Shown here in pieces: positions 1-56,823 of a stretch of DNA of 56,823 nucleotides (the first letter of the stretch is position 1; each line of letters opens with the position of its first letter). Location: contig JAHECL010000003.1 in assembly GCA_024641745.1 (NCBI GenBank), positions 1 to 56,823 on the forward strand. The letters are read 5' to 3'. The notes under the pieces were generated by a model. The model was not told where the DNA came from. It saw only the letters and a list, made by a program, of their open reading frames with translations, and did no database searches. Source of the stretch: Gemmatimonadota bacterium. GTDB taxonomy: Bacteria; Gemmatimonadota; Gemmatimonadetes; Gemmatimonadales; GWC2-71-9. Both the position numbers and the translations under genes were made by a program.

Positions 1-117
1 CATGAGCGCCACCTGCCCGGGCGGCTCCGCTGGTCGATGGACGATCCACCGGGCCCCCTGGCCGACGAGGCCCAGCAGGAGCAGCAGCAGGATGGCCCGT
101 CGTTCGGTCGGCTCCAT
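1..117 (-). CDS. N-terminus of a membrane-anchored protein, possibly ComEA-like helix-hairpin-helix protein (truncated by window edge)
   Basis: ATG at 117 gives MEPTERRAILLLLLLGLVGQGARWIVHRPAEPPGQVALM. The ERR-hydrophobic N-terminus resembles ComEA-type anchors, but the diagnostic HhH domain is outside the window. Confidence 0.4.
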   Translation of the reverse strand, partial: MEPTERRAILLLLLLGLVGQGARWIVHRPAEPPGQVALM

Positions 118-193
118 GCCGGATGATGCCGTGGGAGTGCCGTGCCTCCCTGACCGTTCCAGCGCGCGCAGGAACCGTCCAGCGCGCCCCGGC

Positions 194-1096
194 CTACCGC
201 TCGGAGTTCGCCACCAGGGCCAGGGCCACCTCGCCGACGGCCTGCAGGCTCTGGGCGCTCACCTTGTCCGGCGTGTCGTCGGGGGTATGCCAGTAGAGGT
301 AATCGAAGTCCACCACGTCGATGGCCCGGATGCCGATCGCCTGGAGGGAAATATGGTCGTCGGTGATGGTGTGCCTGGGCACGGGGATGAACAGGTTGCC
401 GTGCCCCGCCTTCTTCGCCACCGACCAGACCAGGTCCACGACCTCGGGGGCGCCGGTGAGGGAATTCCCCTCCTGGTAGATCTGCAGGTCCCTGTCGCCC
501 ACCATGTCGAAGAGCACGGCATAGAGCGGCAGGGCGCCGACAGGCAGGTGCGCGGCATAGTACTTCGACCCGATCAGGACATCGTTCTCGTCGGCGAAGA
601 CGCCGTAGTCCTCCCCGTCCACGAAGAGCAGGTCCACGCCGAAGGAGGTGGGGACCGCGCGCAGCGCGGCGGCGACCCCCAGCAGGACGGCGACGCCTGA
701 CGCGCCGTCGTTGGCGCCCGGCACCGGGGCAGCGCTGTCCCGGCTCGCCGGGCCGTCCGAGATGGGACGGGTATCCCAGTGGGCCAGGAAGAGGAGGCGC
801 TCCCCGGCCATGGGGTTGAACTTGGCCACGAAGTTGACCAGCGGCAGGGAATCCCCCGCCCCCGTCACGTGCGTCCACCGCTGGACGACGAGGGTGTCCG
901 CAAGCGGCCGGAGCAGGCTGTCGAGCCAGGCCGCCTCGGCGGCGTGGCCGGCGGTGCCGGGAATCCGCGGCCCGAAGCCCACCTGGGTCTCGACGGCACG
1001 GTAGGCGGCCGCGCCATCGAACGGCCGGGCCGGGCCGGCCGCCTCACAGGCCGCCAGCAGGGCGAGCCCCAGGTACACGGTGCGCGAACGGCGCAT
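194..1096 (-). CDS. M28-family zinc lipoprotein, probable glutaminyl-peptide cyclotransferase (glutaminyl cyclase)
   Basis: Start MRRSRTVYLGLALLAAC (lipobox) overlaps the sprA stop (ATGA). Motifs AHWDTRP, GANDGASG, DGEDYG, DMVG, ITDDH and WHT are typical of Bacteroidota/animal-type QC. Confidence 0.8.
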   Translation of the reverse strand: MRRSRTVYLGLALLAACEAAGPARPFDGAAAYRAVETQVGFGPRIPGTAGHAAEAAWLDSLLRPLADTLVVQRWTHVTGAGDSLPLVNFVAKFNPMAGERLLFLAHWDTRPISDGPASRDSAAPVPGANDGASGVAVLLGVAAALRAVPTSFGVDLLFVDGEDYGVFADENDVLIGSKYYAAHLPVGALPLYAVLFDMVGDRDLQIYQEGNSLTGAPEVVDLVWSVAKKAGHGNLFIPVPRHTITDDHISLQAIGIRAIDVVDFDYLYWHTPDDTPDKVSAQSLQAVGEVALALVANSER

Positions 1097-4000
1097 CAAT
1101 AATCTCCGGAGAAGAGGGAGAGCTGGAAGGTCAGGCTGATGGTGATCTGCTCCGTCTTCCGGTTCAGCTGACGCACGTCGTTCACGACATAGGCCCCCTG
1201 CAGGCCGCCGGTCAGGATGGTGAAGATGTCGGTGTCCACACCGGCCCGGAGCGTCTGCCGCCGCACGTCGGACACGCCCAGGCAGGTATCCTCGCCAGGC
1301 AGTTCGAGACAGGACTCGGACTGGCTGGTCAGGCCGTTGATCGACACCCGGACCTGGCGGCGCGTGCTGCGGGTGCTGCCCCCCATCCGGAAGAGGTAGA
1401 CCAGGTTGGCAGTGATGTCGGTGCCGTTTCCGAGGGAGGTGGTGCCGTTGCTCTGGCGCTGGTCGCTGGTGGTGCCGTACCCCAGGCTGAGGCTGATCCC
1501 GTTCCGGAAGGTCAGCTGGAGGTCGTTGGTCCAGGTGGATGTCTCGGTCAGGGAGACGGCCGACGTCGTCGAGGACGGGAGCGTGGTCTGGCCCGATCGC
1601 TGGCGGACGTTGGTCGACAGGCTGATGACGGTCAGCGGCCCGTTGCGCAGCGTCTGGGTCCACCGCGCCTGGACGATCGGCCATTCCGTCTGGGAGGTCT
1701 GGGACAGCAGGAAGCCGTTGCTGGCCCGGGTGTACCGGTCGGTTTCGGAGGAGGTGTACTGCAGCCCGGCGGTGATCCCGAACGGGAGGTCGACCCCGCC
1801 GCCAAGGGTCAGGCTGTTCATCTCGCCGGCGCTCAGCGACGAGTCCGTCCCCTGTACCAGGAAGTCGTCCAGGCTGCCGCGCGCGAGCATGTAGGCGAGA
1901 TCCGGCGAGAAGGTGGCCAGGTCATAGGTGGAGAACCGCTGCGTCCGGTAGACCACGTCCAGCACCCGGATCCCCTGGAGGATGCGCGCGGTCAGGCCGG
2001 AGTCGGTCATCAGCTGGCGGAACCCTCGCGAGGGGTCGAGGGTGACCCCGATCTCCCGTGATCGGTTGTTGTTGAGGGTCTGCGGCAGGATGTAGCCCCC
2101 GCTGTCCCCGAAGGCCTGCACCGGCTGGCGGCTGGTCAGGCTGCGCGACAGCACGAAATTGCTGAAGGTGTTCAGCCGGAAGCGGAGCCAGGAGGTCAGG
2201 CGCGGGTTGAGGGTAATCGCGGAGGAGACTGTCCGGTCCCGCTCGACGCCGACGTCCATCCCGAGAAAGTCCTGCCGCGAGGCGCCTACCAGGCGCCCGA
2301 TCGAGGTCGAGTCCTCGTACTCCCGAAGGTCGCGCGTGCTCGCGACGTCGCCGCTCAGGATCAGCATGCCGATCGGCTGCCAGGTGAGCCCGCCCGAGTT
2401 CCGCCAGAGCTGGCTGAGGGAGACGGCGGGGGTCAGCGCCGCGTCGCCGGGCCGGACCACGGGGACCAGGTAGCCGGTGAAGTCGCTCTGGTTCTGGCTC
2501 AGCTGGCTGGTCAGCCGGATGCTGGTCGGGGCCAGGCCGAGCTTGGTGGTGCGCGCCGCCTTCAGCCCCTCGCTGCGCGACACCCAGTCGGGCAGCTGGT
2601 CCACCGCGCCACCGAGCGAAATCTCGGGACCGAACCGCGGAAGGGCCAGCAGGTAATTCAGGGTGAAGACGCTCGACGAGGAGGTGCCGGAGGACAACTC
2701 GGTCTGGCTCTGTCCGCTCACGACCGCCCCCGAGAACGCGAGCGGATCGAGGAGCCCCTTCTCGACCCAGGTGGTGCCGCGCTTGCTCCGCCGCAGGGCG
2801 AAGTTGAACTGGGTGGACGAACTGGACGGCTGGCGCAGGTTTGCAATGTCTGAGGCGAGGATGTCGGTGCCGCCGATCAGGATCGGCGCGACGCTGGTCC
2901 GGGTGTGGCTGATCGAGAACGGGATGGCCAGCCCGAGCGAGGCCGGCAGGAACCGGTCCACCCGCCAGTTGGAGCCGATGACGAGCGCCCCCGACGTGCG
3001 GTAGGTCGGGTTGCGCCCGATCTGCTGGAAGTAGCCGTCCTGCCGGACGTAGTTGATGGCAAAGTCGGCGACATCCGAAGCCTGGAGGCGCGCGTCGATG
3101 GCCAGCGACCCGCCCGACTCGGTGAGCGGCGCGTCGAGGCGGATGTCGTCCACCCAGAGCTCGACGGTGGTCAGCGTCTCGGTATTGGCCCGGCGGTAAA
3201 TGCCGGCGGCGAGTTCCTGCGCCGCCGCCAGGTTGGGGGGATTCACCCCCGGGTCGGCCACCTGCACGACGTACGGTCCCTCGCAGGCCACGTACGCCAG
3301 CGGGTCGCCGATGCCGCACGCCGCCGCCCCGTCCGGCGGCAGCCCCTGCAGCCAGCGCTGCTCGATGTCGGCGCGGAGCTGCCGCCAGACCGGAATGCTG
3401 ATCACCGCCTCGGGGTTCCAGTCGGTGCTGCTGGCGGGGACGATGTACATGTAGAAATTGCGCTCGTCGCTGCCGACCTTGAAGTAGGCGTTGAGGTCCC
3501 CGCTGGCCCACCCGTCGCCCCGCCCCTTGAACCAGACCTGGATTTCCCCGTACTTCAGCAGGTTCTGGGGGCCGGACGGAAAGCGCTGGTAGGCCTCGGC
3601 CCGTTCGTCGACGTCGAGCGCGGTCGCGACGACACGGAGCGACTTCTCGTTGATCTGGATCCCCTGCACCGTCTGCCCGTTGTCGTTCCGCGCCGGCTCG
3701 TTGACCACGCCCGGCGGGCTGGTGTAGCCGAGGGCCACGTCCTCGGTCGAGATGACGGCGGCAAACATCGTCCCGGTCGGGCTGGCCACCGAGCCGCCGA
3801 TCCCCAGCAGGGGAGTGTCGGCGCGGCGCACCCACGGCGCCCCGGTGAAGCGCGCCCGGGCCAGGGCGAATCGCGCCACGACGTCGCTGGGATCGGGGCC
3901 GTCCGGGGCCACGATGGTGACGCGGAGGTTCTGCACCAGTCGGAGGTTCGGGGTGCCGATGGTGTACTCGGGCAGCCGCATCGGCACCCGGTAGAGGGTC

Positions 4001-7000
4001 CAGGTCGAGGTCTGCCCGTCGGTGTTGGTGGAGGTGGCACCGGTGCGGACGTAGTACTGCGACAGCTCGTTGGGGGTGACGACCCAGCGCAGCACGTTGT
4101 CGTTGGCGCCCTGGGCGTTGAGGCGGTTGTCCCCGTTCAGGTCTTCCGTGTCCAGGAAGCCGTTCCCGACGGTGCAGTGGCTGCTCAGGTCTCCCCACGG
4201 ATAGATCGGCACCGAGGAGGAGAGGATGTCGGCGCAGGTCTGCACGTCGGTCTGGATGAGCCCGTTGACGCTCATGGAGTCCACCCGGTCGAGCAGGATC
4301 CCGATGTCGTCCACCGAGGCGTTGAAGATGCCGCTGGCCTGGCGTTCGCTGTCCAGCACGTCGACCCCGGTGTAGCGCCGCCCGGTGTACAGGCTGTCCG
4401 CCCCGGTGACGGTCAGGCTGTCCGGCGCGATGGCGAGGGCGTCCTCGCTCACCGAGCCGAGGTCCACGATGAGCTGGACGCCGGCGGCGTCCGCCGTCTT
4501 GTCGCCGCCCTGGAACACCCAGAATTCCAGGTACTCCGACCGGGAGAGGTCGACCCCGCTCTGTGACAGCGGGGTGACGAGCGACCGCCAGCGCGGGGTG
4601 AAGGGCTGCGCCGGCAGGCTCCACAGGGAACTGTTGTTGGTCTGGACCATGCCGCCGGCGGTGTCGGCGTGGAAGGTGAGGTAGAGCACCGTCTCGTTCA
4701 GGCTGCCCTGCCCGTTCGTGATGATGGTCGGGTCGATGTCCTGCGGCTGCAGCTCGATCGGCGACCCACTCGGCCCGGGCACGAGGTTCTGCCAGCTGAG
4801 CTGCACCGCCCAGAGCGAGTCGAAGCCGCCCGCAAATCCCAGCGCCTCCACCCCCAGCGTGGACTGCGGCACGCTGCTGTACTCCCAGCGCGAGGTGAGC
4901 ATGCTCACCGGGATGGACGACTCTCCCTCGAAGTCCTCGAGGTAGGCCTGCCCGAGCAGGTTGGGGTCGGGGTGGGTGACGCCGTACTCCGCCCGGATGT
5001 CCAGCTGCGACGGCGCAGTCACCGACTGGGTGGTGAGCTGGTCGAAGAACCGGGTGACCCCGGACGGCCGGAAGCGAAGGTCCGTCGTGATGCCCAGGAG
5101 CAGGTTGGACGTCGGCTCGAACCCGAGCGTGGGCCGGGTGAACACCGACTGCTCCTTCTGGTACATCCCGATCAGGTTGACGGATCCCACCTCGCCGAGC
5201 GAGTAGCCGAGGGTGCCGCCGAGGATCGAGGTGGGCGCCACCGCGAAGATCCCCCGCTCCTCGAACCGGGCGTTGATCGTGCCGGTGCCGGAGGGAAAGA
5301 GCGCGGTGGGGTTGGTGAAGGTGACCTGCCCCAGGTCGTAGTTGATCTCGTAGTCGACGCCGCGCTCCAGCACCCGGCCGCCCGCGGTCAGCTGCTCGGA
5401 GCCGCGGCGGATCTGGAGGGCGTTCAGGTTGAGGCTCCCCGGGTCGTCCCCCCCGGCGGCCCGGTACTCGAGGCGCATCTGGAACCGGGACGGCGGGCCC
5501 TGCGGTGTCGTGATCAGGTAGGCCGGGGAAGTGTACACCGAGTCGGCCCGTTCATTCGGCTGCAGCCGCGGATCGACGAAGGGTCGCAGGGAGGGGTAGG
5601 CGATGTACGACTCGCGGAGCACGAGGTCGGCGCCGGGATCCCGCTGCCGGGGAAAGAGACGGTTGTCGAGGTCGAACACATTCGGGTCGGGAGGGATCGC
5701 CAGGCCGAAGAAGGCGAGGTAGGTCTGCGCGTTGTCGCTGGAGGGCCGCTCGGACTGGTTGAGCGTCACCGTCACCTTCAGGGAGCGCTTGTCGAGGTCG
5801 GTGCCGGACACCCGGTACACCTGCCGCATCTCGTGCCGGAAGGTCTGCTGGGTCGGGCCCTGCAGGGGGATGGCCACCAGCAGCAGGCTGTCGGTCACCG
5901 CCGGGTCCTCGGCGGCGGGGAAGGTGCCCACCCGGGTCCCGTTCAGGGTCACGTAGCTGACCGCGAGGTAATCGTTCTGGTCCAGCTTGGTGGCCAGGGC
6001 GAACCAGAGCCCCGACGGGTCGAGGTAATAGTCCGATCCCTGCAGGAGGAGCTGCCAGGTGCCTTCCACCCGCTCCGGCCCGTCGGGACGGAACCCGAGG
6101 GCGGTGATGCCCCCCAGGTTGGGATTCAGCCCGCTTCCCACTCCGGTCCGGTAGCGATAGACCCGGACCTGGCCGTCGGCCGGCTGGATGGCCGGCGGAA
6201 TGGCCACCTGGTCGAGGTTGAGGATGTCGACGAAGGGAAAGTTGGGCAGCGGCGCCGGATCGACCGCCCAGAAGAAGCGGCCGGACTCGAAATCGACGTC
6301 GCGGACCAGGCGGTCCTGCGGCTCACTGGTCGTGGCCCCGACGGTGTACACCCGCTGTCCGACCACGCTGCCTTCCTGGGTGGCCATCATCGCCTGGATG
6401 GTGAACGGCCCGAACTCGAGGGTCGCGTTCAGGCCGAAGTTGTTCGCGGGAATGGCGGTCGTCAGGAAGCGGGAGGGCGGCGTCCGGAACGAGACCGTTC
6501 CGACTTCCACCCGGCGCACGATCTCGTCCTGGAGCCCCTCGTAATAGACCTGGACGTCGTTGTTGGCGTTGAACTCGCGGCGGGAATCGTAGTCGATGTT
6601 CACGTGCAGCCGGCTCCCGATGAGCCCGCCGACCTTGGCGTTGAATTCGTTCTCCAGCCGCGGCGTCTTGAATCCGCCCCGGCACCCCGAGTTCTGGTCG
6701 AGCAGCTGGGCGGGGGTGCACCGGAGGTTCTTGACCCGGTCCGACCGGATGTCGAGGAAGGCCGAGCCGTCGATGTGCAGATCGGCGTATTTTGTGGGGA
6801 TGCCGAGCAGGGTCTGGCGTTCCGCCTGGTTCGCCTCGCTCAGCTGCACCTGCAGGTTATTGGCCCCATAGATGGCGGCCAGCGTCTGGGACGACTGCCA
6901 CGCCGCGCGCTCCCGGGTCAGGCGGCGGTCGAGTTGCGCCTGCCAGGCCACCCCGGCCTGCGTCGCGCTCACGGAGGGCGCCCCGAGCCAGGCGGCCCGG

Positions 7001-7143
7001 GCCGCCGCCGGTTGCCGAAGCGTCGGCAGCGGTACATTAAAGCTGGGTCGCACACCCACGCCGCCCTCCGGGACGCCCTGGGCGGACGCCACGGCAGGAA
7101 TGATTGACAGCAGGAACCCGAAGGCAAGAGCGAGACGGGCCAC
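1096..7143 (-). CDS. sprA: SprA/Sov-family T9SS outer-membrane translocon, 2015 aa
   Basis: Signal peptide. SprA-like segments VNIDYDSRREF..YEGLQDEIVRRVEVG.V.F, LERGVDYEINYDLGQV, AYLEDFEG, YLEFWV, DTEDLNGD and LWVDDIRL. Long amphipathic beta-strand C-terminal region. Confidence 0.88.
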   Translation of the reverse strand: MARLALAFGFLLSIIPAVASAQGVPEGGVGVRPSFNVPLPTLRQPAAARAAWLGAPSVSATQAGVAWQAQLDRRLTRERAAWQSSQTLAAIYGANNLQVQLSEANQAERQTLLGIPTKYADLHIDGSAFLDIRSDRVKNLRCTPAQLLDQNSGCRGGFKTPRLENEFNAKVGGLIGSRLHVNIDYDSRREFNANNDVQVYYEGLQDEIVRRVEVGTVSFRTPPSRFLTTAIPANNFGLNATLEFGPFTIQAMMATQEGSVVGQRVYTVGATTSEPQDRLVRDVDFESGRFFWAVDPAPLPNFPFVDILNLDQVAIPPAIQPADGQVRVYRYRTGVGSGLNPNLGGITALGFRPDGPERVEGTWQLLLQGSDYYLDPSGLWFALATKLDQNDYLAVSYVTLNGTRVGTFPAAEDPAVTDSLLLVAIPLQGPTQQTFRHEMRQVYRVSGTDLDKRSLKVTVTLNQSERPSSDNAQTYLAFFGLAIPPDPNVFDLDNRLFPRQRDPGADLVLRESYIAYPSLRPFVDPRLQPNERADSVYTSPAYLITTPQGPPSRFQMRLEYRAAGGDDPGSLNLNALQIRRGSEQLTAGGRVLERGVDYEINYDLGQVTFTNPTALFPSGTGTINARFEERGIFAVAPTSILGGTLGYSLGEVGSVNLIGMYQKEQSVFTRPTLGFEPTSNLLLGITTDLRFRPSGVTRFFDQLTTQSVTAPSQLDIRAEYGVTHPDPNLLGQAYLEDFEGESSIPVSMLTSRWEYSSVPQSTLGVEALGFAGGFDSLWAVQLSWQNLVPGPSGSPIELQPQDIDPTIITNGQGSLNETVLYLTFHADTAGGMVQTNNSSLWSLPAQPFTPRWRSLVTPLSQSGVDLSRSEYLEFWVFQGGDKTADAAGVQLIVDLGSVSEDALAIAPDSLTVTGADSLYTGRRYTGVDVLDSERQASGIFNASVDDIGILLDRVDSMSVNGLIQTDVQTCADILSSSVPIYPWGDLSSHCTVGNGFLDTEDLNGDNRLNAQGANDNVLRWVVTPNELSQYYVRTGATSTNTDGQTSTWTLYRVPMRLPEYTIGTPNLRLVQNLRVTIVAPDGPDPSDVVARFALARARFTGAPWVRRADTPLLGIGGSVASPTGTMFAAVISTEDVALGYTSPPGVVNEPARNDNGQTVQGIQINEKSLRVVATALDVDERAEAYQRFPSGPQNLLKYGEIQVWFKGRGDGWASGDLNAYFKVGSDERNFYMYIVPASSTDWNPEAVISIPVWRQLRADIEQRWLQGLPPDGAAACGIGDPLAYVACEGPYVVQVADPGVNPPNLAAAQELAAGIYRRANTETLTTVELWVDDIRLDAPLTESGGSLAIDARLQASDVADFAINYVRQDGYFQQIGRNPTYRTSGALVIGSNWRVDRFLPASLGLAIPFSISHTRTSVAPILIGGTDILASDIANLRQPSSSSTQFNFALRRSKRGTTWVEKGLLDPLAFSGAVVSGQSQTELSSGTSSSSVFTLNYLLALPRFGPEISLGGAVDQLPDWVSRSEGLKAARTTKLGLAPTSIRLTSQLSQNQSDFTGYLVPVVRPGDAALTPAVSLSQLWRNSGGLTWQPIGMLILSGDVASTRDLREYEDSTSIGRLVGASRQDFLGMDVGVERDRTVSSAITLNPRLTSWLRFRLNTFSNFVLSRSLTSRQPVQAFGDSGGYILPQTLNNNRSREIGVTLDPSRGFRQLMTDSGLTARILQGIRVLDVVYRTQRFSTYDLATFSPDLAYMLARGSLDDFLVQGTDSSLSAGEMNSLTLGGGVDLPFGITAGLQYTSSETDRYTRASNGFLLSQTSQTEWPIVQARWTQTLRNGPLTVISLSTNVRQRSGQTTLPSSTTSAVSLTETSTWTNDLQLTFRNGISLSLGYGTTSDQRQSNGTTSLGNGTDITANLVYLFRMGGSTRSTRRQVRVSINGLTSQSESCLELPGEDTCLGVSDVRRQTLRAGVDTDIFTILTGGLQGAYVVNDVRQLNRKTEQITISLTFQLSLFSGDY

Positions 7144-7187
7144 GCGTGTCCGGGAAGAGAGAGGCGAGAGTGGAGAGGGACCACCGC

Positions 7188-7216
7188 AATATAGCGCCCG
7201 AAAAAATCCGGTTCAA
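7188..7216 (-). promoter_or_regulatory. sigma70-type promoter for sprA
   Basis: Minus strand TTGAAC-17bp-TATATT, 45 bp upstream of the sprA GTG. Confidence 0.6.
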
Positions 7217-7231
7217 CCACCGGGACGCCCT

Positions 7232-8815
7232 GTGCGCCTGCTGAGCCGATACGTCCTCACGCAGCTGGCCGCCCCGTTCGTCTTCGCGATGGCGGCCCTG
7301 ACGAGCATCATGCTCCTCAACCAGATCGCGCAGCGGTTCGGCGACCTGGTGGGCAAGGGGCTCGAGTGGAGCCTGATCGGGGAGGTCTTCCTCCTCAGCC
7401 TGCCCTTCATCGTGGCGATGACGCTGCCGATGGCCGTCCTGCTGGCCGTGCTCTACGCCTTCACCACGCTCGCCTCCAGCAACGAAATCACCGCGATGCG
7501 GGCCAGCGGCATCTCCATCGGGCGGCTGCTCCGCCCGGTCTTCCTGGCGGCGATGCTCCTGACCGTCGTGGACTTCCTCTTCGTGGACCAGGGGCTCCCC
7601 GCCGCCAACCTCCGGCTCAAGGCCCTCATCTTCGACATCGGCCGCAAGCGGCCGACGCTCAACCTGCGCGAGCAGGCGCTGAACGAAGTCCCGCCGTCGA
7701 ACCTCTTCCTCCGGGCGGGACGCATCGACCCTGCCGACGGCCGGCTCCGCGACGTCACCCTCTACGACATGTCGGGCACGCAGGGCCGGCAGGTCATCTA
7801 TGCCGACAGCGGGCAGATGGGCTTCGAACCCAACCTGAAGGACCTCTACCTGACGCTGCACAGCGGGTCCATCCTGCAGTTCAAGTCGTCGGACGCCGGA
7901 CTCATGCAGCTGACGTACTTCACGGTCAACACCATCCGCGTCCGGAACGTGGGCAGCACCCTCGAGCGCTCCTTCGACGACACCCCCAAGGGCGACCGGG
8001 AAATGACCACCTGCGAGATGCTCGTGGCGGCGTCGGACACGACCGCCGCCCTCGAGCAGATGGAGCGGCGGCGCGCCGGCCTGCTCGAGGACGACCTGCG
8101 CAGCCTCCTCGCCCTGCCCCGCGCCCCCCGCCCTGACACCACCCGCGCGTCGGTGATCCCGTGGTGTGCCCGGCTGCGCGGCGTCGGGGACCGGCTGCTC
8201 CCGGAGACGGCCGAGGCGCAACCGCAGGCACAGGACACCAGCCGGCTGGGACGGCTGAAGCGGCAGCGGCAGGAGCGGCGCCAGGCGGCGCCCCCGCGCG
8301 CGGCCGATGGACGCACGAGCCCCGGCGCGGCCGTGCCCCGACCGGTCCCGACCGGGGGACCGGAGGACGACGACCGGGTGCGCCGGGTGTCCCTCAGCTC
8401 GTGGGTGGACGTGGCCAACAGCGCCGAGGACATCAAGGGGGCGCGCCATGTCGCCAACGTCTTCCTGGTCGAGGTCCACAAGAAGTACGCGATCACCGTG
8501 GCCTGCCTCGTGTTCGTGCTGGTGGGCATTCCCCTCGCCCTCCGCTTTCCGCGGGGCGGCATGGGCCTGGTGCTCGGCGGAGGCCTCGGGATCTTCGCGT
8601 TGTACTACATCAGCCTCACCGCGGGGGAGCCGCTGGCCGATGCCGGCATCCTCCCCCCTGCGGTGGTGATGTGGGCGCCCAACGTGGTCTTCACCGTGGT
8701 GGGGGTGGTGGGCCTCCTCCGGGTCAACCGCGAGCTGGGCTCGACCCGCGGCGGTGACATTGCGGAACTGGCCGACCTCCTGCGGCGCCGCCTGGCGCGC
8801 TGGCGGGCCCGCTGA
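7232..8815 (+). CDS. lptF: LPS export ABC permease LptF (with long periplasmic insertion)
   Basis: GTG start VRLLSRYVL. Motifs LPMAVLLA, NEITAMRASGIS and EVHKKYA..LVGIPLA. 3+3 TM layout, paired with lptG. Confidence 0.88.
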   Translation: MRLLSRYVLTQLAAPFVFAMAALTSIMLLNQIAQRFGDLVGKGLEWSLIGEVFLLSLPFIVAMTLPMAVLLAVLYAFTTLASSNEITAMRASGISIGRLLRPVFLAAMLLTVVDFLFVDQGLPAANLRLKALIFDIGRKRPTLNLREQALNEVPPSNLFLRAGRIDPADGRLRDVTLYDMSGTQGRQVIYADSGQMGFEPNLKDLYLTLHSGSILQFKSSDAGLMQLTYFTVNTIRVRNVGSTLERSFDDTPKGDREMTTCEMLVAASDTTAALEQMERRRAGLLEDDLRSLLALPRAPRPDTTRASVIPWCARLRGVGDRLLPETAEAQPQAQDTSRLGRLKRQRQERRQAAPPRAADGRTSPGAAVPRPVPTGGPEDDDRVRRVSLSSWVDVANSAEDIKGARHVANVFLVEVHKKYAITVACLVFVLVGIPLALRFPRGGMGLVLGGGLGIFALYYISLTAGEPLADAGILPPAVVMWAPNVVFTVVGVVGLLRVNRELGSTRGGDIAELADLLRRRLARWRAR

Positions 8816-9897
8816 TGCGACTGACCCTCCTCGACCGATATGTGCTCCGCACCTGGGTGCGGATCTTCGTGCTCACGGCGCTGGGGTTCCCGCTGGTCGC
8901 GATCCTGATCAAGATCACGGATGGCACCCGGGCGCTGCTCGCCCGGGGGCTCACCATTCCCGAGATCCTGGTCAGCTTTGCCTACCTGATCCCGGAACAG
9001 GTGGCAGAGGTGATGCCGGCGGCGGTCTTCTTCGCGACGGTCTTCACCCTCGGCGCCATGAGTCGCAACAGCGAGATCATCGCCACCCAGGCGGGCGGCT
9101 GGAGTTTCCACCGGCTGGCCCGGCCGATCTTCCTGGCCGCGGCCGCCGCGGCCGCAGTCGCGTTCCTGGTGGGCGAGACCTCCGTGGAGACCACCGCCCG
9201 CTCGCTGGAGCTCCAGAAGTCGCGCGCCGTCCGGCCGACGGCGTACCGGTACAACTTCGTCTACCGGGCCGACGGCAACTGGGTGTACACCATCCGCACG
9301 CTGGACGTGGCGAACCGGGTGCTCCGCGACCCGGTCTTCCTCCGGGAGGGGAATGGCGCGGCCTATCCCGACCTGGCCGTGAGCGCCGACAGCGCCACCT
9401 ACGACACCACCGCCGCCCGGTGGCGGCTGTGGGGCGGCGCGAGCCGCATCGTCTTCGGCGGGCTGTCGCAGCCGGTGTTCGAGGCGGAGGAGATTCGCCT
9501 GGGGGCGCTGACCCAGTCGCCCGCGCAGCTGCTGGCGGCCTCGAAGGCGCCGGCGGAGATGCGCTACGCCGAGCTGGGGCAGTACATCGAGGCGCTGCGG
9601 CGGTCCGGCAACGACGTCAACAAGCTGGTGGTGGAACGCGCGCTCAAGATCGCCATCCCGGTCACCTGCCTGATCATCGCCCTCTTCGGGGCACCGCTCA
9701 GCCTCAGCTCCCCCCGGGCGGGGCCCGCCTTCGGGATCGCGCTCAGCCTGGCCACCACGGTGCTCTTCCTCCTGATCATCAACCTGGCCAAGGCGGTCGG
9801 GGCAGGGGGGGTGGTGGCCCCGAAGCTGGCGGCCTGGCTGCCGAACGCGGTGTTCCTGGTCGGGGCGGTCGTGCTCCTGCGGCGGGTCCGCACCTAG
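8815..9897 (+). CDS. lptG: LPS export ABC permease LptG
   Basis: LLDRYVL, NSEIIATQAGG and AAWLPN motifs. TGATG coupling to lptF. Confidence 0.88.
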   Translation: MRLTLLDRYVLRTWVRIFVLTALGFPLVAILIKITDGTRALLARGLTIPEILVSFAYLIPEQVAEVMPAAVFFATVFTLGAMSRNSEIIATQAGGWSFHRLARPIFLAAAAAAAVAFLVGETSVETTARSLELQKSRAVRPTAYRYNFVYRADGNWVYTIRTLDVANRVLRDPVFLREGNGAAYPDLAVSADSATYDTTAARWRLWGGASRIVFGGLSQPVFEAEEIRLGALTQSPAQLLAASKAPAEMRYAELGQYIEALRRSGNDVNKLVVERALKIAIPVTCLIIALFGAPLSLSSPRAGPAFGIALSLATTVLFLLIINLAKAVGAGGVVAPKLAAWLPNAVFLVGAVVLLRRVRT

Positions 9898-9923
9898 CCG
9901 GCGGGACGGGCTCCTGCACGCGA

Positions 9924-9955
9924 GACGGCCCCCGGGGAGATCCCCGGGGGCCGTC
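9924..9955. terminator. Hairpin between convergent lptG and TBDT, probable bidirectional terminator
   Basis: Perfect 15-bp inverted repeat GACGGCCCCCGGGGA-ga-TCCCCGGGGGCCGTC. Confidence 0.7.
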
Positions 9956-9983
9956 GTCGTTCCCGTCCGGCGACCCGGACAGC

Positions 9984-12900
9984 CTACCAGATGTACTTGC
10001 CCGCCAGCTGGATCCGCCAGACGGAGGAGTTGGGGTCCACCCGGTTCACGATGGGCAGCGCGAGGCTGTACACGCCGCGGTTGTTGAGCGCATCCCACCC
10101 GCGCAGCCGGGCGATGGTCTGGCCCTCGAAGACGCTGGTTGTCCGGACGAGGCCCCAGTCGCTGTCGATCATGTTCAGGAAGTTGAACACGTCGAGCGAC
10201 AGGATCATCATCTGGCCGTTGAAGGTCGGGATGACCTTTGACAGCCGCGCGTCCAGCCGGTTGACCCAGGGATTGACGCAGCTGTTGCGCTCCATGATCT
10301 GGCCGCGCTGCGTGTTGAGGCAGTCCTGGCCGGCGATGAAGCTGGCCAGCGAGTCGTAGGACGCCGCCGGGGTGGCTCCGTACATCGTGATGTCGTTGGC
10401 GTCCCGCGGGATGTAGAACATGTCGTTGAATTCGCGGTTGGTGCCACCGACGCCGTCGGCGTTGGCGTCGCCGTTGATCACGTAGCCGTACGGCGAACCC
10501 GACACCCCGGAATAGATCAGCGAGAACTCAAAGTCCGCCGGCAGGTTGACCGTGCCGCTGACGACCACCCGGTGCGGCCGGTTGAAGCTGGAGGTGGTCA
10601 GGTCGCGGTTGTCGAGCGTGCCGTTGAGGGTGGAGAACCCGTAGTTCGAGAAGGCGATGCTCGAGGTCAGGGACATCACGTCCTTGGCGTCGCTGTAGGT
10701 GTAGCCGCCGTTGAATTCGACGCCGTTCGAGAACCGCTTCTGGAGCTGGATGGTGCCGCTGAAGGCGTGGTCCTCGGACTTGTTGAGGTGCTCCAGGATC
10801 GGGCCGAAGGCGGTGGTCACGCGATCGGGGGTGGCCGAGCCGCTGCCCAGGTTGTTGACGCCGTAGCGGGCCCGGTTGCCCTCGCCGGTGGCGTAGCCGA
10901 CGACGCCGGTCAGGTTGTCGTCCTGGATGTAGAGGGTGTTGATGCTCTTGGTGTAGAGCAGGTCCAGGGTGCCGACCATTCCCCAGGGCAGCCGGCGGTC
11001 CACGCCGAGGGAGAGCTTGCTGTTCTGCTCGAACTTGAAGCTCGAGTCGAAGTAGTTGATGGTGGGAATCGGCGCGGTGGAGCCGGCGATGCCGGTGCAG
11101 GCGCTGGGCTGCATCGACGGATCGAGGCTGAACCCCGGGACGTTGTCGTCCGGATTCGCGTTGTCGTTGCGGCAGGTCAGCTGGGTCTGGTCGGTGCCGG
11201 TGTTGGCGTAGGCGTTGGACATCCAGACGTAGGCCGGCCGGCCGCCGAAGTAGCCCCAGCCGCCGCGCACGATGGTCATGCCGCTGCCGTCCACGTCCCA
11301 GTTGAAGCCGAGGCGCGGGGACCAGGTGGCGTTGCCGCTCGGCATCACCGTGGTGTTGATCCCCATGATCGAGTCGAGCGTCGGGTTGTAGGTCGGGCTG
11401 TCGGGGAAGATCGGGTTGTCCCACCGGATGCCGACGGTCAGCGCCACGTTGCCGAGGTTGAACTGGTCCTGGGCGTAGAGGCCCCACTGGTTGACGTCGA
11501 ACACCGCCGTCCCGGCCCCCTCGCGGAGCGGGAGCGCCCGGTCATACCGCACCGCCACGTTCTTCTCGAACGAGTCGATGTTCGCGAAGGTCCACTGCCC
11601 GGTGCTCTGCGGGAAGAAGACGTTGTTGAAGCCGAAGAACTCGTTGTGGGTGCCGATGGTGACCCGGTGGTCGCCGATGCCGACGGTGAGGTTGTCGGTC
11701 AGCTCGTAGACGTCCTGGTCGAGCGAATTGGCCTGCGAGAACCGCTCGGCACCGGCGACCAGGCGCGTCCCGGTGCTGCCGGAGCCCACGATGATCGTCG
11801 GGTACGTGGTGTTCGGGTCGCGCTTGTCGCTGACCGACTGCAGGCCGCCGATGAACTCGTTGGAGAACTTCCCGGCGAAGACGCCGCTCCAGATGAGGCG
11901 AAGGGAGTTGGTGTTGTTGTTGATCGAGTACCCGCCGGAAGTCAGCTGCCAGTCGCCGTTCTGGCGCCGGCTGATGACGTCGACCGACGCCTCGACGTTG
12001 TTGTACGACAGCGAGACGTTCTGGTTGGCCCCCGGCGACCAGGTCAGCTTGCCGAAGTAGGTCGGGTTGGGGTTCTCGATGACGAACCCGCCGGCATCGC
12101 CCGCCCCGCCCCACTGGTCGGCACCGAGCTCGTTCAGGTGGGCGATCATCCGGTCGGCGTCGCCCGGCGCGGCGCCGGACTCCTCGAGCGTGATCCCGTC
12201 AAACGGCGTGGTCCGATTGGAGATGTCGGCGGCCACGAAGTAGTGCAGCTTGTCCTTGATGATGGCGCCGCTCAGCGTGCCGCCGTACTGCAGCACCTTG
12301 AAGTCGGCGGACTTCTCGCCGTTGACGTCGGTGCCCACCAGGTCCTGGTTCTGGTAGCGTCCGAACACCGACCCGCCGAACCGGTTGGTGCCCGACTGGG
12401 TGACGGCGTTGATCAGGCCGCCGGCGAAATTGCCCTGCCGCACGTCGTAGGGCGCAATCAGGACCTGGAATTCCTTGACCGCCGCGAACGAAATCGCCCG
12501 GGCGTCCGCCTGGCCACCGGGGGCGCCGGTGGCGCCCAGCCCGAAGAGGTCGTTGTTGACGCCGCCGTCGATCTGGATGCTGTTGAACCGGTTGTTCTGC
12601 CCGCCGGCCGACACGCCGGCGCCGATGGTGGCAACCTGCGGCGTGGTGGCCACCAGGTTGGTGAAGTTGCCCCCGAGCACCGGGAGGCGGCTGATGGCGG
12701 TGTTGCCGATCGACTGGGCCACGCCGGTCTTGGCGGTGTTCATGATCGGGTCACCGGTCTCGGCGTTCACCGCGATCTCCTGCATCTGCACGATCTGCTG
12801 CCGCATCGTGAAGTCGGAGACAAAGCGCTGACCGAGGGAGAGCATCACGTTGTCGCGCCTGGTCGACTCGAAGCCGATGGCCCGGGCCTCGATGGTGTAC

Positions 12901-13148
12901 GGGCCGCCGACCGGCACGTTTTCCATGGAGAACCGGCCGTTGCTCTGGGTGGTGGTTTGGATCTTGGCGCCCGTCGCCCGGTTGATGAGGGTGATGACGG
13001 CGCCTTCCACGGCCGTCCCGGATTCCTGCCTGACGGTTCCCGACACCGCCGCCGTCGTGACGCCCTGCGCAAAGAGATTGCCGGCCCCGAGCGCAAGCAA
13101 CACGCCAACGGCCGTCGCGGTCGCTACCCGACGAAACCATGACTGCAT
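9984..13148 (-). CDS. TonB-dependent transporter (Oar-like, N-terminal carboxypeptidase-regulatory-like domain), 1054 aa
   Basis: Signal peptide, G.V....G..V.GA domain, plug motifs NSIQIDGG..ND.FG and GGLINAVTQSGTN, C-terminal beta-signal IQLAGKYIW. Confidence 0.9.
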   Translation of the reverse strand: MQSWFRRVATATAVGVLLALGAGNLFAQGVTTAAVSGTVRQESGTAVEGAVITLINRATGAKIQTTTQSNGRFSMENVPVGGPYTIEARAIGFESTRRDNVMLSLGQRFVSDFTMRQQIVQMQEIAVNAETGDPIMNTAKTGVAQSIGNTAISRLPVLGGNFTNLVATTPQVATIGAGVSAGGQNNRFNSIQIDGGVNNDLFGLGATGAPGGQADARAISFAAVKEFQVLIAPYDVRQGNFAGGLINAVTQSGTNRFGGSVFGRYQNQDLVGTDVNGEKSADFKVLQYGGTLSGAIIKDKLHYFVAADISNRTTPFDGITLEESGAAPGDADRMIAHLNELGADQWGGAGDAGGFVIENPNPTYFGKLTWSPGANQNVSLSYNNVEASVDVISRRQNGDWQLTSGGYSINNNTNSLRLIWSGVFAGKFSNEFIGGLQSVSDKRDPNTTYPTIIVGSGSTGTRLVAGAERFSQANSLDQDVYELTDNLTVGIGDHRVTIGTHNEFFGFNNVFFPQSTGQWTFANIDSFEKNVAVRYDRALPLREGAGTAVFDVNQWGLYAQDQFNLGNVALTVGIRWDNPIFPDSPTYNPTLDSIMGINTTVMPSGNATWSPRLGFNWDVDGSGMTIVRGGWGYFGGRPAYVWMSNAYANTGTDQTQLTCRNDNANPDDNVPGFSLDPSMQPSACTGIAGSTAPIPTINYFDSSFKFEQNSKLSLGVDRRLPWGMVGTLDLLYTKSINTLYIQDDNLTGVVGYATGEGNRARYGVNNLGSGSATPDRVTTAFGPILEHLNKSEDHAFSGTIQLQKRFSNGVEFNGGYTYSDAKDVMSLTSSIAFSNYGFSTLNGTLDNRDLTTSSFNRPHRVVVSGTVNLPADFEFSLIYSGVSGSPYGYVINGDANADGVGGTNREFNDMFYIPRDANDITMYGATPAASYDSLASFIAGQDCLNTQRGQIMERNSCVNPWVNRLDARLSKVIPTFNGQMMILSLDVFNFLNMIDSDWGLVRTTSVFEGQTIARLRGWDALNNRGVYSLALPIVNRVDPNSSVWRIQLAGKYIW

Positions 13149-13274
13149 AGGGACACCTCGACTGGAGTGAAAAAACGCGAGTCCGGGAAGAGCATCGGTA
13201 CCATCTGGTCGGAGCGCCGCCGCGGAGCAGTGGACCCCGGCCAGGGGTCCGCATCAGCGCGATGGTCGGGCAAA

Positions 13275-13302
13275 AACTTACGCCCCGCCCGCCCGGGGTC
13301 AA
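13275..13302 (-). promoter_or_regulatory. sigma70-type promoter for the TBDT
   Basis: Minus strand TTGACC-16bp-TAAGTT. The leader contains the hairpin GGACCCC/GGGGTCC (13232-13250). Confidence 0.5.
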
Positions 13303-13318
13303 GGAGCGTCTTTTGCGC

Positions 13319-14674
13319 TCAGGCCCCTGTGTCGCGGCCGGGATGGTGGAGGCCCCGCCAGCCGAAATAGACCGGAACTCCGACCAGAATAATCCCGAAT
13401 GTGATCCCGGTGTTGACCGGATCGGTCCAGAGGGCGTTGAGGATGATTCCGAGGGAGGCGGTCAGGAAGAGGAGCGGCACCACCGGGTAGCCCCAGGTGC
13501 GGTACGGACGCACCAGGTCAGGCTGCTTCTTCCGCAGGACGAAGACCGCCCCCACCGCCAGCGCGTAGAAGGGCCAGATGCCGAGGATGAACTTGTCCGC
13601 CAGCTGCTGGAAGTCGTTGAGGAGGACGTAGACCACACCGAGCGTCGTGGTCAGGAGGATCGCCACCGAGGGACTGCCGTGGCGCGGACTCACCCGGGCG
13701 ATGGTCTGGAAGAACAGCCCCCGGTCGGCCATCGCGAAGAAGATGCGCGGCGCGGTCATCATCGAGCCGAGGAGGGCGCTGAAGGTGGAGATCATCACCA
13801 CCCCCGCGATGACGCTGCCGCCGGCGCCGCCGAAGAGGGGGATCCGCTCGGCGGCGGTCGCCGCGATGAGCGCGGAGCCCGCCATTTCGGGGAGCGGCAC
13901 CAGGTAGAGGTAGGCGAGATTGACCGTCAGGTAGATCGCGATGATGGCCACCGTGCCGAGGACGAGCGCCCGGGGGAGGTTCCGGGCCGGGTCGCGCACC
14001 TCGCCGCCGACGTAGGAGAGGTCGGCCCATCCGTCGTAGGTCCACATGATGGAGATCAGCGCGGTCCCCATGACCGAGAGCTGGACGCCCCCGCCCCAGA
14101 CCGGACCGAAGTTGGCCGTCGTGCCCTTCCCCACCAGGAAGGCGAGCGCCGCCAGGGCGATGAGGGCCCCGTACTTGACCACCGTGGTCAGGTTCACGAG
14201 GAGGGCGGCCACGTTCACGCCGAAGTAGTTGAAGAGCCCCACCGTGACGATCGCCGCCGCCGCGACGTACTGGATCTGGGGCGCGGTCAGGGGGACGAAG
14301 TAGCCGAAGTACTCGGCGAAGATGGTCGAGATGGCCCCGAGCGCCGAGGCCCGGATGACGGCGAGCGCCGACCAGCCGAAGAGAAACGCCGGCAGCGGCC
14401 CGAACGCCTCGAGGATGTAGGCGAACACCCCGCCGGAGCGCGGGAGCGCCGCCGCCAGTTCGGCATAGGTCAGCGCCCCGCAGAGCGCGATGAGCCCGCC
14501 GACGGCCCAGGCAAGGAGGAAGGGGCCGGGTTCGGTGATCCGGCCGGCCACGCTGGCGGGCACCCGAAAGATGCCGCTGCCGATGGTCGAGCCGACCAGG
14601 ACGGCGACGGCACTGATGAGGCCGAGGCGTCGGGGAAGCCGCTCGCCCCAGGCATCACGCTGATTGGTTTGCAT
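13319..14674 (-). CDS. APC-family amino acid permease
   Basis: Start MQTNQ. Motifs IGSGIF, ELAAALPRSGG, WTYDGW..VGGEVRDP.RNLPRA and RPYRTWGYP. About 12 TM segments. Confidence 0.92.
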   Translation of the reverse strand: MQTNQRDAWGERLPRRLGLISAVAVLVGSTIGSGIFRVPASVAGRITEPGPFLLAWAVGGLIALCGALTYAELAAALPRSGGVFAYILEAFGPLPAFLFGWSALAVIRASALGAISTIFAEYFGYFVPLTAPQIQYVAAAAIVTVGLFNYFGVNVAALLVNLTTVVKYGALIALAALAFLVGKGTTANFGPVWGGGVQLSVMGTALISIMWTYDGWADLSYVGGEVRDPARNLPRALVLGTVAIIAIYLTVNLAYLYLVPLPEMAGSALIAATAAERIPLFGGAGGSVIAGVVMISTFSALLGSMMTAPRIFFAMADRGLFFQTIARVSPRHGSPSVAILLTTTLGVVYVLLNDFQQLADKFILGIWPFYALAVGAVFVLRKKQPDLVRPYRTWGYPVVPLLFLTASLGIILNALWTDPVNTGITFGIILVGVPVYFGWRGLHHPGRDTGA

Positions 14675-14761
14675 CGCTGGAGTTTGCGTCCCTCGGCCCC
14701 GCTTGACAAGGACCCGGCCGCGGCCGTTTCTTTGGCACTTTCCCAGCGACCCGGAGCAGGC

Positions 14762-15760
14762 ATGGCCGTCCCGCAGTCCACCGACGCCACCCAGCAGGCG
14801 CGGGGCGAACCGAAGGTTCGGCCCTCGCTGGCGCGGGATCTCCTCGCCCTCACCAAGCCCCGGGTCATCTCGCTCCTGCTGGTGACCGCCGTCGCCCCGA
14901 TGTTCATCACCGGGCTGGGGGCGCCGCCGGCGGCGCTGGTCGGCTGGGTCCTGCTTGGCGGGTTCCTGATGGCGGGCGGGGCCAACGCCATCAACATGTG
15001 GTTCGACCAGGACATCGACCACTTCATGTCCCGCACCCGGCAGCGGCCGGTCCCGGCCGGCCGGGTGACCCCAATGATGGCGCTCCTCTTCGGGATCGGT
15101 CTCGGCGCACTCGCCTTCGGCATCCTCTGGCGCTTCGCCAACCCGCTCAGCGCCTGGCTGGCCCTCGGCGGGCTGGCGTTCTATGTGCTGGTCTACACCG
15201 TCTGGCTGAAGCGGTCCACCCCGCAGAACATCGTCATCGGCGGCGCGGCCGGGGCGTTCCCGCCCCTGGTCGGGTACGCGGCCATGGCGGGGCACCTCGA
15301 CCTGACGGCCTGGTACCTCTTCGTCATCATCTTCTTCTGGACGCCGCCCCACTTCTGGGCCCTCGCCCTGCTGAAGAAGGGGGAGTACGCCAAGGCAGGG
15401 GTGCCGATGCTCCCGGTGGTGCGCGGGGACCGGGACACCAAGGTGCAGATGCTCATCTATACCCTGATCCTCCTTCCCCTCACCATCCTCCCGGCGTTCA
15501 TCGGGGCCTTCGGGCTGGTCTATGCCGTCGCCGCCCTGGCGCTCGGCGGCCGGTTCCTCTGGTACAACTTCCAGCTGCTTCGGGAAGAGGGCGTGACCCC
15601 GACGGCGTGGAAGATGTACAAGTACTCCCTGGTGTACCTGGCCCTGCTGTTCGTGGCGATGAGCGTGGACCGGGCGATGCCCCGGGAGGCGCAGGCGCAG
15701 ACCCCGGAGGTGCTCATCCTCGACCAGCCGGCCACCCCCGCCGCACCGCCGACCCGGTGA
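14762..15760 (+). CDS. cyoE: Protoheme IX farnesyltransferase (heme o synthase)
   Basis: LTKPRVISL, NMWFDQDID..MSRT..RP, LKRSTPQNIVIGGAAGA, WTPPHFWALA. Confidence 0.95.
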   Translation: MAVPQSTDATQQARGEPKVRPSLARDLLALTKPRVISLLLVTAVAPMFITGLGAPPAALVGWVLLGGFLMAGGANAINMWFDQDIDHFMSRTRQRPVPAGRVTPMMALLFGIGLGALAFGILWRFANPLSAWLALGGLAFYVLVYTVWLKRSTPQNIVIGGAAGAFPPLVGYAAMAGHLDLTAWYLFVIIFFWTPPHFWALALLKKGEYAKAGVPMLPVVRGDRDTKVQMLIYTLILLPLTILPAFIGAFGLVYAVAALALGGRFLWYNFQLLREEGVTPTAWKMYKYSLVYLALLFVAMSVDRAMPREAQAQTPEVLILDQPATPAAPPTR

Positions 15761-17571
15761 CGCTGCCCGCCGAATCCAGCGCCCGGCGCCGCCTCCCCTC
15801 CCCCAAGAAACTCGCCCGGCTCTGGCCGCGGATTCGACCCCACCGGCGCGCCCTGGCCCTCGCCTCGATCGCGCTGCTGGTGAGCGCCGCGATCGGGCTC
15901 GCCTTCCCGCTGGTGGTCGGCTGGCTCCTCGACGCCGCCTTCGTCGACCGGAATCGTGCCCTGCTCGACCGGGTGGCACTCGGCCTCACGGGGCTCTTCC
16001 TGGTCCAGGCCTTCCTCAACTACGCCCAGACCTACCTGCTCAGCGCCACCGGGGAGCGGGCGGTGGCGGGGTTGCGCGGCGAGCTCTTTGCCAAGCTCCT
16101 CGACATGCCGCCCGGCTTCTTCGCCGACCGGAAGACCGGGGAGCTGACCAGTCGCCTCACCATCGACATCGGACTGCTGCAGGGAGTGCTGAGCCACCAG
16201 ATCGCCGAGTTCACGCGGCAGATCCTGGCCCTGGTGGGCGGGATCGCCCTCCTGACCTGGCTGCAGCCCAGCCTGACCCTCACGGCGCTGGCGGTGGTCC
16301 CCGTGGCGGTCTGGACGGCGCTCTTCTTCGGCCGGCGGCTCCGCCGGATCAGTACCGGCGTCCAGGACCGGGTGGCGGATGCCACGGCGGTCGCCGAAGA
16401 GGCGTTCAGCCAGATCCGCACGGTCCAGAGCTTCGTGCAGGAACCCGCCGAGCGGGCCCGATACACCGGGTTGATCGGCAAGGTGGTCGAGGCCGCGCTG
16501 GTCCGCGCCCAGGTGCGCGGAGTGTTCTTCGGGGCCATCACCTTCAGCATGTTCACCGGGATCGTGGTGGTGCTCTGGCAGGGGGGCCGCCTGGTCCTCG
16601 ACGGGTCCCTGACGGCGGGCACGCTGGTGAGCTTCCTGCTGTACACCGTGACCATCGCCGCCTCGGTCGGGGCGCTGGCCTCCTTCTTCAGCAACTACCA
16701 GGAGTCGGTGGGAGCCGCCGAGCGGGTCTTCCAGCTCCTGGAATCGGACACCCCGATTGCCGATCCGGCCGATCCGGCCCCCCTCCCAAGGCCGGTCAAG
16801 GGCCGGGTGGAGTTTGACAGGGTTTCATTCCGGTATCTGGACCATCCGGACGCCCCATGGGCGGTGCGTGAGGTCTCACTCACACTCGCTCCAGGTGAGG
16901 TGGTGGCCATCGTCGGGCCCTCCGGCGCCGGGAAGACGACCCTGATCAGCCTGCTCCCCCGTTTCTGGGATGTGGCGGAGGGGGCCATCCGGCTCGAGGG
17001 GATCGACATCCGACAGCTCCGGCTCCGGGAGCTGCGGGGAGCGATCGGCGTGGTGCCCCAGGAGCCCGCCCTCTTCAGCGGCACCGTGCGCGAGAATATC
17101 GCCTATGCGCGCCCGGAAGCCTCCGAGGCCGATGTGGAGCGGGCGGCCCGGGCCGCGCACGCCCACGAGTTCGTGGAGCGGCTGCCGGCCGGCTACGACA
17201 CCATCGTCGGGGAGCGGGGGGTGAAGCTCTCGGGGGGCCAGCGGCAGCGCATCGCCATCGCGCGGGCGATCCTCAAGGACCCCGCGGTGCTGGTCCTCGA
17301 CGAGGCCACCAGCAGCCTGGATACCGAGAGCGAGCGGCTGGTCGAGGACGCCCTCGAAAAGCTCCTGGTGGGCCGGACCACCCTGATCATTGCCCACCGG
17401 CTGAGCACCGTCCGCCGGGCGGACCGGCTGGTGGTCCTCGATCACGGCCGGGTGGTCGAACAGGGTACCCACGCCGACCTGCTCGCCCAGGGCGGGCTCT
17501 ATGCCCGGCTCTACCAGCGCCAGTTCCGGAATGGGGACGCCGAAGTCGAGGGCGTCCCCGCCGGGGTCTAG
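15757..17571 (+). CDS. ABC exporter, fused TMD-NBD (MsbA-like)
   Basis: GTG overlaps the cyoE stop (GTGA). 6 TM segments, Walker A GPSGAGKT, LSGGQRQR, LDEATSSLD, IAHRLST. Confidence 0.92.
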   Translation: MTLPAESSARRRLPSPKKLARLWPRIRPHRRALALASIALLVSAAIGLAFPLVVGWLLDAAFVDRNRALLDRVALGLTGLFLVQAFLNYAQTYLLSATGERAVAGLRGELFAKLLDMPPGFFADRKTGELTSRLTIDIGLLQGVLSHQIAEFTRQILALVGGIALLTWLQPSLTLTALAVVPVAVWTALFFGRRLRRISTGVQDRVADATAVAEEAFSQIRTVQSFVQEPAERARYTGLIGKVVEAALVRAQVRGVFFGAITFSMFTGIVVVLWQGGRLVLDGSLTAGTLVSFLLYTVTIAASVGALASFFSNYQESVGAAERVFQLLESDTPIADPADPAPLPRPVKGRVEFDRVSFRYLDHPDAPWAVREVSLTLAPGEVVAIVGPSGAGKTTLISLLPRFWDVAEGAIRLEGIDIRQLRLRELRGAIGVVPQEPALFSGTVRENIAYARPEASEADVERAARAAHAHEFVERLPAGYDTIVGERGVKLSGGQRQRIAIARAILKDPAVLVLDEATSSLDTESERLVEDALEKLLVGRTTLIIAHRLSTVRRADRLVVLDHGRVVEQGTHADLLAQGGLYARLYQRQFRNGDAEVEGVPAGV

Positions 17572-17606
17572 TCCCGCCCCTTCTCCTGCGCCACCCCGAG
17601 GTCACG

Positions 17607-19001
17607 ATGCACCCCCGTTTCCCTGCCCTGATCGCCTCCACGGCCCTGCTCCTGACGGCCGGCGGGTGTGCGAGTAACGACTCACAAGCCCCGGAACCGT
17701 CGCCCTACCACGGCGCGACGGTGCAGCCCATTCCCCACAACGTCCTGGCGGCAGCCGTCCTGGTCCGGGCCACCGGATTCGACAGCAGCTACGTGGAGTA
17801 CACCGCGGGGGCGGCTACCGGCCGGACGCCGGCCGTGGCCTTCGGCGGGGATACGCTGGTCCGGGTACCCGTCCTGGGGCTGGGCACCGTCACCAGCTAC
17901 ACCTTTCGGGTGGGGCTGACCCGCGCAGGCTCGGCGGACACGCTGGTGGATTCCCTGCCGTTCACCAGTGGCTCGCTCCCGGCCTGGATTCCGGCGGTGG
18001 GGACCATCGGGACCTCGGGGGAGCCGGGGTACCTCGCGCTTGCGCTTCCGGACGGCGTCGTCATGGTGGATAACGCCGGCACGGTGGTCTGGTATTTCCA
18101 GACGCCGAACTCCGTCCTCAACTCCTTCCAGGCCCAGCCCGCGGGCGTCTACACCCTGTCCGGCAATACCGCGGCATTCGAAACCCAGTTCATCGTCCTC
18201 AACGCCCTCGGGGAGCAGACCGGTACCCTGGCCTGTCTGGGCCGCCCGACGCGATTTCACGAAGTCCTGGTGGAGGCAGCGGGCGATGCGTGGCTCCTCT
18301 GCGACGAAGACCGGACGATGGACCTCTCCGGCGAGGGCGGCGACCCGGCCGCGGTCGTCACCGCCACCGTGGTCCAGCACCTCTCCCCCGCGGGCACGCT
18401 GCTCTGGGAATGGAACAGCTTCGACCACTTCGCCATTACCGATCTCCCCGCCGCCGACCGGGGGGGAGCGGCGGTGAACTTCACCCACGGCAACGGCCTC
18501 GGCTTCGACACCGACGGCAACCTCCTCCTGGGGTTCCGCAGCCTGAGTGAGATGACGAAAGTGAACGTGACGACCGGGGCGGTCATCTGGCGGTTCGGGG
18601 GCCTCGCCACCGGGTTCACCATCCTCAACGACCCGAAGGGCGTCTTCGAGCGGCAGCACGGCGTCCGGGCGGCGGGCGCCGGGCGAGTGCAGACCCTCGA
18701 CAACGGCCTGAACGCCCCCAGCCGGCTGGTCCGGTACCAGCTGGACACCGGGACGATGACCGCCACCATGCAATGGCAATTCATCGACGACCCCGTCACC
18801 TGGACCTCCGTTGGTGGCTCGACCCAATACCACCCCGACGGGCACGCGACCGTGTCCTTCGGTCGGGCGGGCCGGATCATCGAGGTGGACGCCAGCGGGA
18901 ACCCGGTCTGGGAGGTGACGGGGCTCGACGGGGTGTACGTCTTCCGGGTCCAGCGACTGAGCTCGCTCTACCGGGCGGGGCAAGGCGAACCGAGCCGGTA
19001 G
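17607..19001 (+). CDS. Aryl-sulfate sulfotransferase-like beta-propeller lipoprotein
   Basis: Lipobox AGGC. N-terminal Ig-like domain (PHNVLAA, VPVLGL). Catalytic-type motifs RFHE, FTHGN, GFRS and RQHG. Confidence 0.75.
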   Translation: MHPRFPALIASTALLLTAGGCASNDSQAPEPSPYHGATVQPIPHNVLAAAVLVRATGFDSSYVEYTAGAATGRTPAVAFGGDTLVRVPVLGLGTVTSYTFRVGLTRAGSADTLVDSLPFTSGSLPAWIPAVGTIGTSGEPGYLALALPDGVVMVDNAGTVVWYFQTPNSVLNSFQAQPAGVYTLSGNTAAFETQFIVLNALGEQTGTLACLGRPTRFHEVLVEAAGDAWLLCDEDRTMDLSGEGGDPAAVVTATVVQHLSPAGTLLWEWNSFDHFAITDLPAADRGGAAVNFTHGNGLGFDTDGNLLLGFRSLSEMTKVNVTTGAVIWRFGGLATGFTILNDPKGVFERQHGVRAAGAGRVQTLDNGLNAPSRLVRYQLDTGTMTATMQWQFIDDPVTWTSVGGSTQYHPDGHATVSFGRAGRIIEVDASGNPVWEVTGLDGVYVFRVQRLSSLYRAGQGEPSR

Positions 19002-19054
19002 TCGCCCCCCCCCGGGGGGGGGAGGGGGCGGGCGCCCCCGGACGGGAAAGGAAG

Positions 19055-19083
19055 ACGCCCCCGCGACTGAGTCGCGGGGGCGT
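19055..19083. terminator. Hairpin between convergent genes, probable terminator
   Basis: 13-bp stem ACGCCCCCGCGAC-tga-GTCGCGGGGGCGT followed by TTCCATT. Confidence 0.7.
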
Positions 19084-19114
19084 TTCCATTCCACCGTTCA
19101 AGGTCGGGCCTGGA

Positions 19115-20161
19115 CTACGGCGCGACGTTCTCCCAGGTGACGGTGATCGACACCGGCGGCTCGCCGTGGTCGTCATAGACGTTCACCCAGAGGTTGTAGG
19201 TGCCCGCCGCCAGCGTGACGGTGGACGACTCGGGATGCGACGAGCCGGCGCCGTTGAAGTTGCCGACGAAGCCATTGCAGTCGGCATCGCACCAGAGGAT
19301 GTCGATGTCCGCCGCGCCGGGCCAGTCCACCGTGGCCTTGATCGTCTCCGCCCCTGTGACGGTGAACCGATAGAACTGGTCGGCGCCGCCGCCGAAGGGG
19401 TCGGTGAAGATGGTGCTCGATCCGACCGCCGGAATCGCGAGGGCAGGCGCGGGTGCCGTCGGGTCGTCCTGCGTGGGGCGGGTCACCGTCACCAGCGTCG
19501 GCAGGACCAGCGACGTGCCCGGGAGGAAGCTGATCTCGACCCCGTTGACCTTCAAGATGTCGCTGCCGGCCCCCGGGGCCGGGATGAACTGCGCCGTGCT
19601 GCCGTCGCCAGCCACGCTGACGACGTAGGCCGCGTTCGGGCCACCGGTGCTGATGGCGACGTCCGGACGCATGATGTACCCGGCCGGCATCGTGATGGTC
19701 AGGGTGTCGCCGAACACCGCCGAGGTCGTCGGGGTGACCGTCGCCTGGAAGGCGATCGGTACCACGTACACCGGGATGGTGGCACTCTTCCCGCCGGCGG
19801 TCACGGTGAACTCCGTGGCGCCCGCCACCAGGCCGGTGATGGTGGCCCGGATTTCCGTCTGCTCACCCGGGAGGCTCAGCGTACCGTCCGCGTTGTAGAC
19901 CGGGCGGAAGCTGGAGTCGATCGCGACGCTGAACTGGGCCGGGGTGGCGCCGATCGTCCAGGAGGCCGGGATCTGGCCGTCGAGCTGGTCCACCAGCTGG
20001 AATCCGATCAGCTGGGTCGAGCCCTCGTTGACGAAGACGATGGAGGGCGCGGAAACGATTGCGTACGGATCGCCCGCTCCGTCACCGAGCGGGTCGCTGC
20101 TGCACGACCAGAGGCCCACACAGGCGGCGAGTAGGACCGAACCACGAATCATACGTGTCAT
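19115..20161 (-). CDS. Lipoprotein with Ig-like repeats and C-terminal PPC-like beta-sandwich
   Basis: RBS GAGG, start MTRMIRGSVLLAACVGLWSC (lipobox). Thr/Val-rich beta domains. C-terminal DQFYRFTV..DIDIL..E..TVTLAAGTYNLWV. Confidence 0.7.
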   Translation of the reverse strand: MTRMIRGSVLLAACVGLWSCSSDPLGDGAGDPYAIVSAPSIVFVNEGSTQLIGFQLVDQLDGQIPASWTIGATPAQFSVAIDSSFRPVYNADGTLSLPGEQTEIRATITGLVAGATEFTVTAGGKSATIPVYVVPIAFQATVTPTTSAVFGDTLTITMPAGYIMRPDVAISTGGPNAAYVVSVAGDGSTAQFIPAPGAGSDILKVNGVEISFLPGTSLVLPTLVTVTRPTQDDPTAPAPALAIPAVGSSTIFTDPFGGGADQFYRFTVTGAETIKATVDWPGAADIDILWCDADCNGFVGNFNGAGSSHPESSTVTLAAGTYNLWVNVYDDHGEPPVSITVTWENVAP

Positions 20162-20236
20162 ACTAGTACCTCGTTCTCGGAAGACGGTGGAAAGCGGCTC
20201 TTTCCGGCGTCCTGCAGTGAAACTCCATGGAACCAT

Positions 20237-21685
20237 CTATTGAAAACTCGCGCCGCCGGACTGGTTGAAGAAGTTCACGCCCAGCCAGCGGCCCACGTCG
20301 ATCACCCCATCCGGGGTCAGGATATCCTGCCAGTCTTGCCTCGAGCTCTCGGTCAGCTCGTTGGTGTAGATCAACTGGAAACCGCCCAGGTTGTTCTTGT
20401 CCACAAAGATAAAATACCGGTCCTTCTGCTTCGTGTACCGCCACACCTGATAGGTGGGCGCCCGGCCCGCCGCGACCCGGTCGAGGAACTCATCGTAGGG
20501 TCCGTACTTGGCGTAGATCCGGCCCCGATCGCTGCGCCATCCGGGAGTCGTCCGTCGTCCACTCTCCTTGAACGCCTGGTTGGCGTAGGCGACAGCCTCG
20601 TAAAAACGCTCGCGGGTCTCGTTCCGGTCCACTCCCGGTGTCTCGTCATGCCTGACCCAGAACTCGGTCAGCCAGCGGCGCTTTCCATCGACGCTCAGGT
20701 CCTTGTACAGGTTCAGCCCATCTTCCTGCGTCGCGATGTAGAGCAGCGGACCGGCCGCGCTGTCCAGCTGGGCCTCGTCCATGGCGGCGAAATAGCCCGC
20801 GTCGGTCCGCTGCTCCATCTCCAGCCGGGCGGACTCCTTGGCCAGCGTCTCCTCGAGCCCGGCCATGGTGAACGGCTGCTCCCGTTGGGACGCCGTGCCG
20901 CCCAGGTCCACCGCCACCCGCATGGTGTAGCTGCCTTCCGGCAGTCCGGTCAGGTCCAGCTGGCCCTTCAGCACCCCGCCCCCGGCCGGCACGGACACGG
21001 CCACCGGCGGGGTCTGCAGGATCGTGTTGCCGCCGGCACCGAGGATGGATGCGGTCAGCTGTCCGCTGGCCGCCGCCTCGCTGTACGCCTCGATCAGGTA
21101 GTACGCCTCGCTCTGCAGCGGCGTCAGGCGCAATTCGACCGTGCCCGTCACCAGCGTATTCCCGACCCGGAGTTCCCCCGGCCTGGGAACGGTGTCCCCC
21201 GGTGTGGCCAGCCGGATTTCCGGTGAGAGCAGGAGATCCGACAAGGCCGGCGGCGACCGAAAACCCTGTGTGGCCGCCCTGGCGGAGGCCTTCCGCCCGG
21301 TGATGCTGTCCTCGACCGTCACTTCGAGCACGTAGGACCCGGGCAACACCGCGAATTCCAGCATTTCCAGCGTTGACACCCCCGCCGTCGCATACGCCCG
21401 CGGGAGGTAATTGGTCCAGCTTTCCTGCAGGAGCCCCAGCCCGGTGGAGTCGGTCACCTTGACGGTCACGAAGTAGGTGACCTGCTCGGTGTTCGTGGCG
21501 CTCGCCCCACCCGCGAAGAGCACGTAGGGGATCTGGATGAACGCCTTGACCAGTGTCTGACGGTTGTCGGCCCGATAGAACCGCACCGTGCGAACCGCCA
21601 TCACATCTTCAGCATGCCTCGGCCCGGTCTGAGCCGGGACGGCCACCAGGGTGGCCGCACACGCGAGCGAAAACCAACGGACCAT
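20237..21685 (-). CDS. GWxTD-domain secreted protein
   Basis: RBS AGGAG, signal peptide MVRWFSLACAATLVAVPA-Q. C-terminal FW..HDETP..NE.RE.FY..V.YAN..F..GWRSDRGRIY.KYGP...W.Y...FIFVD. Confidence 0.85.
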   Translation of the reverse strand: MVRWFSLACAATLVAVPAQTGPRHAEDVMAVRTVRFYRADNRQTLVKAFIQIPYVLFAGGASATNTEQVTYFVTVKVTDSTGLGLLQESWTNYLPRAYATAGVSTLEMLEFAVLPGSYVLEVTVEDSITGRKASARAATQGFRSPPALSDLLLSPEIRLATPGDTVPRPGELRVGNTLVTGTVELRLTPLQSEAYYLIEAYSEAAASGQLTASILGAGGNTILQTPPVAVSVPAGGGVLKGQLDLTGLPEGSYTMRVAVDLGGTASQREQPFTMAGLEETLAKESARLEMEQRTDAGYFAAMDEAQLDSAAGPLLYIATQEDGLNLYKDLSVDGKRRWLTEFWVRHDETPGVDRNETRERFYEAVAYANQAFKESGRRTTPGWRSDRGRIYAKYGPYDEFLDRVAAGRAPTYQVWRYTKQKDRYFIFVDKNNLGGFQLIYTNELTESSRQDWQDILTPDGVIDVGRWLGVNFFNQSGGASFQ

Positions 21686-21735
21686 TGTGCTCCTGGGCGG
21701 CGGTGACCATGGCCACCGCCGTCGCATCGAATCCG

Positions 21736-22857
21736 TTACCAGCCGATGCTGAACGTGAAGAAGTTGGTCGAGCCGAGGATGCCCATGTACTTCCAGGCAT
21801 AATCGAACCCGAGGTTGAAGCTCTCCGTGGTGTACGAGAGGCCGCCACCGAAGGCGGTGCCCTGGTACCCCTGCTCCTCGTTCAACTGGCTGCCCGTGAC
21901 GTCCTGGCCGCTGTTCGCGGAGGCGTAGCTGTAGCTGCCGCGGACCGCGCCGTTGAAGTTGCTCCCGCCCATGCGGGGGAAGGCGAACTCGGTGCCGACG
22001 ACGTAGCCAGCCTTGGTGTTGTTCGGCTGGTTGAAGTCGGCCAGGAGGGTCCAGCGGGTGTCTTCCTTGGCGATGATGTCATACGCCACGGCCACGGTGA
22101 AGGTGGTCGGGAGCGCGAACGCCTTGGTCCGGTACGACCCGGGCTGCGGGTTGCTCGGCACCGGGTTTTCGCCCTCGATCGGCTCGCGGACGATGCCGAC
22201 GTTGAGCGCGTCGCCGCTGTAGGTGACGTTCGTGCCGAGGTTCTGGATGACGAAGGAGAACTTGATCGGGTGGTTGTTCAGCGCCGAATGGAAGTTCGTG
22301 CCGAAGTCCACCGCGAAGGCGCTGCCCGACACTTCGCCGAGCTGGTCAAACACGCCCTTCATCGTCAAGCCGGCCGAGAACCGGTCGGAAAAGTTTTCGG
22401 CGTAGGTGAGGCCGAGGTAGGACTCACTGACCGAGTAGGTGGCGCCGGTGCCGTCCGGCAGTTCCACGGTGTACTCCGGCTGGTCCTTGAAGCCGAAGTT
22501 GCCGAGGTGGATGCCGACCGCCCGGGCGCCGCCCGAGAAGGGGAAGGCGAGGCCGCCCCAGCTGTACGTCGTGTTGGCCACGTACGAATACGTGCTGATC
22601 AGGACCCCGGGGCTCTCCATCATGGCCGCGCCGGCGGGGTTGTAGTAGAGGGCCGAGACGTCGTTGACGATGGCCTGGAAGGCATTGCCGAGTGCGGCGC
22701 CCCGGGCACTGGCGCCGAGGAGAAGGAACTCTCCCGACGTCGTGCCGTACGGCGTGTTGTCCGCGTTGATCTCGGATGCCTGGGCCGCGAGGGCCGCGGG
22801 CAATCCGCCGACCAGCAGCGCCGCCAGGGCCAACCCATGCGCAGTGTGCCGCTTCAT
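21736..22857 (-). CDS. PorV/PorQ-family (FadL-like) outer-membrane beta-barrel
   Basis: Signal peptide. PorV-type N-terminus GTT..EFL.LG..ARG.ALG.A..A..ND.SA.YYNPAG, FAVDFG strand, C-terminal FTFSIGW. Confidence 0.85.
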   Translation of the reverse strand: MKRHTAHGLALAALLVGGLPAALAAQASEINADNTPYGTTSGEFLLLGASARGAALGNAFQAIVNDVSALYYNPAGAAMMESPGVLISTYSYVANTTYSWGGLAFPFSGGARAVGIHLGNFGFKDQPEYTVELPDGTGATYSVSESYLGLTYAENFSDRFSAGLTMKGVFDQLGEVSGSAFAVDFGTNFHSALNNHPIKFSFVIQNLGTNVTYSGDALNVGIVREPIEGENPVPSNPQPGSYRTKAFALPTTFTVAVAYDIIAKEDTRWTLLADFNQPNNTKAGYVVGTEFAFPRMGGSNFNGAVRGSYSYASANSGQDVTGSQLNEEQGYQGTAFGGGLSYTTESFNLGFDYAWKYMGILGSTNFFTFSIGW

Positions 22858-22884
22858 AAGTAATCTGTCTCCTGGATGCGGAGT

Positions 22885-22907
22885 GTGGGGGGAGATGCTC
22901 CCCCCAC
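22885..22907. other. Intra-operon hairpin
   Basis: Perfect 10-bp stem GTGGGGGGAG-atg-CTCCCCCCAC between the cargo and PorV-like genes. No U-tract. Confidence 0.55.
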
Positions 22908-22918
22908 CCCCGGCGTGG

Positions 22919-25900
22919 CTACTTGGCGAAATTGACGATCGTCATGCGCCCGATATAGCGCGCATCACCCGATTCGACGTGATAGAAGTACACGCCGCTT
23001 GCAACAACCTGGTTGTTCCGGTTCCGGACGTTCCAGGTGGCGGACCCTCCGAGCGTCGGCGAGTCCACATTGAGGATGGTCACGAGCACGCCGCTGGAGC
23101 TGTAGATGCGGATGGTCGCCTGCTCCGGCAGGTTCACGAACTTGATGATCTTGTTCGTGTAGTCGTTCTCGTACGCATTGGTCACATAGTACGGGTCCGG
23201 CACCGTGTGGATCTTGGTCAGGTCAAGATTCGATGTCGCATTGACCTGGTTGACCACATCGTAGTTGACGCGCAATTCCGCGCCGACTGCAGTGAACGGA
23301 CGGATGTTCGGAGTCTTGGCGAAGGCGCCGGTGAAGGCGAAGGCCCCTTCGTCACCACCCCACCCGTTACCGCCGACGATCGCGCCCACGTAATCGCGCG
23401 CCGACCAGACGGTACCGGCTGCCGGCAGGGTGCCGCCGGCGTCGGCCAGCATGAAGTGGTAGATCTCGCCGCCGAGCAGCATGATGAAGCCCGGGTTGGC
23501 GGCCACCGGCGCGTTTCTCGATCCCCAGGTCGCATTGGCAAACGAGACCGAGGTGAAGGCGATCGGACCCGGGACGGCGGTCGAGCTCAGCGAGTACGCC
23601 GGACCCGCGCAGGTCATCCCGGCCAGCTGTGACGCCGGGTAGGACTTGTACGGTTCCACGCAGCCGACGTCGGAGATCGTGAGTGCAAGCCGCTGATCCC
23701 AGCTGGTGAGGTTGTTGGCGTTCGCGGCGTTCAGGAAGCCCCATCCACCACGATACGGCGTGGCGTTGAAGGGCACCGGCACGTTATGGGTGACGTCGAT
23801 GACCGAATCCACGGCCCCCGCGGCGCCCCAGTAGATGTTGTAGTCCGCGGCGCGCTTGGCACCCGAGCCGACGCCGTCTACCTGGCGGTAGGTCGACTGG
23901 AAGGTGTTGTACGCCTGCGCGTTGTAGATGACGGCCACGCCCGGGAGTTCACCGGCGTTGTTCCAGCCGGCGCTGAGCGGTGCGGCCACGTCCACCAGGT
24001 TGGTGGTGAAGTTGGCCTGGTTGCCGCCGTTCGGGTTGGACTTCGTCTCGTTGTTCTGAGGCGACGGGCCGGCGAACCACCGCGGACCGTTGTAGCTGCA
24101 GCCATCGCTGCCGGTGAAGCCTTCGGCGCCGTTGACGCAGCCACGGCCGTAGAGGCCGGTCCAGTAGGTGCCCACCAGGGTCATGGAGACCTGACCCTTG
24201 AGGAAGTAGTTGCCGTTGCCACCGTAGATCGACGCGAGGCTGCCGTCGATCGCCACGGCGTTGAAGGACGCCGCGCCGGTCACGATGCCGGAGGTGGAAC
24301 TCTGCGCGAGCGACAGCGTCAGCGGCGTGACATTCGCGCCGTTGACGGCCGACAGGTAGTAGGTCGTCGCCGCACCGTCATAGGACGAGCCCAGTCCGAT
24401 GCTGTCGAGTCGCACCGCGAAATTGCCGGGCGCCGAGATGACCTGCTGGACGAACGACTCGAAGCCCACCGTCCAGGCGTTGGCCGCCGGCATCGGACCG
24501 CTGAACGTGCCGTTCACCGGGTCGATGGAGGGGATCGGCGCGTTCTGGTTGAGCTCCACGTCGCGTCCGTAGATGCCGGAACTGAACGTGGTGCTGTTCG
24601 CGTAGTTCGACGCCGGAACCGACGGCGTCACGGCGATCGTTCCCGCCTTCGGTGACTCGAGGCTGGACGGGCCGGACGAGTACGAGTTCACGTCAAACGC
24701 CGTGACCACGTAGAAGTACCGGAAGTTGTTCAGCGGGGTGTTGTCCACGTAGACGAAGGGCACCGTGCTGTTGGTGAGGGGCGGGAGGCCGGAGTTGAGC
24801 CCGGTGACCGCCGTGTCCATCGCCGTCGTGTAGGAAACGCCGCTCGCCAGTTCCAGGCGGTTGCCGTACTTGGTCTGGAGGAACGGGCTGACGATGTTGT
24901 TCGGGTTCGACACCGTCCGCGGAACGCCCGGGGCTACCGGGTCATACGCGACCGGGCAGTCGGTGGTGATGCTGAGTTCCGGGGCACAGCCGTCGAGCGG
25001 ATTCACGACGCCGTCATAGTCGTCGAAGATCGTGCCGGCGTAGTCGAACTGTGCGACCAGGAAGAGCTGGTCCGGGCTGTCCACCCGGCCGCGGTAGATG
25101 CGGTAGCCTTCCACGTCATACTGACGGTAGTTCGGGTCGTACAGGGCGCTGGACACGTCCTGGGCGACGGCGTAGTACGGGTCGCCGCCGACTTCGGACG
25201 AGGACGGCTGCCAGAGCACCGTCACCTGGTTGTCGCCCGGGATCAGGAAGAAGCTGGGCGCCGCCGGGGCGAACGGGAGGAGGAACTTGGCGTCAAACAC
25301 CGCCTGGGCGGTGTACGACTTGCCGAGCAGCGAGCCGGGAACGACCGTCCATTCCGGACCGAAGTCACCGGACTGCTCAACCACGCCGTCCCCGTCGAGG
25401 TCGTCGAAGCCGAGATACCCGGTGAGGCTGTCCACCCGGTTGACGCCGGTGTTCATCAGCGAGGCGTCGCCCAGGATCCGCGGGTCGCCCGGCTTGACGC
25501 TGGTGCAGGGGCCGGCGAAGCAGCTGCTGATGGCCACCGGCGGGGCGAAGATGTAGGCCACCACGATGGAGCCCTGGCCGCCCGGGGGCAGGCTCAGGCC
25601 GGTGGAGGACTGGAAGAACCGCATGTCGACCGGCTGGGTGTTGTTGATCCAGCAGATGCCAGTGACCGCCGGGTCGCCGGTGTTGCAGGGCTGGTCGCCC
25701 GCCGGGACCGAGATGTTCCCTGACAGGTAGCGCCACAGCTGGATGGCGTTCTGCGGGTCGTTGAAGGCGCCGGAGAACGGCGAGCCGTTGACGGTATTGG
25801 AGAACAGCTGGATGGCGCCCGGGCCGTCCGGGCTCTTCAGGTACTTGACGCCCGCGAAGCCGGCGCCGGCAAAGAACGGCGGCGCGTAGGTGGTGGCGTC

Positions 25901-26872
25901 GAAGGTCCACTCCGTCAGGCCCGCCATCACGTCCTCATAGGTGTAGCCGAGGGCGAAGGGCAGGTTGACGCTGGAGTAGTTGGTGCCGGCGGACGAGACG
26001 TCCATGTCGGTGCCGAAGGCGGCGTACATGTCGTTGATGGTGTAACCGCCGCTCGGAAGCGTCACGCCGAACGCGGCGTTGTTCTTCGACTGGAAGTCCT
26101 GCGCCTGCTGGAGCAGGATGGTCTGGATTTCCGGGCGGATATTGACGTAGTCCGCCGGGTTGGTGGTCGTGATGTTGTAGAAGGTGTAGATGAAGTAGAT
26201 GATGTCTTCATTGCCCGAGGGGAAGTTCCACCCCATGCCGCGGGTCTCGACGACCACGCCGAGGGGGTGCTTCCGTCCGGCGTTCAGGCCGGGGTTGCCG
26301 TCCCAGGACATCCACCAGACGTCGCCCTGCGAGGCCTGCCGCCGGCGTCCGTCCGCTTCGGAGGCGTCGCTCTGCAGCAGCGGGTTGAAGAGATCCGCCG
26401 ACAGGTCGCCCTGGGGGACGAAGCCCGCTTCCGGCAGGTTGCTCACGTCGTCCGAGTTGGTCGTGTTGTAGATCGGCTCGACCTGCTCGCCGTGCTGCGT
26501 GGTGCCCTTCGGGTCGAAGAAGAAGGCACCAGTCGTGTCGCCGGCCCAGGGGCCGCCGTCAGGACCGACCACCCCGGCGAGCTGGAGGCCGGTGTTGAAG
26601 ATGTACTGGTTGGCTGTGCCGCGCGGCCAGAAACCGCCACCGATGGTGGAGGAATTGGTCGAGTCGACGCAGATCTGGCCGTCGGACGACAGGCCGCAGT
26701 AGATGCGGTTGATCGTCATGGCGCCAAGCGCGCCCGCCAGGAGCCGGAATCCCTTGGCCTTCTTGGCCCCCGGTTCCGGCTTGGCGACGGCAACCGTCGG
26801 CGTGACCGCCGCGAGGGCCAGCGCCAGCAGGCCCGCCAGAATGACGCCCCTCTTACGGAATGGTGAGTGCAT
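22919..26872 (-). CDS. Large secreted protein (1317 aa) with FN3-like domain and T9SS-like C-terminal sorting domain
   Basis: Signal peptide. Split FN3-like motifs PGDNQVTVLW..EGYRIYR..YVD....N...YFYVVTAFD. Last ~90 aa: VPDPYY..IKFVNLP..ATIRIYSSSGVLV..W....NQVVASGVYFYHV..GRMTIV. Confidence 0.8.
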   Translation of the reverse strand: MHSPFRKRGVILAGLLALALAAVTPTVAVAKPEPGAKKAKGFRLLAGALGAMTINRIYCGLSSDGQICVDSTNSSTIGGGFWPRGTANQYIFNTGLQLAGVVGPDGGPWAGDTTGAFFFDPKGTTQHGEQVEPIYNTTNSDDVSNLPEAGFVPQGDLSADLFNPLLQSDASEADGRRRQASQGDVWWMSWDGNPGLNAGRKHPLGVVVETRGMGWNFPSGNEDIIYFIYTFYNITTTNPADYVNIRPEIQTILLQQAQDFQSKNNAAFGVTLPSGGYTINDMYAAFGTDMDVSSAGTNYSSVNLPFALGYTYEDVMAGLTEWTFDATTYAPPFFAGAGFAGVKYLKSPDGPGAIQLFSNTVNGSPFSGAFNDPQNAIQLWRYLSGNISVPAGDQPCNTGDPAVTGICWINNTQPVDMRFFQSSTGLSLPPGGQGSIVVAYIFAPPVAISSCFAGPCTSVKPGDPRILGDASLMNTGVNRVDSLTGYLGFDDLDGDGVVEQSGDFGPEWTVVPGSLLGKSYTAQAVFDAKFLLPFAPAAPSFFLIPGDNQVTVLWQPSSSEVGGDPYYAVAQDVSSALYDPNYRQYDVEGYRIYRGRVDSPDQLFLVAQFDYAGTIFDDYDGVVNPLDGCAPELSITTDCPVAYDPVAPGVPRTVSNPNNIVSPFLQTKYGNRLELASGVSYTTAMDTAVTGLNSGLPPLTNSTVPFVYVDNTPLNNFRYFYVVTAFDVNSYSSGPSSLESPKAGTIAVTPSVPASNYANSTTFSSGIYGRDVELNQNAPIPSIDPVNGTFSGPMPAANAWTVGFESFVQQVISAPGNFAVRLDSIGLGSSYDGAATTYYLSAVNGANVTPLTLSLAQSSTSGIVTGAASFNAVAIDGSLASIYGGNGNYFLKGQVSMTLVGTYWTGLYGRGCVNGAEGFTGSDGCSYNGPRWFAGPSPQNNETKSNPNGGNQANFTTNLVDVAAPLSAGWNNAGELPGVAVIYNAQAYNTFQSTYRQVDGVGSGAKRAADYNIYWGAAGAVDSVIDVTHNVPVPFNATPYRGGWGFLNAANANNLTSWDQRLALTISDVGCVEPYKSYPASQLAGMTCAGPAYSLSSTAVPGPIAFTSVSFANATWGSRNAPVAANPGFIMLLGGEIYHFMLADAGGTLPAAGTVWSARDYVGAIVGGNGWGGDEGAFAFTGAFAKTPNIRPFTAVGAELRVNYDVVNQVNATSNLDLTKIHTVPDPYYVTNAYENDYTNKIIKFVNLPEQATIRIYSSSGVLVTILNVDSPTLGGSATWNVRNRNNQVVASGVYFYHVESGDARYIGRMTIVNFAK

Positions 26873-26899
26873 TGCATCCTCTCTCAGATGGATACTGTT

Positions 26900-26949
26900 C
26901 GGCTGGAAGAGGAAGCGGCGTCAGTACGCGCGCCGCTCCCCTTCCGCCG
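26900..26949. other. Intra-operon hairpin
   Basis: Imperfect ~15-bp stem GGAAGAGGAAGCGGCG / CGCCGCTCCCCTTCC with CGGC/GCCG extension, between the TBDT and cargo genes. Confidence 0.55.
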
Positions 26950-26962
26950 TGGATCAGTCGAG

Positions 26963-29900
26963 CTAGAAGTTCAGTTCCAGGCCCAGCCGCATCCGCCTCG
27001 GCGCGGCGGTGAAGTTCGCCTCGCTCCGGCCGGCGTAATAGCTCGCCTCGGACGCCCGGCGCTGTTCCGCCAGGGTGAAGGCACCGTCGCCGTTGCCGAA
27101 ACGCTCTTCGGCCCGGATCAGGTACACGCAGTTCGGGGCGGCGGCCTTGCCGTCCTGGGTGACCCAGTTCCCGCAGCCACCGGTCGACGGCAGGTTCATG
27201 GTGCCGGTCTGCGCGTTGTACGCGCTGGAGGCGAGCGCTTCGTCGGCGTAGCCCGAGGAGTCACCCGACCAGCTCTCCTGCAGCTCGGTCGCGTTCTGGA
27301 TGCCGTTCGTCTCCGAGAACACCGCCGTGGTGTTCGTGAAGTTGAACAGGTTGCGGACGTCGAGGTACGCCGTCAGGTCCACGCCGCCGAACCGGAAGCC
27401 CTTGGTGACCCGGAGGTCGGTGTTCCGGAAGGTCGGAAGCCGCGAGCCGTTGACGTCGTTGTCGAAGGCGCGGGCGCAGACGCCGGGCGAGATGACCGAC
27501 TCGTTGCCGGCTTCCACCGGGCAGCGGGTGTAGGCCGTGCCGCTGGCGACCCGGAAGGTGGCGTAGAAGCCCACGTTTTCCAGGATGGCGCCGCTGGTGC
27601 TCCCGGAGTTCCAGTTGTTCGGGAACGTCAGGGAGAACAGGCCGGCCAGGTTGTGCGGCCGGGTGTAGGTCGTCGGGAGGTACGCCGACGGCGGCGGATC
27701 GTTGCCACCGGCCACGGCGTTCAGGATCCGGGACCCGAAGTTGATGTAGGTGAACGGGTCGGAGCCGGTGTTCTTGGCGTCGCTGTAGGTATACGCCAGC
27801 GAGCCGTTGAAGAGGCTGCCGATCCGCTTGTCGATGCGGACGTCGAAGCCGCGGTAGTTGCCGAAGTCCGCATTCGTCATCATGCGGATGTCCTGGTTCT
27901 GCAACTTGAGCGGGTCGTACAGGCTGAGCAGGCGTCCGGCCTGGTTGGCCTGCGCGTCGCGGTTGTACGCCGAGAAGTCGAGCACGAAGTCATCCGAGAA
28001 GGCGTGCCGGATGCCGAACTCGAAGGTGATCGTGGTGCCGAAGTCCAGGTCCGAGCCGTAGACGTGGTTGGTGTTCGTCACGGCCAGGTCGGTGTTGATG
28101 CCGCCCAGGATCAGCGCAAAGTCCGGCGGCTGCACCTGGTGGGCGTAGGAGAACCGCATGTTGGTGCGGTCGCTCACCGGGAAGGACACCTGGATGTGCG
28201 GCGACAGGTAGCTGTGCGCCTCGTCCGGGGTGTAGATCGAATCCAGGGACGCCTGCACGTTGTTCGGATCGAAGAGCGGGTTGCTCGAGATCCGGACGGT
28301 CGGCTGGCAGCCCGTCGAGTCGCAGTACTGCGGGTGCGACGCGTTGGTGTTGTAGTAGTCGTACCGGACGCCGGCCACGAGGACCACGTCACCGAGGTCG
28401 AGGCGGTCTTCGGCGTACGCGCTCCACGCCTTCGGCTTCTCCATGTAGAAGTCGGAGAAGGCCTGGCTGGTCATGCCCGAAGAGTACGACTTGATGTCGA
28501 AGTTGGTGAACCCGCCGCCGATCTTGAGACGGTTGTAGCGGTCGACCTGCCAGTCGAGCGCCGCCGAGCCGATGAACCGGCTCTCGTCGTTCAGGAACAG
28601 CCGGCCGGTCGGGCCGCCCGCTTCCGAGAAGCCGAGGACGCCGTAGGCGTTGTTCCGCCACTTGTCGACCAGCGCGTACTGGGCGGTGTTCTCGAGGTCG
28701 TACGGGGTACGCCGCGAGTTCGCCTTGTTCTGCTGGAAGTTGTCCAGCAGCTCCTGGTTGAGCGGGAAGCTGTTGAAGTCGAACACGAAGTCCAGCGGGG
28801 TCAGCATGAACCCGCCGAACGGATCGCGGCTGTTGACCTCGGACTCCCGGGTGAGCGGCGACTGGATGAACTTGTCCTGCTGGTAGGACAGCGCCACGTC
28901 GAGCGCCAGGGCGCGCGAGGACGACTTGGCGAGGTTCTGCGTCCAGCCCAGGGTGTAGACCTGGTTCTGGTTGTTGTTGCCGAAGATCTGCTGCGGGTTG
29001 TACAGGTTGGCGTAGGTGAAGTTCCGCCCCTGCCCCTGGCTGGCCAGCGCGCTCAGGAAGATGCGCGAACCGGTGCCGAAGGAGTAGTTGAGCTTGCCCT
29101 GCAGCTGGTAGGCCGAGTTCGCCGTGCCCGGCAGCCGGATCCCCTGGCAGTCCTGGCCGTAGTTGCTCGCGATATCGGGATTGCTGCTTTCGGCAATGTT
29201 GATGCCGGCGTAGGTCATCGTCTCGTCGCACTTGCCGGTGTAGACGGCGAAGTTCTGGACGCTGTAGTAGGCCGTGTCCGCGGTCGGCGAGCCGATGGCG
29301 GAGGGGACCGAGACCACCGTGTCGGTGCCGACGGCGTTGAAGTACGGCGAGTTGGCCCGGTTCTGCCCGGTCCCCGCCGACTGGTTGCCTTCGGCCACGC
29401 CGCTGATGAAGAAGGTCAGGTTCGAGACAATCGGGCCGCTCAGGCTGGCGGTGACCCGGTTGAACCCGAGGCTCACGCTGTTGCCGAAGAGGCCGTCGGT
29501 CTCGTAGCCGACGGCGCCGGCAAACTTGGAACCGCCGGTGCGGGTCGAGATGGAGACGATGCCCGACTGGGCGCCGCCGAAGGCCGCCGACGAGGCGCCG
29601 GTGGTGATCGACGCGTCTTCGAAGCCGTTGGTGCCGATGCTGATCGAGTTGCCGCCGCCGGTCACGAACCCGCCGCCGCGGTTGCCCGCGCCGACCGGCA
29701 CGCCGTCGACGTACGTCGCGGCCTCGTCGGTCCGGCCGCCGCGCACGGAGATCGTGCCGCCGCCCGTGCTGGCCACGACGCCCGGCTGCAGCGCCAGGAC
29801 GTTGGTGATCCGGTCCACCGGGAGCTTGTCGGCGAAGTCGCCTTCGACGTTCTGCTTGGTGGTGACGGCGTCACGCGGCACCAGCTCGTTCTGCGCCGCG

Positions 29901-30280
29901 ACGACCGTGATCGTGGTCACCTGGACCGGCGTGGACTCGAGCGTGACGTCCGCGGTGATCGTCTGACCCGACACGATACGCACATCGGTGACCTGGGTGG
30001 TCTTGTAGCCGATGAACGAAGCCTGCAGGGTGACGGAACCGGCCGGCACGTTGTTGATGAAGTAGTAGCCGTCGGCGTTGGTCTGAGCCCCGAAACGGGT
30101 GCCGACGATGATGACCTGCGCATTCGCGATGGGCGCGCCCTGCTGGTCGCGCACCTTGCCTTCGAGCTTACCAGTCGATGCCTGGGCGAAGAGCGTTGAC
30201 GCTCCGACCGCCAGGGTGACCGCCGCCAGCGCGAGGGTTCGCGCTGCACGGGTGAAGGCGCTCACACAACTTTGCTTCAT
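26963..30280 (-). CDS. TonB-dependent transporter (alternative GTG start at 30340)
   Basis: Signal peptide, CarboxypepD_reg-like domain (GKLEGKVRD..G.PI..A), plug ISVRGGR.DE..TYVDG and A.FGGAQSGIV.I.TR.G, LSPHIQVSFPV, C-terminal RRMRLGLELNF. Confidence 0.9.
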   Translation of the reverse strand: MKQSCVSAFTRAARTLALAAVTLAVGASTLFAQASTGKLEGKVRDQQGAPIANAQVIIVGTRFGAQTNADGYYFINNVPAGSVTLQASFIGYKTTQVTDVRIVSGQTITADVTLESTPVQVTTITVVAAQNELVPRDAVTTKQNVEGDFADKLPVDRITNVLALQPGVVASTGGGTISVRGGRTDEAATYVDGVPVGAGNRGGGFVTGGGNSISIGTNGFEDASITTGASSAAFGGAQSGIVSISTRTGGSKFAGAVGYETDGLFGNSVSLGFNRVTASLSGPIVSNLTFFISGVAEGNQSAGTGQNRANSPYFNAVGTDTVVSVPSAIGSPTADTAYYSVQNFAVYTGKCDETMTYAGINIAESSNPDIASNYGQDCQGIRLPGTANSAYQLQGKLNYSFGTGSRIFLSALASQGQGRNFTYANLYNPQQIFGNNNQNQVYTLGWTQNLAKSSSRALALDVALSYQQDKFIQSPLTRESEVNSRDPFGGFMLTPLDFVFDFNSFPLNQELLDNFQQNKANSRRTPYDLENTAQYALVDKWRNNAYGVLGFSEAGGPTGRLFLNDESRFIGSAALDWQVDRYNRLKIGGGFTNFDIKSYSSGMTSQAFSDFYMEKPKAWSAYAEDRLDLGDVVLVAGVRYDYYNTNASHPQYCDSTGCQPTVRISSNPLFDPNNVQASLDSIYTPDEAHSYLSPHIQVSFPVSDRTNMRFSYAHQVQPPDFALILGGINTDLAVTNTNHVYGSDLDFGTTITFEFGIRHAFSDDFVLDFSAYNRDAQANQAGRLLSLYDPLKLQNQDIRMMTNADFGNYRGFDVRIDKRIGSLFNGSLAYTYSDAKNTGSDPFTYINFGSRILNAVAGGNDPPPSAYLPTTYTRPHNLAGLFSLTFPNNWNSGSTSGAILENVGFYATFRVASGTAYTRCPVEAGNESVISPGVCARAFDNDVNGSRLPTFRNTDLRVTKGFRFGGVDLTAYLDVRNLFNFTNTTAVFSETNGIQNATELQESWSGDSSGYADEALASSAYNAQTGTMNLPSTGGCGNWVTQDGKAAAPNCVYLIRAEERFGNGDGAFTLAEQRRASEASYYAGRSEANFTAAPRRMRLGLELNF

Positions 30281-30475
30281 GGACACGTCCTCCAAAGGTG
30301 TGAACACAGTGGATCTGACAAATCGAACAACGGAAAGCACGCGCTTCCCTCCTTGCGCTCGGGGCGCGGAGTTGGGGAATGCGACTGCGGATACGCCGGA
30401 CCAGCCGGCGGGAGAAAACCAGACATGGGTGCTGCTTGCATTGGAACAGCCGACCGCGGCCCGGTCGGTGAACTC

Positions 30476-30504
30476 AATATGAAGTGACCGAAATCACGTG
30501 TCAA
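30476..30504 (-). promoter_or_regulatory. sigma70 promoter of the TBDT operon with a CRP/FNR-like palindrome in the spacer
   Basis: Minus strand TTGACA-17bp-CATATT. The spacer contains GTGA-N6-TCAC (30484-30497). Confidence 0.6.
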
Positions 30505-30644
30505 GGAACTGTCACGAACCAAAATGCGACACGGCGCCGGCCGTAACTGACTGCAACAGATCGGGATGGAACGGGAATGGGGGTGCGGCCACCCCCCTCA
30601 CCCGACAAGCTTATCCCGCGAATCGGATTTTGGGAAGGGGTGGG

Positions 30645-31829
30645 CTACCCCGCCATCCGGATCAGTTCCCGCTGCGGCTCGGCCGGGGTCACTTCGGGCC
30701 CGTCGGGGCCCCAGTACATGTTGATCTCGCTTCGGACCCCGATCTTGCCAGATATATAGATACCGGGCTCCACCGAGAATCCGACCCCCGGCATCAGTTC
30801 GCGGTCATCATGTGTCTCATAATCGTCCAGGTGCGGCCCGGAGCCATGGAGATCCCGATCGATGGAATGGCCGGTCCGGTGGACAAAGTACTCCCCGTAC
30901 CCCGCCCGCTCGATGACCCCGCGGGCCGCCCGGTCCCCCTCGAACCCCGCCACCAGGCGACCCTCCGCTGCCCCCTGCTGCACCGCCTGGATCGCGGCAT
31001 CCCGGGCATCCCGGACGGTCCGCCAGACCGTTTCCACCTCCGCGGGCACCGTCGTCCCCGAAAAACCCATCCAGGTCTGGTCGGCGAATACGGTGGTGGT
31101 GCTCCCCTTCCCTCCCCACAGATCCAGCAGGATCACCTGGTCCTTCGCCAGGGTCGCGTCCTTCCCCGCTTCAGGCTCGTAATGGGGGTTCGCGGCGTTG
31201 GCGCCGAACCCGACGATCGGGAGCGTGGTCAGCTTGAGCCCCCGCCCTTCCATCGCCGACACGACCCGCGCCTGCAGCGCCGTCTCGGTCAATCCCCTGC
31301 CGCCCTGGGTGACCGCCCAGGCCAGCTCGCTCCGGGCGATGTCGGCCAGCGCCTCGGCGGCATACCGGTGATCGGCCAGCTCGGCCGGGCTCCACCGCGA
31401 GGCGAACCGCGTCACCAGTGAGGAGGAGGGGACCACCGTGCCGCCGAGGCGGGTGATGAGCTGGACGACGCCGGCGGGCACCCGGTCGAGGTAGGGAACA
31501 GCGTCGTCCGGAGAGATCTCCATCGCCAGGGTCCGGCCCTTCACGATCGAGGTCAGGGCGGCGTGCAGTTCCTCCCACCGGGCGTACGGAATCAGCCGCC
31601 CGGGAAACCCCTCCAGCGGCTGCATCTCGATCTTGTGGACCACTGCCACCGGCTCCCCCTCCCTCGGGAGGAGGACGAAGAGCCGACGGCTCCCCATGCC
31701 GCCCAGGCCCAGGACGCGGCCGGCCACGGGGTTCAGGCCGTGGAAGTCGAACAGGAGCCAGGCATCGGCGCCGACGGCGTCGAGACCCTCGGCGAGCTGC
31801 TGGCGGTCGGGCAAGGGCGTGGAGCTCAT
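30645..31829 (-). CDS. M24-family (Xaa-Pro) metallopeptidase
   Basis: ANPHY, ILLDLWG, ADQTW, HRTGHSI..LHG, FSVEPGIY, GVRSE. ATGA overlap with the upstream gene. Confidence 0.9.
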   Translation of the reverse strand: MSSTPLPDRQQLAEGLDAVGADAWLLFDFHGLNPVAGRVLGLGGMGSRRLFVLLPREGEPVAVVHKIEMQPLEGFPGRLIPYARWEELHAALTSIVKGRTLAMEISPDDAVPYLDRVPAGVVQLITRLGGTVVPSSSLVTRFASRWSPAELADHRYAAEALADIARSELAWAVTQGGRGLTETALQARVVSAMEGRGLKLTTLPIVGFGANAANPHYEPEAGKDATLAKDQVILLDLWGGKGSTTTVFADQTWMGFSGTTVPAEVETVWRTVRDARDAAIQAVQQGAAEGRLVAGFEGDRAARGVIERAGYGEYFVHRTGHSIDRDLHGSGPHLDDYETHDDRELMPGVGFSVEPGIYISGKIGVRSEINMYWGPDGPEVTPAEPQRELIRMAG

Positions 31830-32464
31830 TGGTACGCCTCCGCGGCGGCGGCCTGCCACCGGCATGTGTCGTCTCCCCGGGCCCGGCAGCGCTGGTGCAC
31901 CATGGCGCCTTCGAATCCGGTGAGGGCACGCAGCAGCTCGGCGAGCGCTGCGCCATAGAAGGAGCACGCCTGGCCGTCGGCCATGGCGCGCAGCGAAAGG
32001 GGTTCCGGTATCACCGCCTCGGCGGACCGGCCCCGGATGGCCAGCGACGCCGCGAAGACCCGACGCGCCGCGCGGGACGCCGCCCCCGCCCCGATCCGCC
32101 GCCGGAGGAACCGCGGGGAGACCCGCATCACCATCCGGACCGGGAGGGCGGTGCTGCGGGCAGCGTACCGGGCCGCCCGCCGTCCCGCATCGGCGAACAC
32201 CAGCGCGGCATCCGGCCGGCGCCCCACGAGGCGGAAGACGGCGACCGTCTCCTCGGCCGGGATCGGCAGGCCGCGGCGGGCGGCCTCCTGATAGCGCTGG
32301 ATCTGGGCCGCCACCGTGGCACTCAGGCCCAGGCGCTTGGCGACGATCTCGCCCGCCACCTCGTCCAGTCCGTCCCCGACCGGGGTGTCGAGGTTCCGGA
32401 GCGCCTCGAGCAGGCTCAACGGGACCGTGGCCGGGGTGCCGACGGCGGCGGTCAGCTTCGGCAC
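31826..32464 (-). CDS. V4R (4-vinyl reductase)-domain protein
   Basis: C-terminal ACSFY.A.L.EL...L.......[20 protein letters not shown] helix typical of HNOB/V4R folds. Confidence 0.7.
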
Positions 32465-32571
32465 GGGAAACGGCGGGGAGTCCTCGACATGGTCGGGCAG
32501 AAGTTACCCACGGACTGCGCGCTCTACCAGAGGCGCTTGCGCCCTTCCCCCCGAACGGGGACATTCCACCG

Positions 32572-33138
32572 ATGCCCACCGCCGGTCCCGACCTGACCAC
32601 CTTCGAGCGCGACGTCCTCCCCCACCTCGACCTGATGTACCGGGTGGCGCTCCGGATGACCGGCGAGCCGGCGAGCGCGGAGGACCTGGTCCAGGACACC
32701 GTCCTGAAGGCGTTCCGCGCCTGGGACAGCTTTCGCCAGGGAACCAATGCGCGCGGCTGGCTGTTGACCATTCTCAGGAACACCTTCATCAACGACTACC
32801 GCCGCCGCCGCCGGGCGCCGGCGCTGGTGGACATCGATGTGGCCGAGCCGCGGGCCATCATCCACGAGCAGGCGGGACAGGATCCCGAGGGTGAGTTCTT
32901 CCATGCGCTGGTGGACGACCGGATCCTGGCGGCCATCGACGCCCTTCCCGACGAGTTCCGCGAGGCGGTGGTCCTGAGCGACATCGAAGGGATGAGCTAC
33001 GCCCAGATAGCCGAGACGCTCGAGGTCCCGGTGGGCACCGTGAAGTCCCGGCTGTCCCGGGGCCGACGGCAACTGCAGGGAGCGCTGATGGACTACGCGA
33101 TCGAGGCAGGCATCATCCGCCCGGGGACGGCATCGTGA
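32572..33138 (+). CDS. ECF sigma factor (SigR/SigH-like)
   Basis: [32 protein letters not shown]. Region 4 [20 protein letters not shown]. Confidence 0.93.
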
Positions 33139-33383
33139 GCCAGGACCGGATGGACTGCCAGGAGGCCCTGGAGCTCCTCCAGGATTTCCTGAAGGAGGAG
33201 TTGACCGCCGCCAACCAGGCGCGCGTCGCGAGTCACCTGGCCGCGTGCCGGCACTGCCTGACCCACGAGCAGTTCGAGCGCAACTTCCTCGCGGCCCTCG
33301 AGCGGGCGGCCCGCGGCGCGTGCTGCCCCGACGCGGTCGCGGCCCGCATCCGGCAGGCCCTCCGGAGCGACCTGCCGGGCTGA
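33135..33383 (+). CDS. Zinc-binding anti-sigma factor (zf-HC2/ZAS), soluble RsrA-like
   Basis: MDC..AL..L..FL..EL and HLAACRHC (HxxxCxxC), extra CC, no TM segment. GTGA overlap with the sigma gene. Confidence 0.88.
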
Positions 33384-33385
33384 GC

Positions 33386-34153
33386 GTGCCTCCCCTCCAG
33401 GCCGCGGCATTCGCCGTCGCGATCTCGGCGCTGGCCTGGCGGACCGGCGCGTTGCGTCCCGGCGGTGCGGCCGCGGCCGCCGTGATCGGGGCCTGCGTCC
33501 TCACCGTCGCCGGCTGGCCCGGCGGGCTCGTCCTGCTGGCGTTCTTCCTGCCCGCCTCCGCCAGTTCGCGCCTCTGGCCCGGCCCTCCCTCGCCGCTCGA
33601 CCCCAAGGACGATCAACGCGATATCTGGCAGGTGCTGGCCAATGGCGCGGCCCCCGCACTGGCCCTTGTGGCCGGCGGTCCGGGCGCCCTGCTGGGGTTT
33701 GCGGCCGGACTGGCGGCGGCGGCGGCCGACACCTGGGCCACATCCATCGGGGCCCACAGCCGCACGGCGCCGCGGCACATTCTGACCGGGGCGACGGTAT
33801 CACGCGGATCGAGTGGCGGCGTCACGCCGCTGGGCACCCTCGGGGCCGCGGCCGGTGCACTGCTCGTGGCGCTGGCAGCGCAGCCGCTGGTGGGGTGGCG
33901 GGGCACCGCCACGGCCCTCGGCATCGGCCTCGCCGGCATGCTGCTCGATTCCGCGCTGGGCGCCGCAGTTCAGGGTAGGTTCCACTGTGACCGGTGCGAC
34001 CGGGCCAGTGAATGGCGGCGGCACCGATGCGGCGGGACGACACGGCCTCTCGGAGGGTATGCATGGCTGAACAACGACGGCGTCAATGCGCTCGCCACCG
34101 CAGCGGCCACGGCGGCCGGCTGGGCGGCATGGGCGTGGTGCTGCTCGCCATGA
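33386..34153 (+). CDS. DUF92 (TMEM19/VTE6-like) membrane protein
   Basis: K..QRDIWQVLANG, AADTWATSIG, G.SGGVT.LG, LDS.LGA.VQ, CxxC..HxCG, LNNDGVN. Confidence 0.88.
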   Translation: MPPLQAAAFAVAISALAWRTGALRPGGAAAAAVIGACVLTVAGWPGGLVLLAFFLPASASSRLWPGPPSPLDPKDDQRDIWQVLANGAAPALALVAGGPGALLGFAAGLAAAAADTWATSIGAHSRTAPRHILTGATVSRGSSGGVTPLGTLGAAAGALLVALAAQPLVGWRGTATALGIGLAGMLLDSALGAAVQGRFHCDRCDRASEWRRHRCGGTTRPLGGYAWLNNDGVNALATAAATAAGWAAWAWCCSP

Positions 34154-34557
34154 CCCTCCTCGGCGGCTGCGAAGCCGGGACGGCGACGGGGCCGGGCCGT
34201 CCCGGCCTTCCCGACGGCGGCTCGACCGGGACGACCGGCGGGGGGAACACGCCGGTGGTCGCCGGCACGTGGAGCACCCGCCTGGTCACGCCGGTGCCCC
34301 TCGACGATTTCCTCCAGGAGGACATCACCTGGGAATTCCGGACCGACGGCAGCTGCCGGCAGTCGATCGAAAGCGTCCTGTATTCCGAGGGCATCCCGCG
34401 GCTGACCGTCACCACCTGCAGCTACACCCTGCGCCAGGGCGTCGTCCTGGTGCGCTTCGCCGGGGCGGCGGAGCCGGTCGGCTATCCCTTTTCCATCCCC
34501 CTGAACGATTCCGACACCCTGGTGCTCTCCGGCATCGCATACGGGCGGGTCCCCTGA
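34129..34557 (+). CDS. Small lipoprotein of unknown function (lipocalin-like)
   Basis: Lipobox LGGC, G/T-rich linker, VAGTWS, WEFRTDGSC, one Cys pair. Start uncertain. Confidence 0.6.
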   Translation: MGVVLLAMTLLGGCEAGTATGPGRPGLPDGGSTGTTGGGNTPVVAGTWSTRLVTPVPLDDFLQEDITWEFRTDGSCRQSIESVLYSEGIPRLTVTTCSYTLRQGVVLVRFAGAAEPVGYPFSIPLNDSDTLVLSGIAYGRVP

Positions 34558-35771
34558 GCACCACCGACGCGGATGTCGTGATCGCCGGCGCGGGACCGGC
34601 CGGCAGCGCCGCGGCGGCCCTGCTCGCCGGCGCAGGCTGGCGGGTGGTGGTCGTGGACCGCGCCACCTTTCCGAGGGACAAGGCCTGCTCCGAATACATG
34701 AGCCCTGAAGCGGTGCGGCTCCTGGATCGTCTCGGCGTCGTGCCGGACCTGGAGGCGGCGGGCGCCGTGGCGCTGGAGGGCACCACCGTGGTGGGCGCAC
34801 GGGGAAGCCGGCTCACCGGCCTCTTCCAGGAAGCGAGCCCGGCGCCGTTCCGCCCGGCGGGATTGTCCCTGCCACGACGCATCCTCGACGCGCGGCTGGT
34901 GGAGGCGGCGCGTGATGCCGGGGCCGAGGTGCGGGAGGCGACCAAGGTGGAGGCCCTGCTGCACGACCAGGGCGCCATCGCCGGCGTGATGGTCCGGGGA
35001 CCCGATGGCCGCCACGCGCCGATCCGGGCGCGCCTCACGATCGGTGCGGACGGCATCGGCTCGATCGTGGCGCGGCGGCTGGGACGGCGGCGGCGTGCGC
35101 TGCCGAGACGCGTGGCATTCGTGGCCCACCTCCGGGGCGTCTCCGGGATGGGCCGCACGGCGGAGATGCATGTGGGCACCGACGGATACGTCGGGCTCAA
35201 CCGGATCGGCACCGACCTCTACAACGTGGCGCTCGTGGTGCCGCAGGCGCAGGCGGCCGGCGCGCGGGGAGATCCCGGCGGCTTTTTCTTCCGTCGACTC
35301 GAGACCTTCCCTGGCGTGCAGGGCCGCATCCAGCGCTCACACCTGGCACGTGAGGTGCTCGTGACCGGGCCGTTCGCGTCGCGCGCCAGTCGCGTCACCA
35401 GCGCCGGCGCCCTGCTGATCGGCGACGCCGCCGATTTCTTCGACCCGTTCACCGGACAGGGGATCTATTCGGCGCTGCGGGGTGCGGAACTGGCCACGGA
35501 AGTCGCCGCCGGCGCCCTGGAGGATCCCGGCATCCCCTCCGCGTCGGCCCTCGCACACTACCGGGTGCTCCGGCGCCGCGCGTTTGCGGGCAAGTGGGCC
35601 GTCGAGCGGCTCATCGCCTACGGCATGTGGATGCCCTCGCTGTTCGATCGCGCCGTGTCCCGCCTCGGTGCGCGGCCGACGATGGCCCATGCCCTCATCG
35701 GCGTCACCGGCGACTTCGTCCCGGCGCGCCGGGTCCTCAATCCCCGCTTCCTGACCCGGATGATGCTATGA
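34554..35771 (+). CDS. NAD(P)/FAD-dependent oxidoreductase (geranylgeranyl-reductase-like)
   Basis: DVVIAGAGPAG, FPRDKAC.E, IGADG, LIGDAA.FFDPFTGQGIY.A. Probable CTG start overlapping the upstream stop. Confidence 0.85.
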   Translation: MSTTDADVVIAGAGPAGSAAAALLAGAGWRVVVVDRATFPRDKACSEYMSPEAVRLLDRLGVVPDLEAAGAVALEGTTVVGARGSRLTGLFQEASPAPFRPAGLSLPRRILDARLVEAARDAGAEVREATKVEALLHDQGAIAGVMVRGPDGRHAPIRARLTIGADGIGSIVARRLGRRRRALPRRVAFVAHLRGVSGMGRTAEMHVGTDGYVGLNRIGTDLYNVALVVPQAQAAGARGDPGGFFFRRLETFPGVQGRIQRSHLAREVLVTGPFASRASRVTSAGALLIGDAADFFDPFTGQGIYSALRGAELATEVAAGALEDPGIPSASALAHYRVLRRRAFAGKWAVERLIAYGMWMPSLFDRAVSRLGARPTMAHALIGVTGDFVPARRVLNPRFLTRMML

Positions 35772-36256
35772 GCCGCCCCGAGATTGACCCCGCCGATTTC
35801 CGGCAGCTGCTCGGGCGGTTCGCCACCGGCGTGACGGTCATGACCCTGCACCTCCCCGACGGCCAGCCCGCGGGGATGACGGCGAGCAGCCTCGCGTCGG
35901 TCTCGCTGGAGCCGCCGCTGCTCTCGACCTGCATCGACCACGACGCCGAGCTGTATCAGGCGCTCGGCGCGGCACCCGGGTATGCCATCAACATCCTCGA
36001 GGCCTCCCAGGAGGCGATCTCCCGGCGCTTCGCCTCGAAGCACCTCGACCGGTTCGAGGGCATCGGCTACCACACCAGTCCGGGCGGACATCCGATCCTG
36101 GACGGCGTGCTCGCCTGGATCGACTGTGCCCCGTTCGCCACCTATCCCGGGGGCGACCATGCGATCCTCGTGGGGCGGGTGTTGCGCGGCGGGACCACCG
36201 ACGGCGCACCGCTGGTGTACTTCCGCGGCGGCTACACCGGACTGACGCACGGATGA
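35768..36256 (+). CDS. Flavin reductase family protein
   Basis: FRQLLGRFATGVTV, GMTASS..SVSLEPPL, GGDH.I.VG, PLVYFRG.Y. Confidence 0.92.
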   Translation: MSRPEIDPADFRQLLGRFATGVTVMTLHLPDGQPAGMTASSLASVSLEPPLLSTCIDHDAELYQALGAAPGYAINILEASQEAISRRFASKHLDRFEGIGYHTSPGGHPILDGVLAWIDCAPFATYPGGDHAILVGRVLRGGTTDGAPLVYFRGGYTGLTHG

Positions 36257-36945
36257 CCGCGCCCGCGCTGGCGCCGCTTGGCACCGAACTGCTGGACGAT
36301 CCCGCGGCCGACCCGGCCACAGTGTCCCGCTCCCTGCACCACATCGCGCGCGCCAACCACTGGTTCGGTGGCCGCGCGGCCGCGCTCTGGGGCGTGCACC
36401 AGCTGGTGCGGGACCTTCCCACTACCGGCGTCCTCACCCTGTTCGACCTGGGGACCGGCGCGGCCGACCTCCCGCTGGCCGCCATCGATCACTTCGCGCA
36501 ACGGGGCCGTACCCTGCGCGCGCTCGCGCTTGAACGCAGCCCGGTCGCCGCCGCCATCGCCTCGGAACGCGGCGTCCCGACCGTGATCGCCTGTGCCGGG
36601 CAGATGCCGGTACGGACCGCCTCGGTGGACATCGTCCTGGTCAGCCAGGTGGCCCACCACCTGGCCCCCGACGCGGTCGTCGATCTCTTCCGGGCGGCGA
36701 GCGCGCTGGCGCGCGTCGGCGTGGTGGTCGCCGACCTCCGGCGGTCGGAAGTGGCGGTGGCGGCGTTCCGGATCGGGAGCACCCTGCTCGGGTTCGATTC
36801 GGTCACCCGCACCGACGGGGTCACCTCGGTCCGGCGAGGATACCGCGCGGACGAGCTGCGGAGACTCGCGGTGCGCGCCGGACAGACGCCGCGGGTCCGT
36901 CGGCGGCCGGGCTTCCGGCTCGTCGCCGTCTGGAAGACCGCCTGA
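36253..36945 (+). CDS. Class I SAM-dependent methyltransferase
   Basis: ELLDDP..SL.HIARAN.WFGG, DLGTGAAD, HHL, DLRR, DG.TSVRRGY. This subfamily is commonly found next to type III PKS genes. Confidence 0.85.
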   Translation: MTAPALAPLGTELLDDPAADPATVSRSLHHIARANHWFGGRAAALWGVHQLVRDLPTTGVLTLFDLGTGAADLPLAAIDHFAQRGRTLRALALERSPVAAAIASERGVPTVIACAGQMPVRTASVDIVLVSQVAHHLAPDAVVDLFRAASALARVGVVVADLRRSEVAVAAFRIGSTLLGFDSVTRTDGVTSVRRGYRADELRRLAVRAGQTPRVRRRPGFRLVAVWKTA

Positions 36946-37409
36946 TGCGCACCGTGGATCGCCTCGCCGTGCGGGCGCCGGCCGACCGGATGTTCGAGGC
37001 GGCGGCGGATGTGGAGCGATGGCCGGAACGGCTTCCGCACTACCGCTGGGTGCGGTTCAACGCCCGGCGGACGGGCGGCGGCGTCGTCGAGATGGCGGCC
37101 GTCCGCCCCTTCGGTCCCCTCCGCTGGCCGGTCTGGTGGGAGTCGGAGATGTGGGTGGATGAGGCACGGCGGGAGGTCCGGTACCGCCATGTGCGCGGCA
37201 TCACCGCCGGCATGGACGTGCTCTGGACCGTCGAGGCGCGCGGACCGAGGGAGACCAGCGTGACCATCGTCCATACCTGGGACGGACCGGAGTGGCCGTG
37301 GATCCGGGTGCCCGCGGCCGAGTGGATCATCGGACCCGTGTTCGTGCACGGCATCGCCTCGCGCACCCTGGCCGGACTGGCCCGCTCGGTGGAGGTGCCG
37401 CATGCCTGA
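36945..37409 (+). CDS. SRPBCC / polyketide cyclase-dehydrase family protein
   Basis: APADRMFE.AADVERWPE.LPHY, WWES, H..GIT.GM.V.W. The aromatase/cyclase-like layout is 154 aa. Confidence 0.85.
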   Translation: MRTVDRLAVRAPADRMFEAAADVERWPERLPHYRWVRFNARRTGGGVVEMAAVRPFGPLRWPVWWESEMWVDEARREVRYRHVRGITAGMDVLWTVEARGPRETSVTIVHTWDGPEWPWIRVPAAEWIIGPVFVHGIASRTLAGLARSVEVPHA

Positions 37410-38646
37410 TCCCCGTCGCGTGGTCATCACCGGCATCGGCGCCATCACGCCGATCGGCATCGGGGTCGAGGCACTCTGGGCTGGACTCCAGCGTGCCGAA
37501 TCCGCCGTGCGAGGCATCACCCGGTTCGATCCGGCGGCGTTTCGAACCCGCATCGCGGCGGAAGTCTCCGGCTTCCATCCCACCGATTTCATCGAGGAGC
37601 GAAAGGCGCGCCGGATCGACCGGTTCGGGCAGTTCAGCGTGGCGGCGGCCCGCCTGGCGCTGCTCGATGCGGGGCTCGACCTTGGCAAGGAAGACCGCGA
37701 CCGCACCGGCGTGATGATGGGCACCGCGCTGGGCGGAATCGGGATGGCGGAAGGGCAGCACGCACGGTATGTCGAGGAGGGGATCCGGGCGGTCGATCCC
37801 GCCCTCGCCCTGATGGTGTTCGCCGGCGCGGCGAGCTGCAATGTGGCCATCGAATTCGGCGTGTCAGGCCCCAACAGCACCAACGGGATGAGCTGCGCCT
37901 CGGGCACCATCGCCATCGGGGACGGCTTCCGGGCCATCGCCCGTGGCGACGCCGAGGTGATGCTCGCGGGGGGCGCCGAGGCGCCGCTGGCGCCGCTCAG
38001 CTTCGGCGCCTTCGCCATCATCCGCGCCATGTCCACCCGCAACGACGACCCGGCCACGGCCAGCCGCCCCTTCGACGCCGAGCGCGACGGGTTCGTGATG
38101 GGAGAGGGAGCCGCGGTGCTGGTGCTGGAGGAGCGCAGCCGGGCCCTGGCGCGGGGCGCACGGATCTATGCGGAGCTCTGCGGCTACGGGCTCACGAACG
38201 ATGCACACCACATGATCGCCCCGCGGCCCGATGGCGGGCAGGCGGCGCGGGCCATGCGCCTGGCGCTCGCCGAGGCAGGTATCCAGCCGGGGGCGATCGG
38301 CTACATCAACGCCCACGGCTCCTCCACCCCCCTCAACGACTCGACAGAGACCGCGGCCATCCGCCAGGTGTTCGGGACGCACGCCGACCGCCTCGCCGTC
38401 AGCGGGACCAAGGGGTACTACGGCCACGCACTCGGCGCGAGCGGCGCGATCGAGGCGGCCATCTGCGCCCTCGCCAGCCACCGGCGGTGGCTGCCCCCGA
38501 CCATCAACCTCCAGGTGCCTGACCCCGCCTGCGACCTCGACTATCTTGCCGACGGCGGCCGGGCCGCCAACCCCCGGTACCTGCTCAGCAATTCGTTCGG
38601 GTTCGGCGGCATCAACGCGGCGCTGGTGCTGCAGCGCGCCGACTGA
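37402..38646 (+). CDS. FabF-like beta-ketoacyl synthase
   Basis: RRVVITGIG. Cys-His-His triad in MSCASG, NAHGSST and KGYYGHALGASG. SRPFD..RDGFVMGEG, SNSFGFGG. Confidence 0.9.
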   Translation: MPDPRRVVITGIGAITPIGIGVEALWAGLQRAESAVRGITRFDPAAFRTRIAAEVSGFHPTDFIEERKARRIDRFGQFSVAAARLALLDAGLDLGKEDRDRTGVMMGTALGGIGMAEGQHARYVEEGIRAVDPALALMVFAGAASCNVAIEFGVSGPNSTNGMSCASGTIAIGDGFRAIARGDAEVMLAGGAEAPLAPLSFGAFAIIRAMSTRNDDPATASRPFDAERDGFVMGEGAAVLVLEERSRALARGARIYAELCGYGLTNDAHHMIAPRPDGGQAARAMRLALAEAGIQPGAIGYINAHGSSTPLNDSTETAAIRQVFGTHADRLAVSGTKGYYGHALGASGAIEAAICALASHRRWLPPTINLQVPDPACDLDYLADGGRAANPRYLLSNSFGFGGINAALVLQRAD

Positions 38647-38699
38647 TAAGATTCGCCGCCAACTGGACCGTCACCTTCCCCGCCTCGTGAGGTAGCAGG

Positions 38700-39380
38700 A
38701 TGCATCGCATGACCCGTCGGCTGGTCGCCGAGTTCGTCGGCACCTTCATGCTCGTGTTCATCGGCGCGGGCGCCGTGATGACCAACAACTTCCCCAAGGG
38801 CGACTTCGGGACGCTCGGCGTCGCCCTCGCCTATGGACTCGCGCTCGCCGTCGGCGTCAGCGCCACGATGGCGGTCTCGGGCGGACACCTCAATCCCGCG
38901 GTCACCGCCGGGATGCTCGCCATCCGCCGGATCGACGCCAAGACGGCCCTGCTCTACATCGCCGCCCAGCTCCTCGGCGGCATCGTGGCCGCCTTCGCCC
39001 TCCAGATGGTCCTGCCCACGGGCGTGACCAAGGTGATGGCACTCGGCACCCCGGCCATCGCGCTGACGATCACGCTCGGCAAGGCGATCGCCATCGAGGC
39101 GATCCTGTCCTTCTTCCTGATGAGCGCCTACCTGGGCACCGTGGTCTCGGCCGAGGCGCCCAGGGTGGCGGGCTTCGGGATCGGCCTCGCGCTCTTCATC
39201 GGCGTCCTCGTCGGCAACCCGCTGACCGGCGCGGCGCTCAACCCGGCGCGCGCCTTCGGTCCCGCGCTCCTGTCCGGGCAGTGGATCAGCCAGGGGGTGT
39301 ACTGGATCGGCCCGATCGTCGGCGCGCTCGTGGCGGCGTTCCTCTGGGAGAAGCTGCTCTTCCCGAAGGCGACCGACTGA
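38700..39380 (+). CDS. MIP-family channel (aquaporin); alternative ATG at 38709
   Basis: AEFVGTF, SGGHLNPAVT, LNPARAFGP, YWIGP. Confidence 0.93.
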   Translation: MHRMTRRLVAEFVGTFMLVFIGAGAVMTNNFPKGDFGTLGVALAYGLALAVGVSATMAVSGGHLNPAVTAGMLAIRRIDAKTALLYIAAQLLGGIVAAFALQMVLPTGVTKVMALGTPAIALTITLGKAIAIEAILSFFLMSAYLGTVVSAEAPRVAGFGIGLALFIGVLVGNPLTGAALNPARAFGPALLSGQWISQGVYWIGPIVGALVAAFLWEKLLFPKATD

Positions 39381-39403
39381 ACCGGTCCCCGAGCCCGCAG
39401 TGC

Positions 39404-39435
39404 AACGGCCCCCCGGCGTCTGCCGGGGGGCCGTT
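39404..39435. terminator. Bidirectional terminator-like hairpin
   Basis: 14-bp stem AACGGCCCCCCGGC-gtct-GCCGGGGGGCCGTT between the convergent aquaporin and ccm genes. Confidence 0.7.
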
Positions 39436-39461
39436 TGCATCGGTGCGGTCGCCTGCTCGCG

Positions 39462-39611
39462 CTAGGCTTCCCCGTGTCCCCGCTTCCCCACCTGCCGCAG
39501 CGCAGCGGACGCTCGCGTCCAGAGGCTCAGCGTGTACCCGAGATAGATCACGGCGGCCACGACGTACGCGGCCACCAGGAACCCGCCGTTCTGGGGAGTC
39601 TCAAAGGGCAT
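39462..39611 (-). CDS. ccmD: CcmD-like small membrane protein (49 aa, absent from the ORF track)
   Basis: MPFETPQNGGFLVAAYVVAAVIYLGYTLSLWTRASAALRQVGKRGHGEA. Single TM with AY motif and basic tail. GGAG RBS, overlaps the ccmC end. Confidence 0.7.
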   Translation of the reverse strand: MPFETPQNGGFLVAAYVVAAVIYLGYTLSLWTRASAALRQVGKRGHGEA

Positions 39612-40302
39612 CGCCGGCTCCTTCCCGCAGGTTGTCCAGCCGCGCCAGCCCGTAGCGCAGCACCACGAATCCGATGTAGAGCAGCGTGAAGGCCGCCATC
39701 CCCGAGAGGAGCGCCCGGAGCATCTCGGGCGGCATCGACGGCGCGCTCGGCTTCAGGAGGACCGGCTGGGGATGGAGGGTCCGGAAGAGGTAGACGCTGA
39801 GGTGGATGAACGGCACCAGCACGAGGCCCATGATGCCCACCACGGCGCTGAAGCGGGCGCGTTCGCCATGGTCCTGCACCGCCGCGCGAAGCGCGAGGTA
39901 GCCCACGAACAGGAAGAAGAGAAAGAGCGTCAGGGTGAGGCGGGCGTCCCAGGTCCACCAGGTGCCCCACACCGTCTTGCCCCAGATCGGTCCCGTGGTC
40001 AGCATCACCAGCGAGAAGGCGATGCCGACTTCGGCGGAGCTGGCGGCGAAGAGGTCGAGCCGCTCGTCCTTGAGCCAGAGGTAGAGGATGCTGACCAGCC
40101 CGACCACGGCGAACGCGACCAGCGCCCCCCACGCGGCGGGGGCGTGAATGTAGAAGATCTTCTGGGCCGGCCCCTGGCGGACCTCGACGGGGGTGTACAG
40201 CAGCGCGAGGGCGTACACGCCCGCGGCCGCCAGCAGGCCGAGCAGGGTGAGCACCTGCCCGCGGCGGACGATGCGGCGGGCGGCGAGCAGTTCTGGTGTC
40301 AT
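39601..40302 (-). CDS. ccmC: Heme exporter / cytochrome c biogenesis protein CcmC
   Basis: IFYIH.P.AW, WWD motif WGKTVWGTWWTWDARLT, IH.SV..FRTLHP. Confidence 0.93.
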   Translation of the reverse strand: MTPELLAARRIVRRGQVLTLLGLLAAAGVYALALLYTPVEVRQGPAQKIFYIHAPAAWGALVAFAVVGLVSILYLWLKDERLDLFAASSAEVGIAFSLVMLTTGPIWGKTVWGTWWTWDARLTLTLFLFFLFVGYLALRAAVQDHGERARFSAVVGIMGLVLVPFIHLSVYLFRTLHPQPVLLKPSAPSMPPEMLRALLSGMAAFTLLYIGFVVLRYGLARLDNLREGAGDAL

Positions 40303-40979
40303 TCGTCGACGACCGCCGGGAAGATGAGGATGCACAGCGTCACGAAACCGATGTCGTACAGGGTCAGTAACCTAAGCCAGCCCATCATCTCGCTCAACGG
40401 GCGGCCCGCCAGCAGCTTGGCGGTCACCTGCACCGCGCCGACCAGGGGCGGCACCATGAACGGCAGGAGCAGCACCGGCAGCATCAGCTCGGCGAACCGG
40501 GTGCGCACCACCATGGCGCTGAAGATCGTGCCGACCGCGACGAAGCCGAGCGTCGCCAGGGCGGTGACGCCCAGGATGCCGCCGAGCGCGTGGCCGATAC
40601 CGACGTTGAAGAACAGGACGAAGAGGGGCAGCGCCACCGCCTCCACCACGCCCACGAAGGCGAGGTTGGCGAGGAGCTTGCCCACGTAGAGCGCGCTGCG
40701 CGGCACCGGCGCGAGGAGGATCCCGTCGAGCGCCGCGTTCTCCCGCTCGACGTAGAAGGCGCGGTTCAGCGCGATCACCGCGCCGAAGGCGAAGGTGACC
40801 CAGAGGACGCTCGGCGCGAGATCCACCGCCGCGATCGCCGTGGGGTCGCGGGCGAAGTTGAACACCACCAGCACCAGGGCGGAGAAGACGATCGCGGAGA
40901 GGAGCGCGGTCCGGCTGCGCAGCTCGAGCCGGATGTCCTTGGCGGCGATCACCCAGGCGATGCGCAGGAACTCAGCCAT
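40299..40979 (-). CDS. ccmB: Heme exporter protein CcmB
   Basis: KDIRLELRS, F..E.EN.ALDG..LAP, LPVLLLP. Lies between ccmA and ccmC. Confidence 0.9.
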   Translation of the reverse strand: MAEFLRIAWVIAAKDIRLELRSRTALLSAIVFSALVLVVFNFARDPTAIAAVDLAPSVLWVTFAFGAVIALNRAFYVERENAALDGILLAPVPRSALYVGKLLANLAFVGVVEAVALPLFVLFFNVGIGHALGGILGVTALATLGFVAVGTIFSAMVVRTRFAELMLPVLLLPFMVPPLVGAVQVTAKLLAGRPLSEMMGWLRLLTLYDIGFVTLCILIFPAVVDE

Positions 40980-41691
40980 GGACCAGCTCGGCGTAGCGGC
41001 CGTGGAAGGCGGCCAGGTCGTCGGGCCGCCGGCCCTCGAGCGCCCAGTGGCCGCCGGCGAGCACCGCCACATGCGTGGCGAGCTCCCACGCCTCGGCCAG
41101 GTGGTGGCTCACCAGGACCAGCGCCCGGCCCCGGTCCAGCTGGGACGAGAGCAGCGCGCGAAACCGGTCCGCCGCCGGGGCATCGAGGCCGGTGAAGGGC
41201 TCGTCGAGCAGGAGGATATCGGGCTGGTGCAGCAGGGCGCGCGCGATGGCGGCACGCTGCAGCAGGCCGCGGCTGAGGTGCCGGACGGGGGTGTCCGCGC
41301 GTGCGCTCAGCCCGACCTCCTCGAGCGCCGCCCGGGTCGCCGCCTCCGGATCCGGCAGGTGGTAGAGCCGGGCGGTGAAGCGCAGGTTCTCGCTCGGCGT
41401 GAGGTCGTCGTACAGGAAGGTATGGTGCGACAGCAGGCCGATCGCCCGGCGGGGCGCCGGATCATGGCGGGTCAGCTGCTCGCCGCGGATTCGCACCTGG
41501 CCCCGGCTGGGCCGCATCAGGCCCGCCAGGATCCGGAGGAGCGTCGTCTTGCCGGCGCCGTTCGGTCCGGCGACCGCCAGCATCTCGCCGGCACGGACGT
41601 CGAGATCGATACCACGGAGGACCTGGAGCGCGCCGAACGCGCGGACCAGCCCGCGCGCCGACAGGAGGGGTGTCTCAGCCGGCTCGGTCAA
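40972..41691 (-). CDS. ccmA: Heme ABC exporter ATP-binding protein CcmA (start TTG 41691 or 41718)
   Basis: GPNGAGKTT, LY.DLT..ENL.F, LSRGLLQR, LLLDEPFTGLD. Confidence 0.9.
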   Translation of the reverse strand: MTEPAETPLLSARGLVRAFGALQVLRGIDLDVRAGEMLAVAGPNGAGKTTLLRILAGLMRPSRGQVRIRGEQLTRHDPAPRRAIGLLSHHTFLYDDLTPSENLRFTARLYHLPDPEAATRAALEEVGLSARADTPVRHLSRGLLQRAAIARALLHQPDILLLDEPFTGLDAPAADRFRALLSSQLDRGRALVLVSHHLAEAWELATHVAVLAGGHWALEGRRPDDLAAFHGRYAELVHG

Positions 41692-42043
41692 TGGCGGCGC
41701 CGAGCTCGTCGAGGTCAAACGGCTTGATCAGGTAGGCATCGTGCGCCAGGTCGAGCACCCGAAGCTGCGGCTCGACGCTGACGTAGGCGGTGGTGATGAT
41801 GACCGGGAGGTCGGGCGACACGTCGCGGATGCGGCGGAGCAGGTCCACACCGTCCGTGTCGGGCAGGCGCATGTCCAGCACCACGACATCGGGCGGCGCC
41901 TCCGCCAGCCGCGTGAGCGCCTCCGCGCCCGAGGACGCGAACGTCATCGTATAGCGCGGGCGGAAGTACCGCTCGTAGCTGATGCGGAGGGCGGGCTCGT
42001 CTTCGATGAAGAGCACCCGCCGGTTGGCTGCCTGTTCGGTCAT
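41675..42043 (-). CDS. Single-domain response regulator (receiver only)
   Basis: VLFIEDE, DVVVLDMRLPDTDG, IITTAY, YLIKPF. Confidence 0.92.
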   Translation of the reverse strand: MTEQAANRRVLFIEDEPALRISYERYFRPRYTMTFASSGAEALTRLAEAPPDVVVLDMRLPDTDGVDLLRRIRDVSPDLPVIITTAYVSVEPQLRVLDLAHDAYLIKPFDLDELGAAIDRAG

Positions 42044-42103
42044 TACCCCGTCCGGAAGGGCCGGCGTCGCCGCCAGGGTGGCGGCGGACCCCGGAGTATA
42101 AGA

Positions 42104-42418
42104 CTAGGCCTGCTTCGGTTCCAGTTCGAAGAGGTCGTCCAGCTTCGTGAGCATCAGGAGGAAACGGAGTTCCTCGCTCGCGGAGCGCAGCGCGACGCGC
42201 TGCCGCCGCTCGCCGGCCCGGCGCTGGACCAGCATCAGGGCCCCCAGGCCGGCGGAGTCCACGTGGCGGGTGTCGCTCAGGTCGATGACCAGGCGGCTCT
42301 CGCCCTCGGGCATCGCTTCGAGCACGCCCACCGCCTCCTGGCGGAACGAAGCGCGGGTGTCGAGGCCCAGTGACGCGGGCGCGTGCAGCTGACGGACAGT
42401 CGGGACGTTGGGTACCAT
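42104..42418 (-). CDS. STAS-domain anti-sigma-factor antagonist
   Basis: RBS GGAG. LVIDLS....VDSAGLGAL carries the phosphorylatable Ser. L.LTKLDDLF. Confidence 0.9.
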   Translation of the reverse strand: MVPNVPTVRQLHAPASLGLDTRASFRQEAVGVLEAMPEGESRLVIDLSDTRHVDSAGLGALMLVQRRAGERRQRVALRSASEELRFLLMLTKLDDLFELEPKQA

Positions 42419-42439
42419 GCTGGCATCTCCCTGGCCCTG

Positions 42440-42492
42440 AACAAGCAAAGCGTGGTCGTTTCGCCACGCCAGCCGGCCGAAACGCCACGCTC
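42440..42492 (-). terminator. Intrinsic terminator-like hairpin in the riboswitch expression platform
   Basis: Minus strand AGCGTGG-CGTTTCG...CGAAACG-a-CCACGCT followed by TTGCTTGTT, about 20 nt before the STAS start. Confidence 0.65.
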
Positions 42493-42507
42493 ATTCGAGT
42501 CGTGTGC

Positions 42508-42604
42508 ATCCCACCTTCGGCACCGAGCTATCTCATCCCGCTTCGGATGAGACCTCCAGTTTTGCGGCCCCGGATCGCTCCGGGTGTGCTATTATCGGGC
42601 GGAT
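42508..42604 (-). ncRNA. GEMM-I (c-di-GMP-I family) riboswitch aptamer, A20 variant (candidate 3',3'-cGAMP sensor)
   Basis: Minus strand CGAUAAUA-GCACAC-CCGGA(GCGA)UCCGG-GGCCGCAAAAC-UGGAGG-UCUCAUCC..GGAUGAGA-UAG-CUCGGU-GCCGAA. It shows a GNRA-capped P2, the CGCAAA junction, P3 with the UAG bulge, and a GCCG 3' end. Confidence 0.85.
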
Positions 42605-42651
42605 CAGTTGTATTGTTCCGGAAGGCATCATGCCTCCCGCCGCTGGTAAAG

Positions 42652-42666
42652 GCGAATTTGGTGCCA
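42652..42666 (-). promoter_or_regulatory. sigma54-type -24/-12 promoter
   Basis: Minus strand TGGCAC-CAAAT-TCGC (GG-N10-GC), about 50 bp upstream of the aptamer. Confidence 0.6.
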
Positions 42667-42811
42667 TCGCCCTAACTCGCTCGTGAACATGCGGTTGCGA
42701 CCGGACTGCAAGCCTTGTCAGCCCCGTCGCCTCCCGCACTCCGCCATCCCGCGGCCTCCCTGCAAGAGCCGCCGACCGGTGTGAACCCGACTCGACCGGA
42801 GGAGCACTCCC

Positions 42812-44764
<1,953 letters not shown>

Positions 44765-46702
44765 CTAGATCTGGACCTGCGCTCCCAGCTCCACCACCCG
44801 GTTCGGCGGCAGCCCGAAGAACGCCGTCGCCGACCGGGCGTTGCGCTTCATGACGATGAAGATTCGCCGGCGCCAGTACGCCATCGGCCCCGGCACTCCG
44901 CGGCCCCGCTTGCGCGCCGTGCCCCGCGGCAGGGCGAGCAGCGTCTCGCGGCCGAGGAAGAACGACGTCTGCGTCAGGAAGACGTCGGCCGGGGCGTCCG
45001 GAAGCCCGGACGCCCCCATCAGGGCCAGCAGCGCCGGCACGTCGGGACTCTCCATGAATCCGTAGTGCCCCACCACCTTCCAGCATCCCTCACCCAGCGC
45101 CTCGACCTCGAGCCGCTCGTCCTCCTCGAGCTGCGGGACCTCCTCCGTCACGACCGACAGCAAAATCACCCGCTGGTGCAGCGCGCGATTGTGCTTCAGG
45201 TGGTGGAGGAGCACCACCGGGACGACGTCCCGCGTCGAGGTGAGGAAGATGGCGGTGCCCGGTACCCGCGCGATCGGCCGCTGCGCGAGGTCAGCCAGGA
45301 AGAGTCCGATCGGGAGGCTCGATTCATCCTTCTGCGCGGCGAGCGCGGCCTCGCCCTGCTGCCAGGTGGCCATCAGCACGTAGATCCCGGCGCCGACGGC
45401 GATGGGGAACCATCCGCCGTCGGCGAACTTCACGATGTTGGCGCCGAAGAAGGCGACGTCAACGATCAGGAAGAGCCCGCACAGCGCCCCCGCCGCCGGC
45501 AGGCCCCACCCCCAGCGGTCGCGCGCCACGCGGAAGAACAGGACGGTGGTGATGATCATGGTGCCGGTCACGGCGATGCCGTAGGCGGCGGCCAGGTTGG
45601 AGGAGCTCCGGAAGCCCAGCACCAGGAGAATGCACGCCACCGCCAGCGCCTGGTTCACCTCCGGCACATAGATCTGCCCGACCTCCGTGCGGGAGGTGTG
45701 CACCACCGTGACGCGGGGACTGTACCCCAGCTGGACCGCCTGCCGGGTCAGCGAGAACGCCCCGGAAATCAGCGCCTGCGAGGCCACCACCGCCGCCATG
45801 GCGGCGAGGATCAGCATCGGGTAGAGGAGCGCCACCGGGACCAGCGCAAAGAAGGGATTCTCGACCCCGGGCGCCTGGATGAGGAGCGCCGCCTGGCCGA
45901 AGTAGTTGAGCAGGAGCGCCGGCAGGGCGACGCCGAACCAGGCCCGGAGGATCGGGCGCCGGCCGAAGTGCCCCATGTCGGCGTAGAGTGCCTCCCCGCC
46001 GGTGATCACCAGCACCACCGCCGCCAGGATGAAGAACCCCTCCAGCCCCTCGCGGGCGAAGAACGCGACGGCGTACCGGGGGTCGACCGCGCGGAGGACT
46101 TCGGGGTGCATGGCGATCCCCCGCACCCCCAGTCCCGCGATGCAGAGGAACCAGATCAGCATGATCGGTCCGAAGGCCCGGCCGATGCGGTCCGTCCCGT
46201 GGTGCTGGAACCAGAAGAGGCACCCGAGAATGAGCACGGCAATCGGCACGACGAAGTGCGCCAGTTCGGGCGCTGCCACCTCCAGCCCCTCGACGGCGCC
46301 GAGCACGCTGATCGCCGGGGTGATCACGCCGTCCCCGTAGAGGAGCGCGGCGCCGAAGAGCCCGAGACCCACCAGCACCGCCTGCGCGCGACCGGTACGG
46401 CCACGCGAGCGGACCAGCGCGAGCAGGGCGAGGATACCGCCCTCACCCCGGTTGTCGGCGCGCATCACGAAGCCGATGTACTTGAAGGAGATGACGAAGT
46501 TGAGCGACCAGAACACCAGCGAGAGCACGCCGTACACATTGTCGACCGTGGGGGGCAGGCCGTGCGGGCCGGTGAAGGCCTCCTTCATGGCGTACAAGGG
46601 GCTGGTCCCGATGTCGCCGTACACCACCCCCAGGGCCCCGAGGGAGAGCGCCGCCAGGCCTGCGCCGTGGTCGTGTCCCGGCCGTTCGTCGTGGAGGGTC
46701 AT
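44765..46702 (-). CDS. kup: KUP/HAK/KT potassium transporter (copy 2)
   Basis: GVVYGDIGTSPLY, GEGG, TGGEALYADMGHFG, GQIYVP, FFLGRE, NRVVELG. Confidence 0.95.
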   Translation of the reverse strand: MTLHDERPGHDHGAGLAALSLGALGVVYGDIGTSPLYAMKEAFTGPHGLPPTVDNVYGVLSLVFWSLNFVISFKYIGFVMRADNRGEGGILALLALVRSRGRTGRAQAVLVGLGLFGAALLYGDGVITPAISVLGAVEGLEVAAPELAHFVVPIAVLILGCLFWFQHHGTDRIGRAFGPIMLIWFLCIAGLGVRGIAMHPEVLRAVDPRYAVAFFAREGLEGFFILAAVVLVITGGEALYADMGHFGRRPILRAWFGVALPALLLNYFGQAALLIQAPGVENPFFALVPVALLYPMLILAAMAAVVASQALISGAFSLTRQAVQLGYSPRVTVVHTSRTEVGQIYVPEVNQALAVACILLVLGFRSSSNLAAAYGIAVTGTMIITTVLFFRVARDRWGWGLPAAGALCGLFLIVDVAFFGANIVKFADGGWFPIAVGAGIYVLMATWQQGEAALAAQKDESSLPIGLFLADLAQRPIARVPGTAIFLTSTRDVVPVVLLHHLKHNRALHQRVILLSVVTEEVPQLEEDERLEVEALGEGCWKVVGHYGFMESPDVPALLALMGASGLPDAPADVFLTQTSFFLGRETLLALPRGTARKRGRGVPGPMAYWRRRIFIVMKRNARSATAFFGLPPNRVVELGAQVQI

Positions 46703-46706
46703 GAGA

Positions 46707-48644
46707 TCAGATCTGGATCTGCGCCCCCAGCTCGACGACCCGGTTCGGCGGCAATCCAAAGAACGCCGTCGCGGAGCGTGCGTTCCGGGTCATGATGATG
46801 AAGAGCTTGCGGCGCCAGTAGGGCATGGGCCGGGGGTCGCCCGGCAGCCGCTTCGGCAGCTTGCCGCGCGGCATCGCGATGAGCGTCTCCCGGCCGAGGA
46901 AGAACGACGTCTGCGTCAGGAAGATCGGCTGGGGCGAGCCGGCCAGCGTGGACTCGCCAAGCTGTCGGAGGAGCTCCGGCACATCGGGACTCTCCATGAA
47001 GCCGTAGTGCCCGACGACCCGCCAGAAACCCTCGCCCAGCTCGCGGTACTCGACCCGCCCGGCCGCCTCGACCTGCGGGACCTCCTCCGTCACGATCGAG
47101 AGGAGGATCATCCGCTCATGGAGCACCTTGTTGTGCTTGAGGTGATGCAGGAGCACCGGCGGCGCGATGTCCAGGGCCGACGTGAGCACCACCGCGGTGC
47201 CGGGCACCCGGACGGGCGACCGCCTGGCGATGTCTGCCAGGAAGAGGTCAATCGGGAGGCTCGACTGCTGGACCAGGGCGGCCAGCTTGGCCCGGCCCCG
47301 TTTCCACGTGGTCATCAGCGTGTAGATCACGGCGGCCACGGCGAGGGGGAACCAGCCGCCGTCGGCGAACTTGATGATGTTGGCGCCGAAGAACGAGAGG
47401 TCGACGAGGAGGAAGAGCACGCAGAGCGAGGCGGCCGCGAGGAGGCGCCAGTGCCAGAGGTCTCGTGCCACGCGGAAGAAGAGAAGCGTCGAGATGGCCA
47501 TGGTGCCGGTCACCGCGATGCCGTAGGCGGCCGCGAGGTTGGTGGCGGTCTGGAAGCCGAGCACCAGGAGGATGCACCCCACGGCGAGAATCTGGTTGAC
47601 CTCGGGGATGTAGATCTGCCCGACCTCGGTATGCGAGGTGTGAACGATGGTGACGCGCGGGCTGTACCCGAGCTGCACCGCCTGGCGGGTCAGCGAAAAC
47701 GCCCCGGAGATCAGCGCCTGGGACGCCACGATCGCGGCCAGCGTGGCCACCCCGATCATCGGGTAGAGAAACCACGCCGGCGCCAGCGCGAAGAAGGGGT
47801 TTTCGACGCCGGGCGTCTCGATCAGCAGCGCCGCCTGGCCAAAATAGTTGAGCAGGAGGGCCGGCAGCGCGAAGCAGAACCAGGCCAGCCGGATGGGGCG
47901 CCGGCCGAAGTGCCCCATGTCGGCGTAGAGCGCCTCGCCGCCGGTGATGACGAGCACGACCGCCCCGAGGATCAGGAATCCCTCGAGCCGGTCGTTGATG
48001 AAGAACTCCACCGCATACCAGGGGTTGATGGCACGCCAGACCTCGGGGTGCATGGCAATGCCGCGGATCCCCAGCCCGGCGATGCAGAGGAACCAGACCA
48101 CCATGATCGGGCCGAACGCCCGTCCGATCCGCCCGGTGCCGTGATGCTGGAACCAGAAGAGCCCCACCAGGATGACGAGCGCGATCGGCACCACGAAGTG
48201 GGCAAAGGTGGGCGACGCCACCGCGATCCCCTCCACCGCGCCGAGCACGCTGATGGCCGGCGTGATGATCCCCTCTCCGTAGAGCAGGGCGGCGCCGAGG
48301 AGGCCGAGCCCCACGAGCACCGCCTGTCCCCGACCGGTCGCCTTGCGCGAGCGCACCAGGGCCAGGAGGGCGATGATGCCCCCCTCGCCATGGTTGTCGG
48401 CGCGCATCACGAAGCCGATGTACTTGAAGGAGATGACGAAGTTGAGCGACCAGAAGATCAGCGAGAGGACACCGTACACGTTCGCGGCCGTGGGCGGCAG
48501 CCCGTGCGCCCCGGTGAACGCCTCCTTCATCGCGTAGAGCGGACTGGTGCCGATGTCCCCGTACACGACACCGAGGGCGCCGAGCGACAGTGCCGCGAGC
48601 CCCGCCTTGCGGCCGTGGCCGCCCCTCTCGCCGGCCACGGTCAT
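46707..48644 (-). CDS. kup: KUP/HAK/KT potassium transporter (copy 1)
   Basis: Same signature motifs as copy 2. Tandem paralog. Confidence 0.95.
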   Translation of the reverse strand: MTVAGERGGHGRKAGLAALSLGALGVVYGDIGTSPLYAMKEAFTGAHGLPPTAANVYGVLSLIFWSLNFVISFKYIGFVMRADNHGEGGIIALLALVRSRKATGRGQAVLVGLGLLGAALLYGEGIITPAISVLGAVEGIAVASPTFAHFVVPIALVILVGLFWFQHHGTGRIGRAFGPIMVVWFLCIAGLGIRGIAMHPEVWRAINPWYAVEFFINDRLEGFLILGAVVLVITGGEALYADMGHFGRRPIRLAWFCFALPALLLNYFGQAALLIETPGVENPFFALAPAWFLYPMIGVATLAAIVASQALISGAFSLTRQAVQLGYSPRVTIVHTSHTEVGQIYIPEVNQILAVGCILLVLGFQTATNLAAAYGIAVTGTMAISTLLFFRVARDLWHWRLLAAASLCVLFLLVDLSFFGANIIKFADGGWFPLAVAAVIYTLMTTWKRGRAKLAALVQQSSLPIDLFLADIARRSPVRVPGTAVVLTSALDIAPPVLLHHLKHNKVLHERMILLSIVTEEVPQVEAAGRVEYRELGEGFWRVVGHYGFMESPDVPELLRQLGESTLAGSPQPIFLTQTSFFLGRETLIAMPRGKLPKRLPGDPRPMPYWRRKLFIIMTRNARSATAFFGLPPNRVVELGAQIQI

Positions 48645-48645
48645 G

Positions 48646-49071
48646 TCAGGGGCGCGCCAGCCGGCGGCGGTCCAGCATCGCGAGCGCGAAGACGCACACG
48701 ATGAGGACCGCGGAGGTGACACACCAGCGGCAGATGGCGTGGATGACGAAGAGCTCGAGCCAGGTCAGGTAGGCGGCGAACGCCACCCCGCCGGCCGACA
48801 GCAGGAGCGTCGCGACCATCGGCTCACGGCGATCCGCCCAGGCGGGCTGGGTCCCCAGCACGGAGATCCCCAGGAGCGCCGCATACGCCGCGAGCCCGAG
48901 CAGCGCCACGTCGACCCCCAGGAACTGGCTGTAGGGGCTCAACTGCACCGTGGCGCAGCCGCCCGTGCCGCAGGCGAGGGACCCGATATAGCCGTGCTTG
49001 AACATCCACAGGTAGGCGGAAATCAGCATCCCGGTCAGGCTGAGCAGCGCCACTCCCATCCGGTACTTCAC
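48646..49071 (-). CDS. Vitamin K epoxide reductase (VKOR) family disulfide oxidase
   Basis: GTG overlaps the dsbA stop. Loop Cys pair C.TGGC..V..SPYS and active-site ICRWC. 4 TM segments. Confidence 0.9.
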   Translation of the reverse strand: MKYRMGVALLSLTGMLISAYLWMFKHGYIGSLACGTGGCATVQLSPYSQFLGVDVALLGLAAYAALLGISVLGTQPAWADRREPMVATLLLSAGGVAFAAYLTWLELFVIHAICRWCVTSAVLIVCVFALAMLDRRRLARP

Positions 49072-49733
49072 TTGAGCGGCGGACCCGACGGGGTCAGGGA
49101 GTCCACCAGCTTCTTGAGGGCGTCGGAGTTCGACAAGCCGCCGTACAGCCGGTCGCCGATCAGGAAGGTGGGCGTCCCGTTGACGCCGACGCGCACCCCT
49201 TCGTCGTAGCTGGCCTGGATCCGGCCGGCGTATTTCGCCGACATCATGCACGCGTCATAGGCCGTCAGGTTGAGGCCGTTCTGCGTCGCGTAGCCCCGGA
49301 AGGTGCCCGAGACCTCCGACTCGCGCGACCACGCTGCCTGCCCCTGGTAGATGAGGGCGTGCTGCTGCCAGTACTTGCCCTGGTCGTCCGCGCAGGCAGC
49401 CGAGTGGGCGGCCATCCGCGAGAAGGGATGAATGCTGAGCGGGAAGTCACGGTAGCGCCACCGCACCTTTCCGGTCTCCACCAGCTGCCGGACGATGTCG
49501 GGGAACTGCACCATGTCGAAGCTCTGGCACCCCGGGCACTGGTAATCGGCGTACTCCGTGATGACGACGGGCGCGTCGGGGTCGCCGAGGAAGTAGCCCT
49601 GGAACCCCGCCGTGTCGGCCACCGTGACGGTGACGTTGGCGGGGATGCTGGGCACCCCGCGGCGGACCTGCCAGTAGAGCAGTCCGCCGCCGGCCACCGC
49701 GACGACGAGCAGGGCGAGATAGAAGCGGTTCAT
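49068..49733 (-). CDS. DsbA-family thioredoxin-fold protein, membrane anchored (alternative start 49751)
   Basis: GDPDAPV.I.EYADYQCPGC, RDFPL..H, second Cys pair, GVNGTPTF. Confidence 0.9.
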   Translation of the reverse strand: MNRFYLALLVVAVAGGGLLYWQVRRGVPSIPANVTVTVADTAGFQGYFLGDPDAPVVITEYADYQCPGCQSFDMVQFPDIVRQLVETGKVRWRYRDFPLSIHPFSRMAAHSAACADDQGKYWQQHALIYQGQAAWSRESEVSGTFRGYATQNGLNLTAYDACMMSAKYAGRIQASYDEGVRVGVNGTPTFLIGDRLYGGLSNSDALKKLVDSLTPSGPPLK

Positions 49734-49955
49734 CGAGGAAGTACCAGCCATGGGTCAGCGTCCTTAAATGAGTCAGACGACAGCGAAGAAAGCCGGTCCG
49801 GCGGTCGGGCCGGCGCCATCAACCGGCTGGAATGTAATGGATTACGGGTCCGCCGCTCGGGTCACGCCCTTTGCCAATCACCCCATCCTCCTGTTATCTT
49901 TTGCCACGCTTGGCGCATAGGACGCCAAGGCCGAATTTCCCGTAGAGGAAGGTGC

Positions 49956-50228
49956 ATGACCAAGAAAAAGCCACAGCGGTCGGCGCCGCCCGCCTCGTTC
50001 GATCAGGCGCGCGACGAACTCTTCAGCCACATCCTTCGGTGCGGCGTGATGGAAGCCGAGCTCGAACACCAGAAGGACTGGTTTGACGACACCATGCAGT
50101 ATCTGACAGAGCGCTATCCCGACCTCGCGGACGAGGATCGCGCGAACCTTCGCCTCCTCGGCGAGCGGTACTGTCAGCCCGTGGTGCCGCACACGGCCGA
50201 AGCCGTCGGCAGCGCAACCGCCGAGTAG
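49956..50228 (+). CDS. Small soluble helical protein of unknown function (90 aa)
   Basis: RBS GAGGAAGG. Upstream TTGCCA-18-TATCTT with extended -10 (49871-49900) and a terminator downstream. Non-biased sequence FDQARDELFSHILRCGV..HQKDWFDDT. Confidence 0.75.
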   Translation: MTKKKPQRSAPPASFDQARDELFSHILRCGVMEAELEHQKDWFDDTMQYLTERYPDLADEDRANLRLLGERYCQPVVPHTAEAVGSATAE

Positions 50229-50234
50229 TCCACG

Positions 50235-50258
50235 CCGCCCCGGGTTCTCCCGGGGCGG
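50235..50258. terminator. Hairpin between convergent genes
   Basis: 10-bp stem CCGCCCCGGG-ttct-CCCGGGGCGG followed by TTT. Confidence 0.6.
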
Positions 50259-50265
50259 TTTCGCA

Positions 50266-50742
50266 TCAATCCCTGGCCCGCCACCCCGGCGGGAGTTTTC
50301 GCCACCGATAGCCCGCGGCGATGCGGGCGCCCCCACCGACCCCCGCCTCCGCGAACCACCCCCCGCGCCCGCCGGGACTGCCCTCGATCCCCACCAGCAG
50401 CACCAGGTACCCGTTGTCGGCCCCGCTCTGGAAGACGCCGGCCAGTCCGCCGCCGGCGTAGATCCCGGCGCGGGTGCTGCGCGGGTTCAGCAGGAACTCG
50501 CCCAGCAGCTCCGCCCGACCAACCCCCTCCCCATCGCCGTCGACCCCACCGCCGGCGTACACGGCGATGCGGGTCCGGCTCGAGGGCCGGAGCGAGGCGG
50601 TGACGCCGGCGGTGTAGATGGCGGGGTCGGCCGTCGTGACGACCGCCTGCCCGCCGATCTCCCGCACCACCGTGCCCTGCGCCGCGAGGGGCGCGGCGAG
50701 CGCGGCGGCGAGGAGGAGCGGCTTAGCCCAGGCGCAGGGCAT
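50266..50742 (-). CDS. Small secreted protein, probable 8-stranded outer-membrane beta-barrel
   Basis: Signal peptide ending APLAA-Q. Gly-rich alternating strands YAGGGLAG, WFAEAGVGGG, IAAGYRW. Confidence 0.6.
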   Translation of the reverse strand: MPCAWAKPLLLAAALAAPLAAQGTVVREIGGQAVVTTADPAIYTAGVTASLRPSSRTRIAVYAGGGVDGDGEGVGRAELLGEFLLNPRSTRAGIYAGGGLAGVFQSGADNGYLVLLVGIEGSPGGRGGWFAEAGVGGGARIAAGYRWRKLPPGWRARD

Positions 50743-51139
50743 AGCTGGTCGCGATATCCGGCCGCAGGGAGTGGAGGACCGAGCAGTACTTCTCCATGGA
50801 GAGATCGATGGCCCGGCGGGCCTTCGTCTCGTCGAGGCCGAGCCCGCGGATGGTCCAGGTGTAGCGGATCGCCGTGTAGTGCTTCGGGTGTTCGGTCCGG
50901 CGCTCACCCTCCATCGCGATCTCCAGCGATTCGAGCCCGACCTGCATCTTCTTCAGGATCGAGACCACATCCGCCCCGCTGCAGGCGGCCGCGGCCATCA
51001 GCAACATGAGCATCGGGCCGGGGGACGTGGCGTTGTCGGCATCCACGACGATGGAGGGGCCGTCCGGCTCCCCGCCCTCGAACCTGAGGTCGTCGAGCCA
51101 GTGGAGGGTGACGCGCTTGGTTTCGGTGCTGTCCGTCAT
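50723..51139 (-). CDS. OsmC/YhfA-family protein
   Basis: PM..LL.A.AACSGADV..ILKK, LSMEKYCSV. Confidence 0.9.
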   Translation of the reverse strand: MTDSTETKRVTLHWLDDLRFEGGEPDGPSIVVDADNATSPGPMLMLLMAAAACSGADVVSILKKMQVGLESLEIAMEGERRTEHPKHYTAIRYTWTIRGLGLDETKARRAIDLSMEKYCSVLHSLRPDIATSYALRLG

Positions 51140-51149
51140 CGTGACATTC

Positions 51150-51671
51150 CTAGAGAGGGCGTGAAGAGGTGGCCGCGGCCCGGGTGTAGTCCCAGATCGC
51201 GTAGAGGGCGACCGCCGCCGTGGCCCACGCGAGCGGTCGGAGGAGGGGTGACCCCAGGACGAAGGCCCCGAGCGTCGCGACCTGCAGGACGGTCACCGCC
51301 TTGCCGCCCGCGCGGGCGGGGATGGCGCTGGCGTGTCCCCTGATGCTGGTCACGGCAAACGCGACCGTGGCGGCGATGTCCCGGGCCAGCACGCCGACCA
51401 GCTCCCACCAGGCGAGTTGCCCGGAGAAGAGCACGGTGCCGAACGCCACCGCCATGAAGAGCTTGTCCGCCACCGGATCGATGAAGGGACCGAATCGCGA
51501 GCTGCCGATGCGGCGCGCGAGGAAGCCGTCGAGCAGGTCGGAGCCTGCGGCGACCGCCAGGACCACGAGGCGCCACCGCTCGTCCACCAGCGGGAAGGCG
51601 ACCGCCAGCGGCAGGCGGATCAGGGTGAAGACATCCGCGATCGTGAACCGGCGGCGCCGTATCTCCGTCAT
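51150..51671 (-). CDS. CDP-alcohol phosphatidyltransferase
   Basis: Signature DLLDGFLARR...S.FG..IDPVADK. Confidence 0.9.
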   Translation of the reverse strand: MTEIRRRRFTIADVFTLIRLPLAVAFPLVDERWRLVVLAVAAGSDLLDGFLARRIGSSRFGPFIDPVADKLFMAVAFGTVLFSGQLAWWELVGVLARDIAATVAFAVTSIRGHASAIPARAGGKAVTVLQVATLGAFVLGSPLLRPLAWATAAVALYAIWDYTRAAATSSRPL

Positions 51672-51672
51672 C

Positions 51673-54291
51673 CTATCGCCCCCCACCGGCGCCCCGCACG
51701 ACCCCCTCTGCCCGCCGCTCCGGCCGCAGGGACGCGCGCGCCACCTCCCACACCGCCTCCGCCGTCACGCGACGGTAGGGCGCCGCCGGATCCTCCAGTT
51801 CACCCAGTCCCTCCCCGAGCATCCATGCATCCACAATCTCCGCGGCGAGGTGCCCGGCGCTCTGGCGCTGCACCGCCGCCTGGCCCGCCAGGTAGCCGAC
51901 CGCCCGGGTCAGCTCGTCGGGGGCGACCGCCTCGCCGGCGAAGCGCGCCAGCTCCTCGAGCATCGCCGCCCGCGCCTCTGCCTCCCGTTCCGGCGCCATC
52001 GCGATGTAGGTCCCGAGCGCACCGGCACGCTGGCGGGGCCAGGCGAAGGCGAGCACCGTGTACGCGAGCGAGCGCTGGTCACGCAGGGTGTCGAACAGGC
52101 GGCCGCCGAGGCCGCTGGCGATGGCCGCCCACACCTCGGCGGCATGCCGCGCCGGATCGCCGCGTCGCGGCCCGGGAAAGAGCATCGCGAACGCCGACTG
52201 CGCCTTCCCGAGTTCCGCGAGCAGTTCCACCGGGGCGGACGCCGGCTGCCAGCGGATCGCCGCCGGGGCCGCGGGTGGAACGCCCTGCCAATCGCGGAAC
52301 ACCGCGGCGAGCTGGTCGGCGGCGCGGTCGGGGTCGATGTCGCCGACCGCCACGACCGTCAGGCGGTTGCCCCGCAGCGCCTCCCGGTGCCACGCCGCCA
52401 CCCGGGCGGGGGAGAGTTCGCGCAGCGTCTCCTCGAGGCCCCCGGCCGGCAACCCGTAGGACGACTCCCCGAAGGCCCCGCGAAAGGCGAGCTGGAAGGG
52501 GAACCGGAAGGTGTCGTCCCTCACCTGGCGTGCCTCCTCCACCATGAGCTCCCGCTCCCGGGTGACCTCCCCGGGCTCGAAGCGCGGCTCCTGCATGACG
52601 GTCCGGAGGAGCGCCGCCGCCGGGCCCAGCCGGTCGGCCATGACGGTGGTGCCCATGCCGAGTCGATCGATCGCCACCGAGGAGCCGAGACTGCCGCCGA
52701 GTCGCTCGAACGCGAGGGCCAGCTGCTCCGCGTCGTAGGCGCCGGCGCCGCGAATGGCGCTCCGCAGGGCGAGCGAGCCCAGCCCCGCCTCCGCCAGCTG
52801 CTCGGTCCCGGCACCCGCCACGTGGACGCCGAGGGCCACCGCCGGCACGCCGGCCTTCCGGCGCACGAGGAGGTCGGCGCCCTCGAGCGCGACATGCAGC
52901 ACCTCGGCCCGCCGGGCCCCCGCAGGACGTCCGTTGAGGGGAGGGATCGCGGATGCCGGCTCCGGCTGCGCGATCGGCCGCGCCGGCGCGTCCACGCGGA
53001 AGGCGGCCGACAGGTGGGCCGCCGCGAGGTCGTCGCCCCGCCCATCGGGGAGGTAGGCCACCGCACCCACGGCGTCGGGCCGCAGGTACTGCCGGGCCAC
53101 GCGCCGGACGTCGTCCGGAGTGACGGCCGCCAGCTGGGCAAACTCCTCGTCGAGCAGCGCGACGTCGCGCAGCGCCTCGGCGGAGGCGAGCGCACTCGCC
53201 CGGCCATCCATCGTCTCGAGGGACCGGGACCACCGGGTCAGGAGGAGCGCGCGGGCGCGTTCGAGGTCGGAGTCGGATGGACCCGCGGCGCGCAGGGCGA
53301 GCACCGCGCGGGCGATCTCGTCCAGGGCCGCTGGCACCCGCTCCGCCTCGAGCTCCGCGCCGATGCTGAATATTCCGACCTCCGTCGGCGCATAGTGATA
53401 GGCCGACACGCCGGTGGCCAGGCCCGGCGCCCGGACGGCCCGGTACAGCCAGGATCCGCGCCCGCTGCCCAGCACCGCGGCCGCCAGGTCGAGCGCCGGC
53501 ACGTCGGCGTGGAGCGCCGGCACCGTGCGCCATCCAAGGACCAGGTGGGCCGACGTGATCGGCCCCCGGAGGGTCCGGGCGCGCAGTTCGCGACGGGCCG
53601 GCTCCTCCGGCGAGGGGTCCAGCGCCGCAGGGTGGGCGGGCCAGTCGGCATAGCGGACGCGCGCCGCGCGCAGGGCCTCCACCGGGTCGATGTCTCCGAC
53701 GATCGCCACGATGGTGCGAGCGGGCACGTAGCGCGACGCGTAATAGCCGGCCACATCCTCCCGCGTGAACCCCGCGAGCGCCGCTTCGGTGCCGATGCGC
53801 CAGCGCCGGATCCGGTGCCGGTCAAAGAGCACCTCGTGCAGCGTCTCGTGCGCCAGTGCGCCGGGTGAATCCAGCTTCCGCTTCGCTTCCTGGATGATGA
53901 CCTGGAGCTCGCGCGCGAGTTCCTCGCGATCGAGCGAGGCATGCTGCAGCGCATCGGCCTGGATGTCGAGCGCCGTCCCGAGCCGGTCCGCCGGCAGGGT
54001 CACATAGTAGGTGGTGTAGTCGTAGGCGGTGCCGGCGTTGAGGTAGCCGCCGGCCGCTTTCGTCTGGCGCGCCACCTCACCGACCCCGCGCGTCGGGGTC
54101 CCCTTGAAGAACATGTGCTCCAGCACATGGCTGATGCCGCCCCAGCGATCGGGTTCATCGAAGAACCCCGCCTTGACGTGGGTCACGACGGCGACGGCGG
54201 GGGCGGAGGCCTCGCGCTGCGCGAGGAGGGTGAGCCCGTTCGGGAGGACCTCACGGACGACGCCCGCGGTCCAGGAGGGAGTGGAGGTCAT
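51673..54291 (-). CDS. M16-family (pitrilysin-like) zinc protease, two-lobed
   Basis: LPNGL, inverted zinc motif HVLEH in GISHVLEHMFFKGT, NA.T.YD.T.Y, second inactive lobe SGLGGRLF..LR. Confidence 0.92.
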   Translation of the reverse strand: MTSTPSWTAGVVREVLPNGLTLLAQREASAPAVAVVTHVKAGFFDEPDRWGGISHVLEHMFFKGTPTRGVGEVARQTKAAGGYLNAGTAYDYTTYYVTLPADRLGTALDIQADALQHASLDREELARELQVIIQEAKRKLDSPGALAHETLHEVLFDRHRIRRWRIGTEAALAGFTREDVAGYYASRYVPARTIVAIVGDIDPVEALRAARVRYADWPAHPAALDPSPEEPARRELRARTLRGPITSAHLVLGWRTVPALHADVPALDLAAAVLGSGRGSWLYRAVRAPGLATGVSAYHYAPTEVGIFSIGAELEAERVPAALDEIARAVLALRAAGPSDSDLERARALLLTRWSRSLETMDGRASALASAEALRDVALLDEEFAQLAAVTPDDVRRVARQYLRPDAVGAVAYLPDGRGDDLAAAHLSAAFRVDAPARPIAQPEPASAIPPLNGRPAGARRAEVLHVALEGADLLVRRKAGVPAVALGVHVAGAGTEQLAEAGLGSLALRSAIRGAGAYDAEQLALAFERLGGSLGSSVAIDRLGMGTTVMADRLGPAAALLRTVMQEPRFEPGEVTRERELMVEEARQVRDDTFRFPFQLAFRGAFGESSYGLPAGGLEETLRELSPARVAAWHREALRGNRLTVVAVGDIDPDRAADQLAAVFRDWQGVPPAAPAAIRWQPASAPVELLAELGKAQSAFAMLFPGPRRGDPARHAAEVWAAIASGLGGRLFDTLRDQRSLAYTVLAFAWPRQRAGALGTYIAMAPEREAEARAAMLEELARFAGEAVAPDELTRAVGYLAGQAAVQRQSAGHLAAEIVDAWMLGEGLGELEDPAAPYRRVTAEAVWEVARASLRPERRAEGVVRGAGGGR

Positions 54292-54368
54292 GCTGAAAGG
54301 TATGCGAACAGGGGCGGGATGCACGCGGGGCCCGCGCGGGCCCCGGGATGCCGTGGTGCGAGTGGAGC

Positions 54369-55487
54369 CTACTGGATGATGCGGAGAACCCCGGCTTCGG
54401 AGCTGCCGCGAATGAACGCCTCGGCGTCGGTGACCGGAATGACGATGCCGGTTTCGGCCTGCCCGCGCCGGGCGAGGCCCGCCATGAATTCCACGAGCGA
54501 GGCACCCGCCGCCTGGTGGTCGGCGGCCTTCATCTGGAGGAGGATTTCTTCCCAGGTGCCGTTGAAGAGATGGCCGGACAGCGTCGCCACCAGGTGCGAT
54601 TCCCCGACGTTGGGCCGCTTCTGCATCGCCTGGAGTTCGGTGAGCAGGGTGCCGAAGAGCTCCAGCTGGTTCGGGTCGCGCAGCGTCCCGTCCGGCAGCA
54701 GCGCCTCCATCTCCGCCAGCAGCATGTCGATGGAGTCGGGTTCCGCGGCCACCTCGCCGAGGCGCGCCAGCCACGGCACGAGTTCCGGGTCGTCGTCCGG
54801 CAGGCGGAAGAGCGACTTCTTGAGCTCGATGTAGCGCCAGAGCGCCAGCTCGTCGAAGTGCTCCTCGGGCTGGGTGCGCTCCAGATGGTGCAGCGCCGCC
54901 TCCGACTCCCCGCGATCGTAGAGGAGGTTGGCGAGGTAGACGCGCGCTTCGGCGTAGGTCGGGTCGATTTCCAGGGCGCGCCGAAGCCAGTAGAGCGCGC
55001 CGCTCTCGTTGCCGAGCCGGTGCGAGGCGTAACCGACGCAGGCGGCGGCTTCCGGCGAGTCGGGATGGGCGGAGACCGCGAACTCGAAGAACCGGTGCGC
55101 CTGCGCGAGAAGTCCCTCGCGAAAGAGCGCGCGGCCGAGTTGCAGCATCAGCTCATGATCCTCGCGGAACCCAAGCGCCACCACGCGCTCGAAGGCGGCG
55201 AGGGCTCCGCCACGATCACCGATCTTGAGCAGGGATTCGCCGATACCGGCGAGGGCGTCTTCGTGGTCGGGGTCGCGGGCCAGCGCACGTTCGAAGCTGC
55301 GTCGTGCCCAGGCGTATTCCTCGCGGGCGAGGTAGGCGTAGGCCATGCCCACATGCAGTTCGACCGCTTGCGGGTAGAGCGTCACCCCGACGCGGAGGAG
55401 ATCCAGTGCTTCGTCGTAGCGGCCTTCGTTATAGAGGGAATGGGCGTTCTCGTCGTATTCGTCGGAGCTCAGAAAGCTTTCCGACAT
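54369..55487 (-). CDS. Tetratricopeptide-repeat protein
   Basis: RBS GGAGG. About six TPR-like repeats (ALARDPDH, ALEIDPTY) plus a C-terminal domain. Confidence 0.85.
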   Translation of the reverse strand: MSESFLSSDEYDENAHSLYNEGRYDEALDLLRVGVTLYPQAVELHVGMAYAYLAREEYAWARRSFERALARDPDHEDALAGIGESLLKIGDRGGALAAFERVVALGFREDHELMLQLGRALFREGLLAQAHRFFEFAVSAHPDSPEAAACVGYASHRLGNESGALYWLRRALEIDPTYAEARVYLANLLYDRGESEAALHHLERTQPEEHFDELALWRYIELKKSLFRLPDDDPELVPWLARLGEVAAEPDSIDMLLAEMEALLPDGTLRDPNQLELFGTLLTELQAMQKRPNVGESHLVATLSGHLFNGTWEEILLQMKAADHQAAGASLVEFMAGLARRGQAETGIVIPVTDAEAFIRGSSEAGVLRIIQ

Positions 55488-55618
55488 CGGCGGTCCCTCC
55501 GGAGGCAGGTTGCACCAAAGTAGGACAGGGAGGGGACCGTCCGCAAGAGTCGGGATGACAGGGAGTTGCGCCTCAGGTTCGTGCCCGGACACCATCGCCG
55601 CCGCCCGCCTACTCGCCC

Positions 55619-56386
55619 TCAACGGCACTCGCGCGCGAGCCGGCGCACCCGGATCTCCTGGGTCAGCGCGCTCCGTCCCTCCCCAGCGGAAAATTCGAGG
55701 GTGGCCGTGACGGAGCTTTCCCATTCCAGCGGCCCGTCCCCGCCCCGCCAGGAGAGCCGCCCGTCCTCCCGCTCACTTCGATGGACCACGAGCGTCGAGT
55801 CCCCGACAGCGACGCCCTCATCCCACGCCTCGCGCCGGACCCAGCGGTAGCGCTGCACCGTCCCGCCCGCGGCGGTACTGTCCGCGAGCCGCCAGATCGT
55901 CAATCCGCCCTCGCCCGACCAGTCAGCGCCCGGCTCGATCGGCGTTGGGGGGAGCGGGGGGAAGAAATGGAGCGGGAGGCGCGCGAAGTCGAACAGGTCC
56001 CGCATCGCCGACGGGGTGAACGGCGCCGTCAGGGCCAGGTAGTCTCCCTGCGGGTCGAGACGGCCGCCGTATCGGCCGCCGATGAGGCCGTCGGTCTCCG
56101 GCGCCTCTCGTCCCTCCGGCCCGTCCCGGAACACGGCGAGACTGTCGAACCAGGCCTCGATCACGAGACCGGCGCTGTCGGCCGCGGCCCGCACCGCCAG
56201 CACGCCGTCCCGGCCGAGGGTCTCGGACCGGCGCTCCGCCCCGAAGCGCGACTCGACCTCGCCGCGCACCGACTCGGCAAACCGCGAACAGGCGAGGGTG
56301 CGCACGTCGTAGACCGGCGCCTGCGCCCGGCCGGCCGACGGCGCCAGCAGGAGGACAAGGAGGAGGAGCGGGCGGGGCGCTTGCAT
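55619..56386 (-). CDS. Secreted hypothetical protein
   Basis: Signal peptide MQAPRPLLLLVLLLAPSAGRA-Q, beta-rich body. Confidence 0.65.
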   Translation of the reverse strand: MQAPRPLLLLVLLLAPSAGRAQAPVYDVRTLACSRFAESVRGEVESRFGAERRSETLGRDGVLAVRAAADSAGLVIEAWFDSLAVFRDGPEGREAPETDGLIGGRYGGRLDPQGDYLALTAPFTPSAMRDLFDFARLPLHFFPPLPPTPIEPGADWSGEGGLTIWRLADSTAAGGTVQRYRWVRREAWDEGVAVGDSTLVVHRSEREDGRLSWRGGDGPLEWESSVTATLEFSAGEGRSALTQEIRVRRLARECR

Positions 56387-56451
56387 CTCCGCGAATCTGG
56401 CGGCATCCTCAGTCGTTGTCCAACCGGTTTCTCCCGCATCCCGAGCCCCCC

Positions 56452-56823
56452 ATGCGACGCACCACCCTCCTCCTTGCCTGCACCGTGGCGTTCTCCCTGC
56501 CTGCCGCGGCGCAGCAGCCGGATGCCGCCCGCACCCTGGTGCACGCCGGCCGGCTCATCGACGGCACCGGCGCCCCCGTGCGCACCGACCAGGGCATTCT
56601 CATTGAGGCCGGCCGGATCACCGCCGTCGGCCCATGGGGAGCGCTCGCCTCCCGCGCCGACGGGGCGGCCCTCATCGACCTCAGCCGGCAGACGGTGCTC
56701 CCCGGCCTGATCGACGCCCACACCCACCTCCTCCTGCAGGGCGACATCACCGCCGCCGAGTACGACGACCAGGTGCTGAAGGAGTCGACTCCCTACCGGA
56801 CCATCCGGGCGGTGGCGGCGGGC
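56452..56823 (+). CDS. Secreted amidohydrolase-family protein (truncated by window edge)
   Basis: MRRTTLLLACTVAFSLPAAA-QQ, HAGRLIDGTG, DLS..TVLPGLIDAHTH (HxH metal motif). Confidence 0.88.
   Translation, partial: MRRTTLLLACTVAFSLPAAAQQPDAARTLVHAGRLIDGTGAPVRTDQGILIEAGRITAVGPWGALASRADGAALIDLSRQTVLPGLIDAHTHLLLQGDITAAEYDDQVLKESTPYRTIRAVAAG

Follow-up and report, generated by a model that had tools for sequence, protein, structure and literature searches.

When analysing the window (the whole stretch of 56,823 nt studied here, from a soil or sediment Gemmatimonadales bacterium), nine co-directional genes were identified on the + strand at 32572–38646, tightly packed through overlaps or very small gaps. 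In 5' to 3' order they encode an ECF sigma factor, an anti-sigma factor, a DUF92 protein, a lipoprotein-like ORF, an FAD flavoprotein (FAD), a flavin reductase, a methyltransferase (MT), an SRPBCC protein and a ketosynthase (KS). Strand, coordinates and family identities agree with the operon described in an earlier note, but the title of that note listed the last five genes in an order different from the actual one (FAD, flavin reductase, MT, SRPBCC, KS). Neighbouring genes overlap by 4 bp (sigma/anti-sigma, FAD/flavin reductase and flavin reductase/MT), 1 bp (MT/SRPBCC), 8 bp (SRPBCC/KS) and 25 bp (DUF92/lipoprotein-like ORF, the start of the latter being uncertain, at 34063, 34129 or 34150), and anti-sigma and DUF92 are separated by 2 bp if DUF92 starts at GTG 33386 (in-frame 33380 is a CTG). 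The lipoprotein-like ORF overlaps FAD by 4 bp only when CTG 34554 is taken as the FAD start, the distance being 20 bp with GTG 34578; granted the CTG start, every junction from sigma factor to KS overlaps or is at most 2 bp, as previously claimed. An aquaporin gene follows 53 bp after the KS. Orthologues in syntenic order were found in related genomes for eight of the nine ORFs, showing that they are real genes and not open frames of GC-rich DNA.

The ECF sigma factor (32572–33138, 188 aa, SigH/SigR-like, Pfam Sigma70_r2 and r4_2) has TIGR02947 SigH_actino as its top NCBIfam match (179 bits, cut-off 251.55), and the soluble zinc-binding anti-sigma factor (33135–33383, 82 aa, ZAS, RsrA-like, Pfam zf-HC2 1.1e-7) has TIGR03988 antisig_RsrA as its best model (36.7 bits, cut-off 62.5). 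The small anti-sigma factor carries Cys8 and His34-x3-Cys38-x2-Cys41 (HxxxCxxC) in its translation and its gene overlaps the sigma gene by the 4 bp given above, a picture similar to SigR-RsrA and SigH-RshA of Actinobacteria. The pair differs from these systems in that both proteins stay under the curated cut-offs, that no GGAAT-N15-20-GTT promoter was found upstream and that, of 20 related genome loci, only 5 have the sigma factor, and likewise the pair, immediately before the cassette. Its position behind an ECF sigma factor and an RsrA-like, thiol-sensing anti-sigma factor suggests that the operon is probably induced by oxidative or thiol stress in this genus.

The integral membrane protein DUF92 (33386–34153, PF01940 164.9 bits), which we take to be of the family of the plant phytyl-phosphate kinase VTE6, is located upstream of the cassette in 11 of the 20 loci. 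The small lipoprotein-like ORF (34129–34557) contains an LLGGC lipobox-like motif, stays below threshold for every Pfam and NCBIfam family and is weakly conserved (4/20). On the - strand, a V4R/BchJ-like small protein (31826–32464; weak matches to PF02830, 19.4 bits, and TIGR02019, 24.6 bits) is the divergent neighbour in 17 of the 20 loci and is a candidate member of the system only. Of the nine genes, those for sigma factor, anti-sigma factor, DUF92 and lipoprotein-like ORF vary between lineages and are additions to a conserved unit made up of SRPBCC-KS plus FAD, to which MT and flavin reductase usually belong as well.

The co-occurrence of the last five genes, a check suggested in the earlier note, proved to be wide, since 18 of the 20 related loci have the core with identical gene order, and the KS is situated directly downstream of SRPBCC in all 20. 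The KS is present in 53 of 54 near-type metagenome loci whose downstream sequence extends for 500 bp or more, and the MT is missing in 7 of 22 near-type loci with enough upstream DNA. In distant-type loci (SRPBCC 36–46% identical) the KS is present in 6 of 14, and SRPBCC-KS is the minimal unit; this adjacency is the most conserved feature of the cassette. The SRPBCC gene was found in 259 of 401 Gemmatimonadota genomes, and a literature search gave no published description of the cassette.

The KS (37402–38646, 414 aa) scores 525.6 bits with the FabF model TIGR03150, above the cut-off of 493.75, and has retained Cys165, His305, His342, Lys337 and the gate residue Phe401. These catalytic and gate residues are present in all 26 cassette KS, so that the Cys-His-His set noted before is intact and accompanied by the Lys, and they are shared with housekeeping FabF together with the C-terminal GFGG motif. 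The segment ALMVFAGAASCNVA, earlier pointed out as a pocket unlike that of FabF, is real and part of a signature common to the whole KS clade. The clade-specific changes (G108A, I109L, F133 to a small residue, F134L, V135A, P136L, A163S, A194P and L342A, numbered as in E. coli FabF from Met1) distinguish the KS from housekeeping FabF in the surroundings of the acyl pocket and next to the catalytic Cys (SCASG vs ACxS), and the pocket changes are fixed in 26/26. In a phylogenetic tree, 21 cassette KS formed a single clade (SH-aLRT 100, stem 1.69) separate from 30 housekeeping FabF. The genome has its own plsX-fabH-fabD-fabG-acpP-fabF locus on a different contig, as the earlier note had asked to see confirmed, and the KS, outside this operon, is 45% identical to the FabF encoded there. 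Homologues of FabD, FabG, FabH, AcpP and PlsX were absent from the 56.8-kb window at E<=1e-3, in line with the claim that no ACP, fabG or fabD is near the operon. The whole genome contains only two KS genes and a thiolase, a single carrier protein (the FAS ACP), no chain-length factor (CLF) and no type III PKS. The cassette KS is thus a second, distinct paralogue of housekeeping FabF. Together with the wide co-occurrence of the five genes, this means that none of the computational results named in the earlier note as refuting it was obtained. FabF paralogues are common in many bacteria, and this together with the TIGR03150 score would fit a redundant or condition-specific FabF serving housekeeping fatty-acid synthesis next to unrelated genes; such a role is highly improbable, considering the long separate branch, the fixed pocket, the 8-bp overlap and constant adjacency with SRPBCC, and the fact that loss of the KS coincides with loss of FAD, MT and SRPBCC.

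The SRPBCC protein (36945–37409, 154 aa, Bet v1/START fold, PF03364 25 bits) gave profile matches to BexL, WhiE-ORFVI and TcmN at 4e-7 to 7e-6, and its structural model (pLDDT 89.8) gave ZhuI, TcmN and WhiE-ORFVI as top Foldseek matches. Judged by profile and predicted fold, its nearest solved relatives are the aromatase/cyclases of type II PKS. Met69 is found where TcmN has what we take to be its catalytic Arg69, which counts against a phenolic-lipid function. The cassette resembles type II PKS (KS-alpha/CLF, dedicated ACP, ARO/CYC) in these relatives and in having a discrete Cys-His-His KS adjoining the SRPBCC protein, but differs in that CLF and dedicated ACP are lacking in the genome and that the KS is FabF-like, with 415 bits to a solved FabF against 303 to the actinorhodin KS. 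In the part of a 2025 type II PKS review drawn on here, elongation is described only for KS/CLF heterodimers, with no precedent for a KS that elongates as a homodimer and so builds a poly-beta-keto chain.

For the MT (36253–36945, 230 aa, class I SAM-dependent, PRK06202 type) the match to NF004851 is 123.6 bits, under the cut-off of 243, and the same model is the best match (144–188 bits) of methyltransferases encoded next to a type III PKS in this phylum. According to its predicted structure (pLDDT 92.7) the nearest folds are those of aromatic-ring and quinone C-methyltransferases (CouO, NovO, Coq5), and no model of cyclopropane-fatty-acid-synthase type occurs among its Pfam and NCBIfam matches. 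The flavin reductase (35768–36256, 162 aa, NAD(P)H-dependent, HpaC/FerA-like, PF01613 129.9 bits) stays under every NCBIfam equivalog cut-off and is present in 18 of the 20 loci.

The FAD flavoprotein (34554–35771, PF01494, start at CTG 34554 or GTG 34578) belongs to a GGR/HidB-like group, with the GGR family TIGR02032 as its best NCBIfam model (133.5 bits, cut-off 158.8). Its best solved relatives include the FADH2-dependent halogenases CmlS (1.6e-19), 8zop and ChlB4 as well as GGR 3oz2, and with a dedicated flavin reductase alongside, a two-component halogenase giving a halogenated product could be imagined, as a variant of the phenolic-lipid pathway discussed below and no replacement for it. 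This is very unlikely, since the place of the WxWxIP block of halogenases is taken by GYVGLNRI both in this flavoprotein and in the 19 cassette orthologues examined, the residue aligned with CmlS K71, presumably the catalytic lysine, is a Leu, and the protein has a GGR-type Cys instead. The sections of the hid literature used here (review, PMC8086630/PMC6836626) do leave room for such an activity, as they describe hierridin C as chlorinated by an unknown enzyme and the hid cluster as having only HidB.

MenJ and UbiH/Coq6-type models are also found among the NCBIfam matches of the flavoprotein. With Coq5 among the nearest folds of the MT, SRPBCC homologues labelled COQ10 or RatA by some sources, and the presumed VTE6 kinship of DUF92, they would suit a tailoring of isoprenoid quinones such as menaquinone, in which the flavoprotein would reduce the side chain in the manner of MenJ, the MT would methylate the ring and SRPBCC would bind the quinone as COQ10 does, the KS being a linked but functionally separate FabF paralogue. 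The MenJ match is however 96 bits where the cut-off is 700, the COQ10-like structure 1t17 matches SRPBCC at E=0.054 only compared with 4e-7 for aromatase/cyclases, and both the SRPBCC-KS adjacency and the joint loss of FAD, MT, SRPBCC and KS tie the KS to the others, making this explanation quite unlikely.

That the MT subfamily and the flavoprotein accompany type III PKS was borne out both in the same phylum and in the literature. The hidABC genes of Cyanobium (hierridins) encode a methyltransferase, an FAD oxidoreductase and a type III PKS, in the order hidA>hidB>hidC (PMC8086630 section 12, PMC6836626 section 3.1), and of 20 type III PKS loci examined in the phylum, 9 have a homologue of the window MT next to the PKS and 6 have one of FAD, in the equivalent order MT-FAD-PKS. 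The likeness to hid/srs-type operons, evaluated on these loci of the same phylum, extends to the MT model NF004851/PRK06202, the GGR/QhpG-like flavoprotein group and the flavoprotein motifs FPRxKxC, GYVGL and GDAAxxxxPFTGEGI. In four relatives of the cassette (L051, L235, L305 and L306) the arrangement is MT-FAD-SRPBCC-KS, without the flavin reductase, so that the SRPBCC-KS pair occupies the slot of the PKS. The window differs from these operons in having SRPBCC and a FabF-type KS, which would require an ACP, in that slot, and in the added flavin reductase and the order FAD, flavin reductase, MT.

Within the phylum sample the two systems mostly excluded each other, the SRPBCC gene being present in 4 of 33 type III PKS-positive genomes and 255 of 368 negative ones, a complementary distribution that is confounded by phylogeny and rests on about three independent lineages. 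One family (f7) has 8 genomes with the cassette, 22 with the PKS and none with both, and in genus g30 the two of six genomes lacking the cassette are the two with MT-FAD-type III PKS. In these two (G147 and G126) and in G099 of another family, the syntenic locus lacks exactly FAD, MT, SRPBCC and KS but retains V4R and flavin reductase (and DUF92 in g30), while the congener G190 has all four genes there. Two lineages with type III PKS have thus lost the four genes together. Two fusion proteins found among 150 representatives, one MT-SRPBCC (P0125) and one FAD-SRPBCC (P0246), also favour the phenolic-lipid pathway described next.

These results suggest that the operon may yield phenolic or quinone-like lipids via an undescribed route, and the reading we favour, with a probability of roughly 45%, is a type III PKS-independent phenolic-lipid pathway in which the five core genes do the job done elsewhere by hid/srs-type MT-FAD-type III PKS operons. 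Its substrates, how often the chain is extended, the type of ring, the sequence of tailoring steps, release and regulation are inferences. The KS would act as a homodimer without CLF, drawing a fatty acyl starter and malonyl extenders from the single housekeeping ACP and extending the chain a few rounds without reduction, after which SRPBCC would fold the poly-beta-keto end and aromatise it to a ring of the resorcinol type. The MT would then methylate the ring and the HidB-like flavoprotein, receiving reduced flavin from the flavin reductase, would hydroxylate it to a hydroquinone or quinone. According to the review and hid literature (PMC8086630/PMC6836626), type III PKS are so far the only known source of monoalkylresorcinols.

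The idea in the earlier note that KS and cyclase replace the type III PKS is accordingly favoured by the order of the genes, the complementary occurrence of the two systems and the remnants at the syntenic loci. The cassette has no thioesterase, other release enzyme or dedicated ACP, which leaves chain release and decarboxylation unexplained and counts against the pathway. Also counting against the phenolic-lipid pathway are the KS score above the FabF equivalog cut-off and its far greater closeness to FabF than to the actinorhodin KS, the 8 of 14 distant SRPBCC relatives without a KS neighbour, the identity of only 26–34% between the window MT and FAD and their PKS-linked homologues, the four genomes with both systems (G001, G031, G155 and G167) and the PKS locus of G099, which has no MT or FAD neighbour.

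Methyltransferase and FAD-reductase pairs make 10-methyl fatty acids, and it is conceivable, if rather unlikely, that the cassette alters ordinary membrane lipids with no aromatic ring being formed. The KS would then elongate or prime a special acyl-ACP, MT and the flavoprotein, as a GGR-like C=C reductase supplied by the flavin reductase, would give a methyl-branched or otherwise altered chain, and SRPBCC would be a lipid-binding or dehydratase helper. The FabF-like score and residues of the KS, the FAS ACP as sole carrier, the GGR-type Cys and best model of the flavoprotein and the membrane-associated neighbours DUF92 and lipoprotein-like ORF are all consistent with this, and a release enzyme would not be needed if the ACP-bound product goes into phospholipid. 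The phenolic-lipid pathway better accommodates the MT and FAD subfamilies found with shared motifs beside type III PKS genes, an MT that is not of cyclopropane-fatty-acid-synthase type, the closeness of SRPBCC to aromatase/cyclases, and the gene-order equivalence and loss pattern connecting SRPBCC-KS with the type III PKS role.

On the + strand at 32572-38646 nine open reading frames were found, all in one direction, and the nine-gene operon proposed in the earlier note is borne out by overlaps or short gaps at every junction from the sigma factor gene to the ketosynthase (KS) gene (-4, +2, -25, -4, -4, -4, -1 and -8 bp; the fourth becomes +20 if the flavoprotein starts at GTG 34578 and not at CTG 34554). 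The genes encode, in order, an ECF sigma factor (best model SigH_actino, under cut-off), an 82-aa zf-HC2 anti-sigma factor (Cys8, His34-x3-Cys38-x2-Cys41; best model RsrA, under cut-off), a DUF92 membrane protein, most likely starting at GTG 33386 since codon 33380 is CTG, a small lipoprotein-like ORF without family, a FAD protein of the geranylgeranyl-reductase (GGR) group (TIGR02032, 133.5 bits, cut-off 158.8), a HpaC-type flavin reductase, a class I methyltransferase (MT) with NF004851/PRK06202 as its sole strong model (123.6 bits, cut-off 243), a 154-aa SRPBCC protein and a 414-aa KS that passes the FabF equivalog model; the last five are here called the cassette. An aquaporin gene lies 53 bp past the KS. 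The source MAG, of which the window is contig C196, is 2.67 Mb, 94% complete and ~70% G+C; homologues of the SRPBCC protein carry the taxon label Gemmatimonadales, and the operon sequence is present in four DNA runs, all from one sediment study, no RNA run being listed for it.

Of 401 Gemmatimonadota genomes sampled, 259 gave a match to the SRPBCC gene, almost always in a single copy; one of these positives is the unpublished genome G157, on which no other result here depends. The distribution by family is 154/166 in f1, 73/93 in f2, 5/30 in f6, 8/70 in f7 and 0/23 in f9 to f12. When ~19 kb around the gene was searched with the window proteins in 20 positive genomes, picked to span genera and families, a KS gene was located directly 3' of the SRPBCC gene in all 20, with no second KS-like gene beside it in any. 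The co-occurrence of the five genes, suggested earlier as a check, was seen in 18 of these loci, each with the order FAD, flavin reductase, MT, SRPBCC, KS; of the two departing loci L048 holds SRPBCC-KS alone and L051 reads MT-FAD-SRPBCC-KS without a flavin reductase. Compared with their window counterparts the KS are 61-86% identical, the SRPBCC proteins 58-82%, the MTs 33-67% and the FAD proteins 31-81%. Sigma and anti-sigma genes were directly upstream in 5/20 loci, and the other neighbours were DUF92 (11/20), the lipoprotein-like ORF (4/20), a M24 peptidase (16/20) and, downstream, the aquaporin (13/20).

Of 80 loci from a metagenome scan 65 were of a near type, as opposed to a distant type with SRPBCC proteins 36-46% identical to that of the window. 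Downstream DNA extends for at least 500 bp in 54 near-type loci, and 53 of these carry a KS, the sole locus lacking it (L224) being on a contig of 1.2 kb. Upstream DNA was long enough in 22 near-type loci: FAD protein, flavin reductase and MT are all there in 13, MT is missing in 7 and flavin reductase in 2, so both MT and flavin reductase are tailoring parts that can be dispensed with. The best 80 matches of a scan of genome contigs were all labelled Gemmatimonadota save one 'Bacillota' MAG, and a record with the label Gemmatimonas sp. carries the cassette.

The MT subfamily and the FAD oxidoreductase had been stated beforehand to accompany type III PKS genes, and this held: type III PKS genes were identified in 33/401 genomes, and among 20 fetched PKS loci a homologue of the window MT was beside the PKS in 9 and of the FAD protein in 6. 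Three PKS-linked MTs have NF004851 as best model (144-188 bits), under the cut-off of 243 like the window MT, and the motifs FPRxKxC, GYVGL and GDAAxxxxPFTGEGI are common to PKS-linked and cassette flavoproteins, both of a GGR/QhpG-like group, though identity between the window MT and FAD proteins and their PKS-linked homologues is only 26-34%. Where a PKS locus has both genes the order is MT-FAD-PKS, as in the order hidA>hidB>hidC of the cyanobacterial hierridin clusters, where HidA is the methyltransferase acting on the resorcinol and HidB its proposed hydroxylase (PMC8086630, PMC6836626). Four cassette loci (L051, L235, L305 and L306) read MT-FAD-SRPBCC-KS, so that the SRPBCC-KS pair occupies the slot of the type III PKS. 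The hid/srs-type operon is built on a type III PKS (Chal_sti_synt) scaffold whereas none turned up in the window's genome. A module swap, with the MT and FAD proteins of L051-type loci as direct orthologues of the PKS-linked ones, found no support, since the identities (31-37% versus 27-36%) make them about equidistant from both groups.

The two systems show a complementary distribution, though the genomes are kin, the pattern draws on roughly three independent lineages and four genomes carry both: the SRPBCC gene occurs in 4/33 PKS-positive versus 255/368 PKS-negative genomes. In family f7 the cassette was found in 8 genomes, PKS in 22 and both in 0; in family f1 a PKS is present in 3/12 cassette-negative versus 2/154 cassette-positive genomes. 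In genus g30 the two genomes without cassette (G126 and G147) are the two carrying MT-FAD-PKS. Their syntenic locus has kept the M24, V4R, DUF92 and flavin reductase genes, followed by cytochrome c maturation genes, and is without FAD, MT, SRPBCC and KS genes, while the congener G190 has the full set. The same four genes are missing in G099, a genome of another family that has kept V4R, flavin reductase and aquaporin; in its PKS locus no MT or FAD neighbour was found. The flavin reductase is thus kept without the four core genes in two independent lineages (loci L307 in G147, L308 in G126 and L309 in G099), and it either serves another flavoenzyme or has a role of its own.

The cassette KS scored 525.6 bits (525.2 in the genome search) against TIGR03150, the FabF equivalog model with a cut-off of 493.75, and since it passes this model standard BGC rules would miss the KS-cyclase pair. 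The Cys-His-His triad recognised at first reading (Cys165, His305, His342) is found together with Lys337 and the Phe401 gate in 26/26 cassette KS, five of these from distant loci. A housekeeping FabF was identified in 61/61 class-level genomes, 58-78% identical to the copy of this genome, whereas the cassette KS is 45% identical to the housekeeping FabF of its own genome and the cassette KS genes of the class-level genomes are 40-46% identical to that copy. The cassette KS is neither situated in the fab operon beside acpP nor orthologous with the housekeeping FabF clade. A tree was computed by a quick IQ-TREE search, with FabB as root, from 21 cassette KS and 30 housekeeping FabF, all from fetched loci, and the E. 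coli proteins FabF and FabB; the cassette KS form a clade of their own (SH-aLRT 100, stem length 1.69), as do the housekeeping FabF (SH-aLRT 89). This covers the housekeeping FabF part of the phylogeny proposed in the earlier note, which was to take in KS-alpha, chain-length factor (CLF) and aryl-polyene KS as well, and sets the cassette KS apart from housekeeping FabF. Among solved structures FabF proteins were the best matches (415 bits), with the actinorhodin KS at 303 bits.

Compared with housekeeping FabF the cassette KS has the fixed changes G108A, I109L, F133 to Ala/Ser/Gly, F134L, V135A, P136L, T160N, A163S, A194P and L342A (numbered as in E. coli FabF, with Met1 as residue 1). Several of these positions presumably line the FabF acyl pocket at the dimer interface, where smaller side chains would enlarge the pocket. 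The basic residues at positions 66, 69, 70 and 207, which we take to dock ACP in FabF, are kept, and this fits an ACP-dependent enzyme. A third FabF-like paralogue, 39-43% identical to housekeeping and cassette KS alike, was noticed in genomes of family f9 and in G113 (L297-L303). The second KS of f9 was considered as part of the cassette system and rejected, being of this third paralogue type and having no SRPBCC neighbour.

Homologues of E. coli FabD, FabG, FabH, AcpP and PlsX are absent from the window, in agreement with the earlier note, which had seen no ACP, fabG or fabD nearby, and the separate fabF-acpP locus that it proposed to look for is present as plsX-fabH-fabD-fabG-acpP-fabF on contig C128. 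The only PP-binding domain found in the 94% complete genome is the acpP on C128, and no dedicated cassette ACP was found. A fabF-profile search of the genome gave three matches, the housekeeping FabF, the cassette KS and, weakly, a thiolase, and as the third is a thiolase no gene resembling a chain-length factor was found. Nor was PF02797, the C-terminal domain of type III PKS, found in the same genome, and since this is 94% complete these absences stand as "not found" and are unproven. A thioesterase is absent from the cassette. Type II aromatic PKS use a KS-alpha/CLF heterodimer and an ACP of their own, neither of which was found in the cassette or the genome.

A 12-sequence SRPBCC profile matched the aromatase/cyclases BexL, WhiE-ORFVI and TcmN at 4e-7 to 7e-6, with ZhuI at 0.018 and the COQ10-like 1t17 at 0.054. 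The AlphaFold model (pLDDT 89.8) gave as best Foldseek matches ZhuI, TcmN and WhiE-ORFVI (TM 0.72-0.79), with further proteins of the Bet v1 fold close behind. When aligned with these aromatase/cyclases the WPxL..Y block agrees at its Trp and Tyr; the residue aligned with TcmN Arg69, which we take to have a catalytic or pocket role in TcmN, is Met in the window protein, and a set of invariant polar residues is particular to the family (His32, Tyr33, Arg34, Arg54, His82 and His110). The family is small and specific, as among 1.84 billion representatives the profile retrieved 773 proteins with E<=1e-3, of which 74 have E<=1e-30. Distant members include proteins of Paenibacillus sp. NEAU-GSW1, a Herpetosiphonaceae MAG and a Chloroflexota MAG. 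Two representative proteins are fusions, the 403-aa methyltransferase-SRPBCC protein P0125, which might be an artefact, with overlapping genes joined by a frameshift, and the 520-aa FAD_binding_3-SRPBCC protein P0246. An UbiA prenyltransferase adjoining SRPBCC-KS at the distant locus L258 was considered as a link to prenylated aromatics and discarded, as it is a heme O synthase (378.9 bits, cut-off 246). Three distant loci (L251, L283 and L296) hold SRPBCC members 43% identical to the window protein, without KS and near ParA/ParB-type genes, and are possibly on mobile DNA; in L283 the gene adjoins a PEMT/ICMT-family methyltransferase.

When compared with solved structures the flavoprotein matched best FADH2-dependent halogenases and an archaeal GGR. 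A function as flavin-dependent halogenase, to which the first of these matches would point, is considered unlikely since the CmlS sequence GWVWMIPI (WxWxIP block) aligns with GYVGLNRI, and GYVGL or near variants are present in 19/19 cassette orthologues. A Leu aligns with CmlS K71, presumably the catalytic Lys, and a GGR-type Cys, aligned with that of 3oz2 (VRCGEG), is present and conserved; the 3oz2 block GYIWVFP corresponds to GYVGLNR. On account of this block, the Leu and the Cys the flavoprotein is read as a putative HidB-like hydroxylase (or reductase) that would take reduced flavin from the adjacent reductase, and not as a halogenase. For the MT a sequence search of solved structures revealed nothing at E<0.1; by its structural model (pLDDT 92.7) the closest proteins are Coq5 and two C-methyltransferases of aromatic rings, CouO and NovO.

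Taken as a pathway, the cassette is tentatively read, with a probability of about 0.45, as a KS/cyclase route to a methoxy-hydroquinone or quinone lipid that is thiol-switched in this genus. The KS homodimer would use acyl-ACP from fatty acid synthesis and malonyl-ACP for a few non-reductive extensions, the SRPBCC protein would cyclise and aromatise the chain, and the methyltransferase and flavoprotein would tailor the ring to the methoxy-hydroquinone or quinone lipid; in this genus a thiol-sensitive anti-sigma factor would free the ECF sigma factor and induce the operon. A wider reading, to which we give slightly lower odds, is that the SRPBCC protein and the FabF-derived KS may represent a new two-protein class of aromatic PKS, in which a homodimeric KS without CLF would borrow the fatty-acid ACP and pass a short poly-beta-keto acyl chain to the cyclase. 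Such a pair would have arisen as a functional analogue of type III PKS; its products, redox-active lipids of the alkylresorcinol or alkyl-hydroquinone kind, would be made in most Gemmatimonadales and, with a patchy distribution, in other phyla, and in this genus a thiol-stress sigma switch would control it. If true, such rings could be built in a third way, by a KS and cyclase standing in the place of a type III PKS, and the sigma/anti-sigma link would allow a connection of thiol stress with lipid chemistry to be tested. Gemmatimonadota is an abundant and poorly cultured soil phylum, and with the SRPBCC gene in about two thirds of its sampled genomes the product may rank there among the major membrane or redox lipids and yet have escaped recognition. 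A 2019 alkylresorcinol review (PMC6836626) gives type III PKS as the sole known source of monoalkylresorcinols and related alkylquinone lipids, and passages of a 2025 type II PKS review describe elongation by KS/CLF heterodimers only, with an ACP of their own. Literature searches, whose coverage stopped short of subscription-only papers, found no description of a FabF-type KS with an SRPBCC cassette and nothing joining Gemmatimonas with a type III polyketide synthase.

The anti-sigma factor combines HxxxCxxC with an N-terminal Cys and scored 36.7 bits against TIGR03988 (cut-off 62.5). The motif GGAAT-N15-20-GTT, which we take to be the SigR-type promoter consensus, is absent upstream of the sigma factor gene, with 2 matches elsewhere in the window where 2.9 are expected by chance, and a scan for sigma-70 promoters and terminators gave nothing useful. 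When the region upstream of the sigma factor gene (32455-32580) was compared with five related loci (L035, L036, L037, L045 and L041) partly conserved blocks appeared, GAAGTTACCCACGG ... AACCAGAGGCGCTTGCG ... GGGGACATTCC, which may represent an ECF promoter or operator.

Downstream, at 39601-41718 on the - strand, genes resembling those for cytochrome c maturation were found (CcmC-like, CcmB-like and an ABC ATPase); Cytochrom_C_asm and ABC genes also follow the locus in G147 and G126. All of this region belongs to the syntenic core genome, and conserved position by itself therefore says little about a functional linkage of the flanking genes. The divergent neighbour at 31826-32464 (-) encodes a 212-aa protein with weak V4R/BchJ-like matches, found in 17/20 loci and kept where the core genes are missing. 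Ligands of V4R domains are small hydrophobic or aromatic molecules, and the protein could therefore be a sensor or carrier of the product.

Follow-up and report, generated by a model that had tools for sequence, protein, structure and literature searches.

An A20 GEMM-I riboswitch leader before a STAS and heme exporter operon in Gemmatimonadales, with two enzyme variants in the same genomes

The closest described systems are the GEMM-Ib riboswitches of Geobacter, such as those of Gs1761/pgcA and Gmet_0970, in which position 20 (numbering of the Vibrio Vc2 aptamer) is A while C92 is retained, and which precede genes connected with c-type cytochromes. According to PMC6456294, changing A20 to G in Gmet_0970 switches its selectivity, and the Geobacter GEMM-Ib examples act through terminators. 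Natural A20 GEMM-I aptamers also occur outside Geobacter. PMC6140456, from whose description alone Cbe 1-2 is compared here, reports that A20 aptamers also bind c-di-GMP by way of a protonated adenine and that Cbe 1-2 of Clostridium beijerinckii is bispecific. On the enzyme side, GacA (GSU1658/Gmet_1914) has Ser348 where PleD has Asp344, and at the cross-dimer position, which is Arg in canonical cyclases, it has Tyr304 (PMC6456294). Replacement of Rxx(K/R) by Rxx(Q/N) has been given as the signature of cGAMP phosphodiesterases, and Geobacter metallireducens has an A20 riboswitch alongside an HD-GYP protein with RxxQ (bioRxiv 10.1101/600031).

The leader element described here is a new instance of this established riboswitch class, whose A20 variants have long been known. 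It lies in the window, by which we mean the whole 56,823-nt stretch of DNA that was analysed, and belongs to a genome of 2.67 Mb in 228 contigs that is 94% complete. It shares A20 and C92 with the Geobacter GEMM-Ib aptamers, and here too the genes downstream are tied to c-type cytochromes, namely to their maturation. It shares with G. metallireducens the presence of an RxxQ HD-GYP protein in the same genome. It differs from the Geobacter cases in phylum (Gemmatimonadota as against Desulfobacterota), in the lack of a Ser/Thr Hypr GGDEF among the domains read from its genus, and in an expression platform that appears to be translational. By way of a STAS protein, the locus connects a cyclic dinucleotide with the ccmABC heme exporter, which the literature searched does not describe, and its conservation extends over an order whose members are mostly uncultured bacteria of soil and sediment. 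The surrounding enzyme variants, more than the riboswitch, merit experiment. The features of the locus are collected in Table 1.

Table 1. Features of the riboswitch leader and of the operon that follows it, in window positions
Feature	Position	Strand	Basis or detail
Sigma-54-type -24/-12 element	42652..42666	-	TGGCAC 42666-42661, 5-nt spacer, TCGC 42655-42652
5' leader hairpin GGGAGGCA-UGA-UGCCUUCC	42620..42638	-	Folding; between promoter and aptamer
GEMM-I aptamer	42516..42600	-	Covariance match, folding, alignment of relatives
P1 extension beyond the Rfam match	5' strand 42603-42598, 3' strand 42515-42510	-	Folding
Hairpin H1 (the 'antiterminator' of the earlier note)	42476..42515, core 42509-42482	-	Folding; core GCACACGACUC-GAAU-GAGCGUGGC
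Terminator-like hairpin GGCGUGGCG/CGACCACGCU and U-rich tract UUUGCUUGUU	42439..42470, hairpin 42470-42449	-	Terminator scan
Pre-SD segment and Shine-Dalgarno sequence	42427..42447: segment 42447-42434, GGGAG 42431-42427	-	Complementarity to aptamer positions 1-14
STAS-domain protein, 104 aa	42104..42418	-	Pfam STAS_2, 5.8e-12
Receiver-only response regulator	41675..42043	-	Pfam Response_reg, 3.1e-24
ccmA	41718-40972, start uncertain	-	Pfam; NCBIfam 157.8 bits, above the cut-off of 131.6
ccmB	to 40299	-	Pfam; NCBIfam model matched below its cut-off
ccmC	40335-39601	-	Pfam; NCBIfam model matched below its cut-off

The aptamer, its relatives and its promoter

When the window was searched with the Rfam covariance models, the only match above threshold was to RF01051 (c-di-GMP-I) on the minus strand; at 46.8 bits it exceeded the gathering score of 35, and it covered the complete model (positions 1-87). 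An earlier note, made from the letters of the window, had described a GEMM-I fold on this strand with A at the position equivalent to G20 of Vc2, and on both points it was right. The aptamer has the same P1, P2 and P3 fold as Vc2 and RF01051, with A47 (42563), which intercalates, and C92 (42520), the Watson-Crick partner, both in place. Window position 42590, which aligns with the top posterior probability to model position 11, the equivalent of Vc2 G20, is A. Thus the GEMM-I pocket set G20/A47/C92 is departed from at position 20 only, which is the known A20 sub-type and still within RF01051. Alignment with RNAalifold of 18 A20 sub-type aptamers from the order gave 19 pairs, six of them with compensatory changes, which back P2 and P3, and position 20 is A in all 18. 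We thus regard both the identity of the aptamer and the A20 call as solid. Other differences from Vc2 and RF01051 are the P2 cap, GYGA here and GAAA there, and the stretch that reads GCAAAC with GACGCAAAGC in the RF01051 consensus and GCACAC with GGCCGCAAAAC here. The surroundings of A20 may, as the earlier note has it, resemble a CGACAAUA context in Geobacter aptamers; the one Geobacteraceae MAG that was scanned had four GEMM-I matches, all of them atypical. RF03167 (c-di-GMP-I-GGC), whose E-value was the most favourable of its clan when the scan was local and permissive, was rejected as the family of this element because its score of 44.8 bits is below the cut-off of 59 and because G20 and G47 of that family are both A here.

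The genome of the window has a second A20 GEMM-I aptamer, of the kind that the earlier note had thought worth looking for. It is on contig C142 at 6523-6608 (L001 1501-1586, plus strand), scores 59 bits and precedes a 143-aa HExxH ORF without a Pfam match, after which comes rho. Its leader has the same design as that in the window, with CUUAUCGGGCG directly before GUGGAGA and a GG-N10-GC-like GGCCCCGGACTTGC upstream. Each of the other 16 genomes of the genus has GEMM-I aptamers, 15 of them in two copies, and every one of the 27 aptamers read in the genus (of 31 matches) has A20. Outside the genus, 62 of the 66 matches were read, of which 29 have G20 and 33 have A20. The G20 aptamers often precede pilin-like or large secreted proteins. 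One class of A20 aptamers precedes a STAS gene or an HExxH ORF. A separate A20 class, marked by a G at position 48 (CGCAGAG) and by the ending GCCGCCAG, is found mostly ahead of large ORFs of secreted or lipoprotein-like character that start with MPFTFKLS or similar (in relatives, at L017, L018, L022, L149-L151, L153, L155, L158, L160, L162, L163, L165 and L176); its pocket letters match neither the GGC nor the UAU variant of Rfam. The tallies by genome cover 61 genomes, of which G030 (locus L031) is unpublished.

A GG-N10-GC promoter before the aptamer had also been proposed, and this call has held up. The element TGGCAC-N5-TCGC fits GG-N10-GC, the consensus context being TGGCAC-N5-TTGC; it is invariant in 17 of 17 loci of the genus while the flanking bases drift, and it recurs with equal spacing in eight of nine other genera. 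The genome encodes rpoN and eight Sigma54_activat genes. The strict motif TGGCAC-N5-T[TC]GC is not enriched genome-wide (9 matches, against 7-19 at other spacings), so it is the position and the conservation of the element that argue for a promoter. A sigma-70 promoter scan of 42000-42900 found none. Between the promoter element and the aptamer there is a hairpin, and in other genera hairpins of differing sequence were seen by eye at the same place. Since a variable hairpin always lies between the two, this arrangement fits a transcription start near 42640, which is where we would place it; one RNA-library contig reaches 42746, which is upstream of that start. When the regions upstream of both riboswitch promoters were compared by eye, no shared activator site was evident. 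An imperfect inverted repeat, GCTGA-N-AAGGC(C)TTGCAGT, lies farther upstream, some 45 nt before the -24 element (window 42705-42722, minus strand). It is conserved in 17 of 17 loci of the genus but was not noticed elsewhere, and it may serve as a site for an activator or belong to the divergent acs promoter.

The expression platform

The earlier note had proposed a transcriptional ON switch in which hairpin H1 serves as the antiterminator of the next terminator. Parts of this proposal stand. H1 is real and conserved, with energies of -11.9 kcal/mol for the core and -19.3 kcal/mol for an extended form, and across 17 loci of the genus its stem is kept while its loop varies. A hairpin followed by a U-rich tract does come after the aptamer, as was found by the terminator scan. 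RNA-library contigs from two studies end at 42448 and 42449 whereas others read through; these contigs derive from relatives, each listed RNA run having contained at most 8% of the sampled words, and their ends are a weak hint that the terminator hairpin works. It is the pairing of H1 against this terminator that fails. The sequence GCGUGGCG is duplicated, and the 3' arm of H1 is the first copy whereas the scanned terminator uses the second. In ViennaRNA the 42470-42449 hairpin forms both when P1 is enforced and when P1 is forbidden, so it is not exclusive with a ligand-dependent structure.

What H1 does compete with is a longer alternative to the terminator-like stem, built on the first copy with the use of 42492-42478, which has an energy of -27.8 kcal/mol as against -11.6 kcal/mol for the short form. 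H1 and this long stem are mutually exclusive, which speaks for the proposal, and H1 competes with that stem only. The direction of control, however, would be the opposite of that proposed. Extended H1 also pairs the 3' strand of P1 with GCGUUUCGGC and therefore excludes P1, and the long stem has a P of 0.61 when the 3' strand of P1 is held in the aptamer and of 0.38 otherwise. As the bound state would free GUUUCGG, which if anything favours the long stem, the ligand would raise termination and turn the operon OFF. Moreover, the H1 and terminator platform is specific to the genus, whereas another helix, described below, is common to several genera and to both paralogues. We therefore consider a transcriptional ON switch through H1 improbable.

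The other helix is formed by aptamer positions 1-14, GCCCGAUAAUAGCA, which comprise the inner strand of P1, J1/2 including A20, and the start of P2, with the segment that precedes the Shine-Dalgarno sequence. In 26 of 29 loci of the genus, both paralogues included, 12-14 of the 14 possible pairs form in an ungapped alignment, and L169, from another genus, has a perfect 14-nt complement. The complement always stops 1-5 nt ahead of GGGAG or GGAG. Aptamer position 7 covaries with its partner (C-G, U-A or U-G), and a neighbouring UCC or CUC is able to reach the GGG or GAG of the Shine-Dalgarno sequence. Duplex energies compared with mononucleotide shuffles gave z values from +1.7 to -5.4, which is a modest excess only. 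The window itself has 9 of 14 pairs, the minimum of the genus barring two loci with a 1-nt deletion. Its pre-SD segment, UGCUUGUUCAGGGC, is three positions off the majority form of the genus, UGCUUAUGUCGGGC, and it is these departures that weaken the helix to 9 pairs; the differences may be true variation or an assembly error. This helix is better conserved than the pairing put forward in the earlier note, and its conservation suggests translational ON control. A point against this reading is that the helix ends just before the Shine-Dalgarno sequence; its presumed effect would be to block the ribosome.

The account of the whole locus that we favour, and which we hold to be fairly probable, is that of a sigma-54 leader with an A20 GEMM-I aptamer that acts as a translational ON switch for the STAS/REC/ccmABC operon. 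The sigma-54 promoter would start the transcript near 42640, for which one of the activator ATPases of the genome would be needed. When the ligand is absent, both halves of P1 would be tied up in other helices: the 5' strand together with J1/2, that is, aptamer positions 1-14, would pair with the segment preceding the Shine-Dalgarno sequence, and the 3' strand would sit inside extended H1. When the ligand is bound, the aptamer would close and the pre-SD and Shine-Dalgarno region would be freed, so that translation of the STAS gene would be turned ON. C92 would call for a ligand with a guanine, and A20 would admit an adenine; the aptamer is therefore predicted to recognise 3',3'-cGAMP and, as other A20 aptamers do, probably c-di-GMP too. 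The hairpin and U tract at 42470-42439 may halt some transcripts, though not as the competitor of the aptamer.

The STAS gene and the heme exporter

The genes ccmABC code for the heme exporter of cytochrome c maturation. The order riboswitch-STAS-ccmA is kept in 16 of 16 loci of the genus and in eight of nine other genera, the ninth locus ending too early, while the receiver gene is absent in three genera. Thus the conserved positional partner of the STAS gene is the heme exporter gene ccmA. The earlier note had the riboswitch gate an anti-anti-sigma gene. A STAS gene does lie downstream, and its product has a nearly invariant phosphorylatable Ser, Ser55 in VDSAGLG, but the name given to it does not follow as readily. 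With the NCBIfam models the protein scored 32.8 bits for TIGR00377 (SpoIIAA/RsbV anti-sigma antagonist), whose cut-off is 53.45, and 28.3 bits for MlaB, whose cut-off is 90. Pairs of an RsbW-like kinase and a PP2C phosphatase are encoded on other contigs and none within the operon, where the neighbour is ccmA. An anti-anti-sigma role for the STAS protein is therefore possible. A complex prediction for STAS with CcmA gave a score of 0.01, which is below the mark and speaks neither for nor against a contact between the two.

Candidate ligands and enzymes

For an A20 riboswitch, c-di-GMP and cGAMP cannot be told apart by sequence alone, and since a protonated adenine lets A20 RNAs bind c-di-GMP as well (PMC6140456), A20 by itself does not decide the ligand. 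That the riboswitch here reads c-di-GMP, or both dinucleotides, is to our judgement close to an even call; selectivity for cGAMP is a real but lesser prospect, and the remainder falls to another ligand or to none. In the first case A20 would only tune affinity or pH dependence, as in the A20 aptamers from outside Geobacter. The genome of the window has the enzymes that this requires, with three canonical Asp/Arg cyclases having GGDEF or GGEEF and, among its four HD-GYP domains, two with Rxx(R). Furthermore, the genus is without a G20 aptamer, so that it would have no c-di-GMP riboswitches other than its A20 pair. On the other hand, there are relatives in which one genome carries aptamers of both kinds, G20 and A20, ahead of different genes. 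Such separate regulons suggest distinct signals or thresholds and agree better with an A20 aptamer that is selective for cGAMP. A c-di-GMP or dual ligand would also leave unexplained two enzymes of the genome, an HD-GYP protein with RxxQ and an Asn-type GGDEF protein.

A riboswitch selective for cGAMP, with the pocket A20/A47/C92 and comparable to GEMM-Ib, would need a cGAMP synthase. The classical route, for which the earlier note had suggested a search, could not be found. Ser or Thr at the position of PleD Asp344 and GacA Ser348, which marks the Hypr GGDEFs, is in none of the seven GGDEF domains of the window's genome and in none of the 30 that were read, of 34 matches, in four genomes of the genus that are 95-98% complete. 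A SMODS cyclase was not found in the window's genome either, so neither of the synthases expected with GEMM-Ib, a Ser/Thr Hypr GGDEF or a DncV-like enzyme, was seen in it.

One of the seven GGDEF domains, however, has Asn at this position while its GGDEF and RxxD motifs are intact. The protein also has two 4Fe-4S domains, one Fe_hyd_lg_C domain and one FeS domain. Genes of this type occur in 29 of 36 genomes of the family; every one of the 22 Asn-type domains has an aromatic residue, Tyr or Phe, at the cross-dimer position, and in 16 of 21 loci the cyclase gene lies directly behind a sigma-54 activator gene. The cross-dimer comparison follows the rule of PMC6456294, and the Asn/aromatic variant would favour the use of cGAMP by the lineage. 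The variant is like GacA in having GGDEF rather than GGEEF, a non-Asp residue at the Watson-Crick face, an aromatic cross-dimer residue and an I-site with RxxD. It is unlike GacA in that the residue is Asn and not Ser or Thr, and in that the N-terminal sensor is Fe-S/hydrogenase-like and not a receiver domain. Judged as a Hypr enzyme, the cyclase on contig C135 has the GGDEF motif and a non-Arg cross-dimer residue (Phe/Tyr), and it has Asn in place of Ser or Thr. The Asn-type GGDEF is thus outside the Hypr class, though it may work similarly. It did not appear in the literature searched, though residue-frequency tables (PMC6456294 supplements, Hallberg 2016) may mention Asn, and no GGDEF of the Asn type is known to be active.

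On contig C135 of this genome, at about 966-7001 on the minus strand (L054 being 1990-5460 and L203 being 1-3119), there is an apparent four-gene operon. It comprises an NtrC-type sigma-54 activator, the Asn/Phe Fe-S/hydrogenase-like GGDEF protein, an ORF of about 258 aa without a Pfam match, and a MASE9-HD-GYP protein with RPYR.

An enzyme that could remove cGAMP was also found. Two of the four HD-GYP domains of the genome have RxxQ. One of these is a REC-HD-GYP protein with RPYQ on contig C221 at 7129-8199 (L202 1000-2070, plus strand), and the position of the motif was checked by its alignment to RPYK of PmGH. The C221 protein therefore has the motif that is expected of a cGAMP-specific HD-GYP (GAP) phosphodiesterase by the signature in bioRxiv 10.1101/600031. 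The string PYQEKM is in the window's genome, in every one of the other 16 of the genus and in 25 of 36 other genomes of family f1, whereas the sister families f2 and f3 have it in 0 of 24 genomes.

The distribution of these genes among the relatives, whose co-occurrence counts are of non-independent samples, is less favourable to cGAMP. G037, which is 100% complete, keeps one A20 aptamer before a STAS gene, yet its eight GGDEF matches are Asp-type or degenerate and it has no RPYQ; this genome argues for c-di-GMP or a dual ligand. G009 (96% complete) has both aptamers without the Asn-type gene. Conversely, the Asn-type gene is also present in genomes that have G20 aptamers only or none (G017, G025 and G029). 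What remains is that single genomes combine G20 and A20 aptamers before different genes with two enzyme variants altered at exactly those residues by which known cGAMP enzymes choose between guanine and adenine. From this we propose, tentatively and with more doubt than confidence, that one Gemmatimonadales family may have a second cyclic-dinucleotide pathway, for 3',3'-cGAMP or another A-containing dinucleotide, whose components would be so far undescribed. The Asn/aromatic Fe-S GGDEF protein, presumably redox-sensing and encoded beside a sigma-54 activator, would be the writer, the RxxQ HD-GYP protein the eraser, and the A20 riboswitches behind sigma-54 promoters, which would gate heme export through STAS, the readers. 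Should the Asn/aromatic GGDEF make cGAMP, this would add a third way of producing the messenger and carry the pathway into a further phylum. Otherwise the locus would offer a clean example from nature of c-di-GMP being served by an A20 aptamer.

Hypr-type GGDEFs with Ser or Thr and with non-Arg cross-dimer residues were seen in MAGs labelled Acidobacteriota/Pyrinomonadaceae, Nitrospirales, Bdellovibrionales and Polyangia (L085, L091, L093, L101-L103, L112, L115, L117, L122, L124, L131-L133 and L135-L137).
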